A stretch of 64,000 nt of DNA from positions 384,001-448,000 of the forward strand of contig CAWISW010000003.1 of assembly GCA_963838925.1 (NCBI GenBank), given 5' to 3'. Origin of the DNA: an uncultured Nitrososphaerota archaeon (GTDB lineage Archaea > Thermoproteota > Nitrososphaeria > Nitrososphaerales > Gagatemarchaeaceae). Shown here piece after piece: positions 1-64,000 of the stretch. Numbering within the stretch: the first letter of the stretch is position 1; every line of letters begins with the position of its first letter. A program made the position numbers and the translations under genes. The notes beneath the pieces are model-generated. The model had not been told where the DNA came from and made no database searches. It saw only the letters and a list, made by a program, of their open reading frames with translations.

Positions 1-42
1 TATCTGGCGGTATCGGATGCCGGGACCCAACTGTTTCTTGCC

Positions 43-294
43 ATGGAGAACACAGGGAATGTGCCGATAGGAGGCTATGAGGTGATGATTGACAATCAAT
101 TCGCCGGCACTCTCAACCAGACGTCCACGCCGCACCAGATTGTAAGCGGAACGATTCAGGTTGCAAGCGGCATCACAGTCGTCGTCGGAAACACCTACGC
201 CGTTAACGTGATCCCGATGGTTCATTCGGGAATCTCCTTCGGAGACCTCATCAATATGACAGCCATCGATGCATCAGAGACACCAAGCGCCTGA
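43..294 (+). CDS. Small exported/pilin-like protein, probably N-terminally truncated by the window edge
   Basis: Beta-rich Thr/Val/Gly ORF; the frame appears open toward the window start. Confidence 0.35.
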   Translation: MENTGNVPIGGYEVMIDNQFAGTLNQTSTPHQIVSGTIQVASGITVVVGNTYAVNVIPMVHSGISFGDLINMTAIDASETPSA

Positions 295-354
295 CGAACA
301 TCGTGCGCCCCAAAGACGTCCTCTTGTGGGCTCTCGCAGTCGAACTCATCTAAG

Positions 355-792
355 ATGAGGAACAGTTTTATCCGCGAAACGAGACGAAAGTATCGTTTCT
401 TGTCAAGCCCCGATAGCGAGAAGCAGGCGGGAAGCGAGGCTGCCGGCTTGGCTCCCTCCGTGGAGATAATCGAGGCCCACGGCTCGTTCGTGCAGCACAT
501 CGAGGACGGACAGGCGAGGATGAAGGTTCTCTCGGTGATAACGATAGTAGTCGCATTTCTCCTATTAGCCTCCTACTTCTATCAAGTCCTGACGCCATTC
601 ACGACCGGGACGACGGTGGTCACAGTGAACCTTCTCGACCCGACGCTCCTTGCGCTCGAGGCCATCCTCATCGTCGTGACGTTCGCGTGGCTCTACGTGG
701 GAGTCGTGAACTATCTCTTCGCCTCGCGCCTCGGAAGGCAGATCAAGGAGGCGCGCGCAAAGGAGAGGGACATCGAGAGGAAGCTCACGTAG
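355..792 (+). CDS. Hypothetical membrane protein (2 TM)
   Basis: Two hydrophobic segments, host-like codon usage; true start probably downstream. Confidence 0.6.
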   Translation: MRNSFIRETRRKYRFLSSPDSEKQAGSEAAGLAPSVEIIEAHGSFVQHIEDGQARMKVLSVITIVVAFLLLASYFYQVLTPFTTGTTVVTVNLLDPTLLALEAILIVVTFAWLYVGVVNYLFASRLGRQIKEARAKERDIERKLT

Positions 793-829
793 GGATTTAT
801 TAGCTCCCGCGTCATGTCAGGATGTGAAG

Positions 830-979
830 ATGCCCTCTCGCGAGGAAGACGAGTTCCAGAGAGAACTGAAGGAGGTTCTCGCCAAGCCCGAAAGGTGGTA
901 CCTGGAGAGAGTCGACCGGGCGGTGAAGGGCGCGCGTAATGTCAGAGCAAGACGTGTGCGAGTTTCTCAAAAGAGTTGA
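830..979 (+). CDS. Micro-protein A1 (49 aa), first gene of a bicistronic micro-cassette
   Basis: MPSREEDEFQRELKEVLAKPERWYLERVDRAVKGARNVRARRVRVSQKS; TATA-like TTTATTA at ~796; below ORF-track cutoff. Confidence 0.5.
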   Translation: MPSREEDEFQRELKEVLAKPERWYLERVDRAVKGARNVRARRVRVSQKS

Positions 980-1097
980 GGCAGCCTACACGAAGCGCCT
1001 CGTCAAGGGTTGGGAACGTGACCCAGAGTCCTTTGACGAATATGTCAGGCAGCTCGAGAACGTGATCGACCTCCGCGGAAAAATCTGCAAAGCCTAA
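939..1097 (+). CDS. Micro-protein A2 (52 aa, helical)
   Basis: MSEQDVCEFLKRVEAAYTKRLVKGWERDPESFDEYVRQLENVIDLRGKICKA; resembles ORFs 9920-10096 and 29744-29917. Confidence 0.55.
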   Translation: MSEQDVCEFLKRVEAAYTKRLVKGWERDPESFDEYVRQLENVIDLRGKICKA

Positions 1098-1149
1098 TGG
1101 CCGTAGCACAGCCTTATCTGCAAGCTCGCCGAAACCCAACCGGCACCGC

Positions 1150-2430
1150 ATGAGCTACCTCATCGGGATTGACGACACAGATTCCCGCTTCGGCCACTGC
1201 ACGACTCACCTCGGGTACCTCATCGTCTGCGAGCTAGAGAGAATCGGTTGCACCTTCACGACGTATCCTCGCCTGGTCAGGCTGAACCCCAACATCCCAT
1301 TCAAGACGAGGGGCAACGCGGCCGTCTGCATCGAGTTCGAAGCCGATTCCGACCGCCTTCGTGATGAGGCTTTCAGGGCCGCGGAGAGGCTCCTAGAGGC
1401 AGAAGCCGACGTCGCGAACGGGGCGAACTCAGCGCTAGTGATGGTGTCGAAGGACGCGGCCGACGGCCTCGCATTCTGCAGGCAGGTCTACCAAAGAGCG
1501 GTCAACGGCGTCGTGAGCTACAGGAGCGTGTCTGCAGCGGTCTCCAACATGGGCATCCACCATAGGCTGCTCGGAAACGGGATGGGGATCGTCGGGGCGG
1601 TCGCGAGCCTGGGGTTCTCGTGCGCCATGGACGACCACACCTACGAGCTGATCTCGTACCGCTTGCCTGAGAACTGCGGGACGCGAAGGGCAGTCGCGCC
1701 CGAGTCTGTCAAGGGGATGGAGGCCGAGACCTTCCCGCACACGTTCAACAGCTACGACCACGAGTCAGGTCGGGTTCTCATCGCCCCGACCGGGCCAGAC
1801 CCCGTGCTCGCGGGGGTAAGAGGAGACTCTCCCCAAGCCGTCCTCGAGGCATTCGGCAAGGTCCGGATGGGCGAGGAGGCGCTGGGCCACGTCATCTACG
1901 CCACGAACCAGTGCACGGACGCCCACCTGACGCGCCAGTTGTCGATCCCCCTCACTTCATATTCTGCGGGTTGGCTTGAAGGGAGGATCGTCACTTCGCA
2001 GCCCTTCCAAGGCGGCCACCTAATGCTCGAAGTCAGCGTCGGCGACTCGGAGGTGGGATGCATGGTCTACGAGCCTTCAGGAGACCTCATGCGGGTCGCC
2101 CGTCTCTTGTCGCCTGGGAATACCGTCAGAATCTCGGGCGGAGTCAGAAGGGCCTCGTCCAAGAACCCGGTAGTAATCAATGTGGAAAGGATTGACGTCG
2201 TCAACACTTCGCACCAAGCTCGAAGAAGGGAGGCGTTTCGGGCAGCTGCATCCCGAGTCCACCCCGGCGCGTACCTTCCTTCCCCCAGAGCTCAGAGGCA
2301 TCTGACAAAGCAGCTAGTCCGCTATGGGAACGAGATGACTGGCGAGCATGCCCTAATCAAAGGCTGGGTCAAGGCGCCGATATTACGAGCAAAGCTGCCG
2401 CTGCGGGCTGTGACCAGTAGCGGTCGCTGA
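1150..2430 (+). CDS. tiaS: tRNA(Ile2) agmatidine synthetase (lacks the Zn-ribbon cysteines)
   Basis: IGIDDTDS, RLNPNIPFKTRGN, GPDPVLAGVRG, TNQCTDAHL, RHLTK motifs. Confidence 0.93.
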   Translation: MSYLIGIDDTDSRFGHCTTHLGYLIVCELERIGCTFTTYPRLVRLNPNIPFKTRGNAAVCIEFEADSDRLRDEAFRAAERLLEAEADVANGANSALVMVSKDAADGLAFCRQVYQRAVNGVVSYRSVSAAVSNMGIHHRLLGNGMGIVGAVASLGFSCAMDDHTYELISYRLPENCGTRRAVAPESVKGMEAETFPHTFNSYDHESGRVLIAPTGPDPVLAGVRGDSPQAVLEAFGKVRMGEEALGHVIYATNQCTDAHLTRQLSIPLTSYSAGWLEGRIVTSQPFQGGHLMLEVSVGDSEVGCMVYEPSGDLMRVARLLSPGNTVRISGGVRRASSKNPVVINVERIDVVNTSHQARRREAFRAAASRVHPGAYLPSPRAQRHLTKQLVRYGNEMTGEHALIKGWVKAPILRAKLPLRAVTSSGR

Positions 2431-2437
2431 TTGTCAG

Positions 2438-3568
2438 TCAAGGGCTGAATGTGAACGTCTGCGTCTCGTTGTCGGTGAAACTCAACGTCAGCGGACCGCG
2501 CGGTAATGGGGAGGAGTTGGTCACGCTGATGAGCGAGCACTCGTTTGGATAGAAGAGTGCGGGGTAACTCAGAGTCCCGTTGGGCGCGTAGTATTGCCAA
2601 CTCTGCACTTGGATTCCATCGGGAGAGAACTGGTAAGGCGAGTTGCCGTAATGGAAGGATGATGAGTCAAACGATAGAAGCGTGAGGGTTGAGTTTCCTG
2701 TGTTCGAGAGCGCTAGCACGACCGTCCTGTTGCTCCCCAGATTTTGGTAGTAGCTTTGGAGCTTGAGAGGACCGGCGCTTGATGTGCCATTTGTGAAGCT
2801 CACAAACGAGGAATTCGATGCGATTGTGGCGCAGTCGAGAGGGTTCGCGTTCTTGAGCACCTTGAAATGCAGAATCGCCATCTGCCCAAATGCGTCCTCG
2901 CCTACCATAGTGTAGTTGCCTGGAGAAAACGACCGAAAGGTGATGTTCGGCGATGAGCCGACCGGAATGAACGGGATCGTACCGGTCCAATATCCAAAAT
3001 ATTTCTCCGTCGCGGTCGCCGCCTGAGTGTACACATCGGTGAGGTTGGGTTGCGGGCTGACTAGGGTGAAGACATCACTTGAAGGCGCGAATGAGAAATA
3101 AGCAATTTGGAAAGCTTCTGGGCAGCTGGTTGGGCCAGGATAACTGAGTCCCAAGGGGTCACCCTCAGACATGTTTTCAACACCATAGTTGCCCTGGTAA
3201 ATCCCGACTCCTACGGGAAGCTGACCGCATGGACCGATACGAAGATGGACTCCGGTCGTCAGAGTCAAGTTGCTCCTATCGGTGAGCGTATTCTCAAGCG
3301 TCACATTCATCGACACACCGTCGTTTTGAGGTACCTGAGCTTGTCCGATGCTTAATGTAAGCCGAATGCCCAAAGACGAGTTGTAATCACTAGCCGTGAG
3401 CTGGGTGCTGTTTGTCAGGATGGCTGTCGTCGCCGTGGTAGCGCTTGATGAAATCGTGGAGGTCGTGCCGGAATGAGGCAGAATCACGATCACAGAGACG
3501 AGAATCACTCCCGCTATCATCGCGGCAGCAGCCATAGGGAGCCAGCGACGGGGCGCTTGATTGCTCAA
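2438..3568 (-). CDS. Membrane-anchored secreted Ser/Thr-rich protein
   Basis: N-terminal TM, S/T linker; paralogous to 54755-55510 (PG.Y..V.ED..GQ...HF.V). Confidence 0.75.
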   Translation of the reverse strand: MSNQAPRRWLPMAAAAMIAGVILVSVIVILPHSGTTSTISSSATTATTAILTNSTQLTASDYNSSLGIRLTLSIGQAQVPQNDGVSMNVTLENTLTDRSNLTLTTGVHLRIGPCGQLPVGVGIYQGNYGVENMSEGDPLGLSYPGPTSCPEAFQIAYFSFAPSSDVFTLVSPQPNLTDVYTQAATATEKYFGYWTGTIPFIPVGSSPNITFRSFSPGNYTMVGEDAFGQMAILHFKVLKNANPLDCATIASNSSFVSFTNGTSSAGPLKLQSYYQNLGSNRTVVLALSNTGNSTLTLLSFDSSSFHYGNSPYQFSPDGIQVQSWQYYAPNGTLSYPALFYPNECSLISVTNSSPLPRGPLTLSFTDNETQTFTFSP

Positions 3569-3711
3569 CAGACCAGTTTCTTGAGGTCGGATTTCGCTAA
3601 ATAGTTTTGTCCGACCGCGCGAATGCTTCTTTCAAAGGGACTTTGGTCTAGACTTGTCGAACCCCGCCGTGTCTCGAAAAGCTTAAGATTGAATTTGCGC
3701 CGAACAGCGTC

Positions 3712-3767
3712 GGCGGTGGAGCTCGCCATAACCGCTCGCAACCTGTTGTGGGCCAATAGCTCCTACC
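3712..3767 (+). promoter_or_regulatory. Fluoride (crcB) riboswitch
   Basis: GGCGGTGGAGCTCGCCATAACCGC...GCCAATAGCTCCTACC matches the crcB motif, with GGAGC/GCTCC pseudoknot; directly upstream of crcB. Confidence 0.9.
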
Positions 3768-3800
3768 AAACAAAACAAAAGCGAGCGGGAATGATACACG

Positions 3801-4181
3801 ATGAAGTATGACCTGGTCTATCTGGCAGCGGGCGCTCTTCTCGGGGCCTTCATGCGCTACAAGGTCACAGGCGACAACCTCTTCGCCGGAGGACTCCCGA
3901 TCTCTGTCTTGCTCGTGAACATCATCGGAAGTTTGATTTTGGGGGCGAGCTCGACCGCAGTTTCGAGCCTCGGCCTCGACGAGCGCTACACCCTGCTAAT
4001 CGGGATAGGATTCTGCGGCTCCCTTACCACGATGTCCTCCTTCGCCTTTGAGACCGTGAACCTGATAAGCGTCGGAGAGATTGCGACCGCGGGACTGGAC
4101 TTAGTACTCAATGTCGGCGCCTCGCTCGGCGCAATAATATTAGGCAGGGCGGTCATGACGCTCCTGCTAGGACTAGGTTAG
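3801..4181 (+). CDS. crcB: Fluoride efflux channel Fluc/CrcB
   Basis: GA.lRY, VNIIGS, GFCGSLTTMSSFAFE motifs; 4 TM. Confidence 0.95.
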   Translation: MKYDLVYLAAGALLGAFMRYKVTGDNLFAGGLPISVLLVNIIGSLILGASSTAVSSLGLDERYTLLIGIGFCGSLTTMSSFAFETVNLISVGEIATAGLDLVLNVGASLGAIILGRAVMTLLLGLG

Positions 4182-4189
4182 ACTCCAAG

Positions 4190-4525
4190 ATGGTCGCAGA
4201 CTCAGGCCTGCCGGCTCCCAAGAAGATGCTAAGGCTCACCGTCATTGTCAAGGCCCGTGACTCCTACCAGGGGAAGCCGGTCGTAGACGTGCTGCTCTCG
4301 CTATACAAGAAGGTCGGCATCTCGGGCGCCACTGTGACTCACGCGGCAAGGGGCTACGGGGTCCGTGGCGTCGCTCGAGCAGACGTCCTGGGCCTCTCGG
4401 TCAACCTTCCCACGATAATCGAGACTGTGGCCGACAATGAGAAGGTCGACAAGGTCCTTCCGGAGATCCACCGGATGGTCGGGAATAACGGTCTGATTAC
4501 GACTTCAGAAGTGAACGTATACTGA
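4190..4525 (+). CDS. DUF190 PII-like protein (crcB partner)
   Basis: GISGATV...GYG and LP.IIE.V motifs; usual crcB neighbour. Confidence 0.85.
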   Translation: MVADSGLPAPKKMLRLTVIVKARDSYQGKPVVDVLLSLYKKVGISGATVTHAARGYGVRGVARADVLGLSVNLPTIIETVADNEKVDKVLPEIHRMVGNNGLITTSEVNVY

Positions 4526-4540
4526 CTAGGATGAGAAAAG

Positions 4541-4556
4541 TAGCGAGAGGTTGAAC
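4541..4556 (-). repeat. Degenerate remnant of tRNA-iMet 3' end
   Basis: TAGCGAG-AGGTTGAAC versus TAGCGAGGGAAGGATTTGAAC at 6091. Confidence 0.4.
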
Positions 4557-4643
4557 TGAGTCTTCTTGCGCTAGGCCAAACGAAGACTAGACTCTACCCG
4601 TTGGGACAATACTATAAGAAAAGCCGCTTGACTTACCCACTCA

Positions 4644-5252
4644 ATGCAACGAACCAATACTGTCTTGGCAGTCTTCGTAGTATTGGCCATTGCGCTCGCT
4701 TCTCTCTCCGCTCTGGAATACTCGATGCTCGGAACGCAAAAGACCACAACCATGTCAGAGATCGGGACTAGCGTTCTATCTACTACAACCGTTACCTCCA
4801 CAGTTACCACCTTGAGCGAAATCACGGTAACTGCTTCCTCGCTCCCTTACGTGTTGCCTCCGGACGAACATTGTTGCTTTGTGATTCAGACCGCTGACAA
4901 TGTTACTGGAACTACTTTTGCATACACAGAGTTGAACGGATCCATCCCAGCAGCCTCTTACGCCCTCGATAACGTAACCTCGTTCACCCTCGATAACGTG
5001 AGATTCAGCATCGTGGTATCGTTGGTCGGCCAAGCCCAACATGGACTTGGTTGTTACCTATGGCCGCCCACAGAAGCCGGATACGTCCAAGCGACCTTCT
5101 CAGACGGGACCTCTGAGCGACTGAATCCCTGCCTTGTGCTTGGAGCTCCAAGCATGGCGGTCTTGCTGACCAGCCACGTCAATCCTCAGGCAGGATTCCT
5201 CATATCTGGAGCTACGGGCGGCTTCTACTTCCTTGTGAGCACAACTCCATAG
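4644..5252 (+). CDS. Secreted/membrane-anchored Thr-rich hypothetical protein
   Basis: Signal/TM, T/S-rich linker, lower GC. Confidence 0.7.
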   Translation: MQRTNTVLAVFVVLAIALASLSALEYSMLGTQKTTTMSEIGTSVLSTTTVTSTVTTLSEITVTASSLPYVLPPDEHCCFVIQTADNVTGTTFAYTELNGSIPAASYALDNVTSFTLDNVRFSIVVSLVGQAQHGLGCYLWPPTEAGYVQATFSDGTSERLNPCLVLGAPSMAVLLTSHVNPQAGFLISGATGGFYFLVSTTP

Positions 5253-5317
5253 AGATTCGAACCTACAGAAGACAGGAGTGGAACGGCAAGAGCATACGCT
5301 CATCTTTTGATAATGAA

Positions 5318-5385
5318 TAGCGAGGGGTGGAGTTTCAGAGGGATATCCCTCCTTTGAACTTACGGCCGGATTACTCCGGTCACCC
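5318..5385 (-). pseudogene. Orphan 3' part of tRNA-iMet (T-arm plus acceptor) with two 21-nt hairpin introns
   Basis: Minus strand GGTG[ACCGGAGTAATCCGGCCGTAA]GTTCAAA[GGAGGGATATCCCTCTGAAAC]TCCACCCCTCGCTA; acceptor CCTCGCTA identical to the tRNA at 6091. Confidence 0.8.
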
Positions 5386-5419
5386 TTGTCGTCTAAATAC
5401 TCCGTAGTCCTATTGAATC

Positions 5420-6109
5420 ATGGAGTTTTCGTCGCTAACTCCTGGCCGGGCGGAGCTCCTTGGAGCCATGACAGGAGACAAGCGAGTTTTCAAACAGACC
5501 CATGGCTACGGTTTCTACAAAGGATACGATTTGTCGAAATATACCCGATACATTACTTCGATTTGTCTTGGAGCCGACAAGGAATGGGGGAAAAGGCTCT
5601 CGGGCATAGCTTTCAAAGAGTTTGGAATTAGAGGATCAATCTACTGGGATCGTGACGAATGGTTCTTGTTCACCAGCTCGGCGAGATTATTCAGAGGTTT
5701 ATCCCCTTACTATTCGCCTGAATGGAATGCTAGGAAATGGAGGGTCAGCCCGGCCATACTGGCGTCTTCGTTGGAGGCGAGATGTCGCTTCGTAAAGGGC
5801 TATTTCGACGCCGACGGCTATCCGTACTTCAATAAATCTAGAAACAAGATTCTGGTGCAGGTCAATTCTGTAAACAACCGGGGACTAATGGATGTGAGAC
5901 AACTTTTGGAAAGCATGGACTTCCATCCCGGACTCTACAAGCGCTACCGAGACAAAGCGGTTTGGGAGGTCACGATTCAAAGAAAGCAAGAAATCGTGCG
6001 GTTTTCCAGGGAAATTGGTTTTAGCATCGCCAGAAAGCAGAAACGCCTATTGCGAATGATAAATCGCAAATGGCCCGGCTTAATAGTGAGTAGCGAGGGA
6101 AGGATTTGA
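5420..6109 (+). CDS. Free-standing LAGLIDADG homing endonuclease (two motifs)
   Basis: AELLGAMTGD and FVKGYFDADG motifs; IGF...RKQ C-terminal motif; stop codon lies inside the tRNA-iMet T-arm. Confidence 0.85.
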   Translation: MEFSSLTPGRAELLGAMTGDKRVFKQTHGYGFYKGYDLSKYTRYITSICLGADKEWGKRLSGIAFKEFGIRGSIYWDRDEWFLFTSSARLFRGLSPYYSPEWNARKWRVSPAILASSLEARCRFVKGYFDADGYPYFNKSRNKILVQVNSVNNRGLMDVRQLLESMDFHPGLYKRYRDKAVWEVTIQRKQEIVRFSREIGFSIARKQKRLLRMINRKWPGLIVSSEGRI

Positions 6110-6187
6110 ACCTTCGCTCTGCGGGTTATGAGCCCGCCGGGATAACAACCAACGCCTTTTGGGCGCACCTGGCTTCCCCACCTCGCT
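6091..6187 (-). tRNA. tRNA-iMet(CAT) with ~22-nt D-loop intron (~6145-6166)
   Basis: A1:U72, GCGGG-CTCATAA-CCCGC anticodon arm, GAAGGTTCAAATCCTTC T-arm. Confidence 0.92.
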
Positions 6188-6293
6188 AAGCTGAAACACC
6201 CGATTTCTGACTCTTATATCCTTCTCGGAGTCTTGAGGTCCTAAGATTCGCGCGATTCTAGGATTGATGGGGCGACCAGAGAACAAGGCGTTT

Positions 6294-6545
6294 CTAGGAA
6301 GTCACGGGAGAAGGCGGAGTGACCTTCTTGGAACCAGGTTCCGAGATTAGTATGAAACCCGCCAAAATCAACGCAAATCCCACATATTCGAAAATGGGAT
6401 TGGAGCTTGTAATGCAATCTCCGGGAGGGGAAGCGCAACCAGTTAGAGGGAAGAATCTGCTCAGAAACAAGAATCCGCCTACCAAGAGGAATATTCCCGT
6501 CGCCAACACGATCCATCCCAAACGGCGGACCTGACTCTTCCTCAT
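6294..6545 (-). CDS. Small 2-TM membrane protein
   Basis: Two hydrophobic helices flanking a Cys pair. Confidence 0.55.
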   Translation of the reverse strand: MRKSQVRRLGWIVLATGIFLLVGGFLFLSRFFPLTGCASPPGDCITSSNPIFEYVGFALILAGFILISEPGSKKVTPPSPVTS

Positions 6546-6712
6546 GTCTCTAGAATCTTCACCCTCTAAGATAAGCGTGCGCCGAGCCTAAGACGCGGGC
6601 GGCGTCGTCCAGGCATTGACAGGAAGAATGTGACGTGCATCTACGAGAGCCCAACGTATCGCCCGTTTCGTTACGTGTGACTGTAAAGAAATGAGTGTGA
6701 AAAGAGCCTAAA

Positions 6713-7252
6713 CTAACTTCTCTGGAGAACTAGGCTCTCGGCATCCACCCCAACCGCAGCGTCAACGTCTTCCTTGAGCCGCCTGAGCCTTTGCACGTCG
6801 TGCCCCTTCCTGACGAAGCGCTTGACCTCCTCCTCGAAGGGCCTCGCCGTGTCTCCTTCCAGCATCTTGTCGGCGAAGCAGACTATCTTCTCCTCGAGGG
6901 TCCTAGGGACGTATTCCCCCGCGGGGAACTTTAGCGCGACAGCCTCCTCGTGCGAGATCCCCGCGCCGACGTGCCTCTTGACTATCTCCACGACGACACC
7001 GTCCACTCCTTCCTTCTGCAACAGCTCCGCCCCGACGTACCCGTGAGCCACCGTCTGTATCTGTGTCCGCCCGATGTCGTGGAGGAGCGCTCCCGCGACC
7101 GCGGCCTCCTGGTTGACGAGGTTCCCGCGCGACGCAGCCTTCTCGGAGAGCAGCCTCGAGATGGTGGCGCACGCCTGGCAGTGGCTGACGATGCGCTCGT
7201 TGCTCCCATACTTCTTGTGGAGGGCCAAGGCCTGCTGCGCGCTGGGAATCAT
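6713..7252 (-). CDS. HD-domain protein (TIGR00295-like)
   Basis: H...LLHDIG...HG...RHVGAG...ADK motifs. Confidence 0.88.
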   Translation of the reverse strand: MIPSAQQALALHKKYGSNERIVSHCQACATISRLLSEKAASRGNLVNQEAAVAGALLHDIGRTQIQTVAHGYVGAELLQKEGVDGVVVEIVKRHVGAGISHEEAVALKFPAGEYVPRTLEEKIVCFADKMLEGDTARPFEEEVKRFVRKGHDVQRLRRLKEDVDAAVGVDAESLVLQRS

Positions 7253-7287
7253 TCAATCACGGTCTTGGCCGGCGGAGAGAGAAGAGG

Positions 7288-7803
7288 TCACTTTGCGATC
7301 GTGATGTCTTCTTCGAGCTGGTTGATCTTCCACTTCAGCGCCTCCTTCAGCTCGGTGTTGTCTATCCTGTTGAGCGGCCTCTGGCAGGTGGGGCACTTGA
7401 AGAAGGTCTCCATGGCCTCCTCGAAGGTCCTGGTGACGCACGTGGGCGTCCCGCAGAAGTAGAACTCGCGAGTCTCCTCGTGGTCGAGGCGCTGCTTGAG
7501 CCTGTTGAGTATCTTCTTCTTCTGGGTCTGGATGAACCCGTCTGTCTGGTCGCGCTGCGCCTTCCACCTGTACACGAACCACCCCCTCTTCGGGTCCCTG
7601 ACCCTGACTCCCGAGATGAGGCTCCTCCCGAAGAGGTCGTAGAGGGCCTTCCTGACCGTCTTGATCTTGAGGCCCGTGGCCGAGGCGATCTCCTCGTCCG
7701 TGGCGTTCTCGTTGTTGAGCAGAGCCCGGGCTACCCGGACGTAATCGGGGCCGCCGATGAGGCCCGCGACCTTCACAAAAGTATCCTCGTATTCTATTTT
7801 CAC
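7288..7803 (-). CDS. tfe: Transcription factor E alpha
   Basis: Winged helix (TDEEIA...VRKALY...GWFVYRW) plus Zn ribbon FKCPTC. Confidence 0.93.
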   Translation of the reverse strand: MKIEYEDTFVKVAGLIGGPDYVRVARALLNNENATDEEIASATGLKIKTVRKALYDLFGRSLISGVRVRDPKRGWFVYRWKAQRDQTDGFIQTQKKKILNRLKQRLDHEETREFYFCGTPTCVTRTFEEAMETFFKCPTCQRPLNRIDNTELKEALKWKINQLEEDITIAK

Positions 7804-8330
7804 GGTTTCTGTTCTACCTGCTTTCCGTTCGCAGAAGGAACGATCCTTAGCTTGTAATCGCCGAACACCTTCTTAAGCTCTTCCCCCTTTTGCAGGTCGT
7901 GGATCGTTATCGCGAGGGCCGCGACCTCCGAATGGGGCTGCGACGTCACCGCGATGTTGTAGTCCGCCATCTTGTAGACCTCCCCTGGGACCTTCGGGCC
8001 TCCGACGGCGATGAGGAAGCTGTCTCGCTTCCTTAGCTCGGCTATCTTGTCTTGGAGCGGGCCGCCGTACATGGTTAGGTGGACGATGGTCCTCCCCTCG
8101 GCCTTCGAGTCCTGGAAGACGCGCTTCCACTTCTCCTCGACTATCGCAAAGTCACCGCCCCACGTGCGGTTTACCTCTCCCACCGTCTCGGCGAGCTCCT
8201 TCTCCACCTCCTCGAGATAGATTGCCTCCGCCCCGAGCGCCCTCGAGACGAGGCACAGGTGGGTTAGCGTGCGGTAGTCGCGTACGTACCTGTGGCCGAC
8301 CCTGACGACCTTGACGCTCTTCAGCCCCAA
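7800..8330 (-). CDS. tRNA (cytidine56-2'-O)-methyltransferase aTrm56
   Basis: GHR..RD.R..TH, VHLTMYG, QPHSEVAAL motifs. Confidence 0.93.
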   Translation of the reverse strand: MGLKSVKVVRVGHRYVRDYRTLTHLCLVSRALGAEAIYLEEVEKELAETVGEVNRTWGGDFAIVEEKWKRVFQDSKAEGRTIVHLTMYGGPLQDKIAELRKRDSFLIAVGGPKVPGEVYKMADYNIAVTSQPHSEVAALAITIHDLQKGEELKKVFGDYKLRIVPSANGKQVEQKP

Positions 8331-8331
8331 C

Positions 8332-9429
8332 TCAAAGGGGCACCTTGCCCTCTATGCCCTCCTCCTCGGCCATCTCGCTGAGCTTCAAGTCGGCGAGCCC
8401 GAGGAGGTTCTCGACTCCCTGCCCCGTCTTAGACGAGATCTCTACCATGTCGACGGGACCGAGCGCGTGCTTCCTCTCCTCGATGAGCTCCGCTGGCGCG
8501 AGGTCGCACTTGTTGAGGACGAAAATCGCCCTCGATGGCTTCACCATCAGCTCCGTCAGCGCCTGCGCGGAGCTCTCGTAGCTCCTCAGGAACTTCTCGG
8601 CGGACTGGCTGACGTCGAGGAGGAGAAAGACCACGCTCGCGTAGGATATCTCCTCCAGGGTGGACTTGAACGACTCGATGAGGTACGGAGGGAGGTTGCT
8701 GATGAAGCCGACCGTGTCCGTGAGGAGGGTCTTCCTGTCCCCGACCATTACGGCCCTCGTCGTGGGCGCGAGCGTCGTGAAGACCCCCGCGTCGACGCTC
8801 TTCGACTCCCCCGTCAGCTTGTTGAAGAGGCTGGTCTTCCCGGCAGCCGTGTAGCCCGCGAGGGCTATAGTGGGGAACGCGAGCTTCCTCCTGTGCTCCC
8901 GGAAGAGCTCCCTCCTCTTCGCGACCCCTTCGACCTTCTTCCTCAAGACGGAGACGCGGCTCTTCATCATCCTCGTGTAGACGTCGGCCTCGTACTTGCC
9001 AAGGCCGAAGAACCCCGGCTGCTCTCCCTGCCTAGCCATCTTGACGCTCTCCCTCGCCCTTGGGAGCTCGTAGACGAGCTCAGCGAGCTGGACCTGGAGC
9101 TTCGCCTCGGCGGTCGAGGCCCTCATCGCGAATATCTCGAGTATCACCTTCTCCCTGTCCTTGACCTCCACCTTGCAGAGCTTGGCGAGCGCGTAGGCCT
9201 GCGAGGCCCTCAGCGCCTCGTCGAATAGGACGATGCCCGCTCCCTTCTCCCTCACCTCCCTCGCGAGCTCCTCGGCCTTCCCGCTGCCCACCCCGTACTT
9301 GGCGTGGTGCAGGAAGCCCTGTGTGACTACGCCGATGGGCTCGTATCCCGCGGCCTCCGCGAGAGCCTCTGCTTCCTCTATGGTGTCCCTGTCGGGGCGC
9401 GCTACCAGGAGCGCCTTTCGCGCGCTCAG
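8332..9429 (-). CDS. hflX: GTPase HflX (probable CTG start overlapping the mbf1 stop)
   Basis: GYTAAGKTS, DTVGF, NKCD motifs; conserved N-terminus continues upstream of the tracked ORF to 9429. Confidence 0.92.
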   Translation of the reverse strand: MSARKALLVARPDRDTIEEAEALAEAAGYEPIGVVTQGFLHHAKYGVGSGKAEELAREVREKGAGIVLFDEALRASQAYALAKLCKVEVKDREKVILEIFAMRASTAEAKLQVQLAELVYELPRARESVKMARQGEQPGFFGLGKYEADVYTRMMKSRVSVLRKKVEGVAKRRELFREHRRKLAFPTIALAGYTAAGKTSLFNKLTGESKSVDAGVFTTLAPTTRAVMVGDRKTLLTDTVGFISNLPPYLIESFKSTLEEISYASVVFLLLDVSQSAEKFLRSYESSAQALTELMVKPSRAIFVLNKCDLAPAELIEERKHALGPVDMVEISSKTGQGVENLLGLADLKLSEMAEEEGIEGKVPL

Positions 9430-9869
9430 ATTCCCGTCGGCCTGCCGCCCTCGAGCTCTGAGAGGGAGACTAACAGATTGATCTTCAGCTGGTGCATGAA
9501 CTTCCTCGTCAGCGTGAGGTCGGGCTTTATCTTCTTCGACTCGACCATCCTGATCACAGAGGGCTTTTCGCTGAGGAGCTGCCCCAGCTGCTCCTGAGAT
9601 AGTCCGAGCTTCTCCCTCGCCTGCCTGATCTTCAGGTTGTACTCCGGGTCCACGTCGAACTCTACCTCTATGGGCTGAATCGGCCTCGAGGACATCGTCC
9701 TCAGCGTGTTCTGCACCGGGGTGGCCCTGTGCAGCGCCGGGGCTGCCGGGCCGAGCGGCTTGCCCAGCTTCGCGCAGTTGTTACAGACGACCATGGTGGC
9801 CCCGTCTATCAAAACCCTGTTTGGAGACGCCCTGAGGGGAGAGCCGCAAACCTCGCATGCAGCTTTCAT
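9426..9869 (-). CDS. mbf1: Multiprotein bridging factor 1 (Zn ribbon plus HTH)
   Basis: CEVCG...VCNNC and IRQAREKLGLSQEQLG. Confidence 0.92.
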   Translation of the reverse strand: MKAACEVCGSPLRASPNRVLIDGATMVVCNNCAKLGKPLGPAAPALHRATPVQNTLRTMSSRPIQPIEVEFDVDPEYNLKIRQAREKLGLSQEQLGQLLSEKPSVIRMVESKKIKPDLTLTRKFMHQLKINLLVSLSELEGGRPTGI

Positions 9870-9919
9870 GAACGGCTATCCGTTTTGGACTCGCCTTAAA
9901 CACTTCGCTGGTCGGTCTT

Positions 9920-10096
9920 CTAGAGTGCGTCTTGCTTTCGCAACGAATCCCTGATCGTGAACAGGTTGGCAAGCGTCGCAATCTCTGACTCGACGTCCTC
10001 CCTGGATCTCTCCATCGCAGCCAAGACTCTCTTCTTCACCATAGGTATCATCGCCTCAGTAATTTCTCCAAGCCTATCGTCTATCTCGGCGCTCAA
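9920..10096 (-). CDS. Micro-protein B2 (58 aa)
   Basis: TTG start coupled to the upstream stop; LSAEIDDRLGEITEAMIPMVKKRVLAAMERSREDVESEIATLANLFTIRDSLRKQDAL. Confidence 0.55.
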   Translation of the reverse strand: MSAEIDDRLGEITEAMIPMVKKRVLAAMERSREDVESEIATLANLFTIRDSLRKQDAL

Positions 10097-10236
10097 CGCC
10101 TTCGTCGCATTCTGGACATGTCAAGCGTCTCGTTGACCCACTTTTCAAAGGCGACAGGGTCTGCGAGGAGCTTCTTCACGTACTCGCTCGCCCTTGCGAC
10201 GTCTTCGTCAGAAGGGGCCTTCTTGAGCCTCGACAT
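10093..10236 (-). CDS. Micro-protein B1 (47 aa, Arg-rich tail)
   Basis: MSRLKKAPSDEDVARASEYVKKLLADPVAFEKWVNETLDMSRMRRRR; TTAATAT box ~10265. Confidence 0.55.
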   Translation of the reverse strand: MSRLKKAPSDEDVARASEYVKKLLADPVAFEKWVNETLDMSRMRRRR

Positions 10237-10326
10237 GTTGTTGTTTAGAAGCCTCAGGGACATATTAAGCATACACGCGTCGTAGATTTTTAGATAGGCC
10301 TCGCGACACCGCCTTCGCATCTCCAA

Positions 10327-10806
10327 ATGAGGCTACTCGACGGCCGGAAGCAGTTCTCCATCATGCTGGACTATGAGTTCGGCGTGGGGACCAGCAGGGT
10401 CCTCCCAAAGACCGGCCTCACGTTCATCTACTCGAAGCGCTCGGACAGGCTGAAGCACGTCGTCCACGACGACAAGCTTTTCGCCACCGTCAGGCCCAAC
10501 GGCACCATTTCCCCGACGTTCTATGGTGCCTGCGTCCTAATCAAGTCCAAGGCATACGCGGAGAACTCGGTGGTCGTCGAGCAGGCGGCGGTCGAGTTCG
10601 TGAAGGAGGGCAAGTCGGTCTTCTGCAAGTTCGTCAAGAAGGTGGGCAAGCACGTCCTTCCCTCGGGGGAGGTGGCCGTGCTAGACCCCTCGGGGAATGT
10701 CATCGCCGTTGGGAGCGCGAAGATGCACGGAGACTTCATGCGCGAGTTCAAGCACGGCGTCGCCGTGAAGACGAGAGGGGCCGCCGACGTCCCCTCTGAC
10801 GAGTAG
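10327..10806 (+). CDS. PUA-domain RNA-binding protein (ArcTGT C-terminal-like)
   Basis: GKSVFCKFV...GEVAV...AVG...GVAVKTR. Confidence 0.85.
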   Translation: MRLLDGRKQFSIMLDYEFGVGTSRVLPKTGLTFIYSKRSDRLKHVVHDDKLFATVRPNGTISPTFYGACVLIKSKAYAENSVVVEQAAVEFVKEGKSVFCKFVKKVGKHVLPSGEVAVLDPSGNVIAVGSAKMHGDFMREFKHGVAVKTRGAADVPSDE

Positions 10807-10869
10807 CCGGGCCAGCACAACGATGGCTTTAAGGCTGGACTCGACAACAGCGGAGGTCAGGGAAGACGC

Positions 10870-11208
10870 ATGGGAATGAAGATCAACGACAGGAACGCGC
10901 GCCGCATGATGGAGCGCATGGGAATCAACCAGAAGGAGATTCCAGACGTCCAAGAGGTAATCATAAGGACGGCCACCAAGGACTTGGTAATCGCCGACGC
11001 ATCCGTCTCAGAGGTCGTCTTCCAGGGCAACAGGGTATTCCAGGTCGCGGGAGAGGTGGAAGAGGTCGCCAAGGAGGTCAAGAAGTTCTCCGACGACGAC
11101 ATCACCCTGGTCCAGCAGCAGGCCAATTCGACGAGAGAGAAGGCCATAGCCGCGCTCGAGCAGTCAGACGGCGAGGTGGCTAAGGCCATCATGCTCCTGA
11201 CTTCCTGA
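10870..11208 (+). CDS. nac: Nascent polypeptide-associated complex protein
   Basis: RRMMERMGI...EVIIRT and UBA-like DDDITLV..QA...AIAAL...G.VAKAI. Confidence 0.92.
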   Translation: MGMKINDRNARRMMERMGINQKEIPDVQEVIIRTATKDLVIADASVSEVVFQGNRVFQVAGEVEEVAKEVKKFSDDDITLVQQQANSTREKAIAALEQSDGEVAKAIMLLTS

Positions 11209-11291
11209 TTTTCGCAACTCCAGGGCCTTCGATTCAGGAACCTTCCTTCCGCGGTTTACAAACGGTTCTGTTCCGTTGATTAGGTGGTCGC

Positions 11292-12488
11292 TCATGGTGT
11301 TTCACTTTGGGTGGTAAGCGCCTTGGTGAGGAGGGTTAGCCACTTCTGTTCCCCTTGAACCCCGATTCCCGCCGCGTCTGCGGGGGTCTGCCCTTCCAAG
11401 GCCTCATGGGGCTTGACAAAGTTATAGTGAATCCGCTGGCCTTCGGCCAGCGTGGTCTTCATCGACTTCCATCCGCGCTGAACCTTGATTCTCTCACGAA
11501 GGGTGCCGTTCATCCTCTCGACCCGGTTGTTATTGGCGTGAGGCTTGCCGACACCCATCCTCGCCACCAACTCAGGCCTCGCGCTCTCCCCTTCCCAATA
11601 GGTCAAGGCCTGCGGGTAGGCGCTCAAGCCGTCTGCGAATATCTTCTCAGGCTCGCTCCCGTTGGCGTTCCGTCTTGCCTCGTTGAAGACCGCTACGGCC
11701 CCGTTCACATTCCTGTGCTGTGAAAGTCTGGACGCGAGAAGAAATCTCGTCTTCCTGTCCATCACATTCCAGAGGTAGGCCATGTTCTTCTGCGGCTTGC
11801 TTCTGTCCATGCCTCCCTTCGCTGTCTCTCCACCCCTCATCTTCACGAAGACCTCATCCGCCTGCCATGTCTCTGAAAGTTGGGGGGTCAGGCTGTTCAC
11901 ATACTCGGAAATCTTCGGCACGAAGGTTTCAATCCACCGATAGATTGAGGTCGCGCCCATCTCCGTCCCGAATTGGCTGTTCACGGTTCGGGCAATCTTG
12001 CGAAGGCTCATGCCTGAAAAGTAGAGGTCGAGGGTGAGACTGACAACCTCCGGCGTGTATCTCGACCCTCTGATTAGCGCCTGCTCTCTGAACCTGTGGC
12101 CGCAATCGTTGCACTTGAAGGCCTGCCTGCCGTGCGAGTTTCCAAACCGGATGACCTTGATCGACCCGCACTTTCCGCATTGAACCGCGTCGTCTGCGAA
12201 GACCTTTGGCTTGGGCTTCTGCTGAATCTCGACCCTTGCGGCAATCCACAGCTTGACCGCGAGCGCATGCTTGCAGGCCTCTATCTGGTCGGCTCTGGTC
12301 TCAAAGTCCGGACATGAACAGACCCACGATTGGCCGAGGAGTCGGACTTCATAGGCGAGGCCTTCCTTGCTTTGGGACGGGACGCTGAACGAGCCGTTCT
12401 GATTCTCGGTTATCCTGTTCTGCTCACAGATTACGAGCGCTTTCGTCATTCTTGCATCCCCCGCGTTTTGCTGAGACATGTTAGGCAC
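11292..12488 (-). CDS. DDE transposase (IS6/IS240 type) with N-terminal SWIM and Zn-ribbon domains
   Basis: CSCPD...CKH SWIM, CGKCG/CNDCG ribbon, WQADE, ADG..AY, NNNRVER. Confidence 0.9.
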   Translation of the reverse strand: MPNMSQQNAGDARMTKALVICEQNRITENQNGSFSVPSQSKEGLAYEVRLLGQSWVCSCPDFETRADQIEACKHALAVKLWIAARVEIQQKPKPKVFADDAVQCGKCGSIKVIRFGNSHGRQAFKCNDCGHRFREQALIRGSRYTPEVVSLTLDLYFSGMSLRKIARTVNSQFGTEMGATSIYRWIETFVPKISEYVNSLTPQLSETWQADEVFVKMRGGETAKGGMDRSKPQKNMAYLWNVMDRKTRFLLASRLSQHRNVNGAVAVFNEARRNANGSEPEKIFADGLSAYPQALTYWEGESARPELVARMGVGKPHANNNRVERMNGTLRERIKVQRGWKSMKTTLAEGQRIHYNFVKPHEALEGQTPADAAGIGVQGEQKWLTLLTKALTTQSETP

Positions 12489-12549
12489 CTAAGTATTAGA
12501 TACCTAACTATATCAACCTTTAGGTATCTAATCCTTATTAGGCTCCTAA
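12481..12549. promoter_or_regulatory. Four TTAGGnnCCTAA-like palindromic operators in the divergent promoter
   Basis: 12481-12492, 12496-12507, 12520-12531, 12538-12549; fifth copy at 13575-13586. Confidence 0.75.
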
Positions 12550-12566
12550 GAGAAGGCCTTGGAGTA

Positions 12567-12731
12567 ATGAGGTTGCAGAAGCAGAAGACGCGAGAGGTGA
12601 AGGGGAAGGAATACTTCCGGTGGACGGTTGTGATTCCGCCCGATGAGGTGGAGGGACTTGGATGGAAAGAAGGAGAGGAACTAAGGCCAAAGAGAGAGGG
12701 TAAGAAGTTGGTCATTGAGAAGAATCCTTGA
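12567..12731 (+). CDS. AbrB/MazE/SpoVT-type DNA-binding protein
   Basis: VVIPPDEVEGLGWKEGEEL swapped-hairpin motif. Confidence 0.8.
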   Translation: MRLQKQKTREVKGKEYFRWTVVIPPDEVEGLGWKEGEELRPKREGKKLVIEKNP

Positions 12732-13557
12732 TGTCGGTTGCCCTCTCTTCGCCTGACTGTCTCTTCCTGATTTCTTCATAGTATTTCAGGCTCATTTCCT
12801 CTCTTACCTTCTCAGCGAATTCTTCGAATGTCTTGTCGTCTTTGAAGTATCTATCTACGGCGCTCGCTTCCCATGTCTTGAACGCCACTCTCTTGAGATA
12901 GGACTCGGATAACCACTTCCAGTCGTTGAAGTGGGGGTCTAATACCGAACCCTCAGGAGTCTTCTCCATTTCCCGAAAGTCCATCTGATGAGGCTTCGAA
13001 TCTGGTTCGAGAATGATGACATCGGGAAGCCCGCCGACACTTTCATCGAGTTCCAACCTCTCCACCATGCTGATTGCGAAGAATGAACCTCTCCACATGT
13101 GCAAGATGCTGGAATCATACTCGTGGAGTAGTCTTACAAAGGGAGAGGCGTAGGGCGAGCCATGACCGACTATCGAGTAGGTCTCGACTTCCTCTGAGAA
13201 TCCCTCTTCCTCGATCAACTTGATTCTTGGAGCGCCCGAAGTGAGCTTGTCGAGGCCCATAATCAGGACTCCAAACCCGGGCCAGTTGTATCCAAATCTG
13301 GGCCTGTAGCGCTTGTAGAGTTCGCTAACGATGTCCTCAGCTTTCATCGCAAGAGAAGTGAAGTCCTTTGCCTCTATCTCCTTCATTTGCGGAAGGAAAT
13401 AGTCCAGCATGAACTTTCCGCCCGCCGCACCTATTACGGCACCATTAGGAAGGATGAACATCTTTTCCTGCTCCTCGGCCTCGTATCCACTTAGAACGCG
13501 CCTATCTGCTACCATCACCGCGCCATTCTTGGACTTCTGCGCCACGATGCAAGTCAT
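12712..13557 (-). CDS. Proteasome beta-subunit-like Ntn hydrolase (passenger gene)
   Basis: M-T1-CIVA...ADRR(D17)...EK(K33)...GAAG...IVGHGS...SVGG; no propeptide. Confidence 0.8.
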   Translation of the reverse strand: MTCIVAQKSKNGAVMVADRRVLSGYEAEEQEKMFILPNGAVIGAAGGKFMLDYFLPQMKEIEAKDFTSLAMKAEDIVSELYKRYRPRFGYNWPGFGVLIMGLDKLTSGAPRIKLIEEEGFSEEVETYSIVGHGSPYASPFVRLLHEYDSSILHMWRGSFFAISMVERLELDESVGGLPDVIILEPDSKPHQMDFREMEKTPEGSVLDPHFNDWKWLSESYLKRVAFKTWEASAVDRYFKDDKTFEEFAEKVREEMSLKYYEEIRKRQSGEERATDIKDSSQ

Positions 13558-13606
13558 CGGCTTGCGATAGAGCTTTAGGTTCCTAAAAGGCTTGCGAGGG
13601 TGCGAG

Positions 13607-13882
13607 TTGCCATACGGATACGGGGTAGTCGGAATTTCGACATTCGCGGGTTTCATCTTCGGAATATGGCTCCAATTTTCGCAACCTACCAACAGCGAGT
13701 CACTCCAATACATCGGTTATCTGCTCTTGGCGGTCGGACTGGTCAGCATGTTCGGGAATAGGAAGGCCGTTACCGGATTTCCGGGCGGTTTGTTGACGGG
13801 CGTTGGACTCGGAATCACCCTTGCCTCCGAGCCCGGATTCAGGCAATCCTTTTCCAATTTCTTCCCCTCGGCAGGACAATAG
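13607..13882 (+). CDS. Small 3-TM membrane protein (passenger gene)
   Basis: Hydrophobic Gly-rich helices; divergent from the proteasome-like gene across an operator palindrome. Confidence 0.55.
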   Translation: MPYGYGVVGISTFAGFIFGIWLQFSQPTNSESLQYIGYLLLAVGLVSMFGNRKAVTGFPGGLLTGVGLGITLASEPGFRQSFSNFFPSAGQ

Positions 13883-14099
13883 AAGAAAGAACAGGGCGAG
13901 AACGAAAAACAACAACCCGGCTTGAGGGATTCTAAGAATCAAGGTGAGGCCGCCGACTGCGAGGAAAAGCCCGAAGAGTCGTCTCGCCACCCCCTTCTGG
14001 AACGCCCGCAACCTTACGGAATCAACGGAACAGAACCTTACAAACGGTCAGATATGCATAAATACGGTTCACCAAAGCAACGGAAGCACAGAGTTTCAA

Positions 14100-14324
14100 A
14101 TGCCAGTAGTCGACCCTGAGCTTGCAATTGCCGCCGCACTCGTGATGGCAGGCGGCCTGATCGGAACCGGTATCGCCCAGCAGGGCATCGGCGCTGCTGG
14201 CATGGGAATCATCGCCGAGAAACCCGAGAAGTTCGGCCAGGTTCTCTTCTTCTTCGTCATCCCAGAGACCCTGTGGATTATCGGCTTCGTTCTCGGAGTA
14301 ATCCTACTCCTCAACATCCTCTAA
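14100..14324 (+). CDS. atpK: A/V-type ATP synthase subunit K (c), single hairpin
   Basis: AQQGIGAAGMG...EKPEKFG...IPETLW. Confidence 0.93.
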   Translation: MPVVDPELAIAAALVMAGGLIGTGIAQQGIGAAGMGIIAEKPEKFGQVLFFFVIPETLWIIGFVLGVILLLNIL

Positions 14325-14340
14325 GGGGCTGTCTATTCCC

Positions 14341-14901
14341 ATGATGGGCGTAGACGCACTCCTCAAGGAGGTCGAGGACCGCAGGAAGAAGGCCCTGGAG
14401 GCCCTAGAGGCCGAGTACAACGCGAAGCGCGAGGAGGTCAAGAAGAGGACAGCAGAGCAGGTCTCCTACCTGATGGACTCCGCCAAGAAGGAGGCGGTCA
14501 CCCTCGCCCAGAAGGAGGTCACGAAGGTGGAGGGCGCGTCGAAGCTCCAGTCCAAGAAGATGCTCTTCGACGCCACCGAGCAGCTCCTCGAGAACAACAT
14601 CTCAAGCCTGGAGCAGGCGCTGGCCGAGGTCGCCGCCTCCACCGCTTATCCAGAACTCCTCGCGAGGATGGCAAAGTACGCTAGCAAGAGGCTCGGCGGG
14701 AAGATCGTCGTGGTCTGCCGCAAGCAAGACGAGGCCGCCCTCAAGGCGGCGGGCGCGAAGGTGCTCTCAGCCAACCTGAACGCCGTCGGCGGCTTCAAGG
14801 CAGAGAACGAGGACAGGACGCTGGAGCTCGACCTCACCTTCGAAGAGATCCTCAGGGGCCGCGAGGACGACGTCCGCGCAGCCGTCCTCGGCAAGGAGTA
14901 G
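14341..14901 (+). CDS. atpE: A/V-type ATP synthase subunit E
   Basis: Coiled coil plus GGF...DLTFEE motif; operon position. Confidence 0.88.
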   Translation: MMGVDALLKEVEDRRKKALEALEAEYNAKREEVKKRTAEQVSYLMDSAKKEAVTLAQKEVTKVEGASKLQSKKMLFDATEQLLENNISSLEQALAEVAASTAYPELLARMAKYASKRLGGKIVVVCRKQDEAALKAAGAKVLSANLNAVGGFKAENEDRTLELDLTFEEILRGREDDVRAAVLGKE

Positions 14902-14912
14902 CGGGTCGACCA

Positions 14913-15977
14913 ATGAACTCCGCGCAGTTCGCCGGCCTCGGGAGGCTTCGCGCGCTCTCACTGTCGTTCCTCAACAAGGAGAAGCTCGACGAGCTCACCA
15001 GGGCGAAGGACATCGCAGAGATCGCCCAGCTGCTGGAGTCGACCTGGTACGGGCCTGAGATCGAAGCCGCGGCCTCGGTCTACAAGCCGCCGGAGCTCAT
15101 CGAGGTCGCGGCCAACCGCCACCTCGTAGGCGTCAACAAGACCGCCATGCAGACGGCGCCCCTCTTCGGGAAGGCCGCCATGACCGCTTACCTGGCGAAG
15201 TGGGACATCGAGAACATCGAGCTCATCCTCGCGGCCAAGAGCCTCGGCAGGGGACTCGAAGAGACCGAGGCCTTCCTGGTCTCCTCTCGCAACCTCCCCG
15301 TGGGCCTGTCGTTCACCGTCATACCGCTGTCGGAGCTGCAGACGCTCCTCCAGCAGCCGGACGTCGAGGCTGTGATCAACTACCTCGTGAAGTACGGGTA
15401 CGGCGCCATCCTCCTCCAGCAGCTCGGGGACTTCCGCAAGTCGGGCGACCTCGGAGTCTTCACCGCGGCCCTCCAGAACTTCTACTACTCCAAGCTCCTG
15501 TGGGAGCTGCGGTTCCTGCAGGGCGACGAGGGCGTCCTCAGGGAGTACGTAAAGTCGGACATCTCCAAGAGGAACCTGCTCAACTTCCTAAAGTCGCGCG
15601 AGTCCAAGATAGACAAGGAGACCTTCTCCAAGCACCTGATAGAGGGAGGCCTCATCCCCATCGCGAGCCTCCAGGAGGCCTACTCCTCGGCCGACGTGGG
15701 CGACGCCGTCAAGAGGTTCGAGCCGTGGTTCGACCTCAGCGCGGCCTTCGAGGCATACAAGCAGTCCGGGAACCTGACCCAGTTCGAGGTGGCCATCGAC
15801 AAGCTGATAGTCGCAAAGTTCCTCCCGAGGTTCCGCAGCCTTCCCATCTCTCTCACCGCCGTCTTCGGGTTCGTCCTTCAGGCGGAGATAGAGAGGCAGA
15901 ACATCAGGCGAATAACCTACGCAAAGCAATACGGAATGACCGAAGAATACATTAAGACGGTAATTCTGGCAGGCTAA
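14913..15977 (+). CDS. atpC: A/V-type ATP synthase subunit C
   Basis: WDIENI and E.ERQNIR motifs; operon position. Confidence 0.9.
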   Translation: MNSAQFAGLGRLRALSLSFLNKEKLDELTRAKDIAEIAQLLESTWYGPEIEAAASVYKPPELIEVAANRHLVGVNKTAMQTAPLFGKAAMTAYLAKWDIENIELILAAKSLGRGLEETEAFLVSSRNLPVGLSFTVIPLSELQTLLQQPDVEAVINYLVKYGYGAILLQQLGDFRKSGDLGVFTAALQNFYYSKLLWELRFLQGDEGVLREYVKSDISKRNLLNFLKSRESKIDKETFSKHLIEGGLIPIASLQEAYSSADVGDAVKRFEPWFDLSAAFEAYKQSGNLTQFEVAIDKLIVAKFLPRFRSLPISLTAVFGFVLQAEIERQNIRRITYAKQYGMTEEYIKTVILAG

Positions 15978-15981
15978 CAAA

Positions 15982-16323
15982 ATGAGTTCGAGAACCGCAG
16001 CCCAGACCGGCAAGATTGCCGTCGTTGGGGAGAACGAACTCGTCCTCGGCTACCGGCTCATCGGGGTAGAGGACGCGGTGATGGCGAAGAATGAAGACGC
16101 GCAAAAGGCTGTTTTAGAGCTCTTCAACTCTGGCAAGTATGGCCTCATAATCGTGGGGAGCGAGGCGAGGAAGGGGATCTCCCCGGCGACCATGGAGAAG
16201 CTAGAGTCCTCAATCGTGCCGCTGGTGGTCTTCATGCCCTCGACGCAGGCGACCGTCTCGGAGGAGTCGCTCTCGAGGCTGGCGAAGCGGGTCCTCGGCG
16301 TGGACCTGAAGGTTGGCAGTTAA
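15982..16323 (+). CDS. atpF: A/V-type ATP synthase subunit F
   Basis: KIAVVG...GYRLIGV...KRVLGVD. Confidence 0.9.
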   Translation: MSSRTAAQTGKIAVVGENELVLGYRLIGVEDAVMAKNEDAQKAVLELFNSGKYGLIIVGSEARKGISPATMEKLESSIVPLVVFMPSTQATVSEESLSRLAKRVLGVDLKVGS

Positions 16324-16324
16324 G

Positions 16325-18091
16325 ATGACTAGCGGAGTAGTATACAGGGTCAGCGGTCCAGTCGTCGCGGCGCGCGGCCTGGAAGATGCGAAGATGTTCG
16401 ACGTCGTCCGCGTGGGCGAGCTGGGCCTCGTAGGCGAGGTCATCAGGCTCCAGGGCCCGACGGCGACCCTCCAGATCTACGAGGACACGACCGGCTTGAG
16501 GCCGGGCGACAAGATCATCAACACGGGCCAGGCGCTCTCCGTGGAGCTCGGCCCCGGGCTGCTGAAGTCGATCTACGACGGCATCCAGAGGCCGCTGGAC
16601 GTGCTAAAGGCGCAGAGCGGCGACTTCATCAGCAGAGGACTGGTCATCCCGGCGCTCGACGAGAAGAAGAAGTGGGACTTCAAGCCCGTGAAGAAGAACG
16701 GGGACAAGGTCGTCGAGGGAGAGGTGATCGGAGAGGTTCAGGAGACGCCCCTCGTCTCTCACAAGATCATGGTTCCGCCCGGAGTGAGCGGCGAGCTCAA
16801 GGACATCAAGGCAGGTAGCTACACCATCAGGGAGAAGGTCGGCGCCATCAAGACCCTGGAGGGCGACGTCGACGTCTTCCTCGCCACCAAGTGGAGGGTC
16901 AAGACCCCAAGGCCAATCGCGAAGAAGCTCCCGCCCGACACGCCACTCCTAACCGGGCAGAGGGTCTTCGACACCTTCTTCCCGCTTGCAAAGGGCGGCA
17001 CCGCGGCCATCCCCGGACCCTTCGGCTCAGGGAAGACCGTCTCCCAGCAGCAGCTCGCCAAGTGGAGCGACAGCAGGATCATCGTCTACGTGGGGTGCGG
17101 CGAGAGGGGCAACGAGATGACCGAGGTCCTCGCAACCTTCCCAGAGCTCGAGGACCCGCGCTCGAAGAGGCCTCTCATGGAGAGGACCATCCTAGTCGCG
17201 AACACCTCCAACATGCCCGTCGCCGCGAGGGAAGCGAGCATCTACACAGGCATCACGATAGCAGAGTACTATAGGGACATGGGGTACGACGTCGCGCTCA
17301 TGGCCGACAGCACCTCCAGGTGGGCCGAGGCCCTGAGGGAGATCTCGGGCAGGCTCGAGGAGATGCCCGGCGAAGAGGGCTATCCCGCGTACCTCGGCCG
17401 CAGGCTGGCCGAGTTCTACGAGAGGGCAGGGAAGGCCACGGTGCTGGGCCCGGAGGGGAAGATGGGGTCCGTCACCGTGGTGGGAGCGGTCTCGCCTCCG
17501 GGAGGGGACTTCTCAGAGCCGGTCTCGCAGAACACGCTCCGCGTCACCAGGGTCTTCTGGGCGCTCGACGCGAGCCTCGCGGCGCGAAGGCACTTCCCGT
17601 CCATCAACTGGCTCAACAGCTACTCGCTCTACACCGACGACCTCCGCGCGTGGTACCAGGCCAACGTCGCCAAGGACTGGCCTGACTTCCGCAGCGAGGC
17701 GCTCGAGATACTCCAGAAGGAGGCCGAGCTCCAAGACATCGTCCAGCTCGTGGGCTACGACGCGCTCCCAGAGTCGGAGAAGGGAGTCATGGACGTCGCC
17801 AAGATGATCAGGGAGGACTACCTCCAGCAGAGCGCCTACGACCCGGTGGACACCTACTCCTCGATCAGGAAGCAGTACCTGATGATGAGGACGATTCTCA
17901 CCTTCGGGCACAAGGAGGCGGAGGTCCTGAAGACGGGCGCGCAGGCCGCCCAGGTGGCCGTGATGCCGGTCAAGTCAAAGATATCGAAGATAAAGTGGAC
18001 CCCCGAGGACCAGACGGAGGCCTTCATCAAGGAGATAGAGGGAGACATGGAGATGCAGTTCGGGTCGCTCGCGCAGGAGATCAAGGTGTAA
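16325..18091 (+). CDS. atpA: A/V-type ATP synthase subunit A
   Basis: GPFGSGKT Walker A, GCGERGNEM, PPGGDFSEPV; no intein. Confidence 0.97.
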   Translation: MTSGVVYRVSGPVVAARGLEDAKMFDVVRVGELGLVGEVIRLQGPTATLQIYEDTTGLRPGDKIINTGQALSVELGPGLLKSIYDGIQRPLDVLKAQSGDFISRGLVIPALDEKKKWDFKPVKKNGDKVVEGEVIGEVQETPLVSHKIMVPPGVSGELKDIKAGSYTIREKVGAIKTLEGDVDVFLATKWRVKTPRPIAKKLPPDTPLLTGQRVFDTFFPLAKGGTAAIPGPFGSGKTVSQQQLAKWSDSRIIVYVGCGERGNEMTEVLATFPELEDPRSKRPLMERTILVANTSNMPVAAREASIYTGITIAEYYRDMGYDVALMADSTSRWAEALREISGRLEEMPGEEGYPAYLGRRLAEFYERAGKATVLGPEGKMGSVTVVGAVSPPGGDFSEPVSQNTLRVTRVFWALDASLAARRHFPSINWLNSYSLYTDDLRAWYQANVAKDWPDFRSEALEILQKEAELQDIVQLVGYDALPESEKGVMDVAKMIREDYLQQSAYDPVDTYSSIRKQYLMMRTILTFGHKEAEVLKTGAQAAQVAVMPVKSKISKIKWTPEDQTEAFIKEIEGDMEMQFGSLAQEIKV

Positions 18092-18095
18092 GATC

Positions 18096-19487
<1,392 letters not shown>

Positions 19488-19502
19488 GCGGCGAAAGACA
19501 CC

Positions 19503-20138
19503 TTGCCAGTCGCTAGCAACGTTCGGCCGACGCGGATGGAATACCTCAGGACCATCCGCCGCATAGCGATATCCCGCAAGGGCCTGAAGCTCCTCAAGCT
19601 CAAGAGGTCCGCCCTCATCTTCGAGTTCTTCGCGGTGAGCAAGAAGGTCGCGAGCCTAAGGAGCGGCCTCCAGTCGAAGCTCATCAGCGGCTACGAGGGC
19701 ATCCACAACACGGAGATGTTCGTCGGGACGCTGCGGCTCGAGTACGAGTCGATGCGCATCCCCAAGATGCACGAGCTCACGCTCAAGAGCAAGAACATCA
19801 TGGGCGTGAAGATCCCCGAGCTCAGCTCCCAGAGCCGAGGGAGCGCGGGCCAGGAGTACCTCCTCGAGGTCCCCACGTCCGTCAACCAGGCGATAAAGTC
19901 CTTCGAGGCGGTCCACCAGATGGTGCTGGACGTCGCGGAGAAGGAGACCGCGCTCCGCAAGCTCCTCGTTGAGATAGAGAAGACGAAGAGGAGGTCCAAC
20001 GCGATCGAGAACGTCCTCATCCCCAGGCTGCAGGCGAACGCGCGCTTCATCAAGTTCAGGTTCGACGAGATGGAGAGGGAGAGCTTCACCAAGCTGAAGA
20101 CGGTCAAGAGGAAGATGGCCCAGAGGGAGGCGCCCTAG
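19503..20138 (+). CDS. atpD: A/V-type ATP synthase subunit D
   Basis: RPTRME...LLKLKR...KTKRRSNAIE..IP. Confidence 0.93.
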   Translation: MPVASNVRPTRMEYLRTIRRIAISRKGLKLLKLKRSALIFEFFAVSKKVASLRSGLQSKLISGYEGIHNTEMFVGTLRLEYESMRIPKMHELTLKSKNIMGVKIPELSSQSRGSAGQEYLLEVPTSVNQAIKSFEAVHQMVLDVAEKETALRKLLVEIEKTKRRSNAIENVLIPRLQANARFIKFRFDEMERESFTKLKTVKRKMAQREAP

Positions 20139-20360
20139 ATGTCAGACGGAGAGAAGCAAGAGGAGAAGAAGGAAGAGAAGAGGCGCGCCGGCGTCCCCAA
20201 GTTCTACTACTGGGGCAAGAGCCCTCCCAAGGTCAAGCAGGTCCAGAGGGGCTTCGTGAACGGCTCGCAGAAAAAGTACTACCTCGTCCAGCTCGCGTTC
20301 AGGACCGCCAAGGTCACAGCCATCGTGATGGTCTTCCTACTGTTCTTCGCGAGGATTTGA
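20139..20360 (+). CDS. Small membrane-anchored protein within the ATPase operon
   Basis: Basic N-terminus with C-terminal TM; coupled to atpD. Confidence 0.65.
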   Translation: MSDGEKQEEKKEEKRRAGVPKFYYWGKSPPKVKQVQRGFVNGSQKKYYLVQLAFRTAKVTAIVMVFLLFFARI

Positions 20361-20366
20361 GCTAAA

Positions 20367-20693
20367 ATGTCCACAGACTACACCGAGACGCTGAAGAAGA
20401 TCAAGGAGACCGAGGAGGCCACCAGCAGGGAGATCCTGGAGCGAAGGAAGGCGCTCGAGGAGGAGCTCCGCCGGATGGAGGGAGACTCGGCGAACTCGAT
20501 AGCCCAGGCGAAATCCCAGGCCGAGGCGTACACCGCCGCGGAGGTGGAGAAGGCCCGCAAGTCCTCCCAGGTCAAGGCCGACGCGCTCCTTGCGACGACA
20601 AACAAGGAGGCGAGGGAGGTGGCCTCGAGCAAGCTCGACAAGAAGGACCTGAAGAAGATAATCGACAACACTCTATTCTCGGAGTTCAAGTGA
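20367..20693 (+). CDS. atpH: A/V-type ATP synthase subunit H (G)
   Basis: LKKIKETEE coiled coil upstream of atpI. Confidence 0.8.
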   Translation: MSTDYTETLKKIKETEEATSREILERRKALEEELRRMEGDSANSIAQAKSQAEAYTAAEVEKARKSSQVKADALLATTNKEAREVASSKLDKKDLKKIIDNTLFSEFK

Positions 20694-20702
20694 GACCTGC
20701 GA

Positions 20703-22730
20703 ATGCTGAAGCCTGCCCGCATGCAGAAGGTAGCCGTACTTGGGCTGAAGGATGAGCGGCAGAGGGCCGTCTCGGTCCTCTACGACCTAGGGGCAGTGCA
20801 GGTCGAGCCGCTCTCGAAGGACGCCGTGCCGTATCTGACGGGCGACTCGGACTCCGGCGGGGTCAGGGAGATCTCCGAGGAGCTCCTCAGGATAAGGGCG
20901 CTGAAGGCTGCTCTCCCGGCAGTCCCGGTCAACGAGAAGAGGCGTTTCGGGTCCTTCTCAGAGGCGCTGACCATCTCCAGGTCGATAACCGTCGACCAGG
21001 AGGTCTCCGGCCTGAAGGAGCGGCAGGAGAGGCTGACTTCGCAGCTCGAGGACCTAAAGGGCAGGATAGAGCTCGTCCAGAGCCTGCAGTTCGTCAGGGA
21101 GGACCTGAGCATCTTCGACCTGGAGAGCGCAGTCTCCTTCTTCGGGTCCGTGTCCGCGGCCACGCACGCAGCGCTCCTGCAGAGCCTCGCCTCGACCGAG
21201 GCGGTCGTCTCCTACTCGTCCGGCACAGACCCAGTCAAGATAATCGTGACCGTCCCCAAGGCGGCGCTCGAGAAGTTCGGCTCCATCATCCAGAAGGCCG
21301 ACGTCAGGCTTCAGCGAATCCCCCAGCTCAAGGGCAAGCCCGCGGACGTCCTGGCGAGGCTCCAGGAAGACGACCGCTCCAGGCAGGCCGAGCTCGCGGA
21401 CATCGCGAAGCAGCTGCAGTCGATCTCTGAGAAGAGCTACGGCCTGATATCCCAGGTGGAGGAGCAGCTCTCGATAGAGGCCAGGAAGCAGGAGGTCACC
21501 AACAGCTTCGGGTTCACAGAGAGCGCGTTCGTCCTCGAGGGATGGGTCCCCTCGAAGAGGCTCCAGACGCTCAAGGAGACGCTGACCAGGAGCGTCCCCT
21601 CAACCAAGGTCTTCGAGGTCGAGAGCGAAGAGCACGACCGCCCGACGCTCCTCGAGAACCCTGCCAGGTTCAAGTTCTTCGAGTCCTTCATCAGGTTCTA
21701 CACCATTCCGCTATCAATGGAGTTCGACCCGAGCTTGCTGTTCGCGGTCGCCTTCCCCATCTTCTTCGGGTTCATGCTCGGGGACGTGGGATACGCCGTG
21801 CTCATCCTGCTCATCTCCGTCTGGATAATCCGGAGGGTCAACCACCCAGAAGGGAAGACGCTGATCCCAGGCGCGCTCCGTTCCTTTGCCGCAAGGATCC
21901 TCAAGCCCGCCCAGTTCAAGAAGCTCGCGAAGGCGATGATACTCGGGTCGATCGTGGGCATGGTGATGGGCTTCATCCTGAACGCCTACTTCGGGTTCGG
22001 GGTGAACCAGTACCTCTTCGACTACCTCAACAAGAGCTTCAACGCAGGCCTTCCAGCGGACGGCGTCTTCCTCAACCCGATATCGACCAGGGGGCTCAAG
22101 GAGCTCTTGCTCTACTCTGGGTACATCGGCCTGTTCATGGTCTCATTCGGGCTGGTGCTGGGCATGCTCAACGCGTACTGGATGCACGAGAGGAAGCACA
22201 TCGTCGCCAAGATCGGCTGGCTCTCGGTCGCCTGGGGGCTCTCGCTCTTCGGACTGACGCTCCTGCACCATGGAAACGTGAACCCCGCAGGCAATCCGCT
22301 TGCAGGCGGCTACCTCGGGATGGTGGTGGTCGGCGTCGGGCTCATCATCTTCGGAGAGGGGACGCTGGCGGTCATAGAGCTGCCTTCCATCGTCAGCCAC
22401 ATCATATCCTACACGAGGCTGCTGGGGATACTCCTGGCCTCGTTCGTGCTAGCTTTCGTGATCGACAGCCAAGCGGTGGGCACGTCTGCCGCCCCCGGGC
22501 TGATGTACGGCGGCATCGGGTTCGCCATAGCAGGGATCGCACTGCTGGTCGTGGGGCACGTCTTCAACCTCGTGCTGGGCATGCTCGAGCCAGGCATACA
22601 GGGAGCAAGGCTTCTCTACGTGGAGACCTTCTCAAAGTTCCTCCACGGGGGCGGAAAGCAGTTCTCGCCCTTCAAAGGCCCGAGGACCTACACGGTCAGC
22701 GAGACCGAAGTCGCAGAGCCGAAGGCCTAG
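20703..22730 (+). CDS. atpI: A/V-type ATP synthase subunit I (a)
   Basis: FFGFMLGDVGY, ISYTRL, RLLYVETFSKF. Confidence 0.95.
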   Translation: MLKPARMQKVAVLGLKDERQRAVSVLYDLGAVQVEPLSKDAVPYLTGDSDSGGVREISEELLRIRALKAALPAVPVNEKRRFGSFSEALTISRSITVDQEVSGLKERQERLTSQLEDLKGRIELVQSLQFVREDLSIFDLESAVSFFGSVSAATHAALLQSLASTEAVVSYSSGTDPVKIIVTVPKAALEKFGSIIQKADVRLQRIPQLKGKPADVLARLQEDDRSRQAELADIAKQLQSISEKSYGLISQVEEQLSIEARKQEVTNSFGFTESAFVLEGWVPSKRLQTLKETLTRSVPSTKVFEVESEEHDRPTLLENPARFKFFESFIRFYTIPLSMEFDPSLLFAVAFPIFFGFMLGDVGYAVLILLISVWIIRRVNHPEGKTLIPGALRSFAARILKPAQFKKLAKAMILGSIVGMVMGFILNAYFGFGVNQYLFDYLNKSFNAGLPADGVFLNPISTRGLKELLLYSGYIGLFMVSFGLVLGMLNAYWMHERKHIVAKIGWLSVAWGLSLFGLTLLHHGNVNPAGNPLAGGYLGMVVVGVGLIIFGEGTLAVIELPSIVSHIISYTRLLGILLASFVLAFVIDSQAVGTSAAPGLMYGGIGFAIAGIALLVVGHVFNLVLGMLEPGIQGARLLYVETFSKFLHGGGKQFSPFKGPRTYTVSETEVAEPKA

Positions 22731-22738
22731 CCTCCCCC

Positions 22739-22996
22739 CTACTCCTTCATCGCTTTCTCTTGCAAGAGGTCTATCTGCTTCTGCCTGATCTCTGTGAACA
22801 GGTTGCACCAGTCGCGACCCGAGACTATGAGGTCGAAGGCCTTGAGCTTGGGGTGGATGCACTTTCCCCGCTCCAGGATGTCCGCGTTGAGCGGGTCGTT
22901 TGGAGAGAACCAGACGCACGAGAGGCAGTTCTCGTATTGCCACGTCAGCCTCTTCAGGCTCTTCTGAGGTTCGGGCTCGTCCTTGCCGACGCTCAT
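22739..22996 (-). CDS. Small Cys-rich (metal-binding) protein
   Basis: CLSC...GKC...DWC pattern. Confidence 0.65.
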   Translation of the reverse strand: MSVGKDEPEPQKSLKRLTWQYENCLSCVWFSPNDPLNADILERGKCIHPKLKAFDLIVSGRDWCNLFTEIRQKQIDLLQEKAMKE

Positions 22997-23022
22997 GGAT
23001 AAAGAAGAGAGGGCCCGATTAC

Positions 23023-23463
23023 TTAAGCCTGATTCTGCTGCCCTGGAACCTTCTGCTCGGCGCCCGTGAGCCTCTCGAGCGCGTGCCGCGTCCCGCTCCT
23101 AAAGTGCCCTCCGGTCCAGCTCGAGGTCAGCTTGAAGAGGCCCGTGAAGCTCACGTCCCAGTTGACCTCTATCGCGTTCCCGACGATCTTGACGACCTGG
23201 GCTCCCTTGAACGGGCCTGAGGTGTAGTCGGAGGTGAGCGTCATCGTCGCCTTGTCGGCGGTTATCTCAACGTCCCCCGAGCCGCCGAAGGCGAACTTGG
23301 CCTTCGCCCTTGCCCTTTCCTTCCCCCTTCCCAAGGATTCCCTCTCGATGATCTCTAGAGACCTCGTCCCGTGCCAGAACTCCGGGATCTTCTCGATGTC
23401 CGACAGCCTCGCCCACACGCTCGCCGGGTCTTCCTTGAACTCCAACCTCTCCTGAATGAGCAT
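23023..23463 (-). CDS. SRPBCC/START-like protein
   Basis: VWARLSDIEKIPEFW...GPFKG. Confidence 0.75.
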   Translation of the reverse strand: MLIQERLEFKEDPASVWARLSDIEKIPEFWHGTRSLEIIERESLGRGKERARAKAKFAFGGSGDVEITADKATMTLTSDYTSGPFKGAQVVKIVGNAIEVNWDVSFTGLFKLTSSWTGGHFRSGTRHALERLTGAEQKVPGQQNQA

Positions 23464-23530
23464 CGTGAGGCGTACCAGCGCACGCCCGTATAACAGTTAT
23501 TAGCGCAGACGCGTCTCATGGAGCTCCAGC

Positions 23531-24016
23531 ATGCCGCAGGTCCCTGTTCGGTACTCGTTCAAGCAGAAGTTCTCCGTCCCAGTGGAGGAGGCGTTCAGGT
23601 GGTCCATCGACTACGACCCGAACGACTTCTCTCTGATGGGCCAGGAAGGCACGAGGAAGATCAACAAGCTAACGGAGGACACCGTCATCCTCGAGGACGC
23701 GAGAAAGACCCCGGATGGCACAATCGAGAGGACGCGTCTCATCAGGATCAATCCGGACAAGCACGCGTTCACCAACACGCACATCACAGGCCCGACCCTT
23801 CACTCCCAGTTCTGGTATGAGTTCTTCCCAGAAGGGAAGCGGGCATCGAGGCTCGAGTTCACAGGACTGCTCCTATACCCGAGCGACAGGAAGCTGACCA
23901 AGAAGGAGGTCGCCCAGATCGCGGCCAACGAGCTGAAGGGGGACTCTCTGATCTGGAAGAACCTGGCGAAGGCAATGGAAGCCGACCTGAAGAAGACCCG
24001 CAGGACCAGGCGTTAG
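23531..24016 (+). CDS. SRPBCC-like hypothetical protein (tandem paralog 1)
   Basis: AFRW..DYD..D..LMG; similar to 24020-24487. Confidence 0.7.
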   Translation: MPQVPVRYSFKQKFSVPVEEAFRWSIDYDPNDFSLMGQEGTRKINKLTEDTVILEDARKTPDGTIERTRLIRINPDKHAFTNTHITGPTLHSQFWYEFFPEGKRASRLEFTGLLLYPSDRKLTKKEVAQIAANELKGDSLIWKNLAKAMEADLKKTRRTRR

Positions 24017-24019
24017 CCC

Positions 24020-24487
24020 TTGGTCGTCGTCTCGACAAGGTACGAGTTCTCCCAGCACTTCGACGTCCCAGCGGCCCAGGCATTCCGCTGGTGCACGGAC
24101 TATGACGCCAAGGACCACAATCTCATGGGACTCAAGGGCTTCAGGAAGGTGACTCGAGTGGCGGACGACACGGTAATCCTCGAGGACACGCTGTATCCAG
24201 AGGGCAAGGCCGTGACCAAGAAGAAGCTGATCAAGATCGACAAGGAAAGGATGACCTACTTCAACTTCCACGTCACCGGCGCGAACAAGAATTCGCTGTA
24301 CTTCTACCGGATAATCCCTGAAGGAGACGGCAAGTCCAGGCTCGAATACACCGGCTACGAGCTGACCTACCCAAAGAGGGCCCCGACAAAGAAGCAGCTG
24401 GCGGCCACCGCCGTAGCTGATGCGGCGACGAGGACGAAGGAGTGGGCACGGCTCGCAAAAGCGATGGAGAGGGAGCTGCGCGGTTAG
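24020..24487 (+). CDS. SRPBCC-like hypothetical protein (tandem paralog 2)
   Basis: Shares DTVILED, SRLE.TG, W..LAKAME with the upstream gene. Confidence 0.7.
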   Translation: MVVVSTRYEFSQHFDVPAAQAFRWCTDYDAKDHNLMGLKGFRKVTRVADDTVILEDTLYPEGKAVTKKKLIKIDKERMTYFNFHVTGANKNSLYFYRIIPEGDGKSRLEYTGYELTYPKRAPTKKQLAATAVADAATRTKEWARLAKAMERELRG

Positions 24488-24508
24488 CGCACCTAGCCTC
24501 CTCGTTGC

Positions 24509-25078
24509 GTGGTCGTTAAGTATCCAAAGACCCTGCAATCGTGTTTGGCTTCTCGCAGAGTCTGCAACAGATGTAAGAGGGAACTACCCACTACTGCCTT
24601 CTACACTCAACCGATAGGAATCCGCCGAATTTGCAAGAGGTGTGACAACGAATACTCGAAAAACTATCACAAGTCTCATCTCGAAGGCGCCAGAAGATTA
24701 GATAGGAAACGCGCGCTCAGAAACCCGAAGAGAAGATGGGCGACGGCTTGTTTGTCAGGTCATCGAAGAAGGGGGTATGCTATTGAGATGACCTCTGAAG
24801 AGCTCTATCAAGTGGCGTTGCATACTGAGCTTTGCTTCATCTGCGGTTCTCAGATAGACTGGGAGCTGGGAAACAAGGGTCACATGCATAACAGGAGTCC
24901 AACGCTAGACAGAGTGGACAACGAAGATGTAATCAGGATTGACAACATCCTCATTCTCTGCTACAAATGCAACGCAACCAAGCGCGACCGCACCCTGAAA
25001 GAGTTCCTAGACTATTGCAGGGCCGTCGTCGCTAGGTTCTACTCACACTTCGAGTATCCGCAGCTCGTGCATTTATAA
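24509..25078 (+). CDS. Free-standing HNH-type (Zn-finger) endonuclease
   Basis: CxxC pairs, CFICG...PTLDRVDN...NILILCYKCNATK; lower GC; overlaps the nrdJ 3' end by 40 bp. Confidence 0.8.
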   Translation: MVVKYPKTLQSCLASRRVCNRCKRELPTTAFYTQPIGIRRICKRCDNEYSKNYHKSHLEGARRLDRKRALRNPKRRWATACLSGHRRRGYAIEMTSEELYQVALHTELCFICGSQIDWELGNKGHMHNRSPTLDRVDNEDVIRIDNILILCYKCNATKRDRTLKEFLDYCRAVVARFYSHFEYPQLVHL

Positions 25079-27363
25079 CAACCCGCCTCGAATATTATCG
25101 CGTTCTCGTGACAGTCGGGGCACGTGCCTCCGCGCATCAGCGGGACCGACGACTCCTTGTTCACCTTGCCCGAGGTGAGGACCTCGAGCGCCTTGGCGAC
25201 GGCGTCTGGTATCGAGAGCAGCTGGATTCCCTCCTCCCACGAGACGTACTTGCCGCGGATGCCCTTCAGCATCTTCACGACGCTCTGGATGTCCCCGCCG
25301 TGCTGGAGGTAGAGGCTGATCAGCCTGCCGATCGCCTCGGCGTCGGCCTTCTCGTCCCCGCCCAGCTTGCCCAGAGTCACGAAGACCTCCTTCAGGTCGC
25401 CGGCCTCGTCGGAGTTGGCGGTGACGTACAGCCCTCCCTGGGGCAGCTTGAGCTTCAGAGTCCTCCCGGTGAGCACCTTCGGCCTCTCGAATGTCGTGGG
25501 CGCCTCCTGCTTGGGCTCCGTCCTCACGCCGCCGGCCTCCTTCTTGTCCACGTTCGCCGTCTCGAGGATGCCCTCCCTGCTTCCTTCCCTGTAGACCGTG
25601 ATGCCCTTGCACCCGAGCTTCCACGCGAGGAAGTAGATCTTCTCGACCTCTTCCGTGGAGATGTCCTGGGGTAGGTTGACCGTGCTCGAGATGGCCGTGT
25701 CGATGTGCTTCTGGATGGCGGCCTGCATCCTGACCCTCATCTCGGGCTTGATCTGGTGAGCCGTCACGAAGTACGCGGGCAGGGAGGTCTCGTCGGTGAT
25801 GCGGAAGACCCTCATGTATTCCTTGACGAGCGGGTGCCAGACCTTGAACTCGCCCTCGCTGAGGGACTTGCTCCTCCGGGTGTAGTAGAGGGCGAAGACC
25901 GGCTCGACGCCGCTCGAGGAGCCCACGAATATGGAGCCTGACCCCACCGGCGGGACGGTCGTGAGGGCTGAGTTCCTTATCCCCTGGGTCCTGATCTTCT
26001 CGCGCACGTTCGCGTCCAGCCTCTTGATGAAGGGCTGGGCCAGGTGCTTCTCCGCGTCGAAGGCGGGCGCCGGGCCCTTCTCCTTCGCGAGGTCGGTCGA
26101 GTAGTCGTAGATGACGTTCGTCATCCTCTCGAAGAGCTTGTCGACGAACTCTACGGTGGCCTCGTCGTCATACTTCATGCCGAGCTTGATGAGCATGTCT
26201 CCCAGCCCGGTCGTCCCTACTCCCACTCTCCTCGACCACAGAGAGGCGGTCTTCTGCTGCGGGAGGGGGTGCTTGTCCGCGTTGTAGTCGAGGACGTTGT
26301 CCAGGAACCTAGTGGCGTACTGCGCCGCCTTTGCGAGGCCGGGCCAGTCGATGCTCGCCCGGTCGGTGAAGGCGTCCTTCACGAAGGAGCTCAGGTTGAC
26401 CGAGCCCAGGCAGCAGCAGCCGTAGTTCTCGAGGGTCTGCTCGCTGCACGGGTTGACCCCCTCGACCGCCATGCCGTTGTACTCGGTGGTGGAGTCCCTC
26501 TTGATCGTGTCCCAGAATATGAGGCCCGGCTCGTCGCTCTGCCACGCCGCCTTGACCAGCTGGTTCCAGACCTCCCTCGCGCGGACGCTCCTCTCGAACT
26601 TCACCTTCTCGTTCTGGAACCTGAGAGTGAACTGGGAGTCCTTCTCGACCGCGTTCATGAACTCGTCGGTTATCTTGACCGAGATGTTCGCATAGTTCAC
26701 CTTCTTCAGGTCCTTCTTGACGTTGATGAAGTCGAATATGTCGGGGTGGTCAACGCGTATCGTGATCATCAGGGCCCCCCTTCGCCCGGCCTGCCCGATC
26801 GTCCCCGTGGTCGTCGAGAGGAGCTCCATGAAGGAGACCGAGCCGGAGCTGAAGATGGCCGAGTTGTTCACGGGCGTGCCGCGCGGCCTCAGCAGCGAGA
26901 TGTCGGTGCCCACGCCCCCTCCGAAGCTGTAGGTCCTCGCCGCCTCCTTGCACCAGTCGAAGATGCCCTCGATCGAGTCCTCCCTGATCTTGAAGAAGTA
27001 ACAGTTGAGTAGCGTCGACCTTCTGGACTGACCTGCGCCGAACAATATCCTGCCGCCAGGCACAAACTTGAAGTCGTCTAGGAGCCAGTAGAACTTCTCT
27101 GTCCACTCGGCCCTCTTGACGTCGTTGACCTCCACGGAGGCCAGCTCTCGGGCGACCCTCTCCCAGAGCTGCTTCGGGAGCCTCTCGACCTGCTTCCCGG
27201 TCTCGTCCCTGAGCGCGTACTTCTCGTAGAAGACCCGCGCCCTGAGCTCGTCGCCGCCGAAGGCCTCGAGCGTCTCTTTTGGAAGAATTACCTCCGGCTT
27301 TTGGAGCTGCTGCTCCATCATCTCGCCCTCCTTCTTCGTTGATTCCTCAATCTCAGCTGTCAA
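25039..27363 (-). CDS. nrdJ: Adenosylcobalamin-dependent (class II) ribonucleotide reductase
   Basis: TLLNC, GRRGA, NPCSEQ, SSGVEP, ISSTVN, KGITVYR, C-terminal TSCPD/Zn domain. Confidence 0.95.
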   Translation of the reverse strand: MTAEIEESTKKEGEMMEQQLQKPEVILPKETLEAFGGDELRARVFYEKYALRDETGKQVERLPKQLWERVARELASVEVNDVKRAEWTEKFYWLLDDFKFVPGGRILFGAGQSRRSTLLNCYFFKIREDSIEGIFDWCKEAARTYSFGGGVGTDISLLRPRGTPVNNSAIFSSGSVSFMELLSTTTGTIGQAGRRGALMITIRVDHPDIFDFINVKKDLKKVNYANISVKITDEFMNAVEKDSQFTLRFQNEKVKFERSVRAREVWNQLVKAAWQSDEPGLIFWDTIKRDSTTEYNGMAVEGVNPCSEQTLENYGCCCLGSVNLSSFVKDAFTDRASIDWPGLAKAAQYATRFLDNVLDYNADKHPLPQQKTASLWSRRVGVGTTGLGDMLIKLGMKYDDEATVEFVDKLFERMTNVIYDYSTDLAKEKGPAPAFDAEKHLAQPFIKRLDANVREKIRTQGIRNSALTTVPPVGSGSIFVGSSSGVEPVFALYYTRRSKSLSEGEFKVWHPLVKEYMRVFRITDETSLPAYFVTAHQIKPEMRVRMQAAIQKHIDTAISSTVNLPQDISTEEVEKIYFLAWKLGCKGITVYREGSREGILETANVDKKEAGGVRTEPKQEAPTTFERPKVLTGRTLKLKLPQGGLYVTANSDEAGDLKEVFVTLGKLGGDEKADAEAIGRLISLYLQHGGDIQSVVKMLKGIRGKYVSWEEGIQLLSIPDAVAKALEVLTSGKVNKESSVPLMRGGTCPDCHENAIIFEAGCYKCTSCGYSKCE

Positions 27364-27478
27364 ATATCAAATCGCGCATTCTGACCAACGGACGCCCTTT
27401 ATCTTCCTCTTGGTGGAGTATTTGTTCACCCATCCCCTGCTCTAAAGGGTTCCGAGGGAGTCAATGAGACGCTCCTAG

Positions 27479-27505
27479 GTCAACTAGAGTTGACAGGAAG
27501 TCAAC
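27479..27505. promoter_or_regulatory. Overlapping GTCAAC/GTTGAC palindromes upstream of nrdJ (candidate operator)
   Basis: GTCAACTAGAGTTGACAGGAAGTCAAC; related GCAACTAAGATTGA at 29691-29704. Confidence 0.55.
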
Positions 27506-27519
27506 CGTTTTTGCCTAAA

Positions 27520-29652
27520 TCACTCGGTCGTCGAATATTGAGCCGTGGCCGTCGACCTGCATTTTGTGCATCTTTCCGTCTTTGCAGGAAGTTTCGAGCC
27601 GCAGTTGCGGCAGAAGGACACCGTCCTCTCGATCCCGAAGAAGTCGAGCTTCGGAGTCGCGTTCAAGGCGAGGTTGTATATCCCGCGGAGGTCTAGCGAC
27701 GACGCGTCCAGGTAGACCGAGAAGCCGCCGGCCGCGGCCTGGCTGACCTTGCTCATGTAGTTCATGGTCTCCGCGTTGTTGAGGTCCTCCCCCGTCAGCC
27801 TCGCCGCCTGGGAGTACCCGCGCTTCTCGAGGCTCTGCAGGTTCGCCCTGCCGTATCTCTCCGAGTCCAGCGAGGCGAGCCTCGCCGCCCCTCCCTCCTC
27901 GATGAGCGCGATCGCGAGCCGCTCGCTCTTCCCCGACTTCTCCGAGGCCGACTGCGACGCGGTCCCCAGTATCTTCGCGGCGAGGTCCGCCCTGGCGGAG
28001 GGCGCGGCCTCCTTGCTCAGGCCGAAGAGCGCTTCGTCGAGCCCTACCAGGTTCATCACCAGCGGCATCGTCGTGGAGCTCACGTTGTCGGAGCCGAAGC
28101 TCAGCGCAGGAAGGAGCCCCTTGTTCATCACCCTCTCGAGGAGGCGCCTGCGGGTGATCAGCGCGTCGGATGCGACGCCCATGAGCATGGAGAGCTTTGC
28201 CCTGAAGTACGTCTCGTCCTGGTTGGACTCGTAGGAGAGCCTCGGGAGGTTGATCCCCAGGTTGTGCAGGACGCTGACGTTGTCGCTCTGGTTGTCGGCG
28301 GGGAGGACGTCCAGGTTGATCCCCAGGGAGCTCCTCTTCTGCCCCGAAGGGAAGAACCCGACCTTGCCTCCGTGGAATATTATGGCGGCCGCCTCCTTCA
28401 GGTACGACGTCTCCTCCGACTTGTGTGGCTTCGCGAGCAGAATCCGGAGCTGCGGCCTCGGGACCTGCTCGACGTAGTCCCTGTAGGCGTCGAGGGTTGC
28501 GCCGAGCGTCTTCTCCATGAGGTCGCGCCCCGCGTCGTCCTTGACGTAGAGGTCCAGGTGCAGGGTGACCGACGGCCGCTGCAAAGGCTGGAGCACCGAC
28601 GAGACCTGGTCGAAGAGCTTGACGAGCGCGTCGGCCACGTCCTTCTTGGTCCGGGACCGCGTGAACTGCGCGAGGTACTGTAGGAAGTTGCTGAAGACTA
28701 TCTCCTGGTTGGCCTCCTTCTTGATGAGGGGCGTGATGTTCGCGATGACGTTGATCGCCTCCTCGAGGTTCGCAGGGCTCTGGAGCATCGGGACCCCCGG
28801 GAGCCTCCCCTTGGGGTTGAACCCCGAGGCGCGGACGGAAAGGAGGTCGAGGAAGATCGTGTCAGGGATGAGCGCCCAGGTGCCGGCCTCCGAGATGTTG
28901 ATGTCCCCGTTGAGGTGAGCGTCGGAGACGTCCCTCGGGAGCTGCTCGAGCAGGAGGTACTCAGAGAAGACCGACTTGCCCGTCTGGTGGAGGAGGGACT
29001 CCGCGTCGCCGTCGTCCGCACCCGCCTTTGTGAGGAGCTGGGTTACGTCGTAGACGGGCAGGCCTAGGCGCGTGAGCTTGTGCCTGTACTCCTCCAGGTT
29101 CTGCTCGACGAGGAGCGCGTTGACCATCTCCCTGATCAGGGGCGCCGTCAGGTACTGGGTCTGGAACTTGTAGAGCCGCGATTCGGTCTCGCTCGTGATC
29201 TTCTGCGCGAGCTCGACGGGCATCCCCGCCTCCTTGACGAGCGACTGGAGTATCTTGTCCGCGTTGAACTCCTCCATCGCCTGGCGGGTCGTCCTGACGT
29301 AGAGCTTGCCGCTCTCGATCAGCGACTGCTCCTCGATCTGTCGGGTGAGGTTGAGCACGAGCCTCCCAAGGTTGGTGACCGTGTACTTCCTCTCCTGCCT
29401 GTTCAGCTGGATCAGCAGCTGGCGGACTAGCTTCCTCAGGTGGTATGCGAACTTTCCCGACTCCTTCTTGGACTTGAAGCCCGCCAGCGACTTGAGCGCG
29501 CTGTAGGTGAGAGGTCCCTTGACGTTGAGGATCTTCAGGATCTCGAGCCTCTGCGGGGAGGCGATGACGCTGTAAATTGTCCTGACTCTGCGAGGAGCGG
29601 CTTGCATCTCTACCACAGTCACCGAGTCGAAACTATATAATGATGACATCAC
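27520..29652 (-). CDS. wHTH + ATP-cone + degenerate NrdD-like protein (probable RNR regulator)
   Basis: ArsR-like N-terminus, ATP-cone (EEFNADKILQSL..EAG...TAPLIRE.V), NrdD-like body (DAHLNGDI, INLPRL); only C-terminal Zn-ribbon Cys; no RxxGY motif. Confidence 0.85.
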   Translation of the reverse strand: MMSSLYSFDSVTVVEMQAAPRRVRTIYSVIASPQRLEILKILNVKGPLTYSALKSLAGFKSKKESGKFAYHLRKLVRQLLIQLNRQERKYTVTNLGRLVLNLTRQIEEQSLIESGKLYVRTTRQAMEEFNADKILQSLVKEAGMPVELAQKITSETESRLYKFQTQYLTAPLIREMVNALLVEQNLEEYRHKLTRLGLPVYDVTQLLTKAGADDGDAESLLHQTGKSVFSEYLLLEQLPRDVSDAHLNGDINISEAGTWALIPDTIFLDLLSVRASGFNPKGRLPGVPMLQSPANLEEAINVIANITPLIKKEANQEIVFSNFLQYLAQFTRSRTKKDVADALVKLFDQVSSVLQPLQRPSVTLHLDLYVKDDAGRDLMEKTLGATLDAYRDYVEQVPRPQLRILLAKPHKSEETSYLKEAAAIIFHGGKVGFFPSGQKRSSLGINLDVLPADNQSDNVSVLHNLGINLPRLSYESNQDETYFRAKLSMLMGVASDALITRRRLLERVMNKGLLPALSFGSDNVSSTTMPLVMNLVGLDEALFGLSKEAAPSARADLAAKILGTASQSASEKSGKSERLAIALIEEGGAARLASLDSERYGRANLQSLEKRGYSQAARLTGEDLNNAETMNYMSKVSQAAAGGFSVYLDASSLDLRGIYNLALNATPKLDFFGIERTVSFCRNCGSKLPAKTERCTKCRSTATAQYSTTE

Positions 29653-29743
29653 TCAGAGTCAAATAAAATCCACCGTTCCTGAGGAGTATTGCAACTAAGA
29701 TTGAAGACTGCGTGAAAGTGTAAATTTCGCGCTGTTCTGCGCT

Positions 29744-29917
29744 CTACGCGCCGAAGTTCTTCCTCAGTTCTCCGAAGGCCCGCAACCTATCGACAAGCTC
29801 CCAGAACTCTTCGTAGCTCGTTCCCCTCCGATAAACCTCTAGCAGTTGCTTGACTAGGTCACTTTCGATTTCTGCGAGTTCTGTCCCCAGCGCTCTTCTT
29901 TCTTCTCGACTTGCCAA
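29744..29917 (-). CDS. Micro-protein C2 (57 aa)
   Basis: TTG start; MASREERRALGTELAEIESDLVKQLLEVYRRGTSYEEFWELVDRLRAFGELRKNFGA. Confidence 0.5.
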   Translation of the reverse strand: MASREERRALGTELAEIESDLVKQLLEVYRRGTSYEEFWELVDRLRAFGELRKNFGA

Positions 29918-29999
29918 TTATCGCTTCTACCGCTTTCTCCGCCAACTTCTTTCTTTCTGACGGGGGCAAATTGGAGATCTTTTCATCTTCGCTCAGCAC
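29859..29999 (-). CDS. Micro-protein C1 (46 aa, basic tail)
   Basis: MLSEDEKISNLPPSERKKLAEKAVEAIIGKSRRKKSAGDRTRRNRK; TTAAATAT box ~30040. Confidence 0.4.
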   Translation of the reverse strand: MLSEDEKISNLPPSERKKLAEKAVEAIIGKSRRKKSAGDRTRRNRK

Positions 30000-30074
30000 C
30001 CAGATTTCCCTCGCTCATGGCCTTCTGATGCACCCAGATATTTAAGCGGCTTGCAAAATCTTGGCAGGGAGAAT

Positions 30075-30100
30075 TGGTGGGGTCGCCCGGATTTGAACCG
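30075..30100 (-). repeat. Duplicated tRNA-Pro 3' end (att-like direct repeat)
   Basis: TGGTGGGGTCGCCCGGATTTGAACCGG identical to the sequence starting at 31542. Confidence 0.9.
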
Positions 30101-30165
30101 GACACGTCGGGCCCTTCCGGGTAACCTATTTACGACAGCGAGCCGACTTTCACTCGGCGTCCAGG

Positions 30166-31530
30166 TTGACTAGTCGCAGCTCTATGGCGTTTGCTGCCGC
30201 TACGATTTGCACACTGGCCTTCTATCTTCTAGTCTCCAGCTATCTCTCTCCGAATTCGGTTACGACGTCCACGAGTTCGACTGAGATCAGCACCACCCCT
30301 TCACCTTACGGCGCTCTGCTCAGGGGGTCGACGATCTACTCGCAGCTAGGCTATCCGTTGGTGAGCTACAACGGCAATTCGCAATACTCCCCAAGCAAAC
30401 CAAATTTCACCCTTTCTTACCGAAGCACTCATCTTGGTTTGGACGACGTGGGCTTTGCAGTAGCGACGCCAGTCATGAGTCTCACTCAAGCAGTTCGACT
30501 CGTTGAATCTCCGGAAGGCCCGAGTAAGGCAAACTACAGCTTGGTGGCAGCGGAATTCGACCCGGGCATAATCGTAAACAACACTGTCTGGCAATCGGCC
30601 ACTTGGCTGCTTTGGTTCGCCCAGGTCTACGACGGGTTCTGGCTCTTCGGACAAGGTAACGATGCAAGCTCATTCCTCTTCAGCGTGAACGCCGCTTCGG
30701 GCACGGTCTCGCAACCTACCAGCTTCCCTACCTACCAACCTTTGCCTGGGAACTATGCGCTAACCGTGACGGGCTCCCAGGCGATGAAAGTTGTGCGGGG
30801 ACTTGGAATCTTTTCAAGTGTCCCGTTTGAGCTGACACAAGGCGGGAACCTCACTAGTATCAGCCCTAGAATCATCAGGTTTGATTCAGGATCGAGTCTT
30901 GACATCCAGCACCCATTGAACTCTGCCCTTGATGGGACCTCGAGGCTATGCTGGATGATCTCGCTGACCTATTCCGCGTCAGCGAGCAGGCAAGGGTGGG
31001 AGGGAGAGTTCGCTGTGGACGCGCAGTCAGGCGAGCTCGACTCCGTATCCGTCGGCCCAATTTTCCCGGAGAGCTTTTTCGCAACGGTCAATTCAAATCT
31101 GGTCCAGTCGTCTGCGCGCAACCTCACAATCTCTCAGGAAACATTCCAAATGAGCGTGAATGCGACTGGACTTCCAAGCTCAATTGCCATCGCAGTTCCT
31201 GGCGTTCTTGTGGTCCGGCCAGGATCGACCGCTTCAATCGAAGTGAACTTCACGTCGAACTCTAACTACATCGCAAACCTTACCCTCTCGAATCCTCTCT
31301 CCGGCCTCCAAGGCCTTTCGGCAAACGGGCTTCCTCAAGGCGTGTCTGCAAGGTTCAGCAACACCACGCTCGCGCTTCAGGGAGGTACAAGCACCACGCG
31401 GACAATCATGCTTACGATTGAAGCGGATGCGCCTGCAGGAACATACCTGATGTACGTTGACAATCTGCCATTCTTCCTGACAGTCTGGAATGGCGCTGGT
31501 CAGTGGCCTCCGCCGCCCTCGGTTGGGTAG
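30166..31530 (+). CDS. Membrane-anchored secreted protein (PepSY-like and Ig-like segments)
   Basis: N-terminal TM, S/T linker, VNA.SG/VDA.SG repeats; bracketed by tRNA-Pro 3' repeats. Confidence 0.75.
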   Translation: MTSRSSMAFAAATICTLAFYLLVSSYLSPNSVTTSTSSTEISTTPSPYGALLRGSTIYSQLGYPLVSYNGNSQYSPSKPNFTLSYRSTHLGLDDVGFAVATPVMSLTQAVRLVESPEGPSKANYSLVAAEFDPGIIVNNTVWQSATWLLWFAQVYDGFWLFGQGNDASSFLFSVNAASGTVSQPTSFPTYQPLPGNYALTVTGSQAMKVVRGLGIFSSVPFELTQGGNLTSISPRIIRFDSGSSLDIQHPLNSALDGTSRLCWMISLTYSASASRQGWEGEFAVDAQSGELDSVSVGPIFPESFFATVNSNLVQSSARNLTISQETFQMSVNATGLPSSIAIAVPGVLVVRPGSTASIEVNFTSNSNYIANLTLSNPLSGLQGLSANGLPQGVSARFSNTTLALQGGTSTTRTIMLTIEADAPAGTYLMYVDNLPFFLTVWNGAGQWPPPPSVG

Positions 31531-31541
31531 GGGGGCAAATT

Positions 31542-31664
31542 TGGTGGGGTCGCCCGGATTTGAACCGGGGGTCTCAAGCGCCCAAGGCGACTTCTCATGC
31601 TGATTTGAAGCCTAGACCAGACTCGCCCTGCAGCTCTGAAAGCTACAGCCTAGCCGACGACCCC
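31542..31664 (-). tRNA. tRNA-Pro(TGG) with two non-canonical introns (~28 nt in D-loop, ~16 nt in anticodon stem)
   Basis: GGGGTCG/CGACCCC acceptor, encoded CCA, CAA[intron]GC-CTTGGGC-GCTTG anticodon arm, CCCGGTTCAAATCCGGG. Confidence 0.9.
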
Positions 31665-32413
31665 TTGTCCAAGGTTCTATTGCGTCTCATATTATACTCT
31701 ATCTCCGCAAATTTGGTGAAGCTGATGACTTCTCTTTTGACGGCCTTCTTGAAGTCTTGCACTTTGGGCTTGATGCGATCCCAACTTAATTCCGCCGATT
31801 CCAAGACGAGTTTCATCTTCGCAATTTTCTCCGGATGTCTTGATATCGGCAACAGCCTTTCTGCGAGCGTTCTCACTTCACTCCTTCGGCGCACCTCAAG
31901 CCTTGCCTTGGCGTCAACATCGATTCTGGAGTTTCCCTGTGCTCCATAGAGCAAGGGGTGGAAACCATCTCGGCCCAGCGCCGCTGCAGATTCTCTTAGG
32001 ATTCTTCTATCCTTTGATTCGATTACAAATGCAACTGCGGCGCTTCCTTTGTCATTGTAGAGGCACCAAGAACCTTCAGAATCGGAGTAGCCTCCGAAGA
32101 ACGGATAGAATAAGGTAGAAGTGATAGGAATCGCCTCCGGCTTCTTCACGAAGAATGCAAAGCTCGGATCAAGATAGACGGAAAGTTTCCAACAATAGCG
32201 TCCGGGCAAGTAGGCCTTGTCGGGAGTCATCTTGCATTGGCCATATTTCCTGAATGTCAAGAAGAAAAGTTCGGCCATCGCCGGATGAGTTGTGCTAAGA
32301 CGTGCCCATACTGTGTAGCGAGAATTCCAACACCCATTCAAGTCTCCGGCCCTTAGTCCGCTGAGATAGGCCCTCTCGCTACAGTCTCCGGCGAATGGAT
32401 TTCGAGAGATCAC
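31643..32413 (-). CDS. Free-standing LAGLIDADG homing endonuclease (two motifs)
   Basis: AYLSGLRAGD and FFGGYSDSEG motifs; stop codon inside the tRNA-Pro D-loop intron. Confidence 0.85.
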   Translation of the reverse strand: MISRNPFAGDCSERAYLSGLRAGDLNGCWNSRYTVWARLSTTHPAMAELFFLTFRKYGQCKMTPDKAYLPGRYCWKLSVYLDPSFAFFVKKPEAIPITSTLFYPFFGGYSDSEGSWCLYNDKGSAAVAFVIESKDRRILRESAAALGRDGFHPLLYGAQGNSRIDVDAKARLEVRRRSEVRTLAERLLPISRHPEKIAKMKLVLESAELSWDRIKPKVQDFKKAVKREVISFTKFAEIEYNMRRNRTLDKGSSARL

Positions 32414-32438
32414 ACCCCCTAATCATGATGATGCATTA

Positions 32439-32485
32439 AAGCGCCCAGTCTGCTTGAAGCCTAGACCAGCCTAGCCGACGACCCC
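32439..32485 (-). pseudogene. Orphan intron-less 5' half of tRNA-Pro
   Basis: GGGGTCGTCGGCTAGGCTGGTCTAGGCTTCAAGC-AGAC-TGGGCGCTT equals the spliced 5' part of the tRNA at 31664 with an altered loop. Confidence 0.85.
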
Positions 32486-32515
32486 TACGACCACCCTCTC
32501 CACCCCAATCGTTAG

Positions 32516-33136
32516 TTATGCATTCCTCTTGGACACGAACGGATTCCCCTGGACGAAGAACCGCCACTGCCGCTCCCGTGCCCTGCTGATGCCAATCCTT
32601 TCCGAGACCTCGGCCTTTACGGGCTCTTCGCTGCCCAGGACGTAGAGCCTCTTCGACGTCACCACGTCCTCGCCGTTGAACTCCTTGCCGATTGCCAGCG
32701 CCTTCGTCAGCTTCCCGGGCCCGTTCGTGAGCCTCGAGAGCTCTTCGACGCCGCGGTTCCTCTTCATCTGGGCCGTCCCCTCCACGGGCTCCAGGGCCCT
32801 GACCAGGACCGCGCCCGGCTGCCCCTCCCCTTCAGTTGTGAAGTTCAGGCACCAGTGATTTCCATAGGAGAGAAAGACATAGACCCTTCCCGCTTCCCCG
32901 AACATGAGCGAGTTCCTCTTCGTGACCCCGCGGAAAGAGTGGCTGGCCGGGTCGTCGCTTCCACGGTAGGCCTCGACCTCCACTATCTTCCCAGAGATGA
33001 CATTCTTCCCGGCTTTCCTCACGAGGAGGCACCCGAGAAGGTCTCGCGCGACGTCGGGGGTGTATCGGGAGAAGAACGAGCGGCCCAGGCGATTCACGGA
33101 CACTCCGGAGCAAGACCGGTTTATCAGGCATGCCAA
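32516..33136 (-). CDS. mpg: 3-methyladenine DNA glycosylase (MPG family)
   Basis: IVEVEAY...DPASH, YG.HWCLN, AVLVRALEP, NGPGKLT. Confidence 0.93.
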   Translation of the reverse strand: MACLINRSCSGVSVNRLGRSFFSRYTPDVARDLLGCLLVRKAGKNVISGKIVEVEAYRGSDDPASHSFRGVTKRNSLMFGEAGRVYVFLSYGNHWCLNFTTEGEGQPGAVLVRALEPVEGTAQMKRNRGVEELSRLTNGPGKLTKALAIGKEFNGEDVVTSKRLYVLGSEEPVKAEVSERIGISRARERQWRFFVQGNPFVSKRNA

Positions 33137-33169
33137 AAGCTTAGGAACAGATTCTGCGGCTACGCAGAG

Positions 33170-33682
33170 CTACTCGCGGAGCGGGTGGACTCCCCACACA
33201 AAGCGCATCGAGACTGCATAGGTGACGGGATAGGTGACGACCGCCCCGACGACGCTGCCGAAGACGGGCGAAAGCGAGACGGTCGCCAGAAGGGCGAGCT
33301 GAACCGCGACGATCAGGACGTTTCCGAGGAGAGAGGCGAGCTGGTACTTGCCCCACCTTACGACCCATGCGGTCGGGCCCCTCTTGTCCACCTCGGGCTT
33401 TCCCTTGACGGTGACGCGCTCGTTGATGACGAACGCCGCGGTCGCTCCGACGCCAAAGGCCAGCGCGTCCAGTCCGAGGAGGGCGGGCGACGAGAAGGCG
33501 ACGCTGGGCACCGTGGTGGAGTTGTAGAAGTAGACGACGCCGAGAACGAGGATCGCCTCCGCGATCAGAAAGCCGACGCCGGTGGCCACCGCGAACTTGG
33601 CAATCCGAAGGATCCCAAATCGGCTTCTTGGCTGAGCGGGAGAGCTCTGTCGCAATGGAAGGGTGGCTGAAACTCGGCCCAT
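33170..33682 (-). CDS. GtrA-family membrane protein
   Basis: KFAV...F.INER.T...Y..SMRFVW; 4 TM. Confidence 0.75.
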   Translation of the reverse strand: MGRVSATLPLRQSSPAQPRSRFGILRIAKFAVATGVGFLIAEAILVLGVVYFYNSTTVPSVAFSSPALLGLDALAFGVGATAAFVINERVTVKGKPEVDKRGPTAWVVRWGKYQLASLLGNVLIVAVQLALLATVSLSPVFGSVVGAVVTYPVTYAVSMRFVWGVHPLRE

Positions 33683-33724
33683 TAAGCTATTGGTGGGGCG
33701 TTGTGACGTGGCACGGGAAGCGGA

Positions 33725-34429
33725 TCAACGCTCTGTTATCATGTAGCCTTGAAACTGATAGCTCGTGAAGTTCCACGTCTCGCTTTGGATGGACCAGCCC
33801 TGACTCCCCGACGAGCCAGCGTGGTAGACCCACAGTTGCTCCAGATTCACCGTCACGATGAACGGATTGTAGTATCCCTCCTCTCCCGGAAAGGCGAGCC
33901 CGAAGGTGGCGTCGGCGGCGTTCGGTCCTGTCGCCACGACTCTTGCCGTTTCGAGATTTGTGATCGGCCTCACGCTCCAGGCCGCGGCGGACGCCTTGGA
34001 GCTCTGGAAGAGCTGCAGGTAGGCTATGCCGATGTCTGGCTTGCCAATGTAGTTCCCCGCGAGAGAGGAAACTGCCCCGTCGTAAGTCAGGGCAATCGGG
34101 TTTCCAGTCCACGACGACACAGGCGAATCTGCGTAGAGGCCCAGCAAGCCGGACGCGTTCTCCTTCCCCAGGTACGCTACGAACCTCTCGACCTGCGCCC
34201 TCACCGCCGTCTCGTTGGAGGCGGAAAGTGCCGAGTTCGCCTGCGTCGGGCTCGTCGGCGAGGCCGAAGCGGCGGCGGTGGTAGACGTGCCAGAGGTCGA
34301 AGTTGAGCTGGTGGGGACCGAGACTCCGCCCCGTGGAGAATAGCTGACGATTAGGAGCATTGCAAGGATCCCGGCGGCGGCCAGAGCGGTGCCCGAATCA
34401 ATGCCGCCGAATGCCAAGCTCCTGACCAA
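33725..34429 (-). CDS. Secreted SnoaL/NTF2-like protein
   Basis: TM plus S/T linker; GW.I..E.W.F motif shared with 62759-63373. Confidence 0.65.
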   Translation of the reverse strand: MVRSLAFGGIDSGTALAAAGILAMLLIVSYSPRGGVSVPTSSTSTSGTSTTAAASASPTSPTQANSALSASNETAVRAQVERFVAYLGKENASGLLGLYADSPVSSWTGNPIALTYDGAVSSLAGNYIGKPDIGIAYLQLFQSSKASAAAWSVRPITNLETARVVATGPNAADATFGLAFPGEEGYYNPFIVTVNLEQLWVYHAGSSGSQGWSIQSETWNFTSYQFQGYMITER

Positions 34430-34574
34430 GCTACTCCCAGAAGATGAGGCCTCCGGAGATATTTACGCCGTATGGAAGATTCTCCCTACTGCAGCCCCCG
34501 CGCACCGTCGGCCTCCAGACTGAGGGGAGCGCGAGGGCGCCGCCTTCGCACATCGGATGCAAGCAGGTAGAAGA

Positions 34575-34714
34575 TGGTGGGGACGGCCGGACTTGAACCG
34601 ACGGATCACAGGTATCGCCGCTCCGATGGGAAATCATCCACGCAAGCGTGTCATCAAACCTTTTGTCGTTTGACCACTGGAGCCTGTTGCCATGCCTGTC
34701 TAGGCTACGTCCCC
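34575..34714 (-). tRNA. tRNA-Trp(CCA) with a 63-nt canonical 37/38 intron (34614-34676)
   Basis: GGGGACG/CGTCCCC, ACAGG-CTCCAG|A-CCTGT, GTCGGTTCAAGTCCGGC, encoded CCA; intron contains TGATGA. Confidence 0.92.
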
Positions 34715-34779
34715 CCATCGAGACGGCCGAGACACAACGGGGATTAAAGCACAGCGCAAGAGCCGTTCTGGTCGGGGGG

Positions 34780-34932
34780 TCAGACCAGCCTGGAGCCGCA
34801 CTGCGGGCACGCCCCACCGAACTTGGCCTTGCACCCGGGGCAGAAGTGTAGCCCGCAGCCCGTGCACGTGGAGAAGCCGATCCCCAGCTTGTGGCACCCG
34901 GCGCACCCCGCCGGGACGTTGACCATCCCCAT
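34780..34932 (-). CDS. 50-aa protein with four CxxC motifs
   Basis: MGMVNVPAGCAGCHKLGIGFSTCTGCGLHFCPGCKAKFGGACPQCGSRLV; below ORF-track cutoff. Confidence 0.7.
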   Translation of the reverse strand: MGMVNVPAGCAGCHKLGIGFSTCTGCGLHFCPGCKAKFGGACPQCGSRLV

Positions 34933-34994
34933 GAGCGAGTGGTAGGCGAGCCCGGCTTGAAAACGCTTCCAGCGCCTCGCCGCGCCGCCGGCCG

Positions 34995-36176
34995 TTAGAA
35001 CGTGACGGACGCAGTCGTGGTCGTGGACGAGACTGAGCCCGTGGGCGGCGAGAGGAACGAGGGCGCAAGGGAGGGCGAGATTACGACTATGGCGTTCGTC
35101 GCCTCCGCGGCCACATACATGTTCCCGTTGGCAGGGTCGAACGCGAGCCCGGCGGGCGCCGAGTTGCCCCCCGTGGAGACGGTGGTGAGCGGCTCGTTGC
35201 TGGTCGCGTTGATCACGTCGGCCCCGCTCTTGTAGTCGTTGCTGACCATCACATCGCCGTTCGCCGTGTCCACCGCGACAAGGAAGGGCACCGTCCGCAC
35301 CGCCGCGCTCACGTTGATCGTCGCGACAACGGTGTTTGTGGCCCCGGATATCACGGAGACCGTCCCGTCGTCGTAGTTCGTGACGTAGAGGTTGCCGTTC
35401 GCAGCGTCGAACGTGATGCCCTCAGGGACTATCCCGACCCTGATCTGCTGTGTCAGGGTGTTGTTCGCGGGGTTGATTACCAGGACGCTCGATCCCCCGC
35501 TGGTGACGTAGACGTTTCCGTTCGAAGAGTCGTACGCCACTCCGGTGGGCTGGAAGATCGCGTTGATCTCGCGCAGGTGGGTGTCGCTCGTCGCGTTGAT
35601 CACGGAGATCGTGTTGCCCCCCACGCCGTTGCCGTGCTCGGCGACGTACATGCAGTTGTTGACGGGGTCGAAAGCGATGCCGTCGGGGTGTATCCCGCCC
35701 AAAGTTATCGTGTTGATGACGATGTTGAAGTGGCCGTCGATGACCGAGACCGTATCAGAATCGTTGTTGGTGACAAACAGGTAGCCGTTCGCCGGGTCCA
35801 GGGCAACCTGCGCGGGGGCCTGGCCCACCGGCACCGACTTGACCAGCGTCCCGTTGGCCAGGTTGATGACGGAGACCGTGTTCGTCGAGTTGTTCGTGAC
35901 GTAGAGGTATCCGTTCAACGAGTCGTAGGTCACTCCTAGCGGGTGGGAGAGGGCAAACCCCACAGGTACCGCCGTCGTGGTAGTGGTGGTCGTCGCGCTC
36001 GTGCTGGAGCGGCTCGTCGTGGTGGACGTGCTCGAGGTCGTGGACTTGGTCGACGTCGTCGAGCTCTGCTTGGAGCTCGAGAGCAACACCGCGAATACGC
36101 CAGCGATGACAATGACGACTACAATCACTACGACGCCAAGTGTGGCCGTGCGCGATAGCCCGCTCCGGCGTTTCAA
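34995..36176 (-). CDS. Membrane-anchored YVTN/YncE beta-propeller protein
   Basis: Repeated P.GI.FDP.NG.LYVTN...TVSVI units after TM and Thr linker. Confidence 0.88.
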   Translation of the reverse strand: MKRRSGLSRTATLGVVVIVVVIVIAGVFAVLLSSSKQSSTTSTKSTTSSTSTTTSRSSTSATTTTTTTAVPVGFALSHPLGVTYDSLNGYLYVTNNSTNTVSVINLANGTLVKSVPVGQAPAQVALDPANGYLFVTNNDSDTVSVIDGHFNIVINTITLGGIHPDGIAFDPVNNCMYVAEHGNGVGGNTISVINATSDTHLREINAIFQPTGVAYDSSNGNVYVTSGGSSVLVINPANNTLTQQIRVGIVPEGITFDAANGNLYVTNYDDGTVSVISGATNTVVATINVSAAVRTVPFLVAVDTANGDVMVSNDYKSGADVINATSNEPLTTVSTGGNSAPAGLAFDPANGNMYVAAEATNAIVVISPSLAPSFLSPPTGSVSSTTTTASVTF

Positions 36177-36231
36177 CGTGTCCCAATCTCCGGTTTCGGG
36201 TATAAAAGATGTTTTCCGAGACCGCGTCGGC

Positions 36232-36801
36232 TCAGTGCGCTTCCGCGGAGAGCATGTCGATCTTCGTGACGATGCCCTCCACCTTGTCGCCCGTCGCGAC
36301 GAGGACTGCGGGCACGAACTTGAAGAGTGAGAAGAGGGCCTCGATGGGGGTGTCCAAGCTCACGATGGGAAAGGTGGGCTGCATGATGCTCGAGACGGGC
36401 TTCGAGAGGAGGGCGCGAGGATCCTCTGTCCCGCTCAGGAGCGTCACGATCTGGTTCTCCGTGAGCGAGCCCGCCAGCTTGCTCCCGGAGTAGACGGGAA
36501 TCTGCGAGATGTTGTTCTTACGCATCAGGTCGATGCTCTCAGAGATCGAGACAGTCACCTGCACGGAGGCCACCGGTGACGACATCACGTCCGACGCCTT
36601 CTTGCCCTCCATGCGGATGTGGGACCTGAGCGCCTCGGAGATGGACTTCATCGTGCTGAACGACGGGTCGACGAGCCCGGACTCGAGCTTGGCTATCAGC
36701 GACTGGCTGACTCCCGCCGCCTTGGCGAGCTCCGACTGCGTTATCCCGAGCTGGACTCTTATCTTCTTGAGCTGCTTGGGGTCAATTGTGGAGACGGACA
36801 C
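36232..36801 (-). CDS. XRE-HTH plus CBS-domain transcriptional regulator
   Basis: GITQSELAKAAGVSQSLIAKLESG; two CBS domains. Confidence 0.9.
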   Translation of the reverse strand: MSVSTIDPKQLKKIRVQLGITQSELAKAAGVSQSLIAKLESGLVDPSFSTMKSISEALRSHIRMEGKKASDVMSSPVASVQVTVSISESIDLMRKNNISQIPVYSGSKLAGSLTENQIVTLLSGTEDPRALLSKPVSSIMQPTFPIVSLDTPIEALFSLFKFVPAVLVATGDKVEGIVTKIDMLSAEAH

Positions 36802-36849
36802 GAAGGACCCACGTTTGATATTCGTATATGAATTTTTGGGAGGCGCAGT

Positions 36850-37125
36850 TTAGGACAGGTTTGCCGGCTTGACCGACGCCACGGCGTCCTTAGGCATGCG
36901 CTCCTTCCACTTCGCGAGGAACTCGTCGTCCTCCCTCCTGCTCCTCAGGTCGTCGGGGAGCATCACAGGGATCTCGTCGATGATCGGGTAGAACCTGTGG
37001 CACGCCTCGCATATGAGAGCCCCGTCGACTACGACGTCTGGGTCCTTCGTAGAGAACTCCAGAAGGGTGAGGGGATAGTGCTTGTCGATTGGGCAGGCGA
37101 GTATGTCGAGGAGCTTCCGGCGCAT
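36850..37125 (-). CDS. trm112: Trm112-family methyltransferase activator
   Basis: LLDILACPIDK...C..C.RFYPIIDEIPVMLPD. Confidence 0.92.
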   Translation of the reverse strand: MRRKLLDILACPIDKHYPLTLLEFSTKDPDVVVDGALICEACHRFYPIIDEIPVMLPDDLRSRREDDEFLAKWKERMPKDAVASVKPANLS

Positions 37126-37179
37126 CGGCCCCTCGTGGCTAGGAGTTTGTTATAATGATTTTCCGAGGCCTTTTGGGTC

Positions 37180-37620
37180 TCAGGTATTCGGAAGCCGGTA
37201 TGGAGGGAAACAGGACCAATTAGAGGTCAGGCTGGAATTGCCCGCTTGCTGATTCACGAGGATAGTCACAGTGCTGCAGGTTCCGGAGGGGCTGCCGTTG
37301 GGTGGTTGAAAATCGATGAGCACCAAATAGGAGTAGTCGTTCGGAACCTTAACGCTGTACTGCCCATTTACCACCTTCGATTGATACATGGACTCGTTCC
37401 TACTCTGCTGCAAGAAGGCAACTCCAATAGCAGTCCCATAGATCCCCGCGGTCGCGGAACCTGAGACGATGACGCTTGAAGGAGGGCCGCCTTGCGTGAT
37501 TCCTCGTAGAAGGAATATCGACGGAAGGGCGACCACGAGTACGACGATGACGATTAACACGATTTTCTTGTTTGGCCCGGGCTTCTTACCGATAGGTGCC
37601 AACGCCATGCCGTGCTGCAT
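37180..37620 (-). CDS. Membrane-anchored hypothetical protein
   Basis: N-terminal TM and Ig-like extracellular part. Confidence 0.6.
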   Translation of the reverse strand: MQHGMALAPIGKKPGPNKKIVLIVIVVLVVALPSIFLLRGITQGGPPSSVIVSGSATAGIYGTAIGVAFLQQSRNESMYQSKVVNGQYSVKVPNDYSYLVLIDFQPPNGSPSGTCSTVTILVNQQAGNSSLTSNWSCFPPYRLPNT

Positions 37621-37690
37621 TACGTTGCCCGTGTTATGAGAACCCTTCCATCAAAAGGGTTAAATTCCCTCGAGGGGGAGCGAGAGTTCA

Positions 37691-37805
37691 GCCGGCCATA
37701 GCGTGTGGGTCCGACCTGGACTCTTTCCGAACCCAGAAGTCAAACCACATGTCGTCTAGGTGTTAGTGAGGTCCGAAAGGTCTCGTGAAGCCTAGATGTC
37801 GGCAC
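37691..37805 (+). rRNA. rrf: 5S rRNA (unlinked from 16S/23S)
   Basis: GGCCATAGC...CCGAACCCAGAAGTCAAACC; terminal helix GCCGGC/GTCGGC; TTAAAT box at ~37660. Confidence 0.9.
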
Positions 37806-37814
37806 CTTTCCATC

Positions 37815-38468
37815 CTATCCCGGTCTGTTTTCTTCAAAAATTCTCTTCTTGTATTCGTGCAATCCGATGTCCGTGGCCTTCTCGGGGAAGGGACCGGTCC
37901 TCAATACTACCTCCGCTTGGAACGCCTTCTGGCCGACAAGGTATGGGCTTACCAACCGGAGAATTACGAAGGCTCGATAGCCTTGTGCATTGGTCTCCCA
38001 ATAGGGAACCAATGTGCCGTCTTTGGCCTCTCGAAAGTGCCGCCTGAATCCCACGCACATGAGTTCTGCCACTTGACGAACGGGTAGCGGGTCGTACATG
38101 ATCACCTCAAGAACGAGGGTGTGCCGTTTCCTTCGTCCGTTCTTCTTGTAACGATAGCCAAAACTAAACTCGTCTACAATTGCCCTTGCCAAGAGCTTTC
38201 GGTCTCCAACGTCTCGAAGACTAGTTTCTAGTTCTCGATCTATTCGCGCTCGCTTCGCAATCTTGGGAGGCTCTTCAATCATTGCTCGCAGCCGAATCTT
38301 CATCGATTCTTCTTGCAGAATACTCTCGAGACCGAAGCTACGAATCCACTTTCTGGCGGTTGTAAACGATACCTTGTAGTGACCGGCGACAGCGGTAATG
38401 CTCACATAGGTACGAAGCGCATCCTCGAGTTCGCCGCGTTTTGGTTTCTTGAGGAGCCATCGGGGCAC
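37815..38468 (-). CDS. HTH plus single-motif LAGLIDADG-like protein
   Basis: LLARAIVDEFSFG...LEVIMYD...PYLVGQKAFQAE...GPF; homologous to 51858-52505; low GC. Confidence 0.65.
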   Translation of the reverse strand: MPRWLLKKPKRGELEDALRTYVSITAVAGHYKVSFTTARKWIRSFGLESILQEESMKIRLRAMIEEPPKIAKRARIDRELETSLRDVGDRKLLARAIVDEFSFGYRYKKNGRRKRHTLVLEVIMYDPLPVRQVAELMCVGFRRHFREAKDGTLVPYWETNAQGYRAFVILRLVSPYLVGQKAFQAEVVLRTGPFPEKATDIGLHEYKKRIFEENRPG

Positions 38469-38605
38469 ACTGCATTACTTGCCATTCCTATTTCAGCCCA
38501 CATGAGGCACCTTTTCCAACCAACCTAGGCCGCGTTTCTTTTTTCAACGAAGTAAGATTCGGTAAAACGTTTAAGTCCACCCTCAAAAGGCACATTCCAT
38601 AGTCA

Positions 38606-39724
38606 ATGCCCCTATTCCCGAGTATGACGCTCCAATTTGGGACCGACGTGAGCAGTCTCCTCAACATAGTTTGGCTGCTGTCGTTCTTCGTCTTCATAGT
38701 GTACGGGCAAAGAATCCAGGTTTACATCGTTGGAAACGACATTTCCAGGGCGCTCAACAGATTGAAGCTCATGAAGGACAAGTCGAGGAAGGAGGCGGTC
38801 GACTACTTCAACGCGACCGGGAAGGTCAGCGGCGACCCGTCGCAGAGGATCGACCAGTTCCTCGAATACGTTACGATAATGCCCGTCGACCTCGACCCGC
38901 AGGGGATTGTCGGCAAGATCGAGCACATCACCGAGACGAGGGACGAGAGGGTGAGGGGCGAGGTGAAGAAGATGCTCCCAAGCGCGGAGCCGATCAAGGT
39001 ATCCGTCGCCGAGAACATCCTTGAGATAGCCAGCTCCCTCAACATGATCCACAAGATCGTCAGGCACTATTACCTGCTCGGAAAGAAGACCAACTCGTAC
39101 ATCCTGCTCGTGCAGCTCCAGATGATAATGCCACAGGTCCTTATGGAGGCCGACGCGCTCATCAACGCGGTCGACACCTTCAAGCTAGGGCAGCCTGTGG
39201 GCGACGGAATCGGGCCCATCATCGCCTCCAAGTACATGCAGAACCTCCCGAAGCAGGTCGTCGCGAAGGACACCGTGATGACTGTCATGGAGTACAAGGG
39301 AAGGACCCTCTACGTCCTGAAGGCCGAGGGCCCGATGGGATACGTGGGAGAGCCCGGGCTTGCGATCCAGAGGGTCATCGAAGAGATGAACGTGCCGCTC
39401 AACGCGATAATCATGGTCGACGCGGCCCTGAAGCTCGAGGGCGAGAAGACGGGCGACGTGGCGGAGGGGATCGGCGCGGCCATCGGCGGGATTGGGACGG
39501 ACAAGTTCCGGATCGAGGAGGTCTCGTCCAAGCACAAGGTCCCCGTCTACGCGATACTGGTCAAGCAGAGCATCCTTGAGGCAATCACCGTCATGCGGAA
39601 GGAGATCACGGACGCGAGCGACAAGGTGCACAACCTCATCGGGAACCTCATCGAGGAGAAGACGAAGGAAGGGGACAAGGTCCTCCTCGCAGGCATAGGA
39701 AACTCCCTCGGAGTCGGGCAGTAG
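38606..39724 (+). CDS. DUF1512 family protein
   Basis: PVGDGIGP, VDAALKLEGE.TG.VAEG.GAAIGG, GIGNS.GVGQ. Confidence 0.88.
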   Translation: MPLFPSMTLQFGTDVSSLLNIVWLLSFFVFIVYGQRIQVYIVGNDISRALNRLKLMKDKSRKEAVDYFNATGKVSGDPSQRIDQFLEYVTIMPVDLDPQGIVGKIEHITETRDERVRGEVKKMLPSAEPIKVSVAENILEIASSLNMIHKIVRHYYLLGKKTNSYILLVQLQMIMPQVLMEADALINAVDTFKLGQPVGDGIGPIIASKYMQNLPKQVVAKDTVMTVMEYKGRTLYVLKAEGPMGYVGEPGLAIQRVIEEMNVPLNAIIMVDAALKLEGEKTGDVAEGIGAAIGGIGTDKFRIEEVSSKHKVPVYAILVKQSILEAITVMRKEITDASDKVHNLIGNLIEEKTKEGDKVLLAGIGNSLGVGQ

Positions 39725-39725
39725 C

Positions 39726-39947
39726 ATGAGCGCCCCCCCAGCGGTCCAGTCCCCCTCGCAGACCCAGCAGGGAAAGTCGAAGTTCACGGTCTACACCATC
39801 GAGGAGTGCCCGGCGTGCGGCCAGAAGACGAAGCGGGCTTTCCAGGTGGGCGACTACATCACGAAGGACGGGGCGAACTGCTCAAAGTGCGGCAACGCCA
39901 CCAAGATCACGCTGATCTACGCCGAGGCAGCGGTCAAGTCTAAGTAA
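39726..39947 (+). CDS. Small Zn-ribbon protein
   Basis: CPAC..KTKR.F..GDY...CSKC...IYAE. Confidence 0.8.
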   Translation: MSAPPAVQSPSQTQQGKSKFTVYTIEECPACGQKTKRAFQVGDYITKDGANCSKCGNATKITLIYAEAAVKSK

Positions 39948-40830
39948 GGATAACCAGCGAGTTCCCTTCCAGCTTCATCGTGTGCTCGAACTGCGCGACG
40001 GGCGCGTTCGACGCCTCCACTAGGGTCGGGTAGCCGCGGACCATCCTCCTCCTCTCGAGTTCGGACAGCAGCTTGTGCAGCCTCTCGCGCCCGAACTCCT
40101 TCGTGAACCACCTCGGCGTGAAGGGCAGGCTCTTCCTCGCGTTCCAGATGTGGTCGACTAGGCCGTCCAGCTCCTCGACCCCGGTCCTCTTCCGCATGAT
40201 GAGCGAGTAGATCGTCACCCTGGGGTCGTCAACGACGTAACCCGCCGCGGTCCCCGGGGTGAGGAAGGGCTCGATGGCGAAGACCTCGTCGCGCTTCAGC
40301 ACAGGCTGGTTCGGCGCGTAGACGTTGGGGATGCTCTTGCCGGCATGGACCGTGTACTGCTCGAGCGTGTGGCCGCTGAGGTTCCTTATCGTCTTGAAGC
40401 CCTCCTGCCGCGCGGTCGCCTCTATCGCCTTCCCGATCTCCCCCGTCCTGGGGTCCCTCCTTACCACGCTGATGGCGGCCTCGAGGGCCCTCTTCGTAGT
40501 CTCCAACATGAGCTGGTACCGGGGGTTCTCGCTCACGGTCACCGCGGTGTCAGCGATGTAGCCGTCGAAGTGAACCCCGTAGTCTATCTTCACCACGTCG
40601 TCGTCGCTGATCCTCGTCTGGTCGTCCTCCTGGGGGGCATAGTGGGCGGTGACGCCGTTGATCCCTATCCCCGTCGGGAACGCGGGCTGGCCTCCCCTCC
40701 TAGCTATCTCCTCCTCCACACTGGTTGCGATCTCGAGGCAGGTCTGGGGGACCTCCACGTTCTCGAGGATCCACTCCCTCATCTCCCTCGCGAGCCTCCC
40801 GGCTCTCACGTATTGCTCCGGAACTCCCAT
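39940..40830 (-). CDS. map: Methionine aminopeptidase type II
   Basis: AFPTG...AHY, KID.GVH.DGYIAD, LSGH, AIEPF, AQFEHT. Confidence 0.95.
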   Translation of the reverse strand: MGVPEQYVRAGRLAREMREWILENVEVPQTCLEIATSVEEEIARRGGQPAFPTGIGINGVTAHYAPQEDDQTRISDDDVVKIDYGVHFDGYIADTAVTVSENPRYQLMLETTKRALEAAISVVRRDPRTGEIGKAIEATARQEGFKTIRNLSGHTLEQYTVHAGKSIPNVYAPNQPVLKRDEVFAIEPFLTPGTAAGYVVDDPRVTIYSLIMRKRTGVEELDGLVDHIWNARKSLPFTPRWFTKEFGRERLHKLLSELERRRMVRGYPTLVEASNAPVAQFEHTMKLEGNSLVILT

Positions 40831-40891
40831 CTAGGAACGGTCCTCCACAGAGCCTCGACCGGAGCGATTATTATCTGCGACCCGTCCCGGA

Positions 40892-41389
40892 TTGGAAAGT
40901 GTGACCGACAGAAAGTACTCGATGGTCGCGACGGGCGGGACCTTCGACCCGCTCCACGCCGGGCACAGGCGCCTCCTCGAGAGGAGCTTCGAGCTCGGGG
41001 ACGCGGTCGTCATCGGGCTGACCTCAGACGAGTTCGCGCGCAAGGAGGGCAAGGTCCCCGACCGCCCCTACAAGGAGAGGGAGGCCGAGCTCGACGCCTA
41101 CATCAGGAAGAGCTTCCCAGGGAGGCGCTACAGCATAGCGAGGCTCGACGACTTCTTCGGTCCGGGGATAGAGAGCAGGGACGTGGAGGCGCTCGTCGCG
41201 AGCCCGGAGACGGGGAAGAGGGTCTCGCTCGCGAACAGCCTCCGCGCGAAGCGGGGCTTCCCTCCCCTCGAGCTCGTGGTCGTCGACTGGGTGGTGGCGG
41301 AGGACGGCGCACCCATCTCTTCGACGCGGATAAGGAAGGGAGAGATCGACCGGGAGGGCAGGCTCGCAAGCGGCAGAAGGAGACCGTGA
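40892..41389 (+). CDS. coaD: Phosphopantetheine adenylyltransferase
   Basis: GGTFDPLHAGH, SPET, ISSTRIRKGEID. Confidence 0.92.
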   Translation: MESVTDRKYSMVATGGTFDPLHAGHRRLLERSFELGDAVVIGLTSDEFARKEGKVPDRPYKEREAELDAYIRKSFPGRRYSIARLDDFFGPGIESRDVEALVASPETGKRVSLANSLRAKRGFPPLELVVVDWVVAEDGAPISSTRIRKGEIDREGRLASGRRRP

Positions 41390-41634
41390 CGTTGGACCGA
41401 GATACTCTCTCGCTTTACGTGATCAAGACGTCGATGGGGCTCGGAGGAGGGTTCCTTGCCGCGATATTCGCGAGCGAGGCATACGTCCACGGCGGCTTCC
41501 TCGTCCTCTTCGCGATCGGGGTCTTCGTCATGGTCGGCCTCGCAGCTCGACTCTTCGGGCAGGTCAGGATATGGGCCTACTGCTTGACCACGCTCTGCCT
41601 GACGGCGCTTCTCGTCATCGTCGGTATCCCGTGA
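41386..41634 (+). CDS. Small membrane protein
   Basis: GTG start overlapping the coaD stop; 3 hydrophobic segments. Confidence 0.55.
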   Translation: MTLDRDTLSLYVIKTSMGLGGGFLAAIFASEAYVHGGFLVLFAIGVFVMVGLAARLFGQVRIWAYCLTTLCLTALLVIVGIP

Positions 41635-41707
41635 CCTGTCTCCGGGGCCGGTGGCCCTGTCTCCGGAGAGTGGAATTTATAATCCGACCCGGCGAGTCAC
41701 TACAATC

Positions 41708-42838
41708 GTGGAGAAAGACAGGCTCGATCCTTGGGGGGAGACTTTCATCGGGAACTACGAGCGCCTCCACAAGGAGTTCGGGATCGAGCGGATGGAGTCC
41801 ATGGTACCCAGGTTCAAGAAGCCCAGCCTGCACATCAGGCGAGGAATCGACTTCGGTCACCGAGACCTCGGGAGGATCCTCGATGCCGTCGACAACGACA
41901 AGCCCTACGCGGTGATGAGCGGGATCAAGCCCACCGGCAACTTCCACCTGGGGACGAAGATGACCGCCGACGACATGATTTACTTCCAGTCGCTGTCTAA
42001 GAGGTCGACCGTCTTCTACTGCATCGCGGACGTGGAGGCCTACAACGACAACGGGCTCTCGTTCGCTGAGAGCTCGAAGATAGCAGTCCAGAACGTGGCC
42101 GACATCCTCGCCCTCGGGCTCGACCCCGAGAGGGCGATAGTCTACAAGCAGAGCGAGGAGGTCAGGGTCATGAGGCTCTCGACCATATTCTCGAGCGGGG
42201 TGACGAACAACATGCTCAGGGCCATCTACGGCGAGAGGCAGATCACCCTCTACCTTTCTGCGCTCATCCAGGTCGGCGACATACTCATGCCGCAGCTGAA
42301 GGAGTTCGGCGGGCCGAAGCCCGTGCTCGTCCCCGTCGGGGCCGACCAGGACCCGCACCTCAGGCTCACGCGGGACATCGCGAACGCCTACCACCAGGAC
42401 TTCGGCTTCATCCCTCCCTCGTCGATCTACCACAAGCTGCTCAAGAGCCTGGACGGGAGTACGAAGATGTCGAAGAGGAGCGCTGCCTCGTCCTTCACGC
42501 TCGACGAGCAGCCGGCCGCCGCCGCGAAGAAGGTGATGTCCGGATTCACGGGAGGGAGGGCGAGCGTCGAGGAGCAGCGCAAGCTCGGCGGCGAGGCGGA
42601 CAAGTGCCCGGTCTACGACCTCTACCTCTACCACTTCGCGATGGAGGACGAGTACGCGAAGAGGGTGTACGACGAGTGCTACAAGGGGATCAGGATGTGC
42701 GGGGAGTGCAAGCAGGAGCTCGCCGCCATCGTCAAGCGTTATCTAGAGGAGCACAGGCGCAAGCGCGACTCCCTGATGAAGGACGCCGAGGAGCTTTTGA
42801 GTAAGAGCAAGAAGAAGCTTGCCACCCTCGCGAGTTAG
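41708..42838 (+). CDS. trpS: Tryptophanyl-tRNA synthetase
   Basis: PTGNFHLG (HIGH), GADQDPH, KMSKR, FTGGR. Confidence 0.95.
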   Translation: MEKDRLDPWGETFIGNYERLHKEFGIERMESMVPRFKKPSLHIRRGIDFGHRDLGRILDAVDNDKPYAVMSGIKPTGNFHLGTKMTADDMIYFQSLSKRSTVFYCIADVEAYNDNGLSFAESSKIAVQNVADILALGLDPERAIVYKQSEEVRVMRLSTIFSSGVTNNMLRAIYGERQITLYLSALIQVGDILMPQLKEFGGPKPVLVPVGADQDPHLRLTRDIANAYHQDFGFIPPSSIYHKLLKSLDGSTKMSKRSAASSFTLDEQPAAAAKKVMSGFTGGRASVEEQRKLGGEADKCPVYDLYLYHFAMEDEYAKRVYDECYKGIRMCGECKQELAAIVKRYLEEHRRKRDSLMKDAEELLSKSKKKLATLAS

Positions 42839-42843
42839 TTGCC

Positions 42844-44343
42844 ATGGAGAAGACCCCTCTTCACCCGATCGAGCGCAAGGTCCTCGCGTCCCTGACCGAC
42901 GCCCCGAAGGTATTCGACGCGCTCGTATCGTCGTCTGGCCTCCTCCCCGACCAGGTGCGGCGGTCCCTCTCGTGGCTCTCCTCGAAGGGCCTGGTCGTCA
43001 CGACGGAGGTCACAAGCGCTGAGCTCAAGCTCACGAGCCCCCCTCCCGAGCTGGTCTTCCTCGAGAGCCTGCGGGAGGGCGGTGGGGAGTCGTCGGTCGC
43101 GCGCCTCAGGAACTCCCTCGGCGAGGACCGGGGCTTCTCGGCCGCGATGGGGCGCGCCATCTCCGCGGGATGGGTGGAGGTGAAGGAGGGGATGATGGGC
43201 CAGATCGTCGTGCTGAAGGACAAGGAGGCGGGCAGGGAGCTGGAGGGCATCGTCGCGCTCCTCAAGAAGGGGACGAACGAGACGAGCGTGCCCGACGCTC
43301 AGAAGGGGACGTTGTCCGACCTCGTCAAGAGGGGCCTTGTCGAGAGGAAGGAGACCAAGACGGTGAGCATCACGATAACACCCGACGGCGCCGAGGCGCT
43401 AAAGTCCGCCGAGGACCAGGGCTTCGACAAGCTGACCCCCGAGATACTCTCCTCCATCAGGGCGACGGGGCTTGACGTGAAGCTCAGGCCCATCGACGTG
43501 AGCGCGAGCGCGCCCGAGTTCCACCCCGGCCGCAGGCACCCGGTCAAGGAGCTCATCGCGGAGGTCAGGGAGGTCTACCTCTCCATGGGGTTCTCCGAGA
43601 TCGTCGGCGAGGCGGCCCAGCCTGCCTTCTGGAACTTCGACGCGCTATTCACGCCCCAGGACCACCCCGCGCGCGAGCTGCAGGACACCTTCTACGTCAA
43701 GGGGATGCGCGACGAGAGGATTACAAGGACCGGGGTCGTCGCGAACGTGGCGGCTGCGCACGAGTCGGGCTGGGAGACCGGGAGCAAGGGGTGGCGATAC
43801 AAGTGGAACGTCGAGGAGGCGCGCCGCCTCGTGCTGAGGACGCACAACACCGCGGTCACGATCCAGGCGACGCGGGACTCGGGTGGCGCGGAGACGAGGG
43901 TCTTCAGCGTGGCCAGGGTATACAGGAACGAGAGCCTCGACTACAAGCACCTCGCCGAGCTGCACCAGATGGAGGGGATCGTGATCGGCGAGGGCCTGAA
44001 CCTCCGCCACCTCATGGGCGTCCTCACAAAGTTCTACGGGAAGCTGGGCATGAGCGGGGTCAAGCTGTGGCCATCCTTCTTCCCCTACACGGAGCCCTCG
44101 ATGCAGGTGATGGTCTACTACGACAAGGTGGGCAAGTGGCTCGAGATGGGCGGCTCCGGGATCTTCAGGCCGGAGGTCACGCTCCCCCTCGGAGTCAAGA
44201 AGCCGGTCATCGCGTGGGGGTGCGGCCTCGAGCGGCTCCTGATGCTCAGGCTCGGGATGGAGGACATCAGGGAGCTTTACAACAACGACCTCGGTTGGCT
44301 GAGGGAGAGAAGAGAGATTGCCGGTCCTCAAGATATACTTTAG
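42844..44343 (+). CDS. pheS: Phenylalanyl-tRNA synthetase alpha subunit
   Basis: FWNFDALF.PQDHPAR, YRNE, FPYTEPS, WG.GLER. Confidence 0.95.
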   Translation: MEKTPLHPIERKVLASLTDAPKVFDALVSSSGLLPDQVRRSLSWLSSKGLVVTTEVTSAELKLTSPPPELVFLESLREGGGESSVARLRNSLGEDRGFSAAMGRAISAGWVEVKEGMMGQIVVLKDKEAGRELEGIVALLKKGTNETSVPDAQKGTLSDLVKRGLVERKETKTVSITITPDGAEALKSAEDQGFDKLTPEILSSIRATGLDVKLRPIDVSASAPEFHPGRRHPVKELIAEVREVYLSMGFSEIVGEAAQPAFWNFDALFTPQDHPARELQDTFYVKGMRDERITRTGVVANVAAAHESGWETGSKGWRYKWNVEEARRLVLRTHNTAVTIQATRDSGGAETRVFSVARVYRNESLDYKHLAELHQMEGIVIGEGLNLRHLMGVLTKFYGKLGMSGVKLWPSFFPYTEPSMQVMVYYDKVGKWLEMGGSGIFRPEVTLPLGVKKPVIAWGCGLERLLMLRLGMEDIRELYNNDLGWLRERREIAGPQDIL

Positions 44344-45955
44344 CCGCTTCGAGCGGCTCTCGGGCCTCTCGAAGGAGAAGATCCTCGACAGGCTCCCATA
44401 CCTGGGCCTCGACATCGAGGGGACCGACAAGGAGTCGGTGAGGATAGAGTACAACCCCAACAGGCCGGACTTCTCCACGGACTATGGGATCGCGAGGGCC
44501 CTCAGGGGGCTCGTCGGGAAGGAAACCGGGGTAAGGCCCTACCGGACGGTTCCCGGGAAGGTGACCGTCTTCGCCGACAAGGGCCTCCCCAAGGTCCGAC
44601 CCTTCATCGCGTGCGCCGTCGCGAGGAACCTCAAGCTCGACGACGAGACGGTTAGGCAGCTCATCTCGATGCAGGAGGACCTCCACAACGGCCTCGGCAG
44701 GAAGAGGAGGAAGGTCGCCATCGGCCTCCACAACCTCGAGGCGATAGCGTTCCCGGCGTACTACAGCGGCAAGCCCGCGAGCTTCGCGTTCGCCCCCCTC
44801 GGCTCCTCCGAGGAGATGACCGTCGAGGAGATCCTCAAGGACACGGAGACGGGGCAGACATACGGGCACATACTCGAGGGGGCCCCCGCCTACCCGATGC
44901 TCTACGACTCGGAGGGCACCGTCCTCTCGTTCCCTCCGATAATCAACGGCCAGAAGACCAAGGTCGAGACGACCACCCGCGGCCTCTTCGTGGACGTCAC
45001 CTCGACGGACGCGAGGCTCGGGAACGAGGCGCTCGCGATAATCTGCTGCGCCCTCGCGGACGCCGGCGCCACCATCGAGACGGTGACGGTGAAGTACGCC
45101 AAGGCGAAGAGCGTCACGCCCGACCTCGCGCCATCAAAGATGAGGTTCGACGGGAAGCTCGCCCAGGCGGCGACAGGCCTCGCCCTCTCGAAGAAGGAGA
45201 TGAAGGACTCCCTCCGGAGGAGCCGCCTAGACGTCGACGGAAAGGGGCTCGCGGTCATCCCGTGCTACAGGGTCGACATCCTCCACCAGGTGGACCTCGC
45301 GGAGGAGGTCGTCATCGGCTACGGCCTAGACAAGATGACCCCCCAGTACCCGCCGAGCAGCGACGCGGGAAGGTTCGACCAGAAGATCACGTTCGTGGAA
45401 GGGATGTGCCTGACCTTGGCCGAGGCTGGGTTCGACGAGACGATGAGCTTCGACCTCATGGACGAGCCCACGCTCTACGGCAGGTTCGGGAGGAGTTCGG
45501 ACTCGAAGATTGAGGTCGAGAACCCAAGGAGCGCGGAGCACTACCTCCTTCGCGACTCCCTGCTTCCCTCGCTCATGGGGTTGCTGAGCCGCAACACGAA
45601 GAACGAGTACCCCCAGCGCGTCTTCGAGGCCGGGAAGATCTTCCTTCGTGCAGGCTCAGGCCTCAAGGAGGGCTCGTCAATCGCCGCGCTCTCCGCCCAC
45701 TCTTCTTCCTCCTTCACGGAGGCGAAGATGCACATGGAGGCCCTCGTCAAGAGGCACTTCGGAGAGGCAGCAGAGACGCGCCCCGCGTCGCACTGGGCTT
45801 TCGCAGACGGCAGGTGCGCCGAGGCCCTGGTCAGGGGAGTCTCCCTGGGGTACCTAGGGGAGGTCAAGCCCAGCGCCCTCGCAGCCTTCGGCGTCGACGT
45901 GCCCGTCTGCGGGTTCGAGCTCGACCTCACGCAGAGAAGCAGACCGCGGGCATAG
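44318..45955 (+). CDS. pheT: Phenylalanyl-tRNA synthetase beta subunit
   Basis: PNRPD, QE.LH...R.R, SFPPIIN, R.DILH.VD..EE. Confidence 0.95.
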   Translation: MPVLKIYFSRFERLSGLSKEKILDRLPYLGLDIEGTDKESVRIEYNPNRPDFSTDYGIARALRGLVGKETGVRPYRTVPGKVTVFADKGLPKVRPFIACAVARNLKLDDETVRQLISMQEDLHNGLGRKRRKVAIGLHNLEAIAFPAYYSGKPASFAFAPLGSSEEMTVEEILKDTETGQTYGHILEGAPAYPMLYDSEGTVLSFPPIINGQKTKVETTTRGLFVDVTSTDARLGNEALAIICCALADAGATIETVTVKYAKAKSVTPDLAPSKMRFDGKLAQAATGLALSKKEMKDSLRRSRLDVDGKGLAVIPCYRVDILHQVDLAEEVVIGYGLDKMTPQYPPSSDAGRFDQKITFVEGMCLTLAEAGFDETMSFDLMDEPTLYGRFGRSSDSKIEVENPRSAEHYLLRDSLLPSLMGLLSRNTKNEYPQRVFEAGKIFLRAGSGLKEGSSIAALSAHSSSSFTEAKMHMEALVKRHFGEAAETRPASHWAFADGRCAEALVRGVSLGYLGEVKPSALAAFGVDVPVCGFELDLTQRSRPRA

Positions 45956-45986
45956 GCTTTAAGGAGCCGCGGCGAAAGCGGACTCT

Positions 45987-46091
45987 GGCTTCCGTCCTAC
46001 TGCACGCAATAAACGGCCACCCGCGAAGGCGACTAAAAATTGCTATGATGAACGGATGGTTTACCCAGTCGTGCTACAGACGGAAGCCACT
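45987..46091 (+). ncRNA. Structured sRNA candidate (long closing stem, internal TGATGA K-turn-like motif)
   Basis: GGCTTCCGTC..GCACG pairs with CGTGC..GACGGAAGCC; TTTAAG box at ~45958. Confidence 0.5.
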
Positions 46092-46118
46092 TAAATGGGG
46101 AGAGCCGCTCGGCAGCTC

Positions 46119-46191
46119 GGCCCGCATAAAGAGGCTCGGCAACGGCGGCGAGAGCCGCGGGATGAGTCGGGCTGTTCAGAGGCGGGCCACA
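46119..46191 (+). ncRNA. H/ACA pseudouridylation guide sRNA
   Basis: Lower stem GGCCCGC/GCGGGCC, pocket, upper stem GGCTCGGC/GTCGGGCT, GA-tandem K-turn-like motif, 3' ACA; TTAAAT at 46091. Confidence 0.65.
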
Positions 46192-46215
46192 TAATAGTTA
46201 CAAGCACGGGGCGTC

Positions 46216-46662
46216 TTGCCGGACCTCGTGTCCCCCGCCGACATCCAGAGGGAGGAAAGGAGGTTCAGGGAGTTCGCCACCTTCCTCGGGGACTTTGTGA
46301 AGGAGCTCAACGACCTCTCCTCGGAGGGGGGCGCGGTCCTCGTGGAAGGCAAGAGGGACGTGGAGGCCCTCGTGGGCCTAGGCTACTCCGGCCCGCTATT
46401 CACCGTCTCGATCCTCACCGCCAACGCCGCGTCCAGGGAGAGGCTAAGGAAGGGCGTGAGCAAGATGGTGATTCTCACCGACATGGACGCGGAGGGGCGA
46501 CGGCTCGCGTCGAGGTACGTGAAGTTCCTCGCGAAGGAGGGCGTGCCCGTCTCTCTCGCGCAGAGGCGCAGGCTCTCGAAGGCGTCGAGGGGCGTCTTCC
46601 TGCACGTCGAGAACCTCAGGAGGTTCTCGCTCGGCGGGGAACGCTTGGCAGACTTGGGATAA
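46216..46662 (+). CDS. Small Toprim-domain protein
   Basis: VLVEGKRD, ILTDMD.EG. Confidence 0.88.
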   Translation: MPDLVSPADIQREERRFREFATFLGDFVKELNDLSSEGGAVLVEGKRDVEALVGLGYSGPLFTVSILTANAASRERLRKGVSKMVILTDMDAEGRRLASRYVKFLAKEGVPVSLAQRRRLSKASRGVFLHVENLRRFSLGGERLADLG

Positions 46663-46746
46663 GGGTTTAAATAAAGGGCAACGGGCGCTTGCCCTAAGTT
46701 ACGCTCAGATACGTTAACAAGCTAACAACGAGTTGAATGAAAGCAG

Positions 46747-48024
46747 TTGCCTGATTCGGCGATAGTAAAGTACCTCGTCAAACTGAGGTTCGACGTAGAC
46801 GGTGTGGTCGAGAAGGCGGACTTGATTGGCGCAATCTTCGGCCAGACCGAGGGGCTCTTCGGCCCTGAGATGAACCTAAACGAACTCCAGAAGACGTGGA
46901 AAGTCGGACGAATAGAGATCAATCTAGAGTCCAAGATGGACAAGACATACGGCTCCATCCTGATCCCGATGTCGACGGACGTCAGCACCGCGGCTCTCAT
47001 CGCCGCGGCTGTCGAGAGCGTCGAAAAGGTCGGTCCTTGCTCCGCGAGGGTGATCCTCGAGGGGATAGAGGACGTCAGGGCGTCCAAGAGGGCACAGATC
47101 GCGGACCGCGCGAAGGACATCATGAAGGAGTGGAGCTCGCGCACCTCGAGCGAGGGCGAGAACCTGCTCAAGGACGTCCAAGAGTCCACAAAGAGGGCGC
47201 GCGTCGTCAACTTCGGCGTGGAGAACCTCCCCGCAGGGCCTGGAGTTTACACGGCGGACGGAGTATACATCGTGGAAGGCAGGGCGGACGTCGTCCTCTT
47301 CCTGAGGGCTGGCATCGAGAACGTGGTGGCCATCGAAGGAACGAGCATACCGCACTCGGTGATCGACCTGAGCAGGAAGAAGAGGATTATCGCGGTCCTC
47401 GACGGCGACAGGGGCGGCGACCTCATCGAGAAGGAGCTGGCCCAGGTCATGAAGGTAGAGAAGGTGATCAGGGCGCCCGACGGCAAGGAGGTCGAGGACC
47501 TCACCCCGATCGAGGTGCACCAGATGCTCAGGGGCGAGCTCGAGGGGCGAAACCCGCGAGCGGCCAGGCAGGAGAGGTCTGAGCGCTACGAGAGGCGCGA
47601 GAGGCCCGAGAGGGCAGAGCGATATGAGAGACGGGAGAGACCCGAGAGGGCCCCCCGGTACGAGAGATACGAGAGGGCGCCTAGGGCGGAGGAGCAGCCA
47701 GCCGGGCCCGCGGTCCCTCCAGTCCCGGCGCCGATGGTAGAGAAGGTCAAGGAGGTCTTCCCATCGATAAACGGGACGCTCGAGGCGATGCTGCTCGACG
47801 AGAACCTCAACGAGAAGGGGCGCCTTCCGATAAGCGAGCTCGTAGCGAAGCTCGACAACGCGGGCGCGACCTATCTGGTCTTCGACGGCATAGTGACACA
47901 GAGGCTGATAGACGCAGCCGGAAAGGCGAGCGTCAAAGGGATAATCGGGCACAGGGTCGGGGAGATCAAGAACATGCCCGAGGGCTTGAGCGTAGGCACA
48001 TTCAGAGACCTACAGCTCGAGTGA
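46747..48024 (+). CDS. dnaG: Archaeal DnaG (primase/exosome-associated)
   Basis: GAIFGQTEGL, VEGRADV, DGDRGG, FDGIVTQRL. Confidence 0.95.
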   Translation: MPDSAIVKYLVKLRFDVDGVVEKADLIGAIFGQTEGLFGPEMNLNELQKTWKVGRIEINLESKMDKTYGSILIPMSTDVSTAALIAAAVESVEKVGPCSARVILEGIEDVRASKRAQIADRAKDIMKEWSSRTSSEGENLLKDVQESTKRARVVNFGVENLPAGPGVYTADGVYIVEGRADVVLFLRAGIENVVAIEGTSIPHSVIDLSRKKRIIAVLDGDRGGDLIEKELAQVMKVEKVIRAPDGKEVEDLTPIEVHQMLRGELEGRNPRAARQERSERYERRERPERAERYERRERPERAPRYERYERAPRAEEQPAGPAVPPVPAPMVEKVKEVFPSINGTLEAMLLDENLNEKGRLPISELVAKLDNAGATYLVFDGIVTQRLIDAAGKASVKGIIGHRVGEIKNMPEGLSVGTFRDLQLE

Positions 48025-48028
48025 GCGC

Positions 48029-49108
48029 TTGATAGTAAGCGAGTTCATCCCAAAGCAAGGCATCTGCAGGCTCACAGTGGAGTCTCCGGACGACCTCTGG
48101 ACCCTGCGCAGGCTCCTCGCCATCGGCGACACCGTCGTCACGAAGAGCTCCCGCGTCTCCAAGAGGGAGGGCGACTACACGAGGCCCGACAAGGGAGAGC
48201 GGATCAAGGTCACCATCGCCCTCAAGATCGAGGGGATCACCCTGGACAGCAGCGTCGGCAGGCTCCGGATCAGGGGCAAGATAGTCGAGGCGAGCGACGA
48301 CAGCGTCACCAAGGCCGGCTCCCACTCGCTCCTCCTCTCTCCGGGCCAGGAGCTGACGATCAGGAAGGAGGACTGGGGGCCCTCCGACACGAGGGTCCTC
48401 AACTCCTCGACAGAGTCCGAGCGCAGGTTCCTCCTGGTCGCGATAGACCGGAGGGAGGCGGGCGTAGGCCTGCTCACCGGCTCCCACCTCACCATCGTCT
48501 CCACCCTGGAGTCGGGCGCGTCTGGGAAGGGGGGCTCGAACCAGAAGGAGGTCGACATGCAGCCCTACTTCAGCAAGGTCCTCCAGCTCCTGAAGGCCAC
48601 CTGGCGCGAGGGCGACGTCGTCGTGGTGGCGGGGCCCGGGAACACGAAGCTCACGATGGAGAACCTCCTCAGGAAGGACCCCGACCTGAGGAAGAACGAG
48701 GTCCTCGTGGAGGGCTTCGACCTCTCCGGGGCGGACGGCGTGAGGGCGCTGGTAAAGTCCGAGGGGTTCAGGAAGGTGGCGAGCGACAGCGTCCTGGTCG
48801 AGGTCCAGGAGGCGGTCGAGGAGGCCATCAGGCGGATATCGCGGGGGGAGAAGAGGATCGCCTACACGCTCGCGCGGGTCTCCGAGGCCGGCAAGGCCGG
48901 GGCGGTGGAGAAGTGCATCGTCTCGGACGACGTCTTCGCCAACAACCTCGACGAGAACGAGCTCGTCAGGACGCTCAACGGGATCGAGGAGAAGGGAGGC
49001 AAGGTCTTCCTTTGCGACTCCTCGCTGGAGACCGGAAAGCAGGTCTCCGCGCTTGGGGGGATAGTCGCCCTTCTGCGGTACGACATCTCGACCATGCCTC
49101 AGCGCTAG
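48029..49108 (+). CDS. pelA: Pelota (Dom34) ribosome rescue factor
   Basis: DDLW.L...GD, RLRIRG, AGPG..K, LGGIVALLRY. Confidence 0.93.
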   Translation: MIVSEFIPKQGICRLTVESPDDLWTLRRLLAIGDTVVTKSSRVSKREGDYTRPDKGERIKVTIALKIEGITLDSSVGRLRIRGKIVEASDDSVTKAGSHSLLLSPGQELTIRKEDWGPSDTRVLNSSTESERRFLLVAIDRREAGVGLLTGSHLTIVSTLESGASGKGGSNQKEVDMQPYFSKVLQLLKATWREGDVVVVAGPGNTKLTMENLLRKDPDLRKNEVLVEGFDLSGADGVRALVKSEGFRKVASDSVLVEVQEAVEEAIRRISRGEKRIAYTLARVSEAGKAGAVEKCIVSDDVFANNLDENELVRTLNGIEEKGGKVFLCDSSLETGKQVSALGGIVALLRYDISTMPQR

Positions 49109-49434
49109 CCGATAAGACCGCCGACAACGGGAATTATGAATTCGGTGATGATGACAAGCAGGACTCCCCCTATGATGAGATCCTTGCCCAGCCTTCGGCC
49201 GAGGTGCGTATAGTAGAGGAGGACTCCGACCAACAGACACGTGACATAGGCGACTCGGACAATGTCAACCACGGCTGTGTTTATGGCAATGAGGGTTGCG
49301 GTCGTTTCAGACGCGAACTGGCTCGCGTATTGTTGGATTCCCGCCTCGATTCCGGTCGGTTGGGCCGCGTCCAAAATAGCTAGTCCCATGGCGGACGCGA
49401 CTGCTGGCAGAACCAGCAAGAGCGACGGGGTCAT
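49105..49434 (-). CDS. Small membrane protein
   Basis: Signal plus 2 TM separated by RRLGKD. Confidence 0.6.
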   Translation of the reverse strand: MTPSLLLVLPAVASAMGLAILDAAQPTGIEAGIQQYASQFASETTATLIAINTAVVDIVRVAYVTCLLVGVLLYYTHLGRRLGKDLIIGGVLLVIITEFIIPVVGGLIG

Positions 49435-49474
49435 CCCCCTGATAGTCTAATCCGCTATTTAACCGGCAACGCGG

Positions 49475-50782
49475 TCAGGTCGGCTGGAACGCGCCGGCGA
49501 TGTAGGGCCCCGCGATGACCGCGAAGAGCGCGAAGAAGATCGCGAGGGTCACGCCCGTCGTGACCCGCCTCGCGAGCTCCTCGCTAATCCTCCCCCTCCC
49601 CGCGCCCGTCAGCGCGACCTGGAAGGCCTGCCCTCCGTCCATGGGGTAGATGGGGAGGCTGTTGAATATCGCGAGGTTGAAGTTGACGAAGAACATCCAG
49701 AAGAGGGCCGAGGTGACCAGGGGGGTCATGCCCCCGAGGGGCGAGGTGTAGAACGGGGAGAGCACGTCGGAGAACGGCACCCTGTACTCGGACGTCGCGA
49801 ACGTCGGGATGTCCACGAGGTACGCGAGCGGGGAGACCTTGTACGCGGTCAGGTAGCTGCTTGCAGTCGACTGCAGAGAGCCGTAGCTCTCCTGGTCCAC
49901 CCCGAGGAAGGGGTAGGTGGCCGTGGAGCTCACGCCGCTGGTCTCGTTGATCGTCGTCACGGTGTAGTTGCTCAGGACCACGTTGTCGATGGTCCTGGTC
50001 TGCCCAGCGCGCCATATGGTGACGTTCACCTTCTCGCCCACGAAGTAAGTCCCGTTGTGCAAGATGCTCAGGTCGGTCACGGGCGCGTTGTTGAGGGCTA
50101 CCACGAAGTCGCCGGGCTTGATCCCCGCCACGTACGCGGGGGAGTGCAGAGACGGGGAGTCGGGCACCACGCCCACGATGCCCGCGCCCTTGACCGCGGG
50201 CACCATCGTCGAGACCGTCAGTATGAGCAGAAGTATGCAGGCGATGCCGACGATGAAGTTGATCCCCGAGCCGGCGCCGAGCACCCTGAGCGAGTCCCTG
50301 CTCCGCGACTGCTTCATCTGCTTGTCGTCCACCTCCACGAACGCCCCGATGGGGAGGAAGGCCAGGAGGAGGACGCCTGCGGCCTTGACCCTCAGGCCGA
50401 GGTTGCGCGCGACGATCCCGTGGGACGCCTCGTGGATGACGACGGCGACGATCACGGCTAGCCAGACACTGAGGGGGAGGTAGGGGTTGATCCCCGGGAG
50501 CAGGAAGTTGGCCAAGGGGGAGATCGTCCGGACGCTCGAGGCGATCGCCGCGCCCTCGGGGGAGAAGTAGAGTGCGGAGACCTCGATTGCGATGACGTAG
50601 ATTGCGATCGCCGCCTCGACCGGGACGAGGGCGACCATAAGCCAGCCCAGCGGCTTGCTGACTCTCCAATTCCCGAGTTTGTCCATCAAACCGAGGCCCC
50701 TCTTCGTCCTGAGCATGAAGAAGAGGAACCAGCGCGAGACGGGCTTGTACTCCTGCGCCTCGTCTTCGGGATTGTCGGACAT
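49475..50782 (-). CDS. Site-2 protease (M50) with PDZ domain
   Basis: HEASH, GAFVE, FNSLPIYPMDGG, GIKPGD. Confidence 0.92.
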   Translation of the reverse strand: MSDNPEDEAQEYKPVSRWFLFFMLRTKRGLGLMDKLGNWRVSKPLGWLMVALVPVEAAIAIYVIAIEVSALYFSPEGAAIASSVRTISPLANFLLPGINPYLPLSVWLAVIVAVVIHEASHGIVARNLGLRVKAAGVLLLAFLPIGAFVEVDDKQMKQSRSRDSLRVLGAGSGINFIVGIACILLLILTVSTMVPAVKGAGIVGVVPDSPSLHSPAYVAGIKPGDFVVALNNAPVTDLSILHNGTYFVGEKVNVTIWRAGQTRTIDNVVLSNYTVTTINETSGVSSTATYPFLGVDQESYGSLQSTASSYLTAYKVSPLAYLVDIPTFATSEYRVPFSDVLSPFYTSPLGGMTPLVTSALFWMFFVNFNLAIFNSLPIYPMDGGQAFQVALTGAGRGRISEELARRVTTGVTLAIFFALFAVIAGPYIAGAFQPT

Positions 50783-50861
50783 ACCTGTCAGATCAAGTTT
50801 GCTCGCCCGACGAGAACCCTTTAAGGTTTGCACCGGCGCGACCACCTCAGGGCGCGATTTC

Positions 50862-51812
50862 TTGGTGGACTGCTCTAGGTGCGGGCTGAGGCCTTCCTAC
50901 TACACCAGGAGGTATTCGGGGGAGAGTCTCTGCGCGGACTGCTTCCAGGAGACCACCGTCGAGAAGGTGAGGCGTACCATCTCGAAGTACGGCATGCTGC
51001 GCCACGGCGAGAAGGTCGGGGTGGCGGTCTCCGGCGGGAAGGACAGCCTCTCCCTCCTGAGAATGCTCCATGGCCTGAGCGCCGGCGAGGGCTCCGGGGC
51101 GAAGTACGAGCTGGTCGCCCTGACGGTGGACGAGGGGGTCGCCGGATACCGCGACGAGGCCATCGAGCACGCGCGTGCGCTGTGCGGAGAGCTCGGCGTC
51201 GAGCTCGTGCTGGTCTCCTACAGCGAACTATTCGGGTTCAGCCTCGACCAGGCCCTCGACTGGAAGGACGAGCGCGAGCTCTCCTCGTGCAGCATGTGCG
51301 GCGTGTTCCGGAGGCGCGCCATCGACGAGGCGGCGCTCAGGGCGAAGGTGAACGTCGTGGCGACCGCGCACAACCTCGACGACTACGTCCAGACGTTCAT
51401 GATGAACCTCCTCCACGGCGACGTCGAGCGGATTGGCTGGCTCGACCCGTCCGCCTACGACGACAACTTCCCCGTCCGCAGGGTAAAGCCCCTCACGGAG
51501 GTCTACGAGGAGGAGGTCGCCCTCTACGCGTACCTCTCGAAGATACCCTTCCAGAGCGCGAGCTGCCCGTACATGCACGAGGGCCTCAGGAGCGAGGTCC
51601 GCGACTACCTCAACGAGCTCGAGTCAAGGCATCCGGGAATGAAGAACACGCTCTTGAAATCTTCTCTTTCGCTGACTTCCAGGCTGAAACAACCCAAGTC
51701 TAAGGAAAAAATGCTTTGTTCCAAGTGCGGCGCAATTTCTTCCAGTGAGGTATGCGGCGTATGCAGAATGAAAGAGATTATAGCTGAACACACAGGTATC
51801 GGTGCGAAATAA
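50862..51812 (+). CDS. tRNA 2-thiolation protein TtuA/Ncs6 (TIGR00269)
   Basis: SGGKDS, CSMCGVFRR, TAHNLDD, CPY, terminal CxxC pairs. Confidence 0.9.
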   Translation: MVDCSRCGLRPSYYTRRYSGESLCADCFQETTVEKVRRTISKYGMLRHGEKVGVAVSGGKDSLSLLRMLHGLSAGEGSGAKYELVALTVDEGVAGYRDEAIEHARALCGELGVELVLVSYSELFGFSLDQALDWKDERELSSCSMCGVFRRRAIDEAALRAKVNVVATAHNLDDYVQTFMMNLLHGDVERIGWLDPSAYDDNFPVRRVKPLTEVYEEEVALYAYLSKIPFQSASCPYMHEGLRSEVRDYLNELESRHPGMKNTLLKSSLSLTSRLKQPKSKEKMLCSKCGAISSSEVCGVCRMKEIIAEHTGIGAK

Positions 51813-51857
51813 CCAGCGGTATGTATGTGATTAAATACAACTTCGTCGAATCTCGGT

Positions 51858-52505
51858 GTGGATTCGCAAGCCGGAGAACTCGCAGGCATAGTCAAATCTG
51901 CGACCGATTCCCAATTACGGGTTCTCCGGGAGGAGGAGAGAGTCACATATCATTCCGGGAACAAACGGTTGGATAGTTTCGCCGTTAGGCAGGAAGACCT
52001 TACCAAATTGCGAGAACGAATAAACCGCATCAAGTCGCTACGAAGCGTTGACAAACAGTTTGTTGCAACTATGCTGGACACTGAAGTTGCAATTGGTTAT
52101 TTTAGGAAGAAGGAGTTCTATGTTAGGACAGGCTTCGTAATCGGCAGATGGAAAGCCTACGTTTCCGTTAAGATGACATACAAAGGTGACATAGCTCGCC
52201 TAGCAACTTTTCTAGGTCTACAGGTACCGAGCAAGACCAAACTGCATTACAATACCTTGAAGGCAACCAAAGAGGGAGTCTGGTGTCTTCAAACAACTGG
52301 AATCATCCCTTATGTGGCAATAAAGACGGTTGCGCCCTTTCTCTATAATGAGAAGACAAAGATTGAAGCCGAGTCAATAATCAAACACGGCCCGTTTGTC
52401 CCCGGCGAATTCCGTCACCCATTCGAGGATGACGGTGGAGTGAGAGTCAAGAGAGGGGTGTGGATTTGGCCCGGCCTAGAGAAGGCGAACCTGCAAACCA
52501 TTTAA
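51858..52505 (+). CDS. Single-motif LAGLIDADG-like protein
   Basis: FVATMLDTEVAIG...VSVKMT...PFLYNEKTK.EAE...GPF; low GC; stop TAA lies in the SRP TATA box. Confidence 0.65.
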   Translation: MDSQAGELAGIVKSATDSQLRVLREEERVTYHSGNKRLDSFAVRQEDLTKLRERINRIKSLRSVDKQFVATMLDTEVAIGYFRKKEFYVRTGFVIGRWKAYVSVKMTYKGDIARLATFLGLQVPSKTKLHYNTLKATKEGVWCLQTTGIIPYVAIKTVAPFLYNEKTKIEAESIIKHGPFVPGEFRHPFEDDGGVRVKRGVWIWPGLEKANLQTI

Positions 52506-52528
52506 GCGGGTCACAATGCGGTTGAGAC

Positions 52529-52843
52529 TGGTGGCGGGTAGGGCTGGGAGGCTAGCCGTCTTCTCCACTCCAACCGGCTATAGGAGTGCCAGTAACCGTC
52601 GGGTAAAGCCATCCCTCCTCTTTCCTGCGCGCCTGGGCGAGATGATCTCACGCCGGAGCGGGCGGTCGCGAGGTGCGGGCTCCTCGAAGGAGGGGTTCTG
52701 ACTCTTGATTGCCGAAACGGGTGAGGTCCGGGAGGGAGCAACCCTAAGGTGACACGGCCACGCTGCTCCGTCTACGTGTGGGATCGCCCGGTGTGCGCGA
52801 TTGGGAGGGGACGGGGTGGTGAACTCCGGCGGGTCTGCCACCA
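52529..52843 (+). ncRNA. ffs: SRP (7S) RNA
   Basis: Terminal helix TGGTGGCGGG/TCTGCCACCA, helix-8 motif GGGTGAGGTCCGGGAGGGAGCAACCC, ~315 nt, TTTAAG at 52501. Confidence 0.9.
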
Positions 52844-52904
52844 TTTTGTGGCGAACACCGCGGTCCGTTAAATGCGAACGCGCCTTCATAGTAGGTGCCA
52901 TGAG

Positions 52905-54206
52905 ATGAGACAGACGTTCGAGCGCTCCCCATACAGGCACCTCCTCGAGGACCCGGTGGTCCTCGGCTGGGTAACGGAGGGACAGAGGGGGAGCCCGGCC
53001 CTCGCGGGAGGGAGGTTCAGGCGCCTGGGGAACGCGTGCGCCGCATTGAAGACGACCCCGGCAGAGCTCGCTAAGATGGACGAGAGGCAGGCCGTGGGCT
53101 TCCTGCGGCAGCTCGTGGGCGTGTGCGAGGCGAGGGGGATCACGGGCGTGACGACCAAGGGCTACGTCACGGCGGTCAAGAGCTGGTGGCGCTTCAACGA
53201 CCTCGAGGTGAGGAAGAGGGTGACGATCAGGCAGGGGGCGGGGATCTACGACAACGAGCGCATCCCGACGAGGGAGGAGCTCCAGAGGATCCTCGACGTC
53301 TCGCCCATGAGGGAGAAGGTCGCCGCCTCGCTCATCGCCTTCTGCGGATTCAGGCCGCAGGTCTTCGGCGACTTTTTGGGGACGGACGGGCTCGTGCTCG
53401 GGGACGTCCCCGAGATGGAGGTGGCGGGGAGGGAGGTGCGGTTCTCGAAGGTGCCGGCCCTCGTCAGGGTGAGGAAGACGATAAGCAAGAAGCGGAACGC
53501 GTACTTCGCGTTCGCGCCGCAGCAGGCCTGCGACTACCTGAAGAACTACCTCGAGCGGCGGATCGGCCGCGGCGAGGGGCTCTCCCCGGAGTCGCCGCTG
53601 CTCACCTCGGTCTGGGACTACGACCCGCGCCAGGCCGCGCGCATCCGTACGGCCAACATCCAGAAGACCATCGGGAAGTCGATGAGGAAGGCCGGGTTCG
53701 GGTGGCGCCCGTACGTGCTCCGCAGGTACTTCGACGTGCGGATGATGGAGGCGGAGGCCGACGGCCTGATCATCCCCGACTGGCGCGCGTTCTGGATGGG
53801 GCACGCCGGGAGCATGGAGGCGACGTACACGGTGAACAAGGCGCTCCCGGAGGCGACCATCGAGAAGATGCGCGAGGCCTATGGGAGGGCGTGCGAGAAG
53901 CACCTCACCACCGGGAAGGCGGAGGGGGTCACCAGGGAGACGATGCTCGCGACGTTCAACAGGCGCTTCCTCAAGCTCTCTGGGTGGGCGGACGGGGAGG
54001 TCGAGGCCCTCGGCGACCTCAGCGCGATCGGGGAGGAGAGGCTGCAGGAGCTGCTCGAGCAGAAGAGCATGCGGAAGCTGGGCCTCAACGGGAACAGGCA
54101 GAAGGTGGTGCAGATCGGCGATGTCAAGAGGTTCATCGAGGAGGGGTGGGAGTACCTGTCGACGCTCCCCTCGGGGGAGGCAATCGTCAGGCTTCCGGGC
54201 GGCTAG
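52905..54206 (+). CDS. Tyrosine recombinase/integrase
   Basis: GFRP (R), ISK (K), YVLRRYF, WMGH, ATY (Y); high GC. Confidence 0.88.
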   Translation: MRQTFERSPYRHLLEDPVVLGWVTEGQRGSPALAGGRFRRLGNACAALKTTPAELAKMDERQAVGFLRQLVGVCEARGITGVTTKGYVTAVKSWWRFNDLEVRKRVTIRQGAGIYDNERIPTREELQRILDVSPMREKVAASLIAFCGFRPQVFGDFLGTDGLVLGDVPEMEVAGREVRFSKVPALVRVRKTISKKRNAYFAFAPQQACDYLKNYLERRIGRGEGLSPESPLLTSVWDYDPRQAARIRTANIQKTIGKSMRKAGFGWRPYVLRRYFDVRMMEAEADGLIIPDWRAFWMGHAGSMEATYTVNKALPEATIEKMREAYGRACEKHLTTGKAEGVTRETMLATFNRRFLKLSGWADGEVEALGDLSAIGEERLQELLEQKSMRKLGLNGNRQKVVQIGDVKRFIEEGWEYLSTLPSGEAIVRLPGG

Positions 54207-54279
54207 CTGGACACTTGGAGTCGCGTTTTGCCTTTGTGCAGTTGTGGAAGCGAGAGTCACGCGCTTTCCTTCGCTCGAG

Positions 54280-54480
54280 TCATGAACTGGAGCGGTTCAG
54301 CTCGCGGTAGAGCAACCTTGAGTAGAGCTTGAGCTTGATCAGCAACTCGTCCTCTGGGACGTGGTCGGGCTCCGAGAGGATAAGGTCCCTGAGGGCGCTC
54401 GAAGAAGGGAGCGTGGTTCTCGCAAGGTTCTTCAGGTCGACGATGCTCACGAGGGCCTGGGCGCGGTCGGGAGACTGCAT
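54280..54480 (-). CDS. Small mobile-element-associated protein
   Basis: LP..S.LRDLILSEPD helical protein convergent with the integrase. Confidence 0.5.
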   Translation of the reverse strand: MQSPDRAQALVSIVDLKNLARTTLPSSSALRDLILSEPDHVPEDELLIKLKLYSRLLYRELNRSSS

Positions 54481-54754
54481 GCTTCCACTGACGGTAGCCT
54501 GCTGCCGCATTTAACAGGGCATGGCCTCTGAACCGACATGGCTGGGAGTCCATTCCTCACGGTGAGGGTGCATCAACAGTTGACTTCTTGGCCATCCGCT
54601 CAGGCGCGAGGAGAAGGGCCTGCGATACCCACACGCCTTCGATTCGCACGACCTGGTCAAAATCCCCTCTCCAGTAATGGCCCCTACTTGCCCGGGCCCG
54701 GCGGGTTGCTCTTGAAAAATTAAGCGCGAGTCGTTGCGAATGGATTTGAGAACG

Positions 54755-55510
54755 TCAGCCGTTGACCACCGTGAAATGCATGACCGACACTTGACCCCAC
54801 TCGTCCTCCACCGCCACACTGTAGGTTCCAGGAGTGAAGGGTGTTGTTGGCGGAGGTCCTCCATTGCCGCCCCCGATTATGGGATTCTGTGAACCCGAGA
54901 AGTTTGCGAGGTTCCAATAACCACTCGTGGTAAAGTTGTATGACATGACATAGGGCCCGAATTCTTGGACGACTCCCGGCCCCGGTCCAGTCCAAGTGAC
55001 GTTTGCCATGTCGCTGTCAGGCTGGAACGTGATGGTTTTCGCAATCAGGGCGCTATAGCAAGTATATCCGAAGGTGGCGTTGACAGCAGTTGGCAACTGC
55101 TGGACAGAGTAGTTTCCGCTGACAATTTCTACTTCGAGAGGGTAGTTCAAATGACAGGCGCCCCAAGGAGTGACTGGAACACCTTCGAACGACCAGTCAG
55201 TGGACGGAAGGACCGTTGCAACAGTTGGTAGGATGTTCGTTACCCAAATAGAAAGACTCAGATTCTGACCCACTACCAGGTTAGCAGAATTGAGGGATGT
55301 TGTCAACCTAAGGATAGTTGATGCGTTTGATTGGATGAATGAGGATGAAGTCGTCTGTGATGTTCCGGTTGCCGTGATGCCCGACTCCGAACTTCTCGAG
55401 CCGGACCCTTTCTTAGGATAGAGGAGGGCCAAAGTTAAGGCTCCGACTAGAATTATGACAATCAGTCCTATGACAAGTGGAACCTTATGACTATGCCGAC
55501 TTAGATTCAT
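54755..55510 (-). CDS. Membrane-anchored secreted protein (paralog of 2438-3568)
   Basis: TM, S/T linker, PFTPGTYSVAVEDEWGQ. Confidence 0.75.
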   Translation of the reverse strand: MNLSRHSHKVPLVIGLIVIILVGALTLALLYPKKGSGSRSSESGITATGTSQTTSSSFIQSNASTILRLTTSLNSANLVVGQNLSLSIWVTNILPTVATVLPSTDWSFEGVPVTPWGACHLNYPLEVEIVSGNYSVQQLPTAVNATFGYTCYSALIAKTITFQPDSDMANVTWTGPGPGVVQEFGPYVMSYNFTTSGYWNLANFSGSQNPIIGGGNGGPPPTTPFTPGTYSVAVEDEWGQVSVMHFTVVNG

Positions 55511-55613
55511 GACTCAATGCCTTCAAGCAAGGCATGCCTCGTTTTGAACTCTTTGCCCAACAGAATCAAGCCGGGTATCCATTTGCAAGCCGCGTAGATG
55601 CGAAAAAGGTGAA

Positions 55614-56576
55614 TCAAGTTCCGCAGCTATTCTGGTAAGTCCACGTAAAGTCACCAGTGATGCTGTTGGGGGTGGATAGAGCCAGGTTATATGGCGATCC
55701 ACAATTATCCATCACGTAGGTATTGTCGTTGCCATTGTGGAAGGGCGTGTAGTAAAATTGGCAGCTCGTCGTGGAATCGCATATCGCAGGATAGATGGCG
55801 GTCACTGAGCTGAAAGTTGGTAGGGCAGCTGTTCCGCCGCTCAATGTCGGGATTTCAGCAATAGTCTGAGACCAGTAGGCCGTGCCTGACTGGCTCAGCA
55901 CACCGCTCGCGCAACCCCAGCCTGCTCCATTATTGGCAGTGTAATCATTCACGAAGGCTTCGTATTGGCTTGAGCTACCACCCCAATATGGCCCCCACTC
56001 TTCGAGCGCTAGCATATAGTCGCCAGTGCTTACAGGATACGAACTTGTTGAGCATGTTCCCAACGTCGAACCGCCCGAGTAAAGCCAGTCCCACCAAGCG
56101 TCATAAGTCGCTGACCCGCATGAGCCTCCAGAGGTGCAGGTGATGGTTCCAGCGGTGCCCGACTGTACCAGGAAACCTCCTCCGCCTGCATTCTGAGACA
56201 TTCCAGTCCAAATGCCTAAATCGCAAGTGTACGGAGATGATGCGTAACACTGACTATTGGAACTGACAGACGGCTGGTAGAAGTACGAGTCCGTGTCGTA
56301 CACCGCCTGTGCACTCCCACCGGAAATATATTGCACCCCATATCCCGACCATTGGCAGCATGGTGCGTAAACCGTCGTGGTAACGTTAATCCCAAGCACC
56401 CGGCTCATAGCGGGATTCTCCCAGACCTGAACCGTTTCAGGGACATTGTAACTCCCAACCTTGGTAACTATTCCTGGAACACTGAAAAGTACTGCGAGTT
56501 CTCCGAGGGCATCGACGCTGCAAGATTGAGAATGGAGACTAAAGTCCCCGGAAACAACTTTGCCAGAGTGTCTCAT
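55614..56576 (-). CDS. G1-family glutamic endopeptidase-like protein
   Basis: WSGY, W.G, LVQSGT (Gln), WW.W, AEIP (Glu), LP.F motifs; start uncertain. Confidence 0.7.
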   Translation of the reverse strand: MRHSGKVVSGDFSLHSQSCSVDALGELAVLFSVPGIVTKVGSYNVPETVQVWENPAMSRVLGINVTTTVYAPCCQWSGYGVQYISGGSAQAVYDTDSYFYQPSVSSNSQCYASSPYTCDLGIWTGMSQNAGGGGFLVQSGTAGTITCTSGGSCGSATYDAWWDWLYSGGSTLGTCSTSSYPVSTGDYMLALEEWGPYWGGSSSQYEAFVNDYTANNGAGWGCASGVLSQSGTAYWSQTIAEIPTLSGGTAALPTFSSVTAIYPAICDSTTSCQFYYTPFHNGNDNTYVMDNCGSPYNLALSTPNSITGDFTWTYQNSCGT

Positions 56577-56796
56577 TCAGCTCCTCAACGTACACCGCGA
56601 AAGACTACTACTCAGGTCATGGTTGGAGCGGGTTCAACACCGCCCCGTCTGGATACGCCTGGAGTGCCGTCGGCGACTGGATTTATCAAGGCACCTCTGA
56701 CATTACCACTGCTATTGTAAGCGGCAGTACAACCCAGTTCACTGAGACGTACGTCTCTAGTCAACAAATATAGGGACGCTCCATCCAATATGCTGA

Positions 56797-57282
56797 ATGA
56801 GCATGAAGACCGCTGTCACAATGGCTTTAGTCCTCCTCTCCGTTGCGTTTGGCACAATTGTCTCTTTCGAGGCAATCTCACTTCGTGAGAGTAACGTGGG
56901 CGCTCAGTCATCTACCATCGAAAATATCGGGACACTTGAAGTCACAACGTCTTCTTCCTTGTGCCCCGGATTGCAGGATAACATGATTGCCCTGAACAAA
57001 ACAATCGCCGCGATTCAACAGAACGCCACCTTTGTTCTTCTTGAGAAAGGAATGGGCTACAACTATTCTTCAGATGAGGTGTCTTACATACACTATGACA
57101 ACGGAACGAATGTTTGCGAGAATGCGATCTTGCAGTTCACCCCTGAAATTCCTAATTGCGGTCCGACCATTGTTGCTATGGTGACTGCGGGTGGTAGCAT
57201 TGTTGCAGTCTACTCTGCTTCTGCTCTGAGTAACCATGGTTACACTCAGTCTTACTCAACCAATTCAACCAGCGGGTGCTGA
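56797..57282 (+). CDS. Secreted hypothetical protein
   Basis: Signal peptide, low GC. Confidence 0.6.
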   Translation: MSMKTAVTMALVLLSVAFGTIVSFEAISLRESNVGAQSSTIENIGTLEVTTSSSLCPGLQDNMIALNKTIAAIQQNATFVLLEKGMGYNYSSDEVSYIHYDNGTNVCENAILQFTPEIPNCGPTIVAMVTAGGSIVAVYSASALSNHGYTQSYSTNSTSGC

Positions 57283-57345
57283 AGTCAAAGTCTGTCGAGT
57301 TTGAGAGCAATTTGCCCCAGTTCAGTTTCTGTCCGAATCGGAGGC

Positions 57346-57600
57346 GACATCCACTACCTCACCCCAGACCTCCGCATCATTCCCTTCTGCTCGTTCAACG
57401 TGATTGCCGAGTGGTATCGCGACAAGATCCAGCAAAAGTACGGCCTGCCAATCGAGGCGTGGGAAGCCAAGAACGGCAAGAAGCTCGAAGACGGGCTCTA
57501 CAGAGGAACCCTAAGGCGCGGCGGCCACCACGCAGGCTGCGGATGCGCGGTCGGAGAGCGGGGCGAGGAAGTCCACATCCAGCCTATCACGGGAACTTAG
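57346..57600 (+). pseudogene. 3' fragment of a radical SAM gene, tetraether lipid synthase (Tes)-like
   Basis: DIHYLTPDLRIIPFCSFNVIAEWYRDKIQ...LEDGLYRG with host codon usage but no N-terminal domain. Confidence 0.65.
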
Positions 57601-58090
57601 CTCACATGACCGGCCCGACTATGCGAAGGGCCGAGCAGCAGCGGGCGCAGCGGGGTCTGCGGGAGCCTGTTAAGCTGGGAACGCAGGCTTGAAGAGCAGG
57701 CCTGCCCTCCACGACCTTCAGATTGACTCCTCGGCCCGAGGAACCAAAGGAGTACGCGATGACGGTGGTCAATCTTGATCTGCCTCTTGGAGGACGTTGC
57801 ACCGGAGCAGGAGCCTACTCTCGACATCAGTGAGATTCCTCTCCAGAAGCCCACCGACGGCTCCTCTACTGCCGCACACCCTCTTGCGAGGTTAGCGCAG
57901 CAGCTTCACATGATGCCGTTTCGGCCACCGTTCTTGATGGCCAACCCTCCTGTCTTGTCGACAGGAGAGCACCCGTTGCTCAACCCAGCGGTCGAGTCGG
58001 GATCTTCAGGGGGAAAATTGAATCTCTCCACGTGGGAGGAAAAGGGCCCAGAGCCCGCGTCCCCATGTCTGCGAAGGAAACTTCCGTCCG

Positions 58091-58417
58091 TCACTTCGTC
58101 ACTGTTGCAAGCTCGCCGAGGATTTTCTTGCCCGGGTCGGTAAGGAAGTAGCTCGAGTACGAAGCCTTGCCCTTCCTGTCGTAGGTGAAGCTCACTAGCC
58201 TCATCGCCTTCAACACGCCGAGATGGTATGCAACAAGCGCCTTGTCCTCCTTGAACCTCTTTGCTATGTCGTTGAACGCTATCCCGGGGTTCTCAGCTAT
58301 CAGCAGGAAGGCGTCCAGCCGTATCCGATTTTGCAGAGCGCCATACAGCATCAGCTTGCGCTGTGCCTCCTTGCGGCTGATTCCCTGTAGCTTGCTGCTT
58401 TGCATGCTGCGAGTCAT
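58091..58417 (-). CDS. ArsR-family wHTH regulator
   Basis: ALQN.IRL...AYHLGVL...YFLT. Confidence 0.8.
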   Translation of the reverse strand: MTRSMQSSKLQGISRKEAQRKLMLYGALQNRIRLDAFLLIAENPGIAFNDIAKRFKEDKALVAYHLGVLKAMRLVSFTYDRKGKASYSSYFLTDPGKKILGELATVTK

Positions 58418-58666
58418 TCTCTCACTCCCTCGCTCTTGGATATAAGGCTTTTTAATAGTTAAATGCAGTTTGAACTTCTAAGAACCCAAAAAATGTCTCA
58501 CGCTAAACGAGGTGCCGAAATTGTCCAAAAGTAAACCAACAACTGTCCGTTCCCTTTCCCAAACCCTCCGAGGAACCATGATTTTCAGGAATCACTGAAC
58601 TGGAAGCCTAGAGGGCAAGTTTCGCTAGCTCGTTAGTAGCCAGCCACATTCTCGCCATCGAAGGCG

Positions 58667-58999
58667 TTAAGGTATACCAGGGACGTGCTCCTGGAGCTCC
58701 TTGAGTTCCTGCTTCCCCCGATCTGTCAGGAAATAGCTCGACGACACCGCCTTCCCTTTCCTTTCGGTGGTGAAGCGAACCAGACCGCCTGCGTGAAGGA
58801 TCGCGAGCTCAACTGCGACGTGCGCCTTTTCGACTTTCAACTCCCGGCAAATCTGTCTGAAGCTTACTCCCTGGTTCTTCGCAATCATGAAGAAAGCCCT
58901 CAACCGCATGCGATTGCCGAGCGCCGTGTAGACCGAGAGCTTCGCGTAAGCTTTCTTGAGTTCTGGACCTTCCAACTTGCTCTTCGTGTCCATCGCCAT
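58667..58999 (-). CDS. ArsR-family wHTH regulator (paralog of 58091-58417)
   Basis: ALGNRMRL...RKGKA.SSSYFLT. Confidence 0.8.
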   Translation of the reverse strand: MAMDTKSKLEGPELKKAYAKLSVYTALGNRMRLRAFFMIAKNQGVSFRQICRELKVEKAHVAVELAILHAGGLVRFTTERKGKAVSSSYFLTDRGKQELKELQEHVPGIP

Positions 59000-59170
59000 C
59001 CATGCCTGAGAAAGGGAGGTAGAAATAGATGACCCGTTCTACATGAGAGTTCATATTTTGTAGCCTGTTAGAGGGCCTCCCTCTCCATTTCCGAAAAGGC
59101 CCCTATACTCTTCACAAAGCCCTCAAGGTTTGCCAGGAACCCTTCGTGGTACAGAATTTCTAACCGGAAT

Positions 59171-59195
59171 GGTTCGAATCCCACCGGGCCCGCCA
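59171..59195 (+). repeat. tRNA 3'-end fragment (att-like)
   Basis: GGTTCGAATCCCACCGGGCCCGCCA = T-loop, acceptor and CCA without a 5' half. Confidence 0.75.
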
Positions 59196-59958
59196 TTTCC
59201 TCAGTACCGAACCCCCCTAGCTTTTAGTCGTGGTCAAGGGTTCGAGTCGGAAGGGATTCGCGTGAACCTCCCTTTACTTTTCGAACAACCTGCCCGTCCA
59301 CTCAAGCATCTGCTCCTTGTGACTCTGGAGGAAGGGCATGTTCAGGTAGTGGTGAAGGGACGTCATCATGGTGTGCCCCTGGCTCAGGAAGATTTCGGCC
59401 GCACGCTCTGGGTTCCAGCTTCCGCACTGTCAAACTTTCGGCTGGTGGAGCAGAGCCCAACTTTGAGCCAGCCCGGAAAATATCACCTGCCGAAGAGCCC
59501 AGCAGGCTGTTCATACAGCACTTGCGATTGGTTCCATAGTCGCTTTATACGTAGCTTGCGATTCCACAGACGGAAAAGGTATGCCACCGTTCATGAGAAG
59601 GAAACGCTCGGGTGAGAAAATAGCATTGCGGTATGCGCGTACCTAATTTTTGCGCGTTGCGAGGAAAGCTTGGTGCCTTCTCCCTTTTGTTGCGTCTACG
59701 ATTCTAACGCCTGGGTTTCGCTCGTCATACCACTCGTTGGTCTGATCACTCTGATTTCACCGTGGCTTGAGCTCGAAGGTCAAAAGACGAACGTGCACAA
59801 CTGGGCTCGCGCACTCAGCTCGTGCCGAAGGATTTCGACAGAATCATAGACTCCCGGGAGCTTTAGCGCGTTACAATAGCATCAATGTGGTGACCTGTTA
59901 TGCCGCATGCGCGCTACCGCATTTGACACTGAGTTCCGAATCAGGCGATCTTCGCATT

Positions 59959-60822
59959 TCAGCCATCCAGCATCCCTGCGCCCTCCAGAACCGTAAGGGC
60001 CTTCTCTTTCACAAAGGCGTTTATCGACTTCCAATCTTCCAGGTAGCTGCGCCTAGACTCCGAGGGCAGTTTTATGGCGTTCCGCGCGTTGCGGGGGTCG
60101 GACGTTTCCTTGAACCTCTGGAAAAGCTCGGGCTTCCTGATCCTCGACCCTGTCGCTGATAGCGCGGCGATGATTTCGGAGTCGTCCACCGATATATCGC
60201 TCGAATTGAAGAGCGCGTAGATGTCGAAGATGTCCTTGTAAAGGTCCTTGACCTTCCTGTGCGGCATGATCCGGATCTTGCTAGCTATGATCAGCGCCGG
60301 CGAAAGCACCGGGACCTCCTCCTTGACGTATTCGACCCCGATGTATGATTTCGGCTTCCTCATCTCGTACTTGCCGAAGGCGAGCGTGTTCGAGATGGTC
60401 ACGTAGAACTCCGGGTCGACGTCGCCGGACTTGAAGGACTGGCTGTACCGCTTGAGGAGCGCGACCGTGCACCTCTTCAGTTCGGCGGGGACGGCCGAAT
60501 CGTACCGCTTGAACCTGCCCTCCGACTCCGCGCCGTACCCTACCTCTTTGAGGTCCCGGAAACCGCTGACCTCCCTCAGGATGTTGTGGACGTCCCCGTC
60601 GTTCGAGTAGAAATCGAGGTCTATGCTGAACCTCTGGAGCTCCTGCGGCAGGTAGGCGCGCACGCCGTGCCCCCCGCCGAGACAGAGGGGGCTCTTCGGC
60701 TTCATCAGCCCGCCGGCGCGAAGCTCCTCGATCGTGACCAGCAGCTGGTACTCCCTCTCGACGAAGGACTCCTGCAGCCCCAGCCTCTTTGCTATCTCTT
60801 GTATCTGCCTGTCGGAGACTAT
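59959..60822 (-). CDS. AbiEii-like nucleotidyltransferase toxin (type IV TA); probable ATA start
   Basis: GGG.G...RFSIDLDF, ASK, KDIFDIY; the frame continues upstream (VERE motif) to an ATA overlapping the antitoxin stop. Confidence 0.82.
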   Translation of the reverse strand: MVSDRQIQEIAKRLGLQESFVEREYQLLVTIEELRAGGLMKPKSPLCLGGGHGVRAYLPQELQRFSIDLDFYSNDGDVHNILREVSGFRDLKEVGYGAESEGRFKRYDSAVPAELKRCTVALLKRYSQSFKSGDVDPEFYVTISNTLAFGKYEMRKPKSYIGVEYVKEEVPVLSPALIIASKIRIMPHRKVKDLYKDIFDIYALFNSSDISVDDSEIIAALSATGSRIRKPELFQRFKETSDPRNARNAIKLPSESRRSYLEDWKSINAFVKEKALTVLEGAGMLDG

Positions 60823-61526
60823 GGGAACCCAGACCCCTTCGCTTCCTCCAGCTCCCGGAGAACCTCTTCAAGGACCCCCCTGCTCTTCGCATACGACCTC
60901 AGGAAGTCCGTGTCGACGCTATGGCGGGAGTTTGTGATCGCCTCGGCGACGTTCTCGACGAACACCCTGGACTGCTTCTCCGCGACGGCGTCCACCAGCA
61001 GCTTCTCCGGCCTCGACACCTGCAGCAGCCCGATCTTCTTTGCGGATGCCGTGTTGCGGTCCTCGACTATCCTGGAATTCGAAGTAAAATCCGAGTCCAT
61101 GGCCTTGGAGAGCGTTCGACTGGCAAATCTCCTGAACGCCTTCTGGTTCCCGGTCCTGATCTCGATCTCGGGATCAGGCTCGGCGTCTTTCACGGGCAAC
61201 TGCTTCTCGAGCGCGAGCTCTCCGCCCAGCGATGCATCGCTGAGGCCCTTTCTGGACAGGAACGCCATCGTCAGCTGCGCCTTCTTTGCCCTGTTGGTCT
61301 GAAGCGCTATGAGGAATGGGTAGACCGCATCCACGTCCTCGTCCCTGATCCTGAGCTTCTTCTCCCTGCCCGCCTTCTGGAAGGCCACGAACGGGAAGGA
61401 GGATGCCTTGTATAACGTGGTCGGGTACGACAGGCCAGTTGCCCTGGCCAGCTGGCTCACGCTGAGCTCCCCGTTGAGCGCCAGCTGTTCCAGAAGCCTC
61501 CCTTCAGTACCGTACACGTTTGCCAT
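60819..61526 (-). CDS. AbiEi-like antitoxin (HTH plus C-terminal domain)
   Basis: N-terminal HTH, VSRPEKLLVD, FLRSYAKSRG; upstream of the toxin. Confidence 0.75.
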   Translation of the reverse strand: MANVYGTEGRLLEQLALNGELSVSQLARATGLSYPTTLYKASSFPFVAFQKAGREKKLRIRDEDVDAVYPFLIALQTNRAKKAQLTMAFLSRKGLSDASLGGELALEKQLPVKDAEPDPEIEIRTGNQKAFRRFASRTLSKAMDSDFTSNSRIVEDRNTASAKKIGLLQVSRPEKLLVDAVAEKQSRVFVENVAEAITNSRHSVDTDFLRSYAKSRGVLEEVLRELEEAKGSGFP

Positions 61527-62613
61527 TTTCGGCTTACCTGATGTTCCTTCCAGCGGCTCTACCTATTAAGAGTTTTTAATAGGTTTCCGAACGCAAGCGC
61601 AGTCTCAATTGGCTTGCCAAATCGGCATTCAAGGATTGCCGATCACATCGTCGAGTTCTGCCTCGACAACCATGACGACAAATGCCTACGGAACGATTTC
61701 AGGGAACTCCAACGTGGCCTCGTGAGCGGGTCGCCTTGCACGTATTTTGGAAAGCGGGGCGCAAAAACTTCTAACATTTGCAAGTTGCAACATTTGAAAG
61801 TATGGCGTTCAGGCTAGCTCCGATATCAGGGAAGGGTTTCATCGGAAGGGACCACGGCGACGGACTTTTTGAAGATGGTGCAGAAGGTGCTCGCGACGCA
61901 GGTGCGGGCGCGAGACGAGTCGACCATCCTCGATCTCGATATCCGACCGCAGCGCTCCACAACATGTCCAATCATTTAGAAGGCGATTAAATGGCGGACC
62001 TGCCGAGCCCTGTTGACATAAGGGGGCTCAACAGTTGAGCCCCCGAATTCGGCGGACCAACAGTTGGTCCCCTCGTCAAAGCAGCCCCGGGTCAAAGACA
62101 GGAAGTCTACGGGAAGATCCTGGTTGCCCTTCGAAGGTGGCCAATTCGACGTGATTCACATAGCCTTGCCCGTGGTTATTTGCCCGCTTTCAGCCAGGAA
62201 TTGGCCACCCGATGTGGCCAGGCCCATGCACCAGATGCCTTCAGGTTTGATGTCTTTCGAGAACGGCTTCCTTTGAAGCCACCGGGCTGACCTCGAGAGA
62301 GGGTGTATGGTGATGGAGGGGCGATACTGACCTAGCGCGCTTGACCTGGAGAATTGCGACACATTTCGCCAAGCGCCAAATAACGACTCCGCGCTATGCT
62401 ATCGGAATTCGACTCCGCTTCCTGCAGCGAAACGCGATGTATACGCCGATTCACCTCTCAAACGCCCTGCAAGCGACGCCGCTCCAATCTATCTCTTGGT
62501 GCTTCTCAGCGTGGAGCGTAAATACCAAGCTTGACAGTAGTAAGTGAATGACCGACATACCTTACCTGGAATCTCGAAGTGTGGGGTTAAGGTCTCTCGG
62601 CGGAGAGGGCAGA

Positions 62614-62670
62614 CTAGGCTACGTCCCCCCATCGAGACCGCCTACACCAGGCGGGGATTAAAAGCTCAGC
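62614..62670 (-). pseudogene. tRNA-Trp-like 5' fragment with its upstream promoter
   Basis: CTAGGCTACGTCCCCCATCGAGAC...GGGGATTAAAGC.CAGC nearly duplicates 34700-34756. Confidence 0.7.
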
Positions 62671-62758
62671 AAATGTCAGCTGGTATTCTTCCGCTTATAG
62701 GCCACGCTCATTGGGCTGTTAACCGTCGGCTCCCTGTTCGCGAAACACCGGCGCTAGT

Positions 62759-63373
62759 TCAGCAACATCCCTGCTCAAACTGGACATTGAATGTCTCGAA
62801 ATCCCAAACTTCTTGGGAAATCAGCCAACCACCCCCATAGTATCTGTATGAGTAACTCGCCGAAATAGTTCCGTTGTAGGCTCCTAGAACATGGGCCATT
62901 CCGCTGAAAGCCAGCTCGGCATTTATGGTCGCCGTGTCGTTGGAACTTTGGGTGATGCTTGTGCTGTACGAATATATCACGAAAGAGAAGTTCGACGACT
63001 TACCGAACAACGTGTCCAGAGGAAGTGAGATTTCCTCCACCCCGTTGTAGGTTCCTCCAAGACCTTGAGAAGTGCCGTTCACAATCATTGTTGCGTTCTG
63101 CGCGTAGTCCAGAAGAGCGCCCGTTGTGTTGAGGTCATGAAGCTTCAAGACGTGAGAGAGCCATGCTCCCACAAGATCAGACGATCCAGAGAGCGTTGAA
63201 CGTGTTCCGGCCTGACCCTGGTAACTTGCGATTGAAGAACTAAGACTTCTGTTCGCACCCTGCAACCCACTCAGCTGTAAGTAAAGGGAGCCAGACACTA
63301 TCAGCACTACGACAAGGACAGCAAGTGTTACAAGAATGATGCTTCTTGATGCCGTCGTCCCCGACTGCTTCAT
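62759..63373 (-). CDS. Secreted SnoaL/NTF2-like protein (paralog of 33725-34429)
   Basis: TM; L.G.Y.G...I and GWLISQEVWDF. Confidence 0.65.
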   Translation of the reverse strand: MKQSGTTASRSIILVTLAVLVVVLIVSGSLYLQLSGLQGANRSLSSSIASYQGQAGTRSTLSGSSDLVGAWLSHVLKLHDLNTTGALLDYAQNATMIVNGTSQGLGGTYNGVEEISLPLDTLFGKSSNFSFVIYSYSTSITQSSNDTATINAELAFSGMAHVLGAYNGTISASYSYRYYGGGWLISQEVWDFETFNVQFEQGCC

Positions 63374-63461
63374 TTCCAGATTTGCTCCGTGTTAATCATT
63401 CCTTTTGGCCCTTTGGGCAAACCACTCTTTACTTGTTGAAAGTTCTCCTTAGGAAAGAGAG

Positions 63462-64000
63462 CTAGTATGTACCCAAACTGCTGTCGTAAGTCTGGGTGAA
63501 GTATCCTTCTGTGCTTCCGCAGCAGTTCTCGCTCATGCTACTCGTAGATGTGTCATCAGTGTAGATGCTGGTCGTTATGTTCTCGTTGCGCATGTAGGCA
63601 CCGAAGCCGTAGTCAGAGTTGTAGTTGGGATAAGCCCCTAATTGATGCGACGTTGAACCCAATTCGACATCATAGAAATCAAAGTTGGTGAATTTCGGCA
63701 ATGTATAATATCCCACACCTATCTGGGGGCGTTCTCCGAAAAAGTCAGCAAAGAGTTCCGTGTGGACCTCGCCTCCCGTCGCGTTGTATTCGACCTCGCA
63801 GAACTTGCCGTAGGTTACGTCCTCAAGAATGGTGTAGTATGGGTTGCCCGAGGTGCCGTTAATTTGCAATTCATTGCCGACTTCGGCGTAAATGGAGTCG
63901 CCTTGGCTCATCGAAATATAACCTGAGCAATAGGTCGGAGGAGGGGAATAGTTGTCGTCGCCAGCCCTGAGGTATTCACTGAACCCAACAACAGAAACAT
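63462..64000 (-). CDS. G1 peptidase-like protein, C-terminal part (cut by the window end)
   Basis: SQGDSI, GERP, LPKF similar to 55614-56576. Confidence 0.55.
   Translation of the reverse strand, partial: VSVVGFSEYLRAGDDNYSPPPTYCSGYISMSQGDSIYAEVGNELQINGTSGNPYYTILEDVTYGKFCEVEYNATGGEVHTELFADFFGERPQIGVGYYTLPKFTNFDFYDVELGSTSHQLGAYPNYNSDYGFGAYMRNENITTSIYTDDTSTSSMSENCCGSTEGYFTQTYDSSLGTY

Follow-up and report, generated by a model that had tools for sequence, protein, structure and literature searches.

A gene in the 64,000-nt stretch of archaeal DNA analysed here (the window) encodes what is probably a non-catalytic descendant of the class III ribonucleotide reductase (RNR) NrdD that acts as a transcription factor for RNR genes by the mechanism proposed below. 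The protein combines a winged helix-turn-helix (wHTH), an ATP-cone, an NrdD-like body and a Zn ribbon, and it most likely controls the adjacent class II RNR gene, nrdJ, via conserved DNA sites. Transcriptional control of ribonucleotide reductase in archaea is, to our knowledge, largely unknown. Of 401 sampled genomes from the class Nitrososphaeria, 370 gave a match to the N-terminal 200 aa of the protein (365 of 396 without five unpublished genomes), and this near-universal presence would make it a strong and directly testable candidate for the missing RNR regulator of archaea.

The candidate regulator gene and its neighbourhood

The open reading frame at 27520..29652 (minus strand) was verified as real. 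Its longest reading reaches a GTG at 29652 and gives 710 aa. Because the N-termini of homologues align to residue 16 of this reading, and because the GTG is located upstream of a putative TATA box (29634-29640), we favour the ATG at 29607, which as judged from the sequence is most likely the translation start; the candidate coding sequence then runs over 27520..29607 (minus strand) and comprises 695 aa and a TGA stop at 27520-27522. Both numberings, that of the 710-aa reading and that of the 695-aa protein, are used below.

As originally predicted, the gene lies directly upstream of nrdJ, which comes next on the same strand (25039..27363, minus strand). NrdJ is a class II (B12-dependent) RNR (NrdJ_Z, 548.6 bits) with a TTG start, a C-terminal TSCPD domain and no ATP-cone, and it is the sole RNR barrel match in the genome (1.84 Mb, 87% complete). 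Proteins similar to the regulator had been suspected of being mis-annotated; indeed, source databases name them 'anaerobic ribonucleoside-triphosphate reductase' or 'ArsR family transcriptional regulator'. The former name could mislead metabolic reconstructions, crediting aerobic archaea with an oxygen-sensitive RNR that they lack.

A winged helix and an ATP-cone precede the body

The fusion of an HTH and an ATP-cone to an NrdD-like body is borne out by Pfam matches to all three regions. In the AF2 model, residues 1-98 (29314..29607, minus strand) adopt a winged helix-turn-helix fold, with three helices, a beta-hairpin wing and a long linker helix in the AF2 secondary structure. The corresponding Pfam match, DUF7347/HTH_20, covers residues 26-100 (710-aa numbering). 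DUF7347 scores 37.1 bits, above its Pfam cut-off of 27.6, and the ArsR/SmtB family profiles HTH_20, HTH_5 and NF033788 are not passed (HTH_20, 23.4 bits vs a Pfam cut-off of 27; NF033788, 19.1 bits vs an NCBIfam cut-off of 55). A Foldseek search with the wHTH model returned ArsR/NolR/CzrA-type regulators and also CadC and HlyU, with TM (target) values of 0.65-0.76, rmsd of 2-3 A over ~90 columns and weak E-values of at least 7e-3.

The ATP-cone follows at residues ~99-190 (29038..29313, minus strand). Its Pfam match (PF03477, residues 118-189 of the 710-aa reading) scores 27.1 bits, barely over the cut-off of 25.8, and is the only cone match in the genome. Over residues 99-267, identity to the corresponding cone and next segment of an intact NrdD, P0265, is 37%. 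Foldseek comparison of the N-terminal model showed a weak resemblance to NrdR and RNR cones (E at least 3.4e-3), the NrdR cones matched being 9a6n_B, 9fxk_F and 7p37_A; when the cone segment was searched against solved structures from its single sequence, only chance-level matches were returned (all E at least 0.2). In a domain-by-domain comparison, the ATP-cone is the best conserved part of the protein. Identity among divergent relatives within the Nitrososphaeria type is 67% in the wHTH, 64% in the cone and 28% in the body, and in comparison with the Bathyarchaeia type the cone holds at 58% while the wHTH falls to 31%. The presence and strong conservation of the cone are what suggest that the regulator may sense nucleotides.

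The body keeps the NrdD fold but has lost catalysis

Residues 191-660 (27628..29037, minus strand) form an NrdD-like barrel body that lacks catalytic residues, as identified by Pfam, AF2 and Foldseek. The Pfam NRDD match (residues 220-702, 710-aa numbering) scores 97.7 bits with a cut-off of 26.2; the NCBIfam equivalog for NrdD itself, TIGR02487, scores 85.2 bits, well short of its cut-off of 326.35. The AF2 model (pLDDT 89.2, pTM 0.83) retains the ten-stranded alpha/beta barrel of RNRs and glycyl-radical enzymes, and Foldseek ranks 1-36 are all structures of NrdD, the class III RNR, the best with an E-value of 3.5e-21. The chain ends with a C-terminal Zn ribbon and a 12-residue tail (27523..27627, minus strand). 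The ribbon has the form CxxC-N10-CxxC, its Cys666, 669, 680 and 683 (695-aa numbering) align to the CxxC pairs of T4 NrdD, and all four are invariant in both of our alignments (A1 and A2).

The original prediction held that this protein cannot work as NrdD, and each of its grounds was confirmed. The four ribbon residues (681, 684, 695 and 698 in the 710-aa numbering) are the only Cys in the protein, so that a thiyl radical is impossible. The glycyl-radical RxxGY loop is missing, since the chain stops 12 residues past the last Cys with no C-terminal RxxG[YFW]; the single match to that pattern, RASGF at 274, lies within the body, and the true NrdD P0265 carries RITGY at the loop position. In T4 NrdD, a conserved finger-loop Cys starts the reaction (PMC4493059) and the glycyl-radical residue is Gly580 (PMC2795772). 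We number the finger-loop Cys 290 by count on the alignment. Catalytic residues were judged by HMMER profile alignment to T4 NrdD together with inspection of the segment before NLPR; this alignment was preferred because MAFFT with the intein-bearing P0265 misplaced the finger loop. The positions of T4 Cys79, Cys290 and Asn311 proved to be replaced. T4 'PMGC(290)RSFL' aligns to a Cys-less family position just before a kept Arg-Ser, T4 Asn311 aligns to Val, and T4 'NCC(79)' aligns to a gap or Ile. No Cys occupies the Cys79-equivalent column in any of 73 wHTH-bearing relatives, and inspection before NLPR found none at the G-x-R finger-loop position. Taken together, the ribbon-only Cys, the replaced T4 positions and the end of the chain before the glycyl-radical loop mean that the protein cannot be an RNR. 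The activase gene nrdG was said to be absent from the window; it is, and no match exceeds the cut-off genome-wide either (TIGR02495, best 51.3 bits vs 131; TIGR02491, best 23.1 vs 126), the sub-cut-off matches being ORFs of 313-395 aa, although at 87% genome completeness this is short of proof of absence.

In modelling, the body also pairs as a dimer like that of NrdD. With two copies of residues 200-695 the score was 0.76, against 0.00 for the best of 3 controls; runs agreed in at least 94% of contacts with a partner pLDDT of at least 85. Of 30 proteins solved as same-chain pairs, 20 reach the dimer mark; of 23 solved as one chain, 1 does. Because NrdD dimers have already been solved, the model speaks for likeness to the NrdD dimer and not for binding.

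A conserved palindrome upstream of nrdJ

The 14-mer palindrome predicted before nrdJ is present at 27480-27493 and forms the core of a perfect 16-bp palindrome, the candidate operator O1b (GTCAACTCTAGTTGAC, 27479..27494), of the form GTCAAC-N4-GTTGAC. With a matrix built from relatives only, O1b scores 22.7 bits and is the best site in the 1.84-Mb genome, the runner-up scoring 18.3. A second candidate operator, O1a (GGCAAAAACGGTTGAC, 27500..27515, minus strand), scores 11.1 bits with one imperfect half-site and lies 21 bp from O1b, centre to centre; by eye, an O1a-like G(A/G)CAA-N6-TTGAC recurs in the closest clades and at the rearranged locus L022. Adjoining O1b is a block, GCGTCTCATTGACTC (27458..27472, minus strand), whose conservation, as judged by eye, extends to relatives with as little as 50% protein identity and which in L063-L066 makes a long inverted repeat with an upstream copy.

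Closer to nrdJ lies a promoter-proximal half-site, P1 (GTGAAC, 27424..27429, minus strand), ~27 nt upstream of the putative nrdJ TATA box (GATAAAGG, 27396..27403, minus strand). TATA boxes and transcription starts were read by eye in the sequence, this one from its position and its conservation in relatives. P1 scores only -2.9 bits as a full 16-mer. Of 46 rows compared, 45 have GT[CTG]AA 16-36 nt before the TATA box; a random 20-nt window contains this pattern in 5% of cases. O1 and the TATA box are 91 nt apart here, and 34 of 37 rows show a separation of 89-93 nt; in L010, L011 and L021 it is 243-263 nt.

Phylogenetic footprinting, proposed with the original prediction, upheld the palindrome on the nrdJ side. 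The strict motif occurs in 53 of 74 intergenic regions between regulator and RNR genes and in 36 of 74 regions upstream of the regulator gene, leaving 21 and 38 regions, respectively, in which it was not found. These correspond to 2.67 (intergenic) and 2.43 (upstream) sites per kb, compared with 0.015 per kb in the rest of these loci (11 sites over 734 kb), so the motif is enriched ~170-fold in the two regulatory regions of the relatives. The loci share kinship, and such counts overstate independent support. In most loci the element lies 25 nt past the regulator stop codon. At locus L022, in which nrdJ is inverted, both the paired sites and the proximal half-site are found upstream of nrdJ at a spacing of ~93 nt (hand count) and not after the regulator stop codon. 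In the sequence of this rearranged locus, the motif has thus stayed together with the nrdJ promoter.

Genome-wide, the strict motif is not commoner than in shuffled sequence (10 matches vs 8-19), and the genes beside the remaining high-scoring sites are unrelated ones (phosphoglycerate mutase-like, GalT-like and COX2). Since the genome-wide frequency is that of chance and these neighbours either lack a dNTP-metabolism link or match no Pfam family, we claim no regulon beyond nrdJ and the regulator's own gene.

The regulator gene's own promoter

The second predicted palindrome, before the regulator gene, fared differently. The 14-mer is present at 29691-29704, but it scores -1.1 bits on the operator matrix, which is chance level, and footprinting found it not to be conserved in the three closest relatives. 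A better candidate for an autoregulatory site, as judged by matrix score and position, is O2 (GTGGATTTTATTTGAC, 29658..29673, minus strand), which would replace it. O2, with 14.2 bits, is the 12th-best site of the genome; it differs at a single position across the four clade members and lies 18 nt upstream of the putative regulator-gene TATA box (TTATATA, 29634..29640, minus strand), which is ~30 nt upstream of the ATG at 29607 and invariant in L010, L011 and L021. One half-site of O2 is imperfect, so the window's own promoter lacks the strict motif. Among relatives, 30 of 34 own-promoter sites overlap a TATA-like TTAAATA. ARAGORN found no tRNA in 29600-31600. The candidate operator GTCAA-N6-TTNAC, at 27479-27494 and 29658-29673, offers ready probes for binding assays.

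Linkage to RNR genes across lineages

An RNR gene adjoins the regulator gene in 70 of 79 loci, on the same strand in 69. In Bathyarchaeia, of the 49 loci in which 3 kb or more of sequence was available downstream, 25 have a true nrdD after the paralogous wHTH form; the regulator-to-nrdD spacers of 80 Bathyarchaeia loci contain 0 sites of the Nitrososphaeria motif, and the intergenic region there holds a different repeat. In one family the regulator was found in none of the 14 genomes searched, and the RNR of this family bears an ATP-cone of its own in 5 of 5 genomes examined. Regulator and cone-bearing RNR coexist in some lineages (by eye, L063-L066).

Proposed mechanism and alternatives

We propose that the NrdD-like body would hold the protein together as a dimer, whose two N-terminal winged-helix domains would read the 16-bp two-fold site GTCAA-N6-TTNAC (ideally GTCAAC-N4-GTTGAC). 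The ATP-cone, possibly together with the retained body, may sense adenine nucleotides (the dATP/ATP ratio), and sensing could alter the oligomeric state or the domain arrangement and with it DNA binding. On the nrdJ side the protein would meet two adjacent operators 21 bp apart and, ~64 bp further on, the proximal half-site by the TATA box, an arrangement that suggests cooperative binding or looping; at its own gene it would meet the one predicted site just upstream of the TATA box (29658-29673). From these features we infer binding of the motif by the regulator protein itself, nucleotide control and repression, the last argued best by the overlap of the own-promoter site with the TATA box in other lineages. 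The placement of O1, 91 nt upstream of the nrdJ TATA box, is unlike that of simple archaeal repressors and counts against this explanation; because of it, simple promoter occlusion of the NrdR kind is not evident at nrdJ. Of the autoregulated, NrdR-analogous repressor first proposed, then, the RNR-gene regulator stands, on its dead catalytic residues, NrdD fold, synteny and nrdJ-side motif, the second palindrome falls, and repression is presumed.

That same placement invites the reading that the protein is an RNR-gene transcription factor but an activator or dual regulator at nrdJ, with the distal paired operators as an upstream activating site that helps recruit TBP/TFB and repression only at its own promoter, in those lineages whose site overlaps TATA. 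The near-fixed distance of O1 from the nrdJ TATA box, with just a half-site near the promoter, would suit such a role, as would the location of O2 in the window, which is also upstream of its TATA box and not over it. Nevertheless, the TATA overlap of 30 of 34 own-promoter sites is repressor geometry, repression by looping fits equally well with a proximal half-site that abuts the promoter in 45 of 46 rows, and the known ATP-cone regulator NrdR is a repressor (PMC9110341); we regard this reading as unlikely, if well worth keeping in view. A good deal less probable is a role at the protein level, as a partner or scaffold of a working RNR that lends its cone in trans to the cone-less NrdJ, or pairs with true NrdD in Bathyarchaeia, while another factor reads the motif. 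It would account for the genome's sole cone sitting in the regulator, for the cone-bearing RNR of the family without the regulator, and for retention of the entire NrdD body with its dimer helices. Yet the wHTH is conserved like the cone (67% and 64%), the class of the partner RNR changes between lineages, L063-L066 have both regulator and cone-bearing RNR, and copies of the motif accompany both promoters, that of the regulator and that of the RNR gene, as is typical of an autoregulated factor.

We also considered whether the intergenic element might be an RNA feature (a 3' end, a leader structure or a small RNA) instead of protein-binding DNA, as its position 25 nt after the regulator stop codon in most loci and two possible alternative hairpins (TTGAC-N5-GTCAAC and GTCAAC-N4-GTTGAC, the first in the minimum-energy fold) might suggest. 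This is very improbable: the fold energy is ordinary (z -0.90; 33 of 200 shuffles fold equally well), and Rfam over 24900-30300 returned only a sub-threshold hammerhead in a coding region (19.6 bits vs 34). Moreover, in many relatives one arm decays by eye (TCAAC, TTAAC, TTTAC) and GTCAA stays, and this decay without compensating changes indicates that pairing is lost; in L022 the element accompanied the nrdJ promoter, and in other lineages this motif overlaps the regulator-gene TATA box. To the idea of a working class III RNR that generates and uses its radical in some novel way we assign almost no chance. The NrdD fold and Zn ribbon are retained, but there are zero Cys outside the ribbon, no glycyl-radical loop and no NrdG above cut-off, the score is far under the NrdD equivalog cut-off, and the genome has cytochrome oxidase subunit II and a complete nrdJ.

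Within the preferred reading, that of a non-catalytic regulator of RNR genes, a bolder version can be put forward tentatively, as a speculation with the odds somewhat against it. The whole dead class III reductase would be the sensor of an archaeal NrdR counterpart, its cone reading dATP/ATP and its dimer-interface (specificity-site) region reading dNTP balance; the dimer would switch between assemblies that bridge the two distal operators and the proximal half-site at the fixed 91-nt geometry, setting transcription of the sole RNR. Such a sensor might have arisen once, by nrdD duplication in the ancestor of Nitrososphaeria and Bathyarchaeia, and been redirected to nrdJ in place of nrdD as the lineage turned aerobic, with wHTH and operator co-evolving.

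Comparison with known systems

Like NrdR, the regulator joins a DNA-binding module to an ATP-cone. Each of the two has sites before RNR genes, often also before its own gene, in the form of paired 16-bp partly palindromic boxes (for NrdR, PMC9110341 and PMC13584703). Unlike NrdR, which uses an N-terminal Zn ribbon and has ~150 aa, the regulator uses a wHTH and comprises 695 aa with a complete dead NrdD body; its own ribbon is C-terminal and of the NrdD type. Its sites are spaced 21 bp centre to centre, whereas NrdR boxes have a 15-16 bp linker. The operator sequence presumably differs from the NrdR box as well. In the NCBIfam scan no NrdR model matched at E <= 0.1, and PMC9110341 describes NrdR as rare in archaea.

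With NrdD (T4 1h78, T. maritima 4coi, P. copri 8p2s and S. thermophilus 9dca) the regulator shares the barrel fold, the position of the ATP-cone, the Zn ribbon and the modelled dimer helices; it differs in lacking the radical-chemistry residues and the glycyl-radical domain, in its extra N-terminal wHTH and in that no activase was found in the genome. The main texts of open-access papers and bioRxiv preprints yielded no description of such a regulator, and we found no mention of helix-turn-helix, winged or DNA-binding in PMC9669993 and PMC11226230. Residues 1-98 have a fold in common with ArsR/SmtB-type regulators (NolR 4omz, ArsR 6j05, CzrA 1r1u) and archaeal PH1932/Phr-type wHTH proteins, but here the domain belongs to DUF7347, and the sensor would be the cone with the dead enzyme body.

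Enzyme-derived regulators such as PutA, BirA and NadR likewise pair an enzyme fold with a DNA-binding domain, which places transcription of the pathway under the control of a metabolite. They remain active catalysts, whereas the regulator described here is a pseudoenzyme and would clearly exemplify how a large enzyme can become a sensor domain.

Gene arrangement and domain composition

The ORF of the probable regulator (hereafter, the regulator) occupies 27520..29652 on the (-) strand in a 710-aa reading from GTG 29652. We took ATG 29607 as the probable start, giving 695 aa, because homologues begin there (residue 16 of the 710-aa reading) and because a putative TATA box, TTATATA at 29634-29640 on the (-) strand, lies downstream of the GTG, between the two start codons, and is invariant in the closest relatives. 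Residue numbers refer to the 695-aa reading unless stated otherwise, and all TATA boxes and starts are putative assignments from sequence and conservation. The nrdJ ORF (25039..27363) follows on the same strand after 156 nt, in agreement with the original prediction that the regulator lies directly upstream of it. Its product is a class II, B12-dependent ribonucleotide reductase (RNR; NrdJ_Z, 548.6 bits against a cut-off of 400) with an RNR barrel, an all-alpha domain and a C-terminal TSCPD domain; the profile search found no ATP-cone in it. The regulator gives three Pfam matches above cut-off, to the winged helix DUF7347 (37.1 bits), the ATP-cone (27.1 bits, cut-off 25.8) and NRDD (97.7 bits over profile positions 12-531 of 562), and has a Zn-ribbon-like C-terminus.

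The window's genome (1.84 Mb, three contigs, 87% complete) contains one match each to NRDD, the RNR barrel and the ATP-cone, falling in the regulator, nrdJ and the regulator, respectively. The absence of nrdG first noticed in the window extends to this 87%-complete genome, where no match to the NrdG models exceeds the cut-off; the best are radical-SAM ORFs of 313-395 aa scoring 51 and 23 bits. Cytochrome oxidase subunit II is encoded. Elsewhere in the window are two adjoining paralogous ORFs of ~160 aa (23531-24487, (+) strand), the second a weak polyketide-cyclase/SRPBCC fold match, and, 3 kb upstream of the regulator, a methylpurine-DNA glycosylase gene (32516-33136, (-) strand).

A reductase fold without reductase chemistry

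All four Cys residues of the regulator lie in its C-terminal CxxC-N10-CxxC ribbon, and the chain stops 12 residues past the last of them. The claim that the protein cannot work as NrdD was accompanied by a proposed alignment to NrdD catalytic residues, and a profile of 22 family members aligned to solved NrdDs bears it out. Asn311 of T4 NrdD, a residue with a catalytic role, aligns to Val in the family; the T4 sequence PMGCRSFL (Cys290, numbered by counting on the profile alignment) pairs with a Cys-less position directly before a kept Arg-Ser, and NCC, which includes Cys79, aligns to a gap or Ile. PMC4493059 assigns catalytic roles to the NrdD finger-loop Cys, Cys79 and the C-terminal glycyl loop, the glycyl residue of T4 NrdD being Gly580 in a table of PMC2795772. 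The absence of an aligned Cys is not proof on its own, because the Thermotoga maritima NrdD has a loop tip without Cys but an SCCR motif close by (PMC4493059); the regulator, in contrast, offers no alternative Cys. In a 73-row alignment of winged helix-turn-helix (wHTH)-bearing relatives, no row has Cys in the Cys79-equivalent column (0/73) and no Cys was read at the G-x-R finger-loop position, with several rows carrying one a few residues away. Against the NCBIfam NrdD equivalog the regulator scores 85 bits (cut-off 326). A working RNR is excluded as far as sequence allows.

The NrdD fold itself is retained. An AlphaFold2 model built with the 73-row alignment as input (pLDDT 89.2, pTM 0.83) returned class III RNRs at Foldseek ranks 1-36 (best E 3.5e-21), including the S. 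thermophilus, T. maritima, P. copri and T4 structures. A separate model of residues 1-200 (pLDDT 84.0) matched winged-helix regulators of the ArsR/NolR/CzrA type, with TM to target of 0.65-0.76, as well as the ATP-cones of NrdR and of class I NrdA and NrdB; every E-value was weak (at least 3.4e-3) because any one target spans only half of the model. The ATP-cone assignment draws on a profile score just above cut-off, weak fold matches and conservation. Two copies of the body (residues 200-695) were modelled as a symmetric dimer via helices 281-298 and 321-338, with a score of 0.76 (best of three controls 0.00), at least 94% of contacts shared between runs and partner pLDDT of at least 85. Among proteins of solved structure, 20 of 30 same-chain pairs and 1 of 23 single chains attained the mark used in this test; because NrdD dimers are already solved, passing it indicates likeness to those dimers and not dimerisation of the regulator itself.

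A conserved candidate operator in the nrdJ promoter

The element that recurs in the intergenic spacers between regulator and RNR is GTCAA-N6-TTNAC, with the six-base gap in 53 of 55 instances. This strict motif is present in 53/74 spacers (2.67 sites per kb) and in 36/74 of the 200-nt regions upstream of the regulator gene (2.43 sites per kb), compared with 11 sites in 734 kb (0.015 per kb) elsewhere in the same loci, although the loci are related and the counts are therefore not independent events. The motif nevertheless survives from 92% to 44% protein identity and a change in base composition from GC-rich to AT-rich. With a symmetric matrix made from 37 distinct sites of relatives, the window left out, the best site of the 1.84-Mb genome is O1b, GTCAACTCTAGTTGAC at 27479-27494 (22.7 bits; runner-up 18.3). 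The palindrome originally predicted before nrdJ (27480-27493) is O1b less one base per side, so that the predicted operator is the genome's top-scoring candidate, and the phylogenetic footprinting proposed for it finds the motif in those 53 spacers. A second site, O1a (GGCAAAAACGGTTGAC, 27500-27515; 11.1 bits), is centred 21 bp from O1b and is also seen in the nearest clades.

In most loci the site starts ~25 nt past the regulator stop codon. The conserved element nonetheless belongs to the nrdJ promoter rather than to the regulator 3' end, as shown by one locus with an inverted nrdJ (L022) and by a fixed distance to the TATA box. In L022 the region upstream of nrdJ holds paired sites (14.5 and 11.1 bits), a proximal half-site and a TATA box, with a site-TATA spacing of ~93 nt by hand count, and nothing operator-like follows the regulator's stop codon. 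The distance survey covered 47 rows (the window and relatives of at least 60% identity with a downstream RNR match), of which 37 combined a strict site with a recognisable TATA box, 9 had no strict site and 1 stopped short of the promoter. In 34 of the 37 the two elements are 89-93 nt apart (91 nt in the window); in the window's three closest relatives (L010, L011, L021) an insertion stretches the distance to 243-263 nt. These ~150 extra bases between operator and nrdJ promoter (L010:5835-6080, same position in the other two) are absent from the window. In 45/46 rows the TATA box is preceded at 16-36 nt by a half-site, GT[CTG]AA, a pattern present in 5% of random 20-nt windows; in the window's nrdJ promoter the half-site is GTGAAC (27424-27429).

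Beside the operator, the block GCGTCTCATTGAC (27458-27472) is conserved in relatives with as little as 50% protein identity, and in four loci (L063-L066) it pairs with an inverted copy ~50 nt upstream, an operator being enclosed between them. An RNA element is very unlikely: fold energy is ordinary, Rfam gives no match, the sequence of one hairpin arm decays with no compensation in the other, and the element has travelled with the promoter. Motif sites genome-wide reveal no wider regulon. The genome's only other near-perfect operator-like palindrome, GTCAAGAGGCTTTGAC (G000:C2:501791-501806, equivalent to L089:1417-1432), sits between divergent phosphoglycerate mutase-like and GalT/DUF4921-like genes and may be due to chance.

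The regulator's own promoter and the sign of regulation

The best site at the regulator's own promoter is O2, GTGGATTTTATTTGAC at 29658-29673 (14.2 bits, rank 12 in the genome), which differs at one position among the window and its three closest relatives. The palindrome originally proposed here (29691-29704) is not supported as an operator, scoring -1.1 bits and facing unrelated sequence in the same three relatives. Further upstream, GGTTCAAATCCGGGCGACCCCACCA (30070-30105, (-) strand) resembles the T-arm, acceptor end and CCA of a tRNA; neither ARAGORN nor Rfam calls a tRNA there. In relatives the same place holds a tRNA-like sequence, apparently interrupted, and this is possibly a tRNA gene that is split or contains an intron.

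The original prediction of an autoregulated repressor holds in part. In other lineages the regulator promoter carries GTTAAATAC-NN-TTGAC, an operator containing a TATA-like box; this arrangement is seen in 30 of 34 own-promoter sites surveyed and argues for autorepression in those lineages. In the window, O1 (the nrdJ-side pair) and O2 both lie upstream of their respective putative TATA boxes, so that repression would depend on cooperative binding or on a loop to the proximal half-site, and the protein may here activate instead. With low probability, the regulator may alternatively act at the protein level as a partner of RNR, which would leave unexplained both the conservation of the wHTH, equal to that of the cone, and the motif common to the two promoters. 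We found no description of a wHTH-ATP-cone-NrdD-like regulator in open-access papers and preprints.

Distribution and origin

A word-indexed search returned over 100 clusters that share the regulator's three Pfam domains, named at source as anaerobic RNR or as ArsR-family regulator, in line with the suspected mis-annotation. An exhaustive search gave 192 representatives at E <= 1e-30. The N-terminal 200 aa are present in 370/401 sampled genomes of the class and in 342/350 high-quality ones; without five unpublished genomes (G231, G327, G283, G132, G365), all of which match, the figures are 365/396 and 337/345. One family of the class, f13, has no match in 14 genomes. All five f13 genomes examined (G002, G007, G023, G027, G035) have a strong ATP-cone on the RNR itself, and one also encodes an intact NrdD; in the window's genome the only ATP-cone match is in the regulator. 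An RNR gene directly follows the regulator in 70 of 79 related loci, 69 on the same strand and one (L022) convergent; the remaining nine have only 3 to ~640 nt of DNA beyond the regulator gene. In lineages at 44-50% regulator identity the downstream RNR is just 31-37% identical to the window's nrdJ. Motif, synteny and distribution counts are all drawn from related genomes.

Identities to the window protein were 67% (wHTH), 64% (cone), 28% (body) and 29% (ribbon) for 19 divergent Nitrososphaeria-type proteins, and 31%, 58%, 21% and 23% for 32 Bathyarchaeia-type proteins; taken together these point to the ATP-cone as the most constrained part. The Bathyarchaeia loci (L095-L174) encode a paralogous ~750-aa family of wHTH, cone and dead NrdD body, with a remnant glycyl-radical domain whose Gly is mostly lost. 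Downstream of the gene come a small glutaredoxin-like gene and a true nrdD. Such an nrdD, defined by a tail identity of at least 45% to P0265 (an intact NrdD), follows in 25 of the 49 loci that extend 3 kb or more past the gene, and in three an nrdJ-like gene takes its place. Bathyarchaeia spacers contain no site of the Nitrososphaeria motif. TATACA-N3-5-TTTTATAC adjoins the promoter in 11/25 of them, versus 1 match in 261 kb elsewhere, and the conserved repeat near the promoter reads TGTCAATTT then TATACAGAATTTTATAC (for example L123:7223-7560), a difference that fits the divergence of the wHTH.

P0265 is a metagenomic protein of 1206 aa with a Pfam score of 529 bits, an RITGY motif and a LAGLIDADG intein adjoining the finger-loop Cys pair. 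It has the same unusual cone sequence as the regulator, YVRTS...F..KI..SL (37% identity over residues 99-267), which suggests that the regulator descended from an NrdD of this kind and makes the P0265 lineage a candidate source of the regulators. The wider family includes one member with the label Odinarchaeia.

Follow-up and report, generated by a model that had tools for sequence, protein, structure and literature searches.

The gene for tRNA-Pro(UGG) in an archaeal genome assembled from a metagenome has probably been invaded by a free-standing cassette encoding a LAGLIDADG homing endonuclease, which would have replaced the 5′ part of the gene and reshuffled introns that already existed. The genome (G000) amounts to 1.84 Mb in 3 contigs and is 87% complete, and the DNA data sets that match it best are soil and peat metagenomes. 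The window, that is, the whole stretch of DNA analysed here, comprises 64,000 nucleotides (G000:C3:384001-448000). On the minus strand of its positions 32560-31480, the end of a gene for methylpurine-DNA glycosylase (MPG; PF02245, E 3.9e-65) is followed in order by the TATA-like box ATAACTAA, a dead 5′ part of tRNA-Pro (the stub), a linker, the nuclease ORF and a live tRNA-Pro(UGG) gene (Table 1). The GC content of the nuclease ORF is 0.50 as against 0.61 for the genome, a foreign composition. Directly after the live tRNA there is a second insertion of about 1.44 kb (30102-31540), which contains a plus-strand ORF (30166-31530) for 454 amino acids of no known family; G020, a relative, does not have this insertion.

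Table 1. Features of the tRNA-Pro(UGG) locus, in window coordinates
Feature	Coordinates	Strand	Remarks
Native TATA-like box ATAACTAA	32512..32519	(-)	-34..-27 of stub; overlaps end of MPG gene
Dead tRNA-Pro stub	32439..32485	(-)	47 nt, positions 1-42; former 5′ part, intron-less
Linker, stub to nuclease ORF	32414..32438	(-)	25 nt
LAGLIDADG homing-endonuclease ORF	31643..32413	(-)	256 aa, GTG start
TATAATAT inside nuclease ORF	31689..31696	(-)	codons of EIEYN motif; -32..-25 of live tRNA
Live tRNA-Pro(UGG) with encoded CCA	31542..31664	(-)	
Intron 1	31622..31649	(-)	28 nt, position 15/16; relaxed bulge-helix-bulge motif
Intron 2	31589..31604	(-)	16 nt, position 29/30; strict bulge-helix-bulge motif
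Direct repeat of tRNA 3′ end	30074..30101	(-)	28 nt, equals 31541-31568; closes second insertion of ~1.44 kb

The live gene looks functional, as judged from the motifs of its introns and from its being the sole UGG gene found. It runs from 31664 to 31545 (120-nt precursor) with the anticodon TGG, and CCA is encoded at 31544-31542. Every possible splice register was scored for each tRNA-Pro gene of this locus and of its relatives, and the best bulge-helix-bulge (BHB) register divides the window gene into exon 1 (31664-31650), exon 2 (31621-31605) and exon 3 (31588-31545). The two non-canonical introns that the original prediction had read in this gene are thus borne out as predicted BHB introns at positions 15/16 and 29/30. 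Intron 2 has the archaeal form of the motif: two 3-nt bulges (AA/A and UC/G, the slash marking the cut) on either side of a 4-bp central helix, CUUC/GAAG, with all four pairs formed, and outer and inner helices of 3 bp each. The four pairs and the GAAG strand are kept in 18 of 20 relatives with intron 2, while the remainder of the intron is variable. For intron 1 a single register, with the cut between G15 and position 16, fits all genes. Its central helix, GGCU/GGC(U/G/A), has 4/4 pairs in 8 genes and 3/4 in 6 including the window gene, in which the outer helix is absent; among the 14 properly anchored genes, 13 form all four pairs of the inner helix, for which there are at least five different sequences (CUGU/GCAG, CGUA/UGCG, CCGC/GCGG, CCAA/UUGG and UUGU/ACGA), so that the pairing is maintained by covariation. 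When the 120-nt precursor is folded freely (z -2.25), the acceptor and T arms both form, intron 1 shows its AGG bulge and its hairpin, and intron 2 shows its CUUC/GAAG helix with the AAA bulge and the UCA/UGA hairpin; an Rfam search did not detect the gene. The one other tRNA-Pro gene found in G000 is a CGG gene with three introns (C3:228924-229075), and the window gene is therefore the sole UGG gene seen.

The stop codon of the nuclease ORF, a TAG, falls in intron 1; together with the 7 codons before it, this stop lies within the tRNA gene, so that the ORF covers the first 22 nt of that gene, just as had been predicted. The box predicted upstream of the tRNA is likewise present as TATAATAT. 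It occupies a position close to that expected from the 24 other tRNA genes of G000, in 19 of which the most AT-rich 8-mer starts at -38 to -29, and it is presumed to be the promoter of the live tRNA.

The first 34 nt of the stub are identical to the joined exons of the live gene (blastn against the whole genome, E 1.4e-13); four odd letters follow, and then nine identical nucleotides corresponding to positions 34-42. This sequence had been described as the same 5′ half with both introns precisely absent. It is indeed intron-less, but the absence is not precise. Position 16 is G in the stub and T in both the predicted spliced tRNA and all relatives lacking intron 1, so the stub differs from the spliced sequence, reading GGCTAGGCTGG where the spliced tRNA would read GGCUAG-UCUGG. 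Its anticodon loop has AGAC in place of CT in the live gene, and the stub corresponds to a live gene that has lost 28 bp, with the register 1-3 nt off the splice sites. The G at position 16 would fit better with a deletion of DNA from an intron-bearing gene than with a native intron-less allele. The locus does not represent a split, trans-spliced tRNA, in which neither half is complete: a complete gene adjoins the stub.

What did the locus look like before the cassette arrived? The flank with the native TATA-like box ATAACTAA directly precedes a tRNA gene in G006, G020, G022 and G008. The MPG flank joins directly to an intron-less tRNA-Pro(UGG) in G006, to a two-intron (1 and 2) tRNA-Pro without a nuclease, 94% identical to the live gene, in G020, and in G022 and G008 to tRNA-Pro genes that have a canonical third intron in addition to introns 1 and 2. 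The recipient allele at the window locus may have been intron-less like that of G006 or intron-bearing like that of G020. Contigs from four DNA runs also contain cassette-free tRNA-Pro alleles, which come from other related organisms; none from the strain of G000 itself was found among these contigs. Altogether, 14 tRNA-Pro genes with no nuclease next to them have introns 1 and/or 2: those of G020, G022 and G008, which are at the MPG-flanked place, those of G005, G011, G004, G016, G007, G001 and G021, and the CGG paralogs of G013, G024, G012 and G009, located elsewhere in their genomes. The introns of the window gene are older than the nuclease, and the cassette is not their origin. The proposal that homing is a source of non-canonical introns is accordingly not supported here, the same introns being common without a nuclease, CGG paralogs included.

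The association of the nuclease with tRNA-Pro is recurrent. Among 41 genomes, the five best relatives of the nuclease all read into a tRNA-Pro gene. In a species collection, where the relatives are metagenome-assembled genomes labelled Nitrososphaerales or Thaumarchaeota, 6 of 17 examined nuclease loci do so, three of them repeating G002, G010 and G015. This gives eight distinct loci at which a nuclease of the window clade reads into tRNA-Pro: the window itself, G002, G010, G015, L072, L073, L076 and a frameshifted second locus of G018. At each of the seven loci other than the window, the frame reaches the TAG that belongs to the tRNA itself at positions 13-15. The loci span at least three gene neighbourhoods, with UGG beside MPG, CGG beside a Dpo4-like gene, and others. 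A paralog in G000 likewise reads into tRNA-Gln(UUG), and a search with 10-nt words found no stub upstream of it. In the wider family no tRNA was found beside the nuclease at 27 + 11 + 11 other loci, by a crude scan that can miss multi-intron tRNA genes.

Not all of these copies are intact. Start-less or frameshifted nuclease genes are present in G010 and G018, and relics consisting of the last codons with the TATA are seen at the UGG loci of G017 and G014, in G024 and at the CGG locus of G000 itself. That copies are found in all states, intact, broken or relic, suggests the familiar cycle in which invasion is followed by decay and loss. At the relic loci the TATA-bearing end of the ORF has been retained where the remaining nuclease has decayed. 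Together with reading into the tRNA at 8/8 loci and stubs at 3/8, these retained ends uphold the idea that a tRNA-Pro 5′ part and a promoter move together with the nuclease gene.

A stub of the former 5′ part is kept at three of the eight loci (window, G010 and L076), and is thus unnecessary for the arrangement. At all three, the intron set of the stub differs from that of the live gene, each in its own way. In the window, an intron-less stub accompanies a live gene with introns 1 and 2, which amounts to a gain. In G010, the stub comprises positions 1-29 followed by 3 nt from the start of intron 2, and intron 3 is the sole intron of the live gene, a swap. In L076, the genome of which has a further UGG gene elsewhere, introns 1 and 2 are both in the stub, which extends to position 35 and has T34, and the live CGG gene has intron 2 alone, a loss. 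The presence of stubs indicates that the cassette brings a foreign 5′ part, and the varying direction of the change indicates that it shuffles introns rather than adding them. G018 offers a fourth case of another kind, in which the ORF is an unrelated one-motif LAGLIDADG ORF on the opposite strand, the stub extends over positions 1-15/17, and the live gene, which has introns 1 and 3, is preceded by a TTTTAATAAAAA box at -30..-19.

Two further candidates were rejected. A decayed stub in G002 has some likeness by eye, yet 690 of 2000 shuffles reach its score. A conserved left end of the cassette was sought in G000, G002, L076 and G010; MAFFT does not align the stretches, and their local scores are matched by 140, 329 and 402 of 2000 shuffles. 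The 25-nt linker has no significant likeness to the corresponding stretch of G002, G010 or L076. With no conserved left end and no significant stub in G002, a role of the stub as the left homology arm loses support.

How could a nuclease gene enter a tRNA gene without destroying it? In the process envisaged here, the enzyme would cut cassette-free tRNA-Pro genes, probably in the anticodon arm, since the stubs end at positions 29-42. For repair, a cassette-bearing locus would serve as the template, the tRNA providing homology on the 3′ side, while the join on the 5′ side would be untidy or illegitimate and would sometimes leave a stub. Support for such homing comes from the cassette being present or absent at one and the same place among relatives and from its spread over several gene neighbourhoods. 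The imported 5′ part with introns at 15/16 and 29/30 would then be fused to the resident 3′ part to form the live gene, and the resident 5′ part, behind its native promoter, would be displaced upstream to become the dead stub. The TATA within the last codons of the ORF would now drive the tRNA, and the nuclease may be transcribed from the captured native promoter via the stub. As the old 5′ part gives way to the imported one, pre-existing BHB introns could be added, swapped or removed at each invasion.

The window ORF contains the LAGLIDADG motifs YLSGLRAGDLNG and FFGGYSDSEGS. Their acidic residues are conserved: G23 and D24 are invariant in five relatives, and in motif 2 the residue preceding the G is acidic in all five (E or D). 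The window protein alone matches Pfam LAGLIDADG_3 (PF14528) below the cut-off (E 0.023, 15.4 bits against 22.5), and four of the five relatives match this family, with a best E of 5.7e-7. A profile built from the five relatives finds I-AniI at E 1.1e-4 and then other LAGLIDADG enzymes. The structure model of the window protein is mediocre overall (pLDDT 67, pTM 0.61), with pLDDT of 80-93 in the C-terminal domain and about 50 in the N-terminal one, and the two predicted domains each have the alpha-beta-beta-alpha-beta-beta-alpha order. Of the best 50 Foldseek matches listed (E 3e-7 to 2e-4, TM about 0.32-0.49 on the query), nearly every one is a LAGLIDADG enzyme, including E-DreI, archaeal I-Tsp061I, I-AniI and I-DmoI; one is WhiA, which has the LAGLIDADG fold. 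Comparison with the G002 copy, which is identical at 150 of 244 residues (61%), gives a dN/dS of 0.11 with dS saturated. By these comparisons of sequence and predicted fold, the window ORF encodes a LAGLIDADG nuclease under purifying selection. Contigs from the four DNA runs provided one nuclease variant 95% alike the window copy, with 12 synonymous and 11 non-synonymous changes among the 23 listed.

Four paralogs of the nuclease are encoded in G000, with 30-37% identity and all with an N-terminal helix-turn-helix extension. This extension of about 100-130 aa, which is also found in some of the relatives linked to tRNA-Pro, is missing from the window copy; without it, and with its GTG start, the window nuclease could be inactive. 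The family is present in 18 of 24 genomes of the same taxonomic family and in none of 16 from other families of the order. A class-wide profile search matched 8 of 301 genomes at E 1e-10, and more distantly related proteins are found in DPANN archaea and CPR bacteria.

The original prediction regarded the introns as immunity insertions that break the nuclease site, so that homing would drive the gain of non-canonical introns and perhaps account for their origin. This is unlikely to be the case. It agrees with the window, where both introns are in the live gene and neither is in the stub, and with the stubs ending within the anticodon arm; the intron-less allele of G006 at the same place also means that the locus may have regained introns via the cassette. 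An anticodon-arm intron (29/30 or 37/38) is moreover present in all eight nuclease-linked tRNA-Pro genes, but as many as 16 of 19 genes without a nuclease of the window clade have one as well, so that 8/8 is no enrichment. The polarity is not constant either: the live genes of G010 and L076 have fewer introns than their stubs or different ones, and their stubs show that alleles bearing intron 2 were invaded. With intron 2 in two of the three stubs, this intron did not block invasion. Across related genomes, as the 14 intron-bearing genes without a nuclease demonstrate, introns occur independently of an adjacent nuclease, an outcome that the original prediction had itself named as refuting it. 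An intron-bearing allele may still be immune to this particular enzyme. A related idea, that tRNA introns protect against viral and plasmid integrases, is attributed to Randau and Soll (2008) where it is cited in PMC4090602; both ideas have in common that an intron splitting the target site in the tRNA would block a mobile element. The two of three invaded alleles that already had intron 2 leave it unsupported here.

According to a second alternative, the stub is the attachment-site repeat of a decayed plasmid or virus that carried an integrase, and the nuclease is a passenger or later arrival. Such a model has been proposed for tRNA-Thr of Caldiarchaeum in the account given in PMC3293823, the 28-nt 3′ repeat of the same tRNA around the 1.44-kb insert is typical of integrase events, and a low-GC island extends over about 29450-32450. 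We nevertheless consider this improbable for the nuclease cassette. Direct repeats (34 + 9 nt) are present, but no integrase or recombinase domain lies between them, the nuclease being the only ORF in an insert of 0.8 kb. The nuclease clade moreover recurs at eight loci in several neighbourhoods, reading into tRNA-Pro at every one, and the stub ends vary from locus to locus (positions 42, 29 + 3 nt and 35), a misfit with one fixed attachment site.

It is hardly credible that the locus is one tRNA-Pro with a giant nuclease-encoding intron of 865-870 nt, the stub being exon 1 and the second 5′ half intronic. With introns allowed, ARAGORN does join 31542-32485, the very span of the original prediction, into a single tRNA-Pro whose intron measures 865 nt; such an intron would share the 3′ splice site of intron 2 and find the same CUUC and AA on its 5′ side in the stub. 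But no inner helix can form beside the 5′ site of the stub, whereas the local copy has the complete motif; the inner 5′ half is preceded by a TATA of its own at the customary spacing and contains an intron 1 that shows covariation; and five of the eight loci have no stub. The same architecture would be unspliceable as a giant intron in G010, where the live gene has no 29/30 intron, and in L076, where the stub runs to position 35. Nor is the ORF intron-encoded, as it lies upstream of tRNA position 1. The nine other giant-intron calls of ARAGORN that were examined lie in coding regions or are mis-joined multi-intron tRNA genes.

Invasion by a free-standing homing-endonuclease cassette has partial counterparts in other systems. 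T4-like phages have free-standing homing endonucleases in their tRNA gene region, for example SegB, a GIY-YIG enzyme, and such enzymes spread by a break in the nuclease-free allele and co-conversion of the flanking tRNA sequence. As with SegB, the nuclease gene described here is outside any intron or intein and beside tRNA genes; to our knowledge, SegB involves no duplicated tRNA part, overlap between ORF and tRNA or donation of a promoter. Nucleases of archaeal rRNA BHB introns, such as I-DmoI and I-Tsp061I, are similar in having the same fold, an archaeal host and a conserved stable-RNA gene as the target. They differ in that their ORFs are inside a spliced intron and the integrity of the gene is secured by splicing, whereas here the ORF is upstream of the mature 5′ end and integrity would be secured by a duplicated 5′ part. 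SegB is named in PMC13096335, and the group I introns reported in PMC6125680 are, by its account, all in archaeal rRNA genes (39/39). In the openly available literature that was searched, no paper described a LAGLIDADG gene next to a tRNA gene of an archaeon.

The closest precedent in the literature covered is the tRNA-Thr(GGU) locus of Caldiarchaeum subterraneum as presented in PMC3293823. According to that account, the 5′ fragment situated upstream comes from an allele that has fewer introns (Sugahara et al., 2012; PMC3293823), the insert is 1,868 bp with one 813-bp ORF directly beside the tRNA on the same strand, and the live tRNA-Thr is complete with one additional non-canonical intron. 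The ORF belongs to a family described there as having several copies per genome, another being located by tRNA-Thr(CGU). The ORF was taken for a putative recombinase by a function-prediction program, integrase-type site-specific recombination was modelled, and gain of the intron through a mobile element was inferred (PMC3293823); the words 'homing' and 'LAGLIDADG' are absent from the main text of that paper. Set against this description, the locus in the window has an ORF for a LAGLIDADG nuclease, which overlaps the tRNA and carries its presumed promoter, and there are several loci with intron gain, swap and loss. The Caldiarchaeum ORF 'b', as it is described, resembles the window nuclease in size and position. 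It is conceivable, if on balance doubtful, that such cassettes serve generally to carry BHB introns from one allele or paralog of an archaeal tRNA gene to another and that the 'recombinase' element of Caldiarchaeum tRNA-Thr is of the same kind.

The manner in which introns arrive at new tRNA genes in archaea is an open question, and a 2026 preprint on Asgard tRNA genes found no general route, as its abstract states (10.64898/2026.10.13.758758). If cassettes of this kind do serve as a general vehicle, they would provide one concrete route of intron arrival and loss. The loci described here would represent one such route caught in the act, with natural examples of gain, swap and loss. The cassette would also be harmless in an unusual way, as a selfish gene that is neither spliced out nor confined to a spacer but rebuilds the gene that it breaks and donates a promoter to it. 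Its enzymes would be new meganucleases with tRNA genes as their targets.

At the tRNA-Gln(UUG) gene of the genome under study, the frame of a paralogous LAGLIDADG ORF carrying the N-terminal helix-turn-helix extension runs into the tRNA gene and ends at a TAG of the tRNA itself (positions 13-15); a word search with 10-nt words found no stub, the left-over former 5′ part of a tRNA gene, upstream of this nuclease. At a tRNA-Pro locus of a related genome, G018, the space that separates the live gene from a tRNA-Pro stub of 15-17 nt holds, on the other strand, a LAGLIDADG ORF (about 180 aa) that has a single motif and is unrelated to the window nuclease. This ORF is a separate, independent invasion of the same locus.

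Next to the tRNA-Pro of the window there is also a second insertion, which contains a 454-aa ORF with a paralog elsewhere on the contig (42% identity). The 3′ end of the tRNA-Pro recurs as a 28-nt direct repeat that borders the insertion. The insertion contains no integrase and is absent from G020 and other relatives.

Coordinates of the features (G000, genome under study; C2, C3 and C7, contigs)
Feature	Location	Strand	Remark
Fluoride riboswitch match	window 3703-3772	+	37.4 bits (cut-off 34); archaeal genome
Conflicting tRNA calls	window 6090-6187	-	ARAGORN, 98 nt; Rfam, 31.5 bits
Second insertion	window 30074-31568		~1.44 kb
454-aa ORF	window 30166-31530	+	without Pfam family
tRNA-Trp(CCA), ARAGORN	window 34578-34714	-	Rfam 44.7 bits
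ORF at tRNA-Gln(UUG), L003	G000:C2:217680-218509		
Paralog of 454-aa ORF	G000:C3:9116-10585		
tRNA-Pro(CGG)	G000:C3:228924-229075		introns at 15/16, 29/30, 37/38
G018 tRNA-Pro locus, L016	G018:C7:813467-816554		

Only 25 tRNA matches exceed the Rfam cut-off across the whole genome, and several of its tRNA genes have two or three short introns, so that many escape standard finders. ARAGORN and Rfam disagree on one window tRNA: the former calls tRNA-Pro(tgg), and the alignment of the latter has a CAU anticodon loop and a gapped D arm, which makes a Met/Ile-type tRNA whose D arm is interrupted by an intron the probable identity.

The sequence upstream of tRNA-Pro(CGG), GAGATAGGATATAAAGCGAGACA, is similar to the final codons of the nuclease gene that stands at the CGG locus of G018. 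The region looks like a nuclease relic that at present acts as a promoter.
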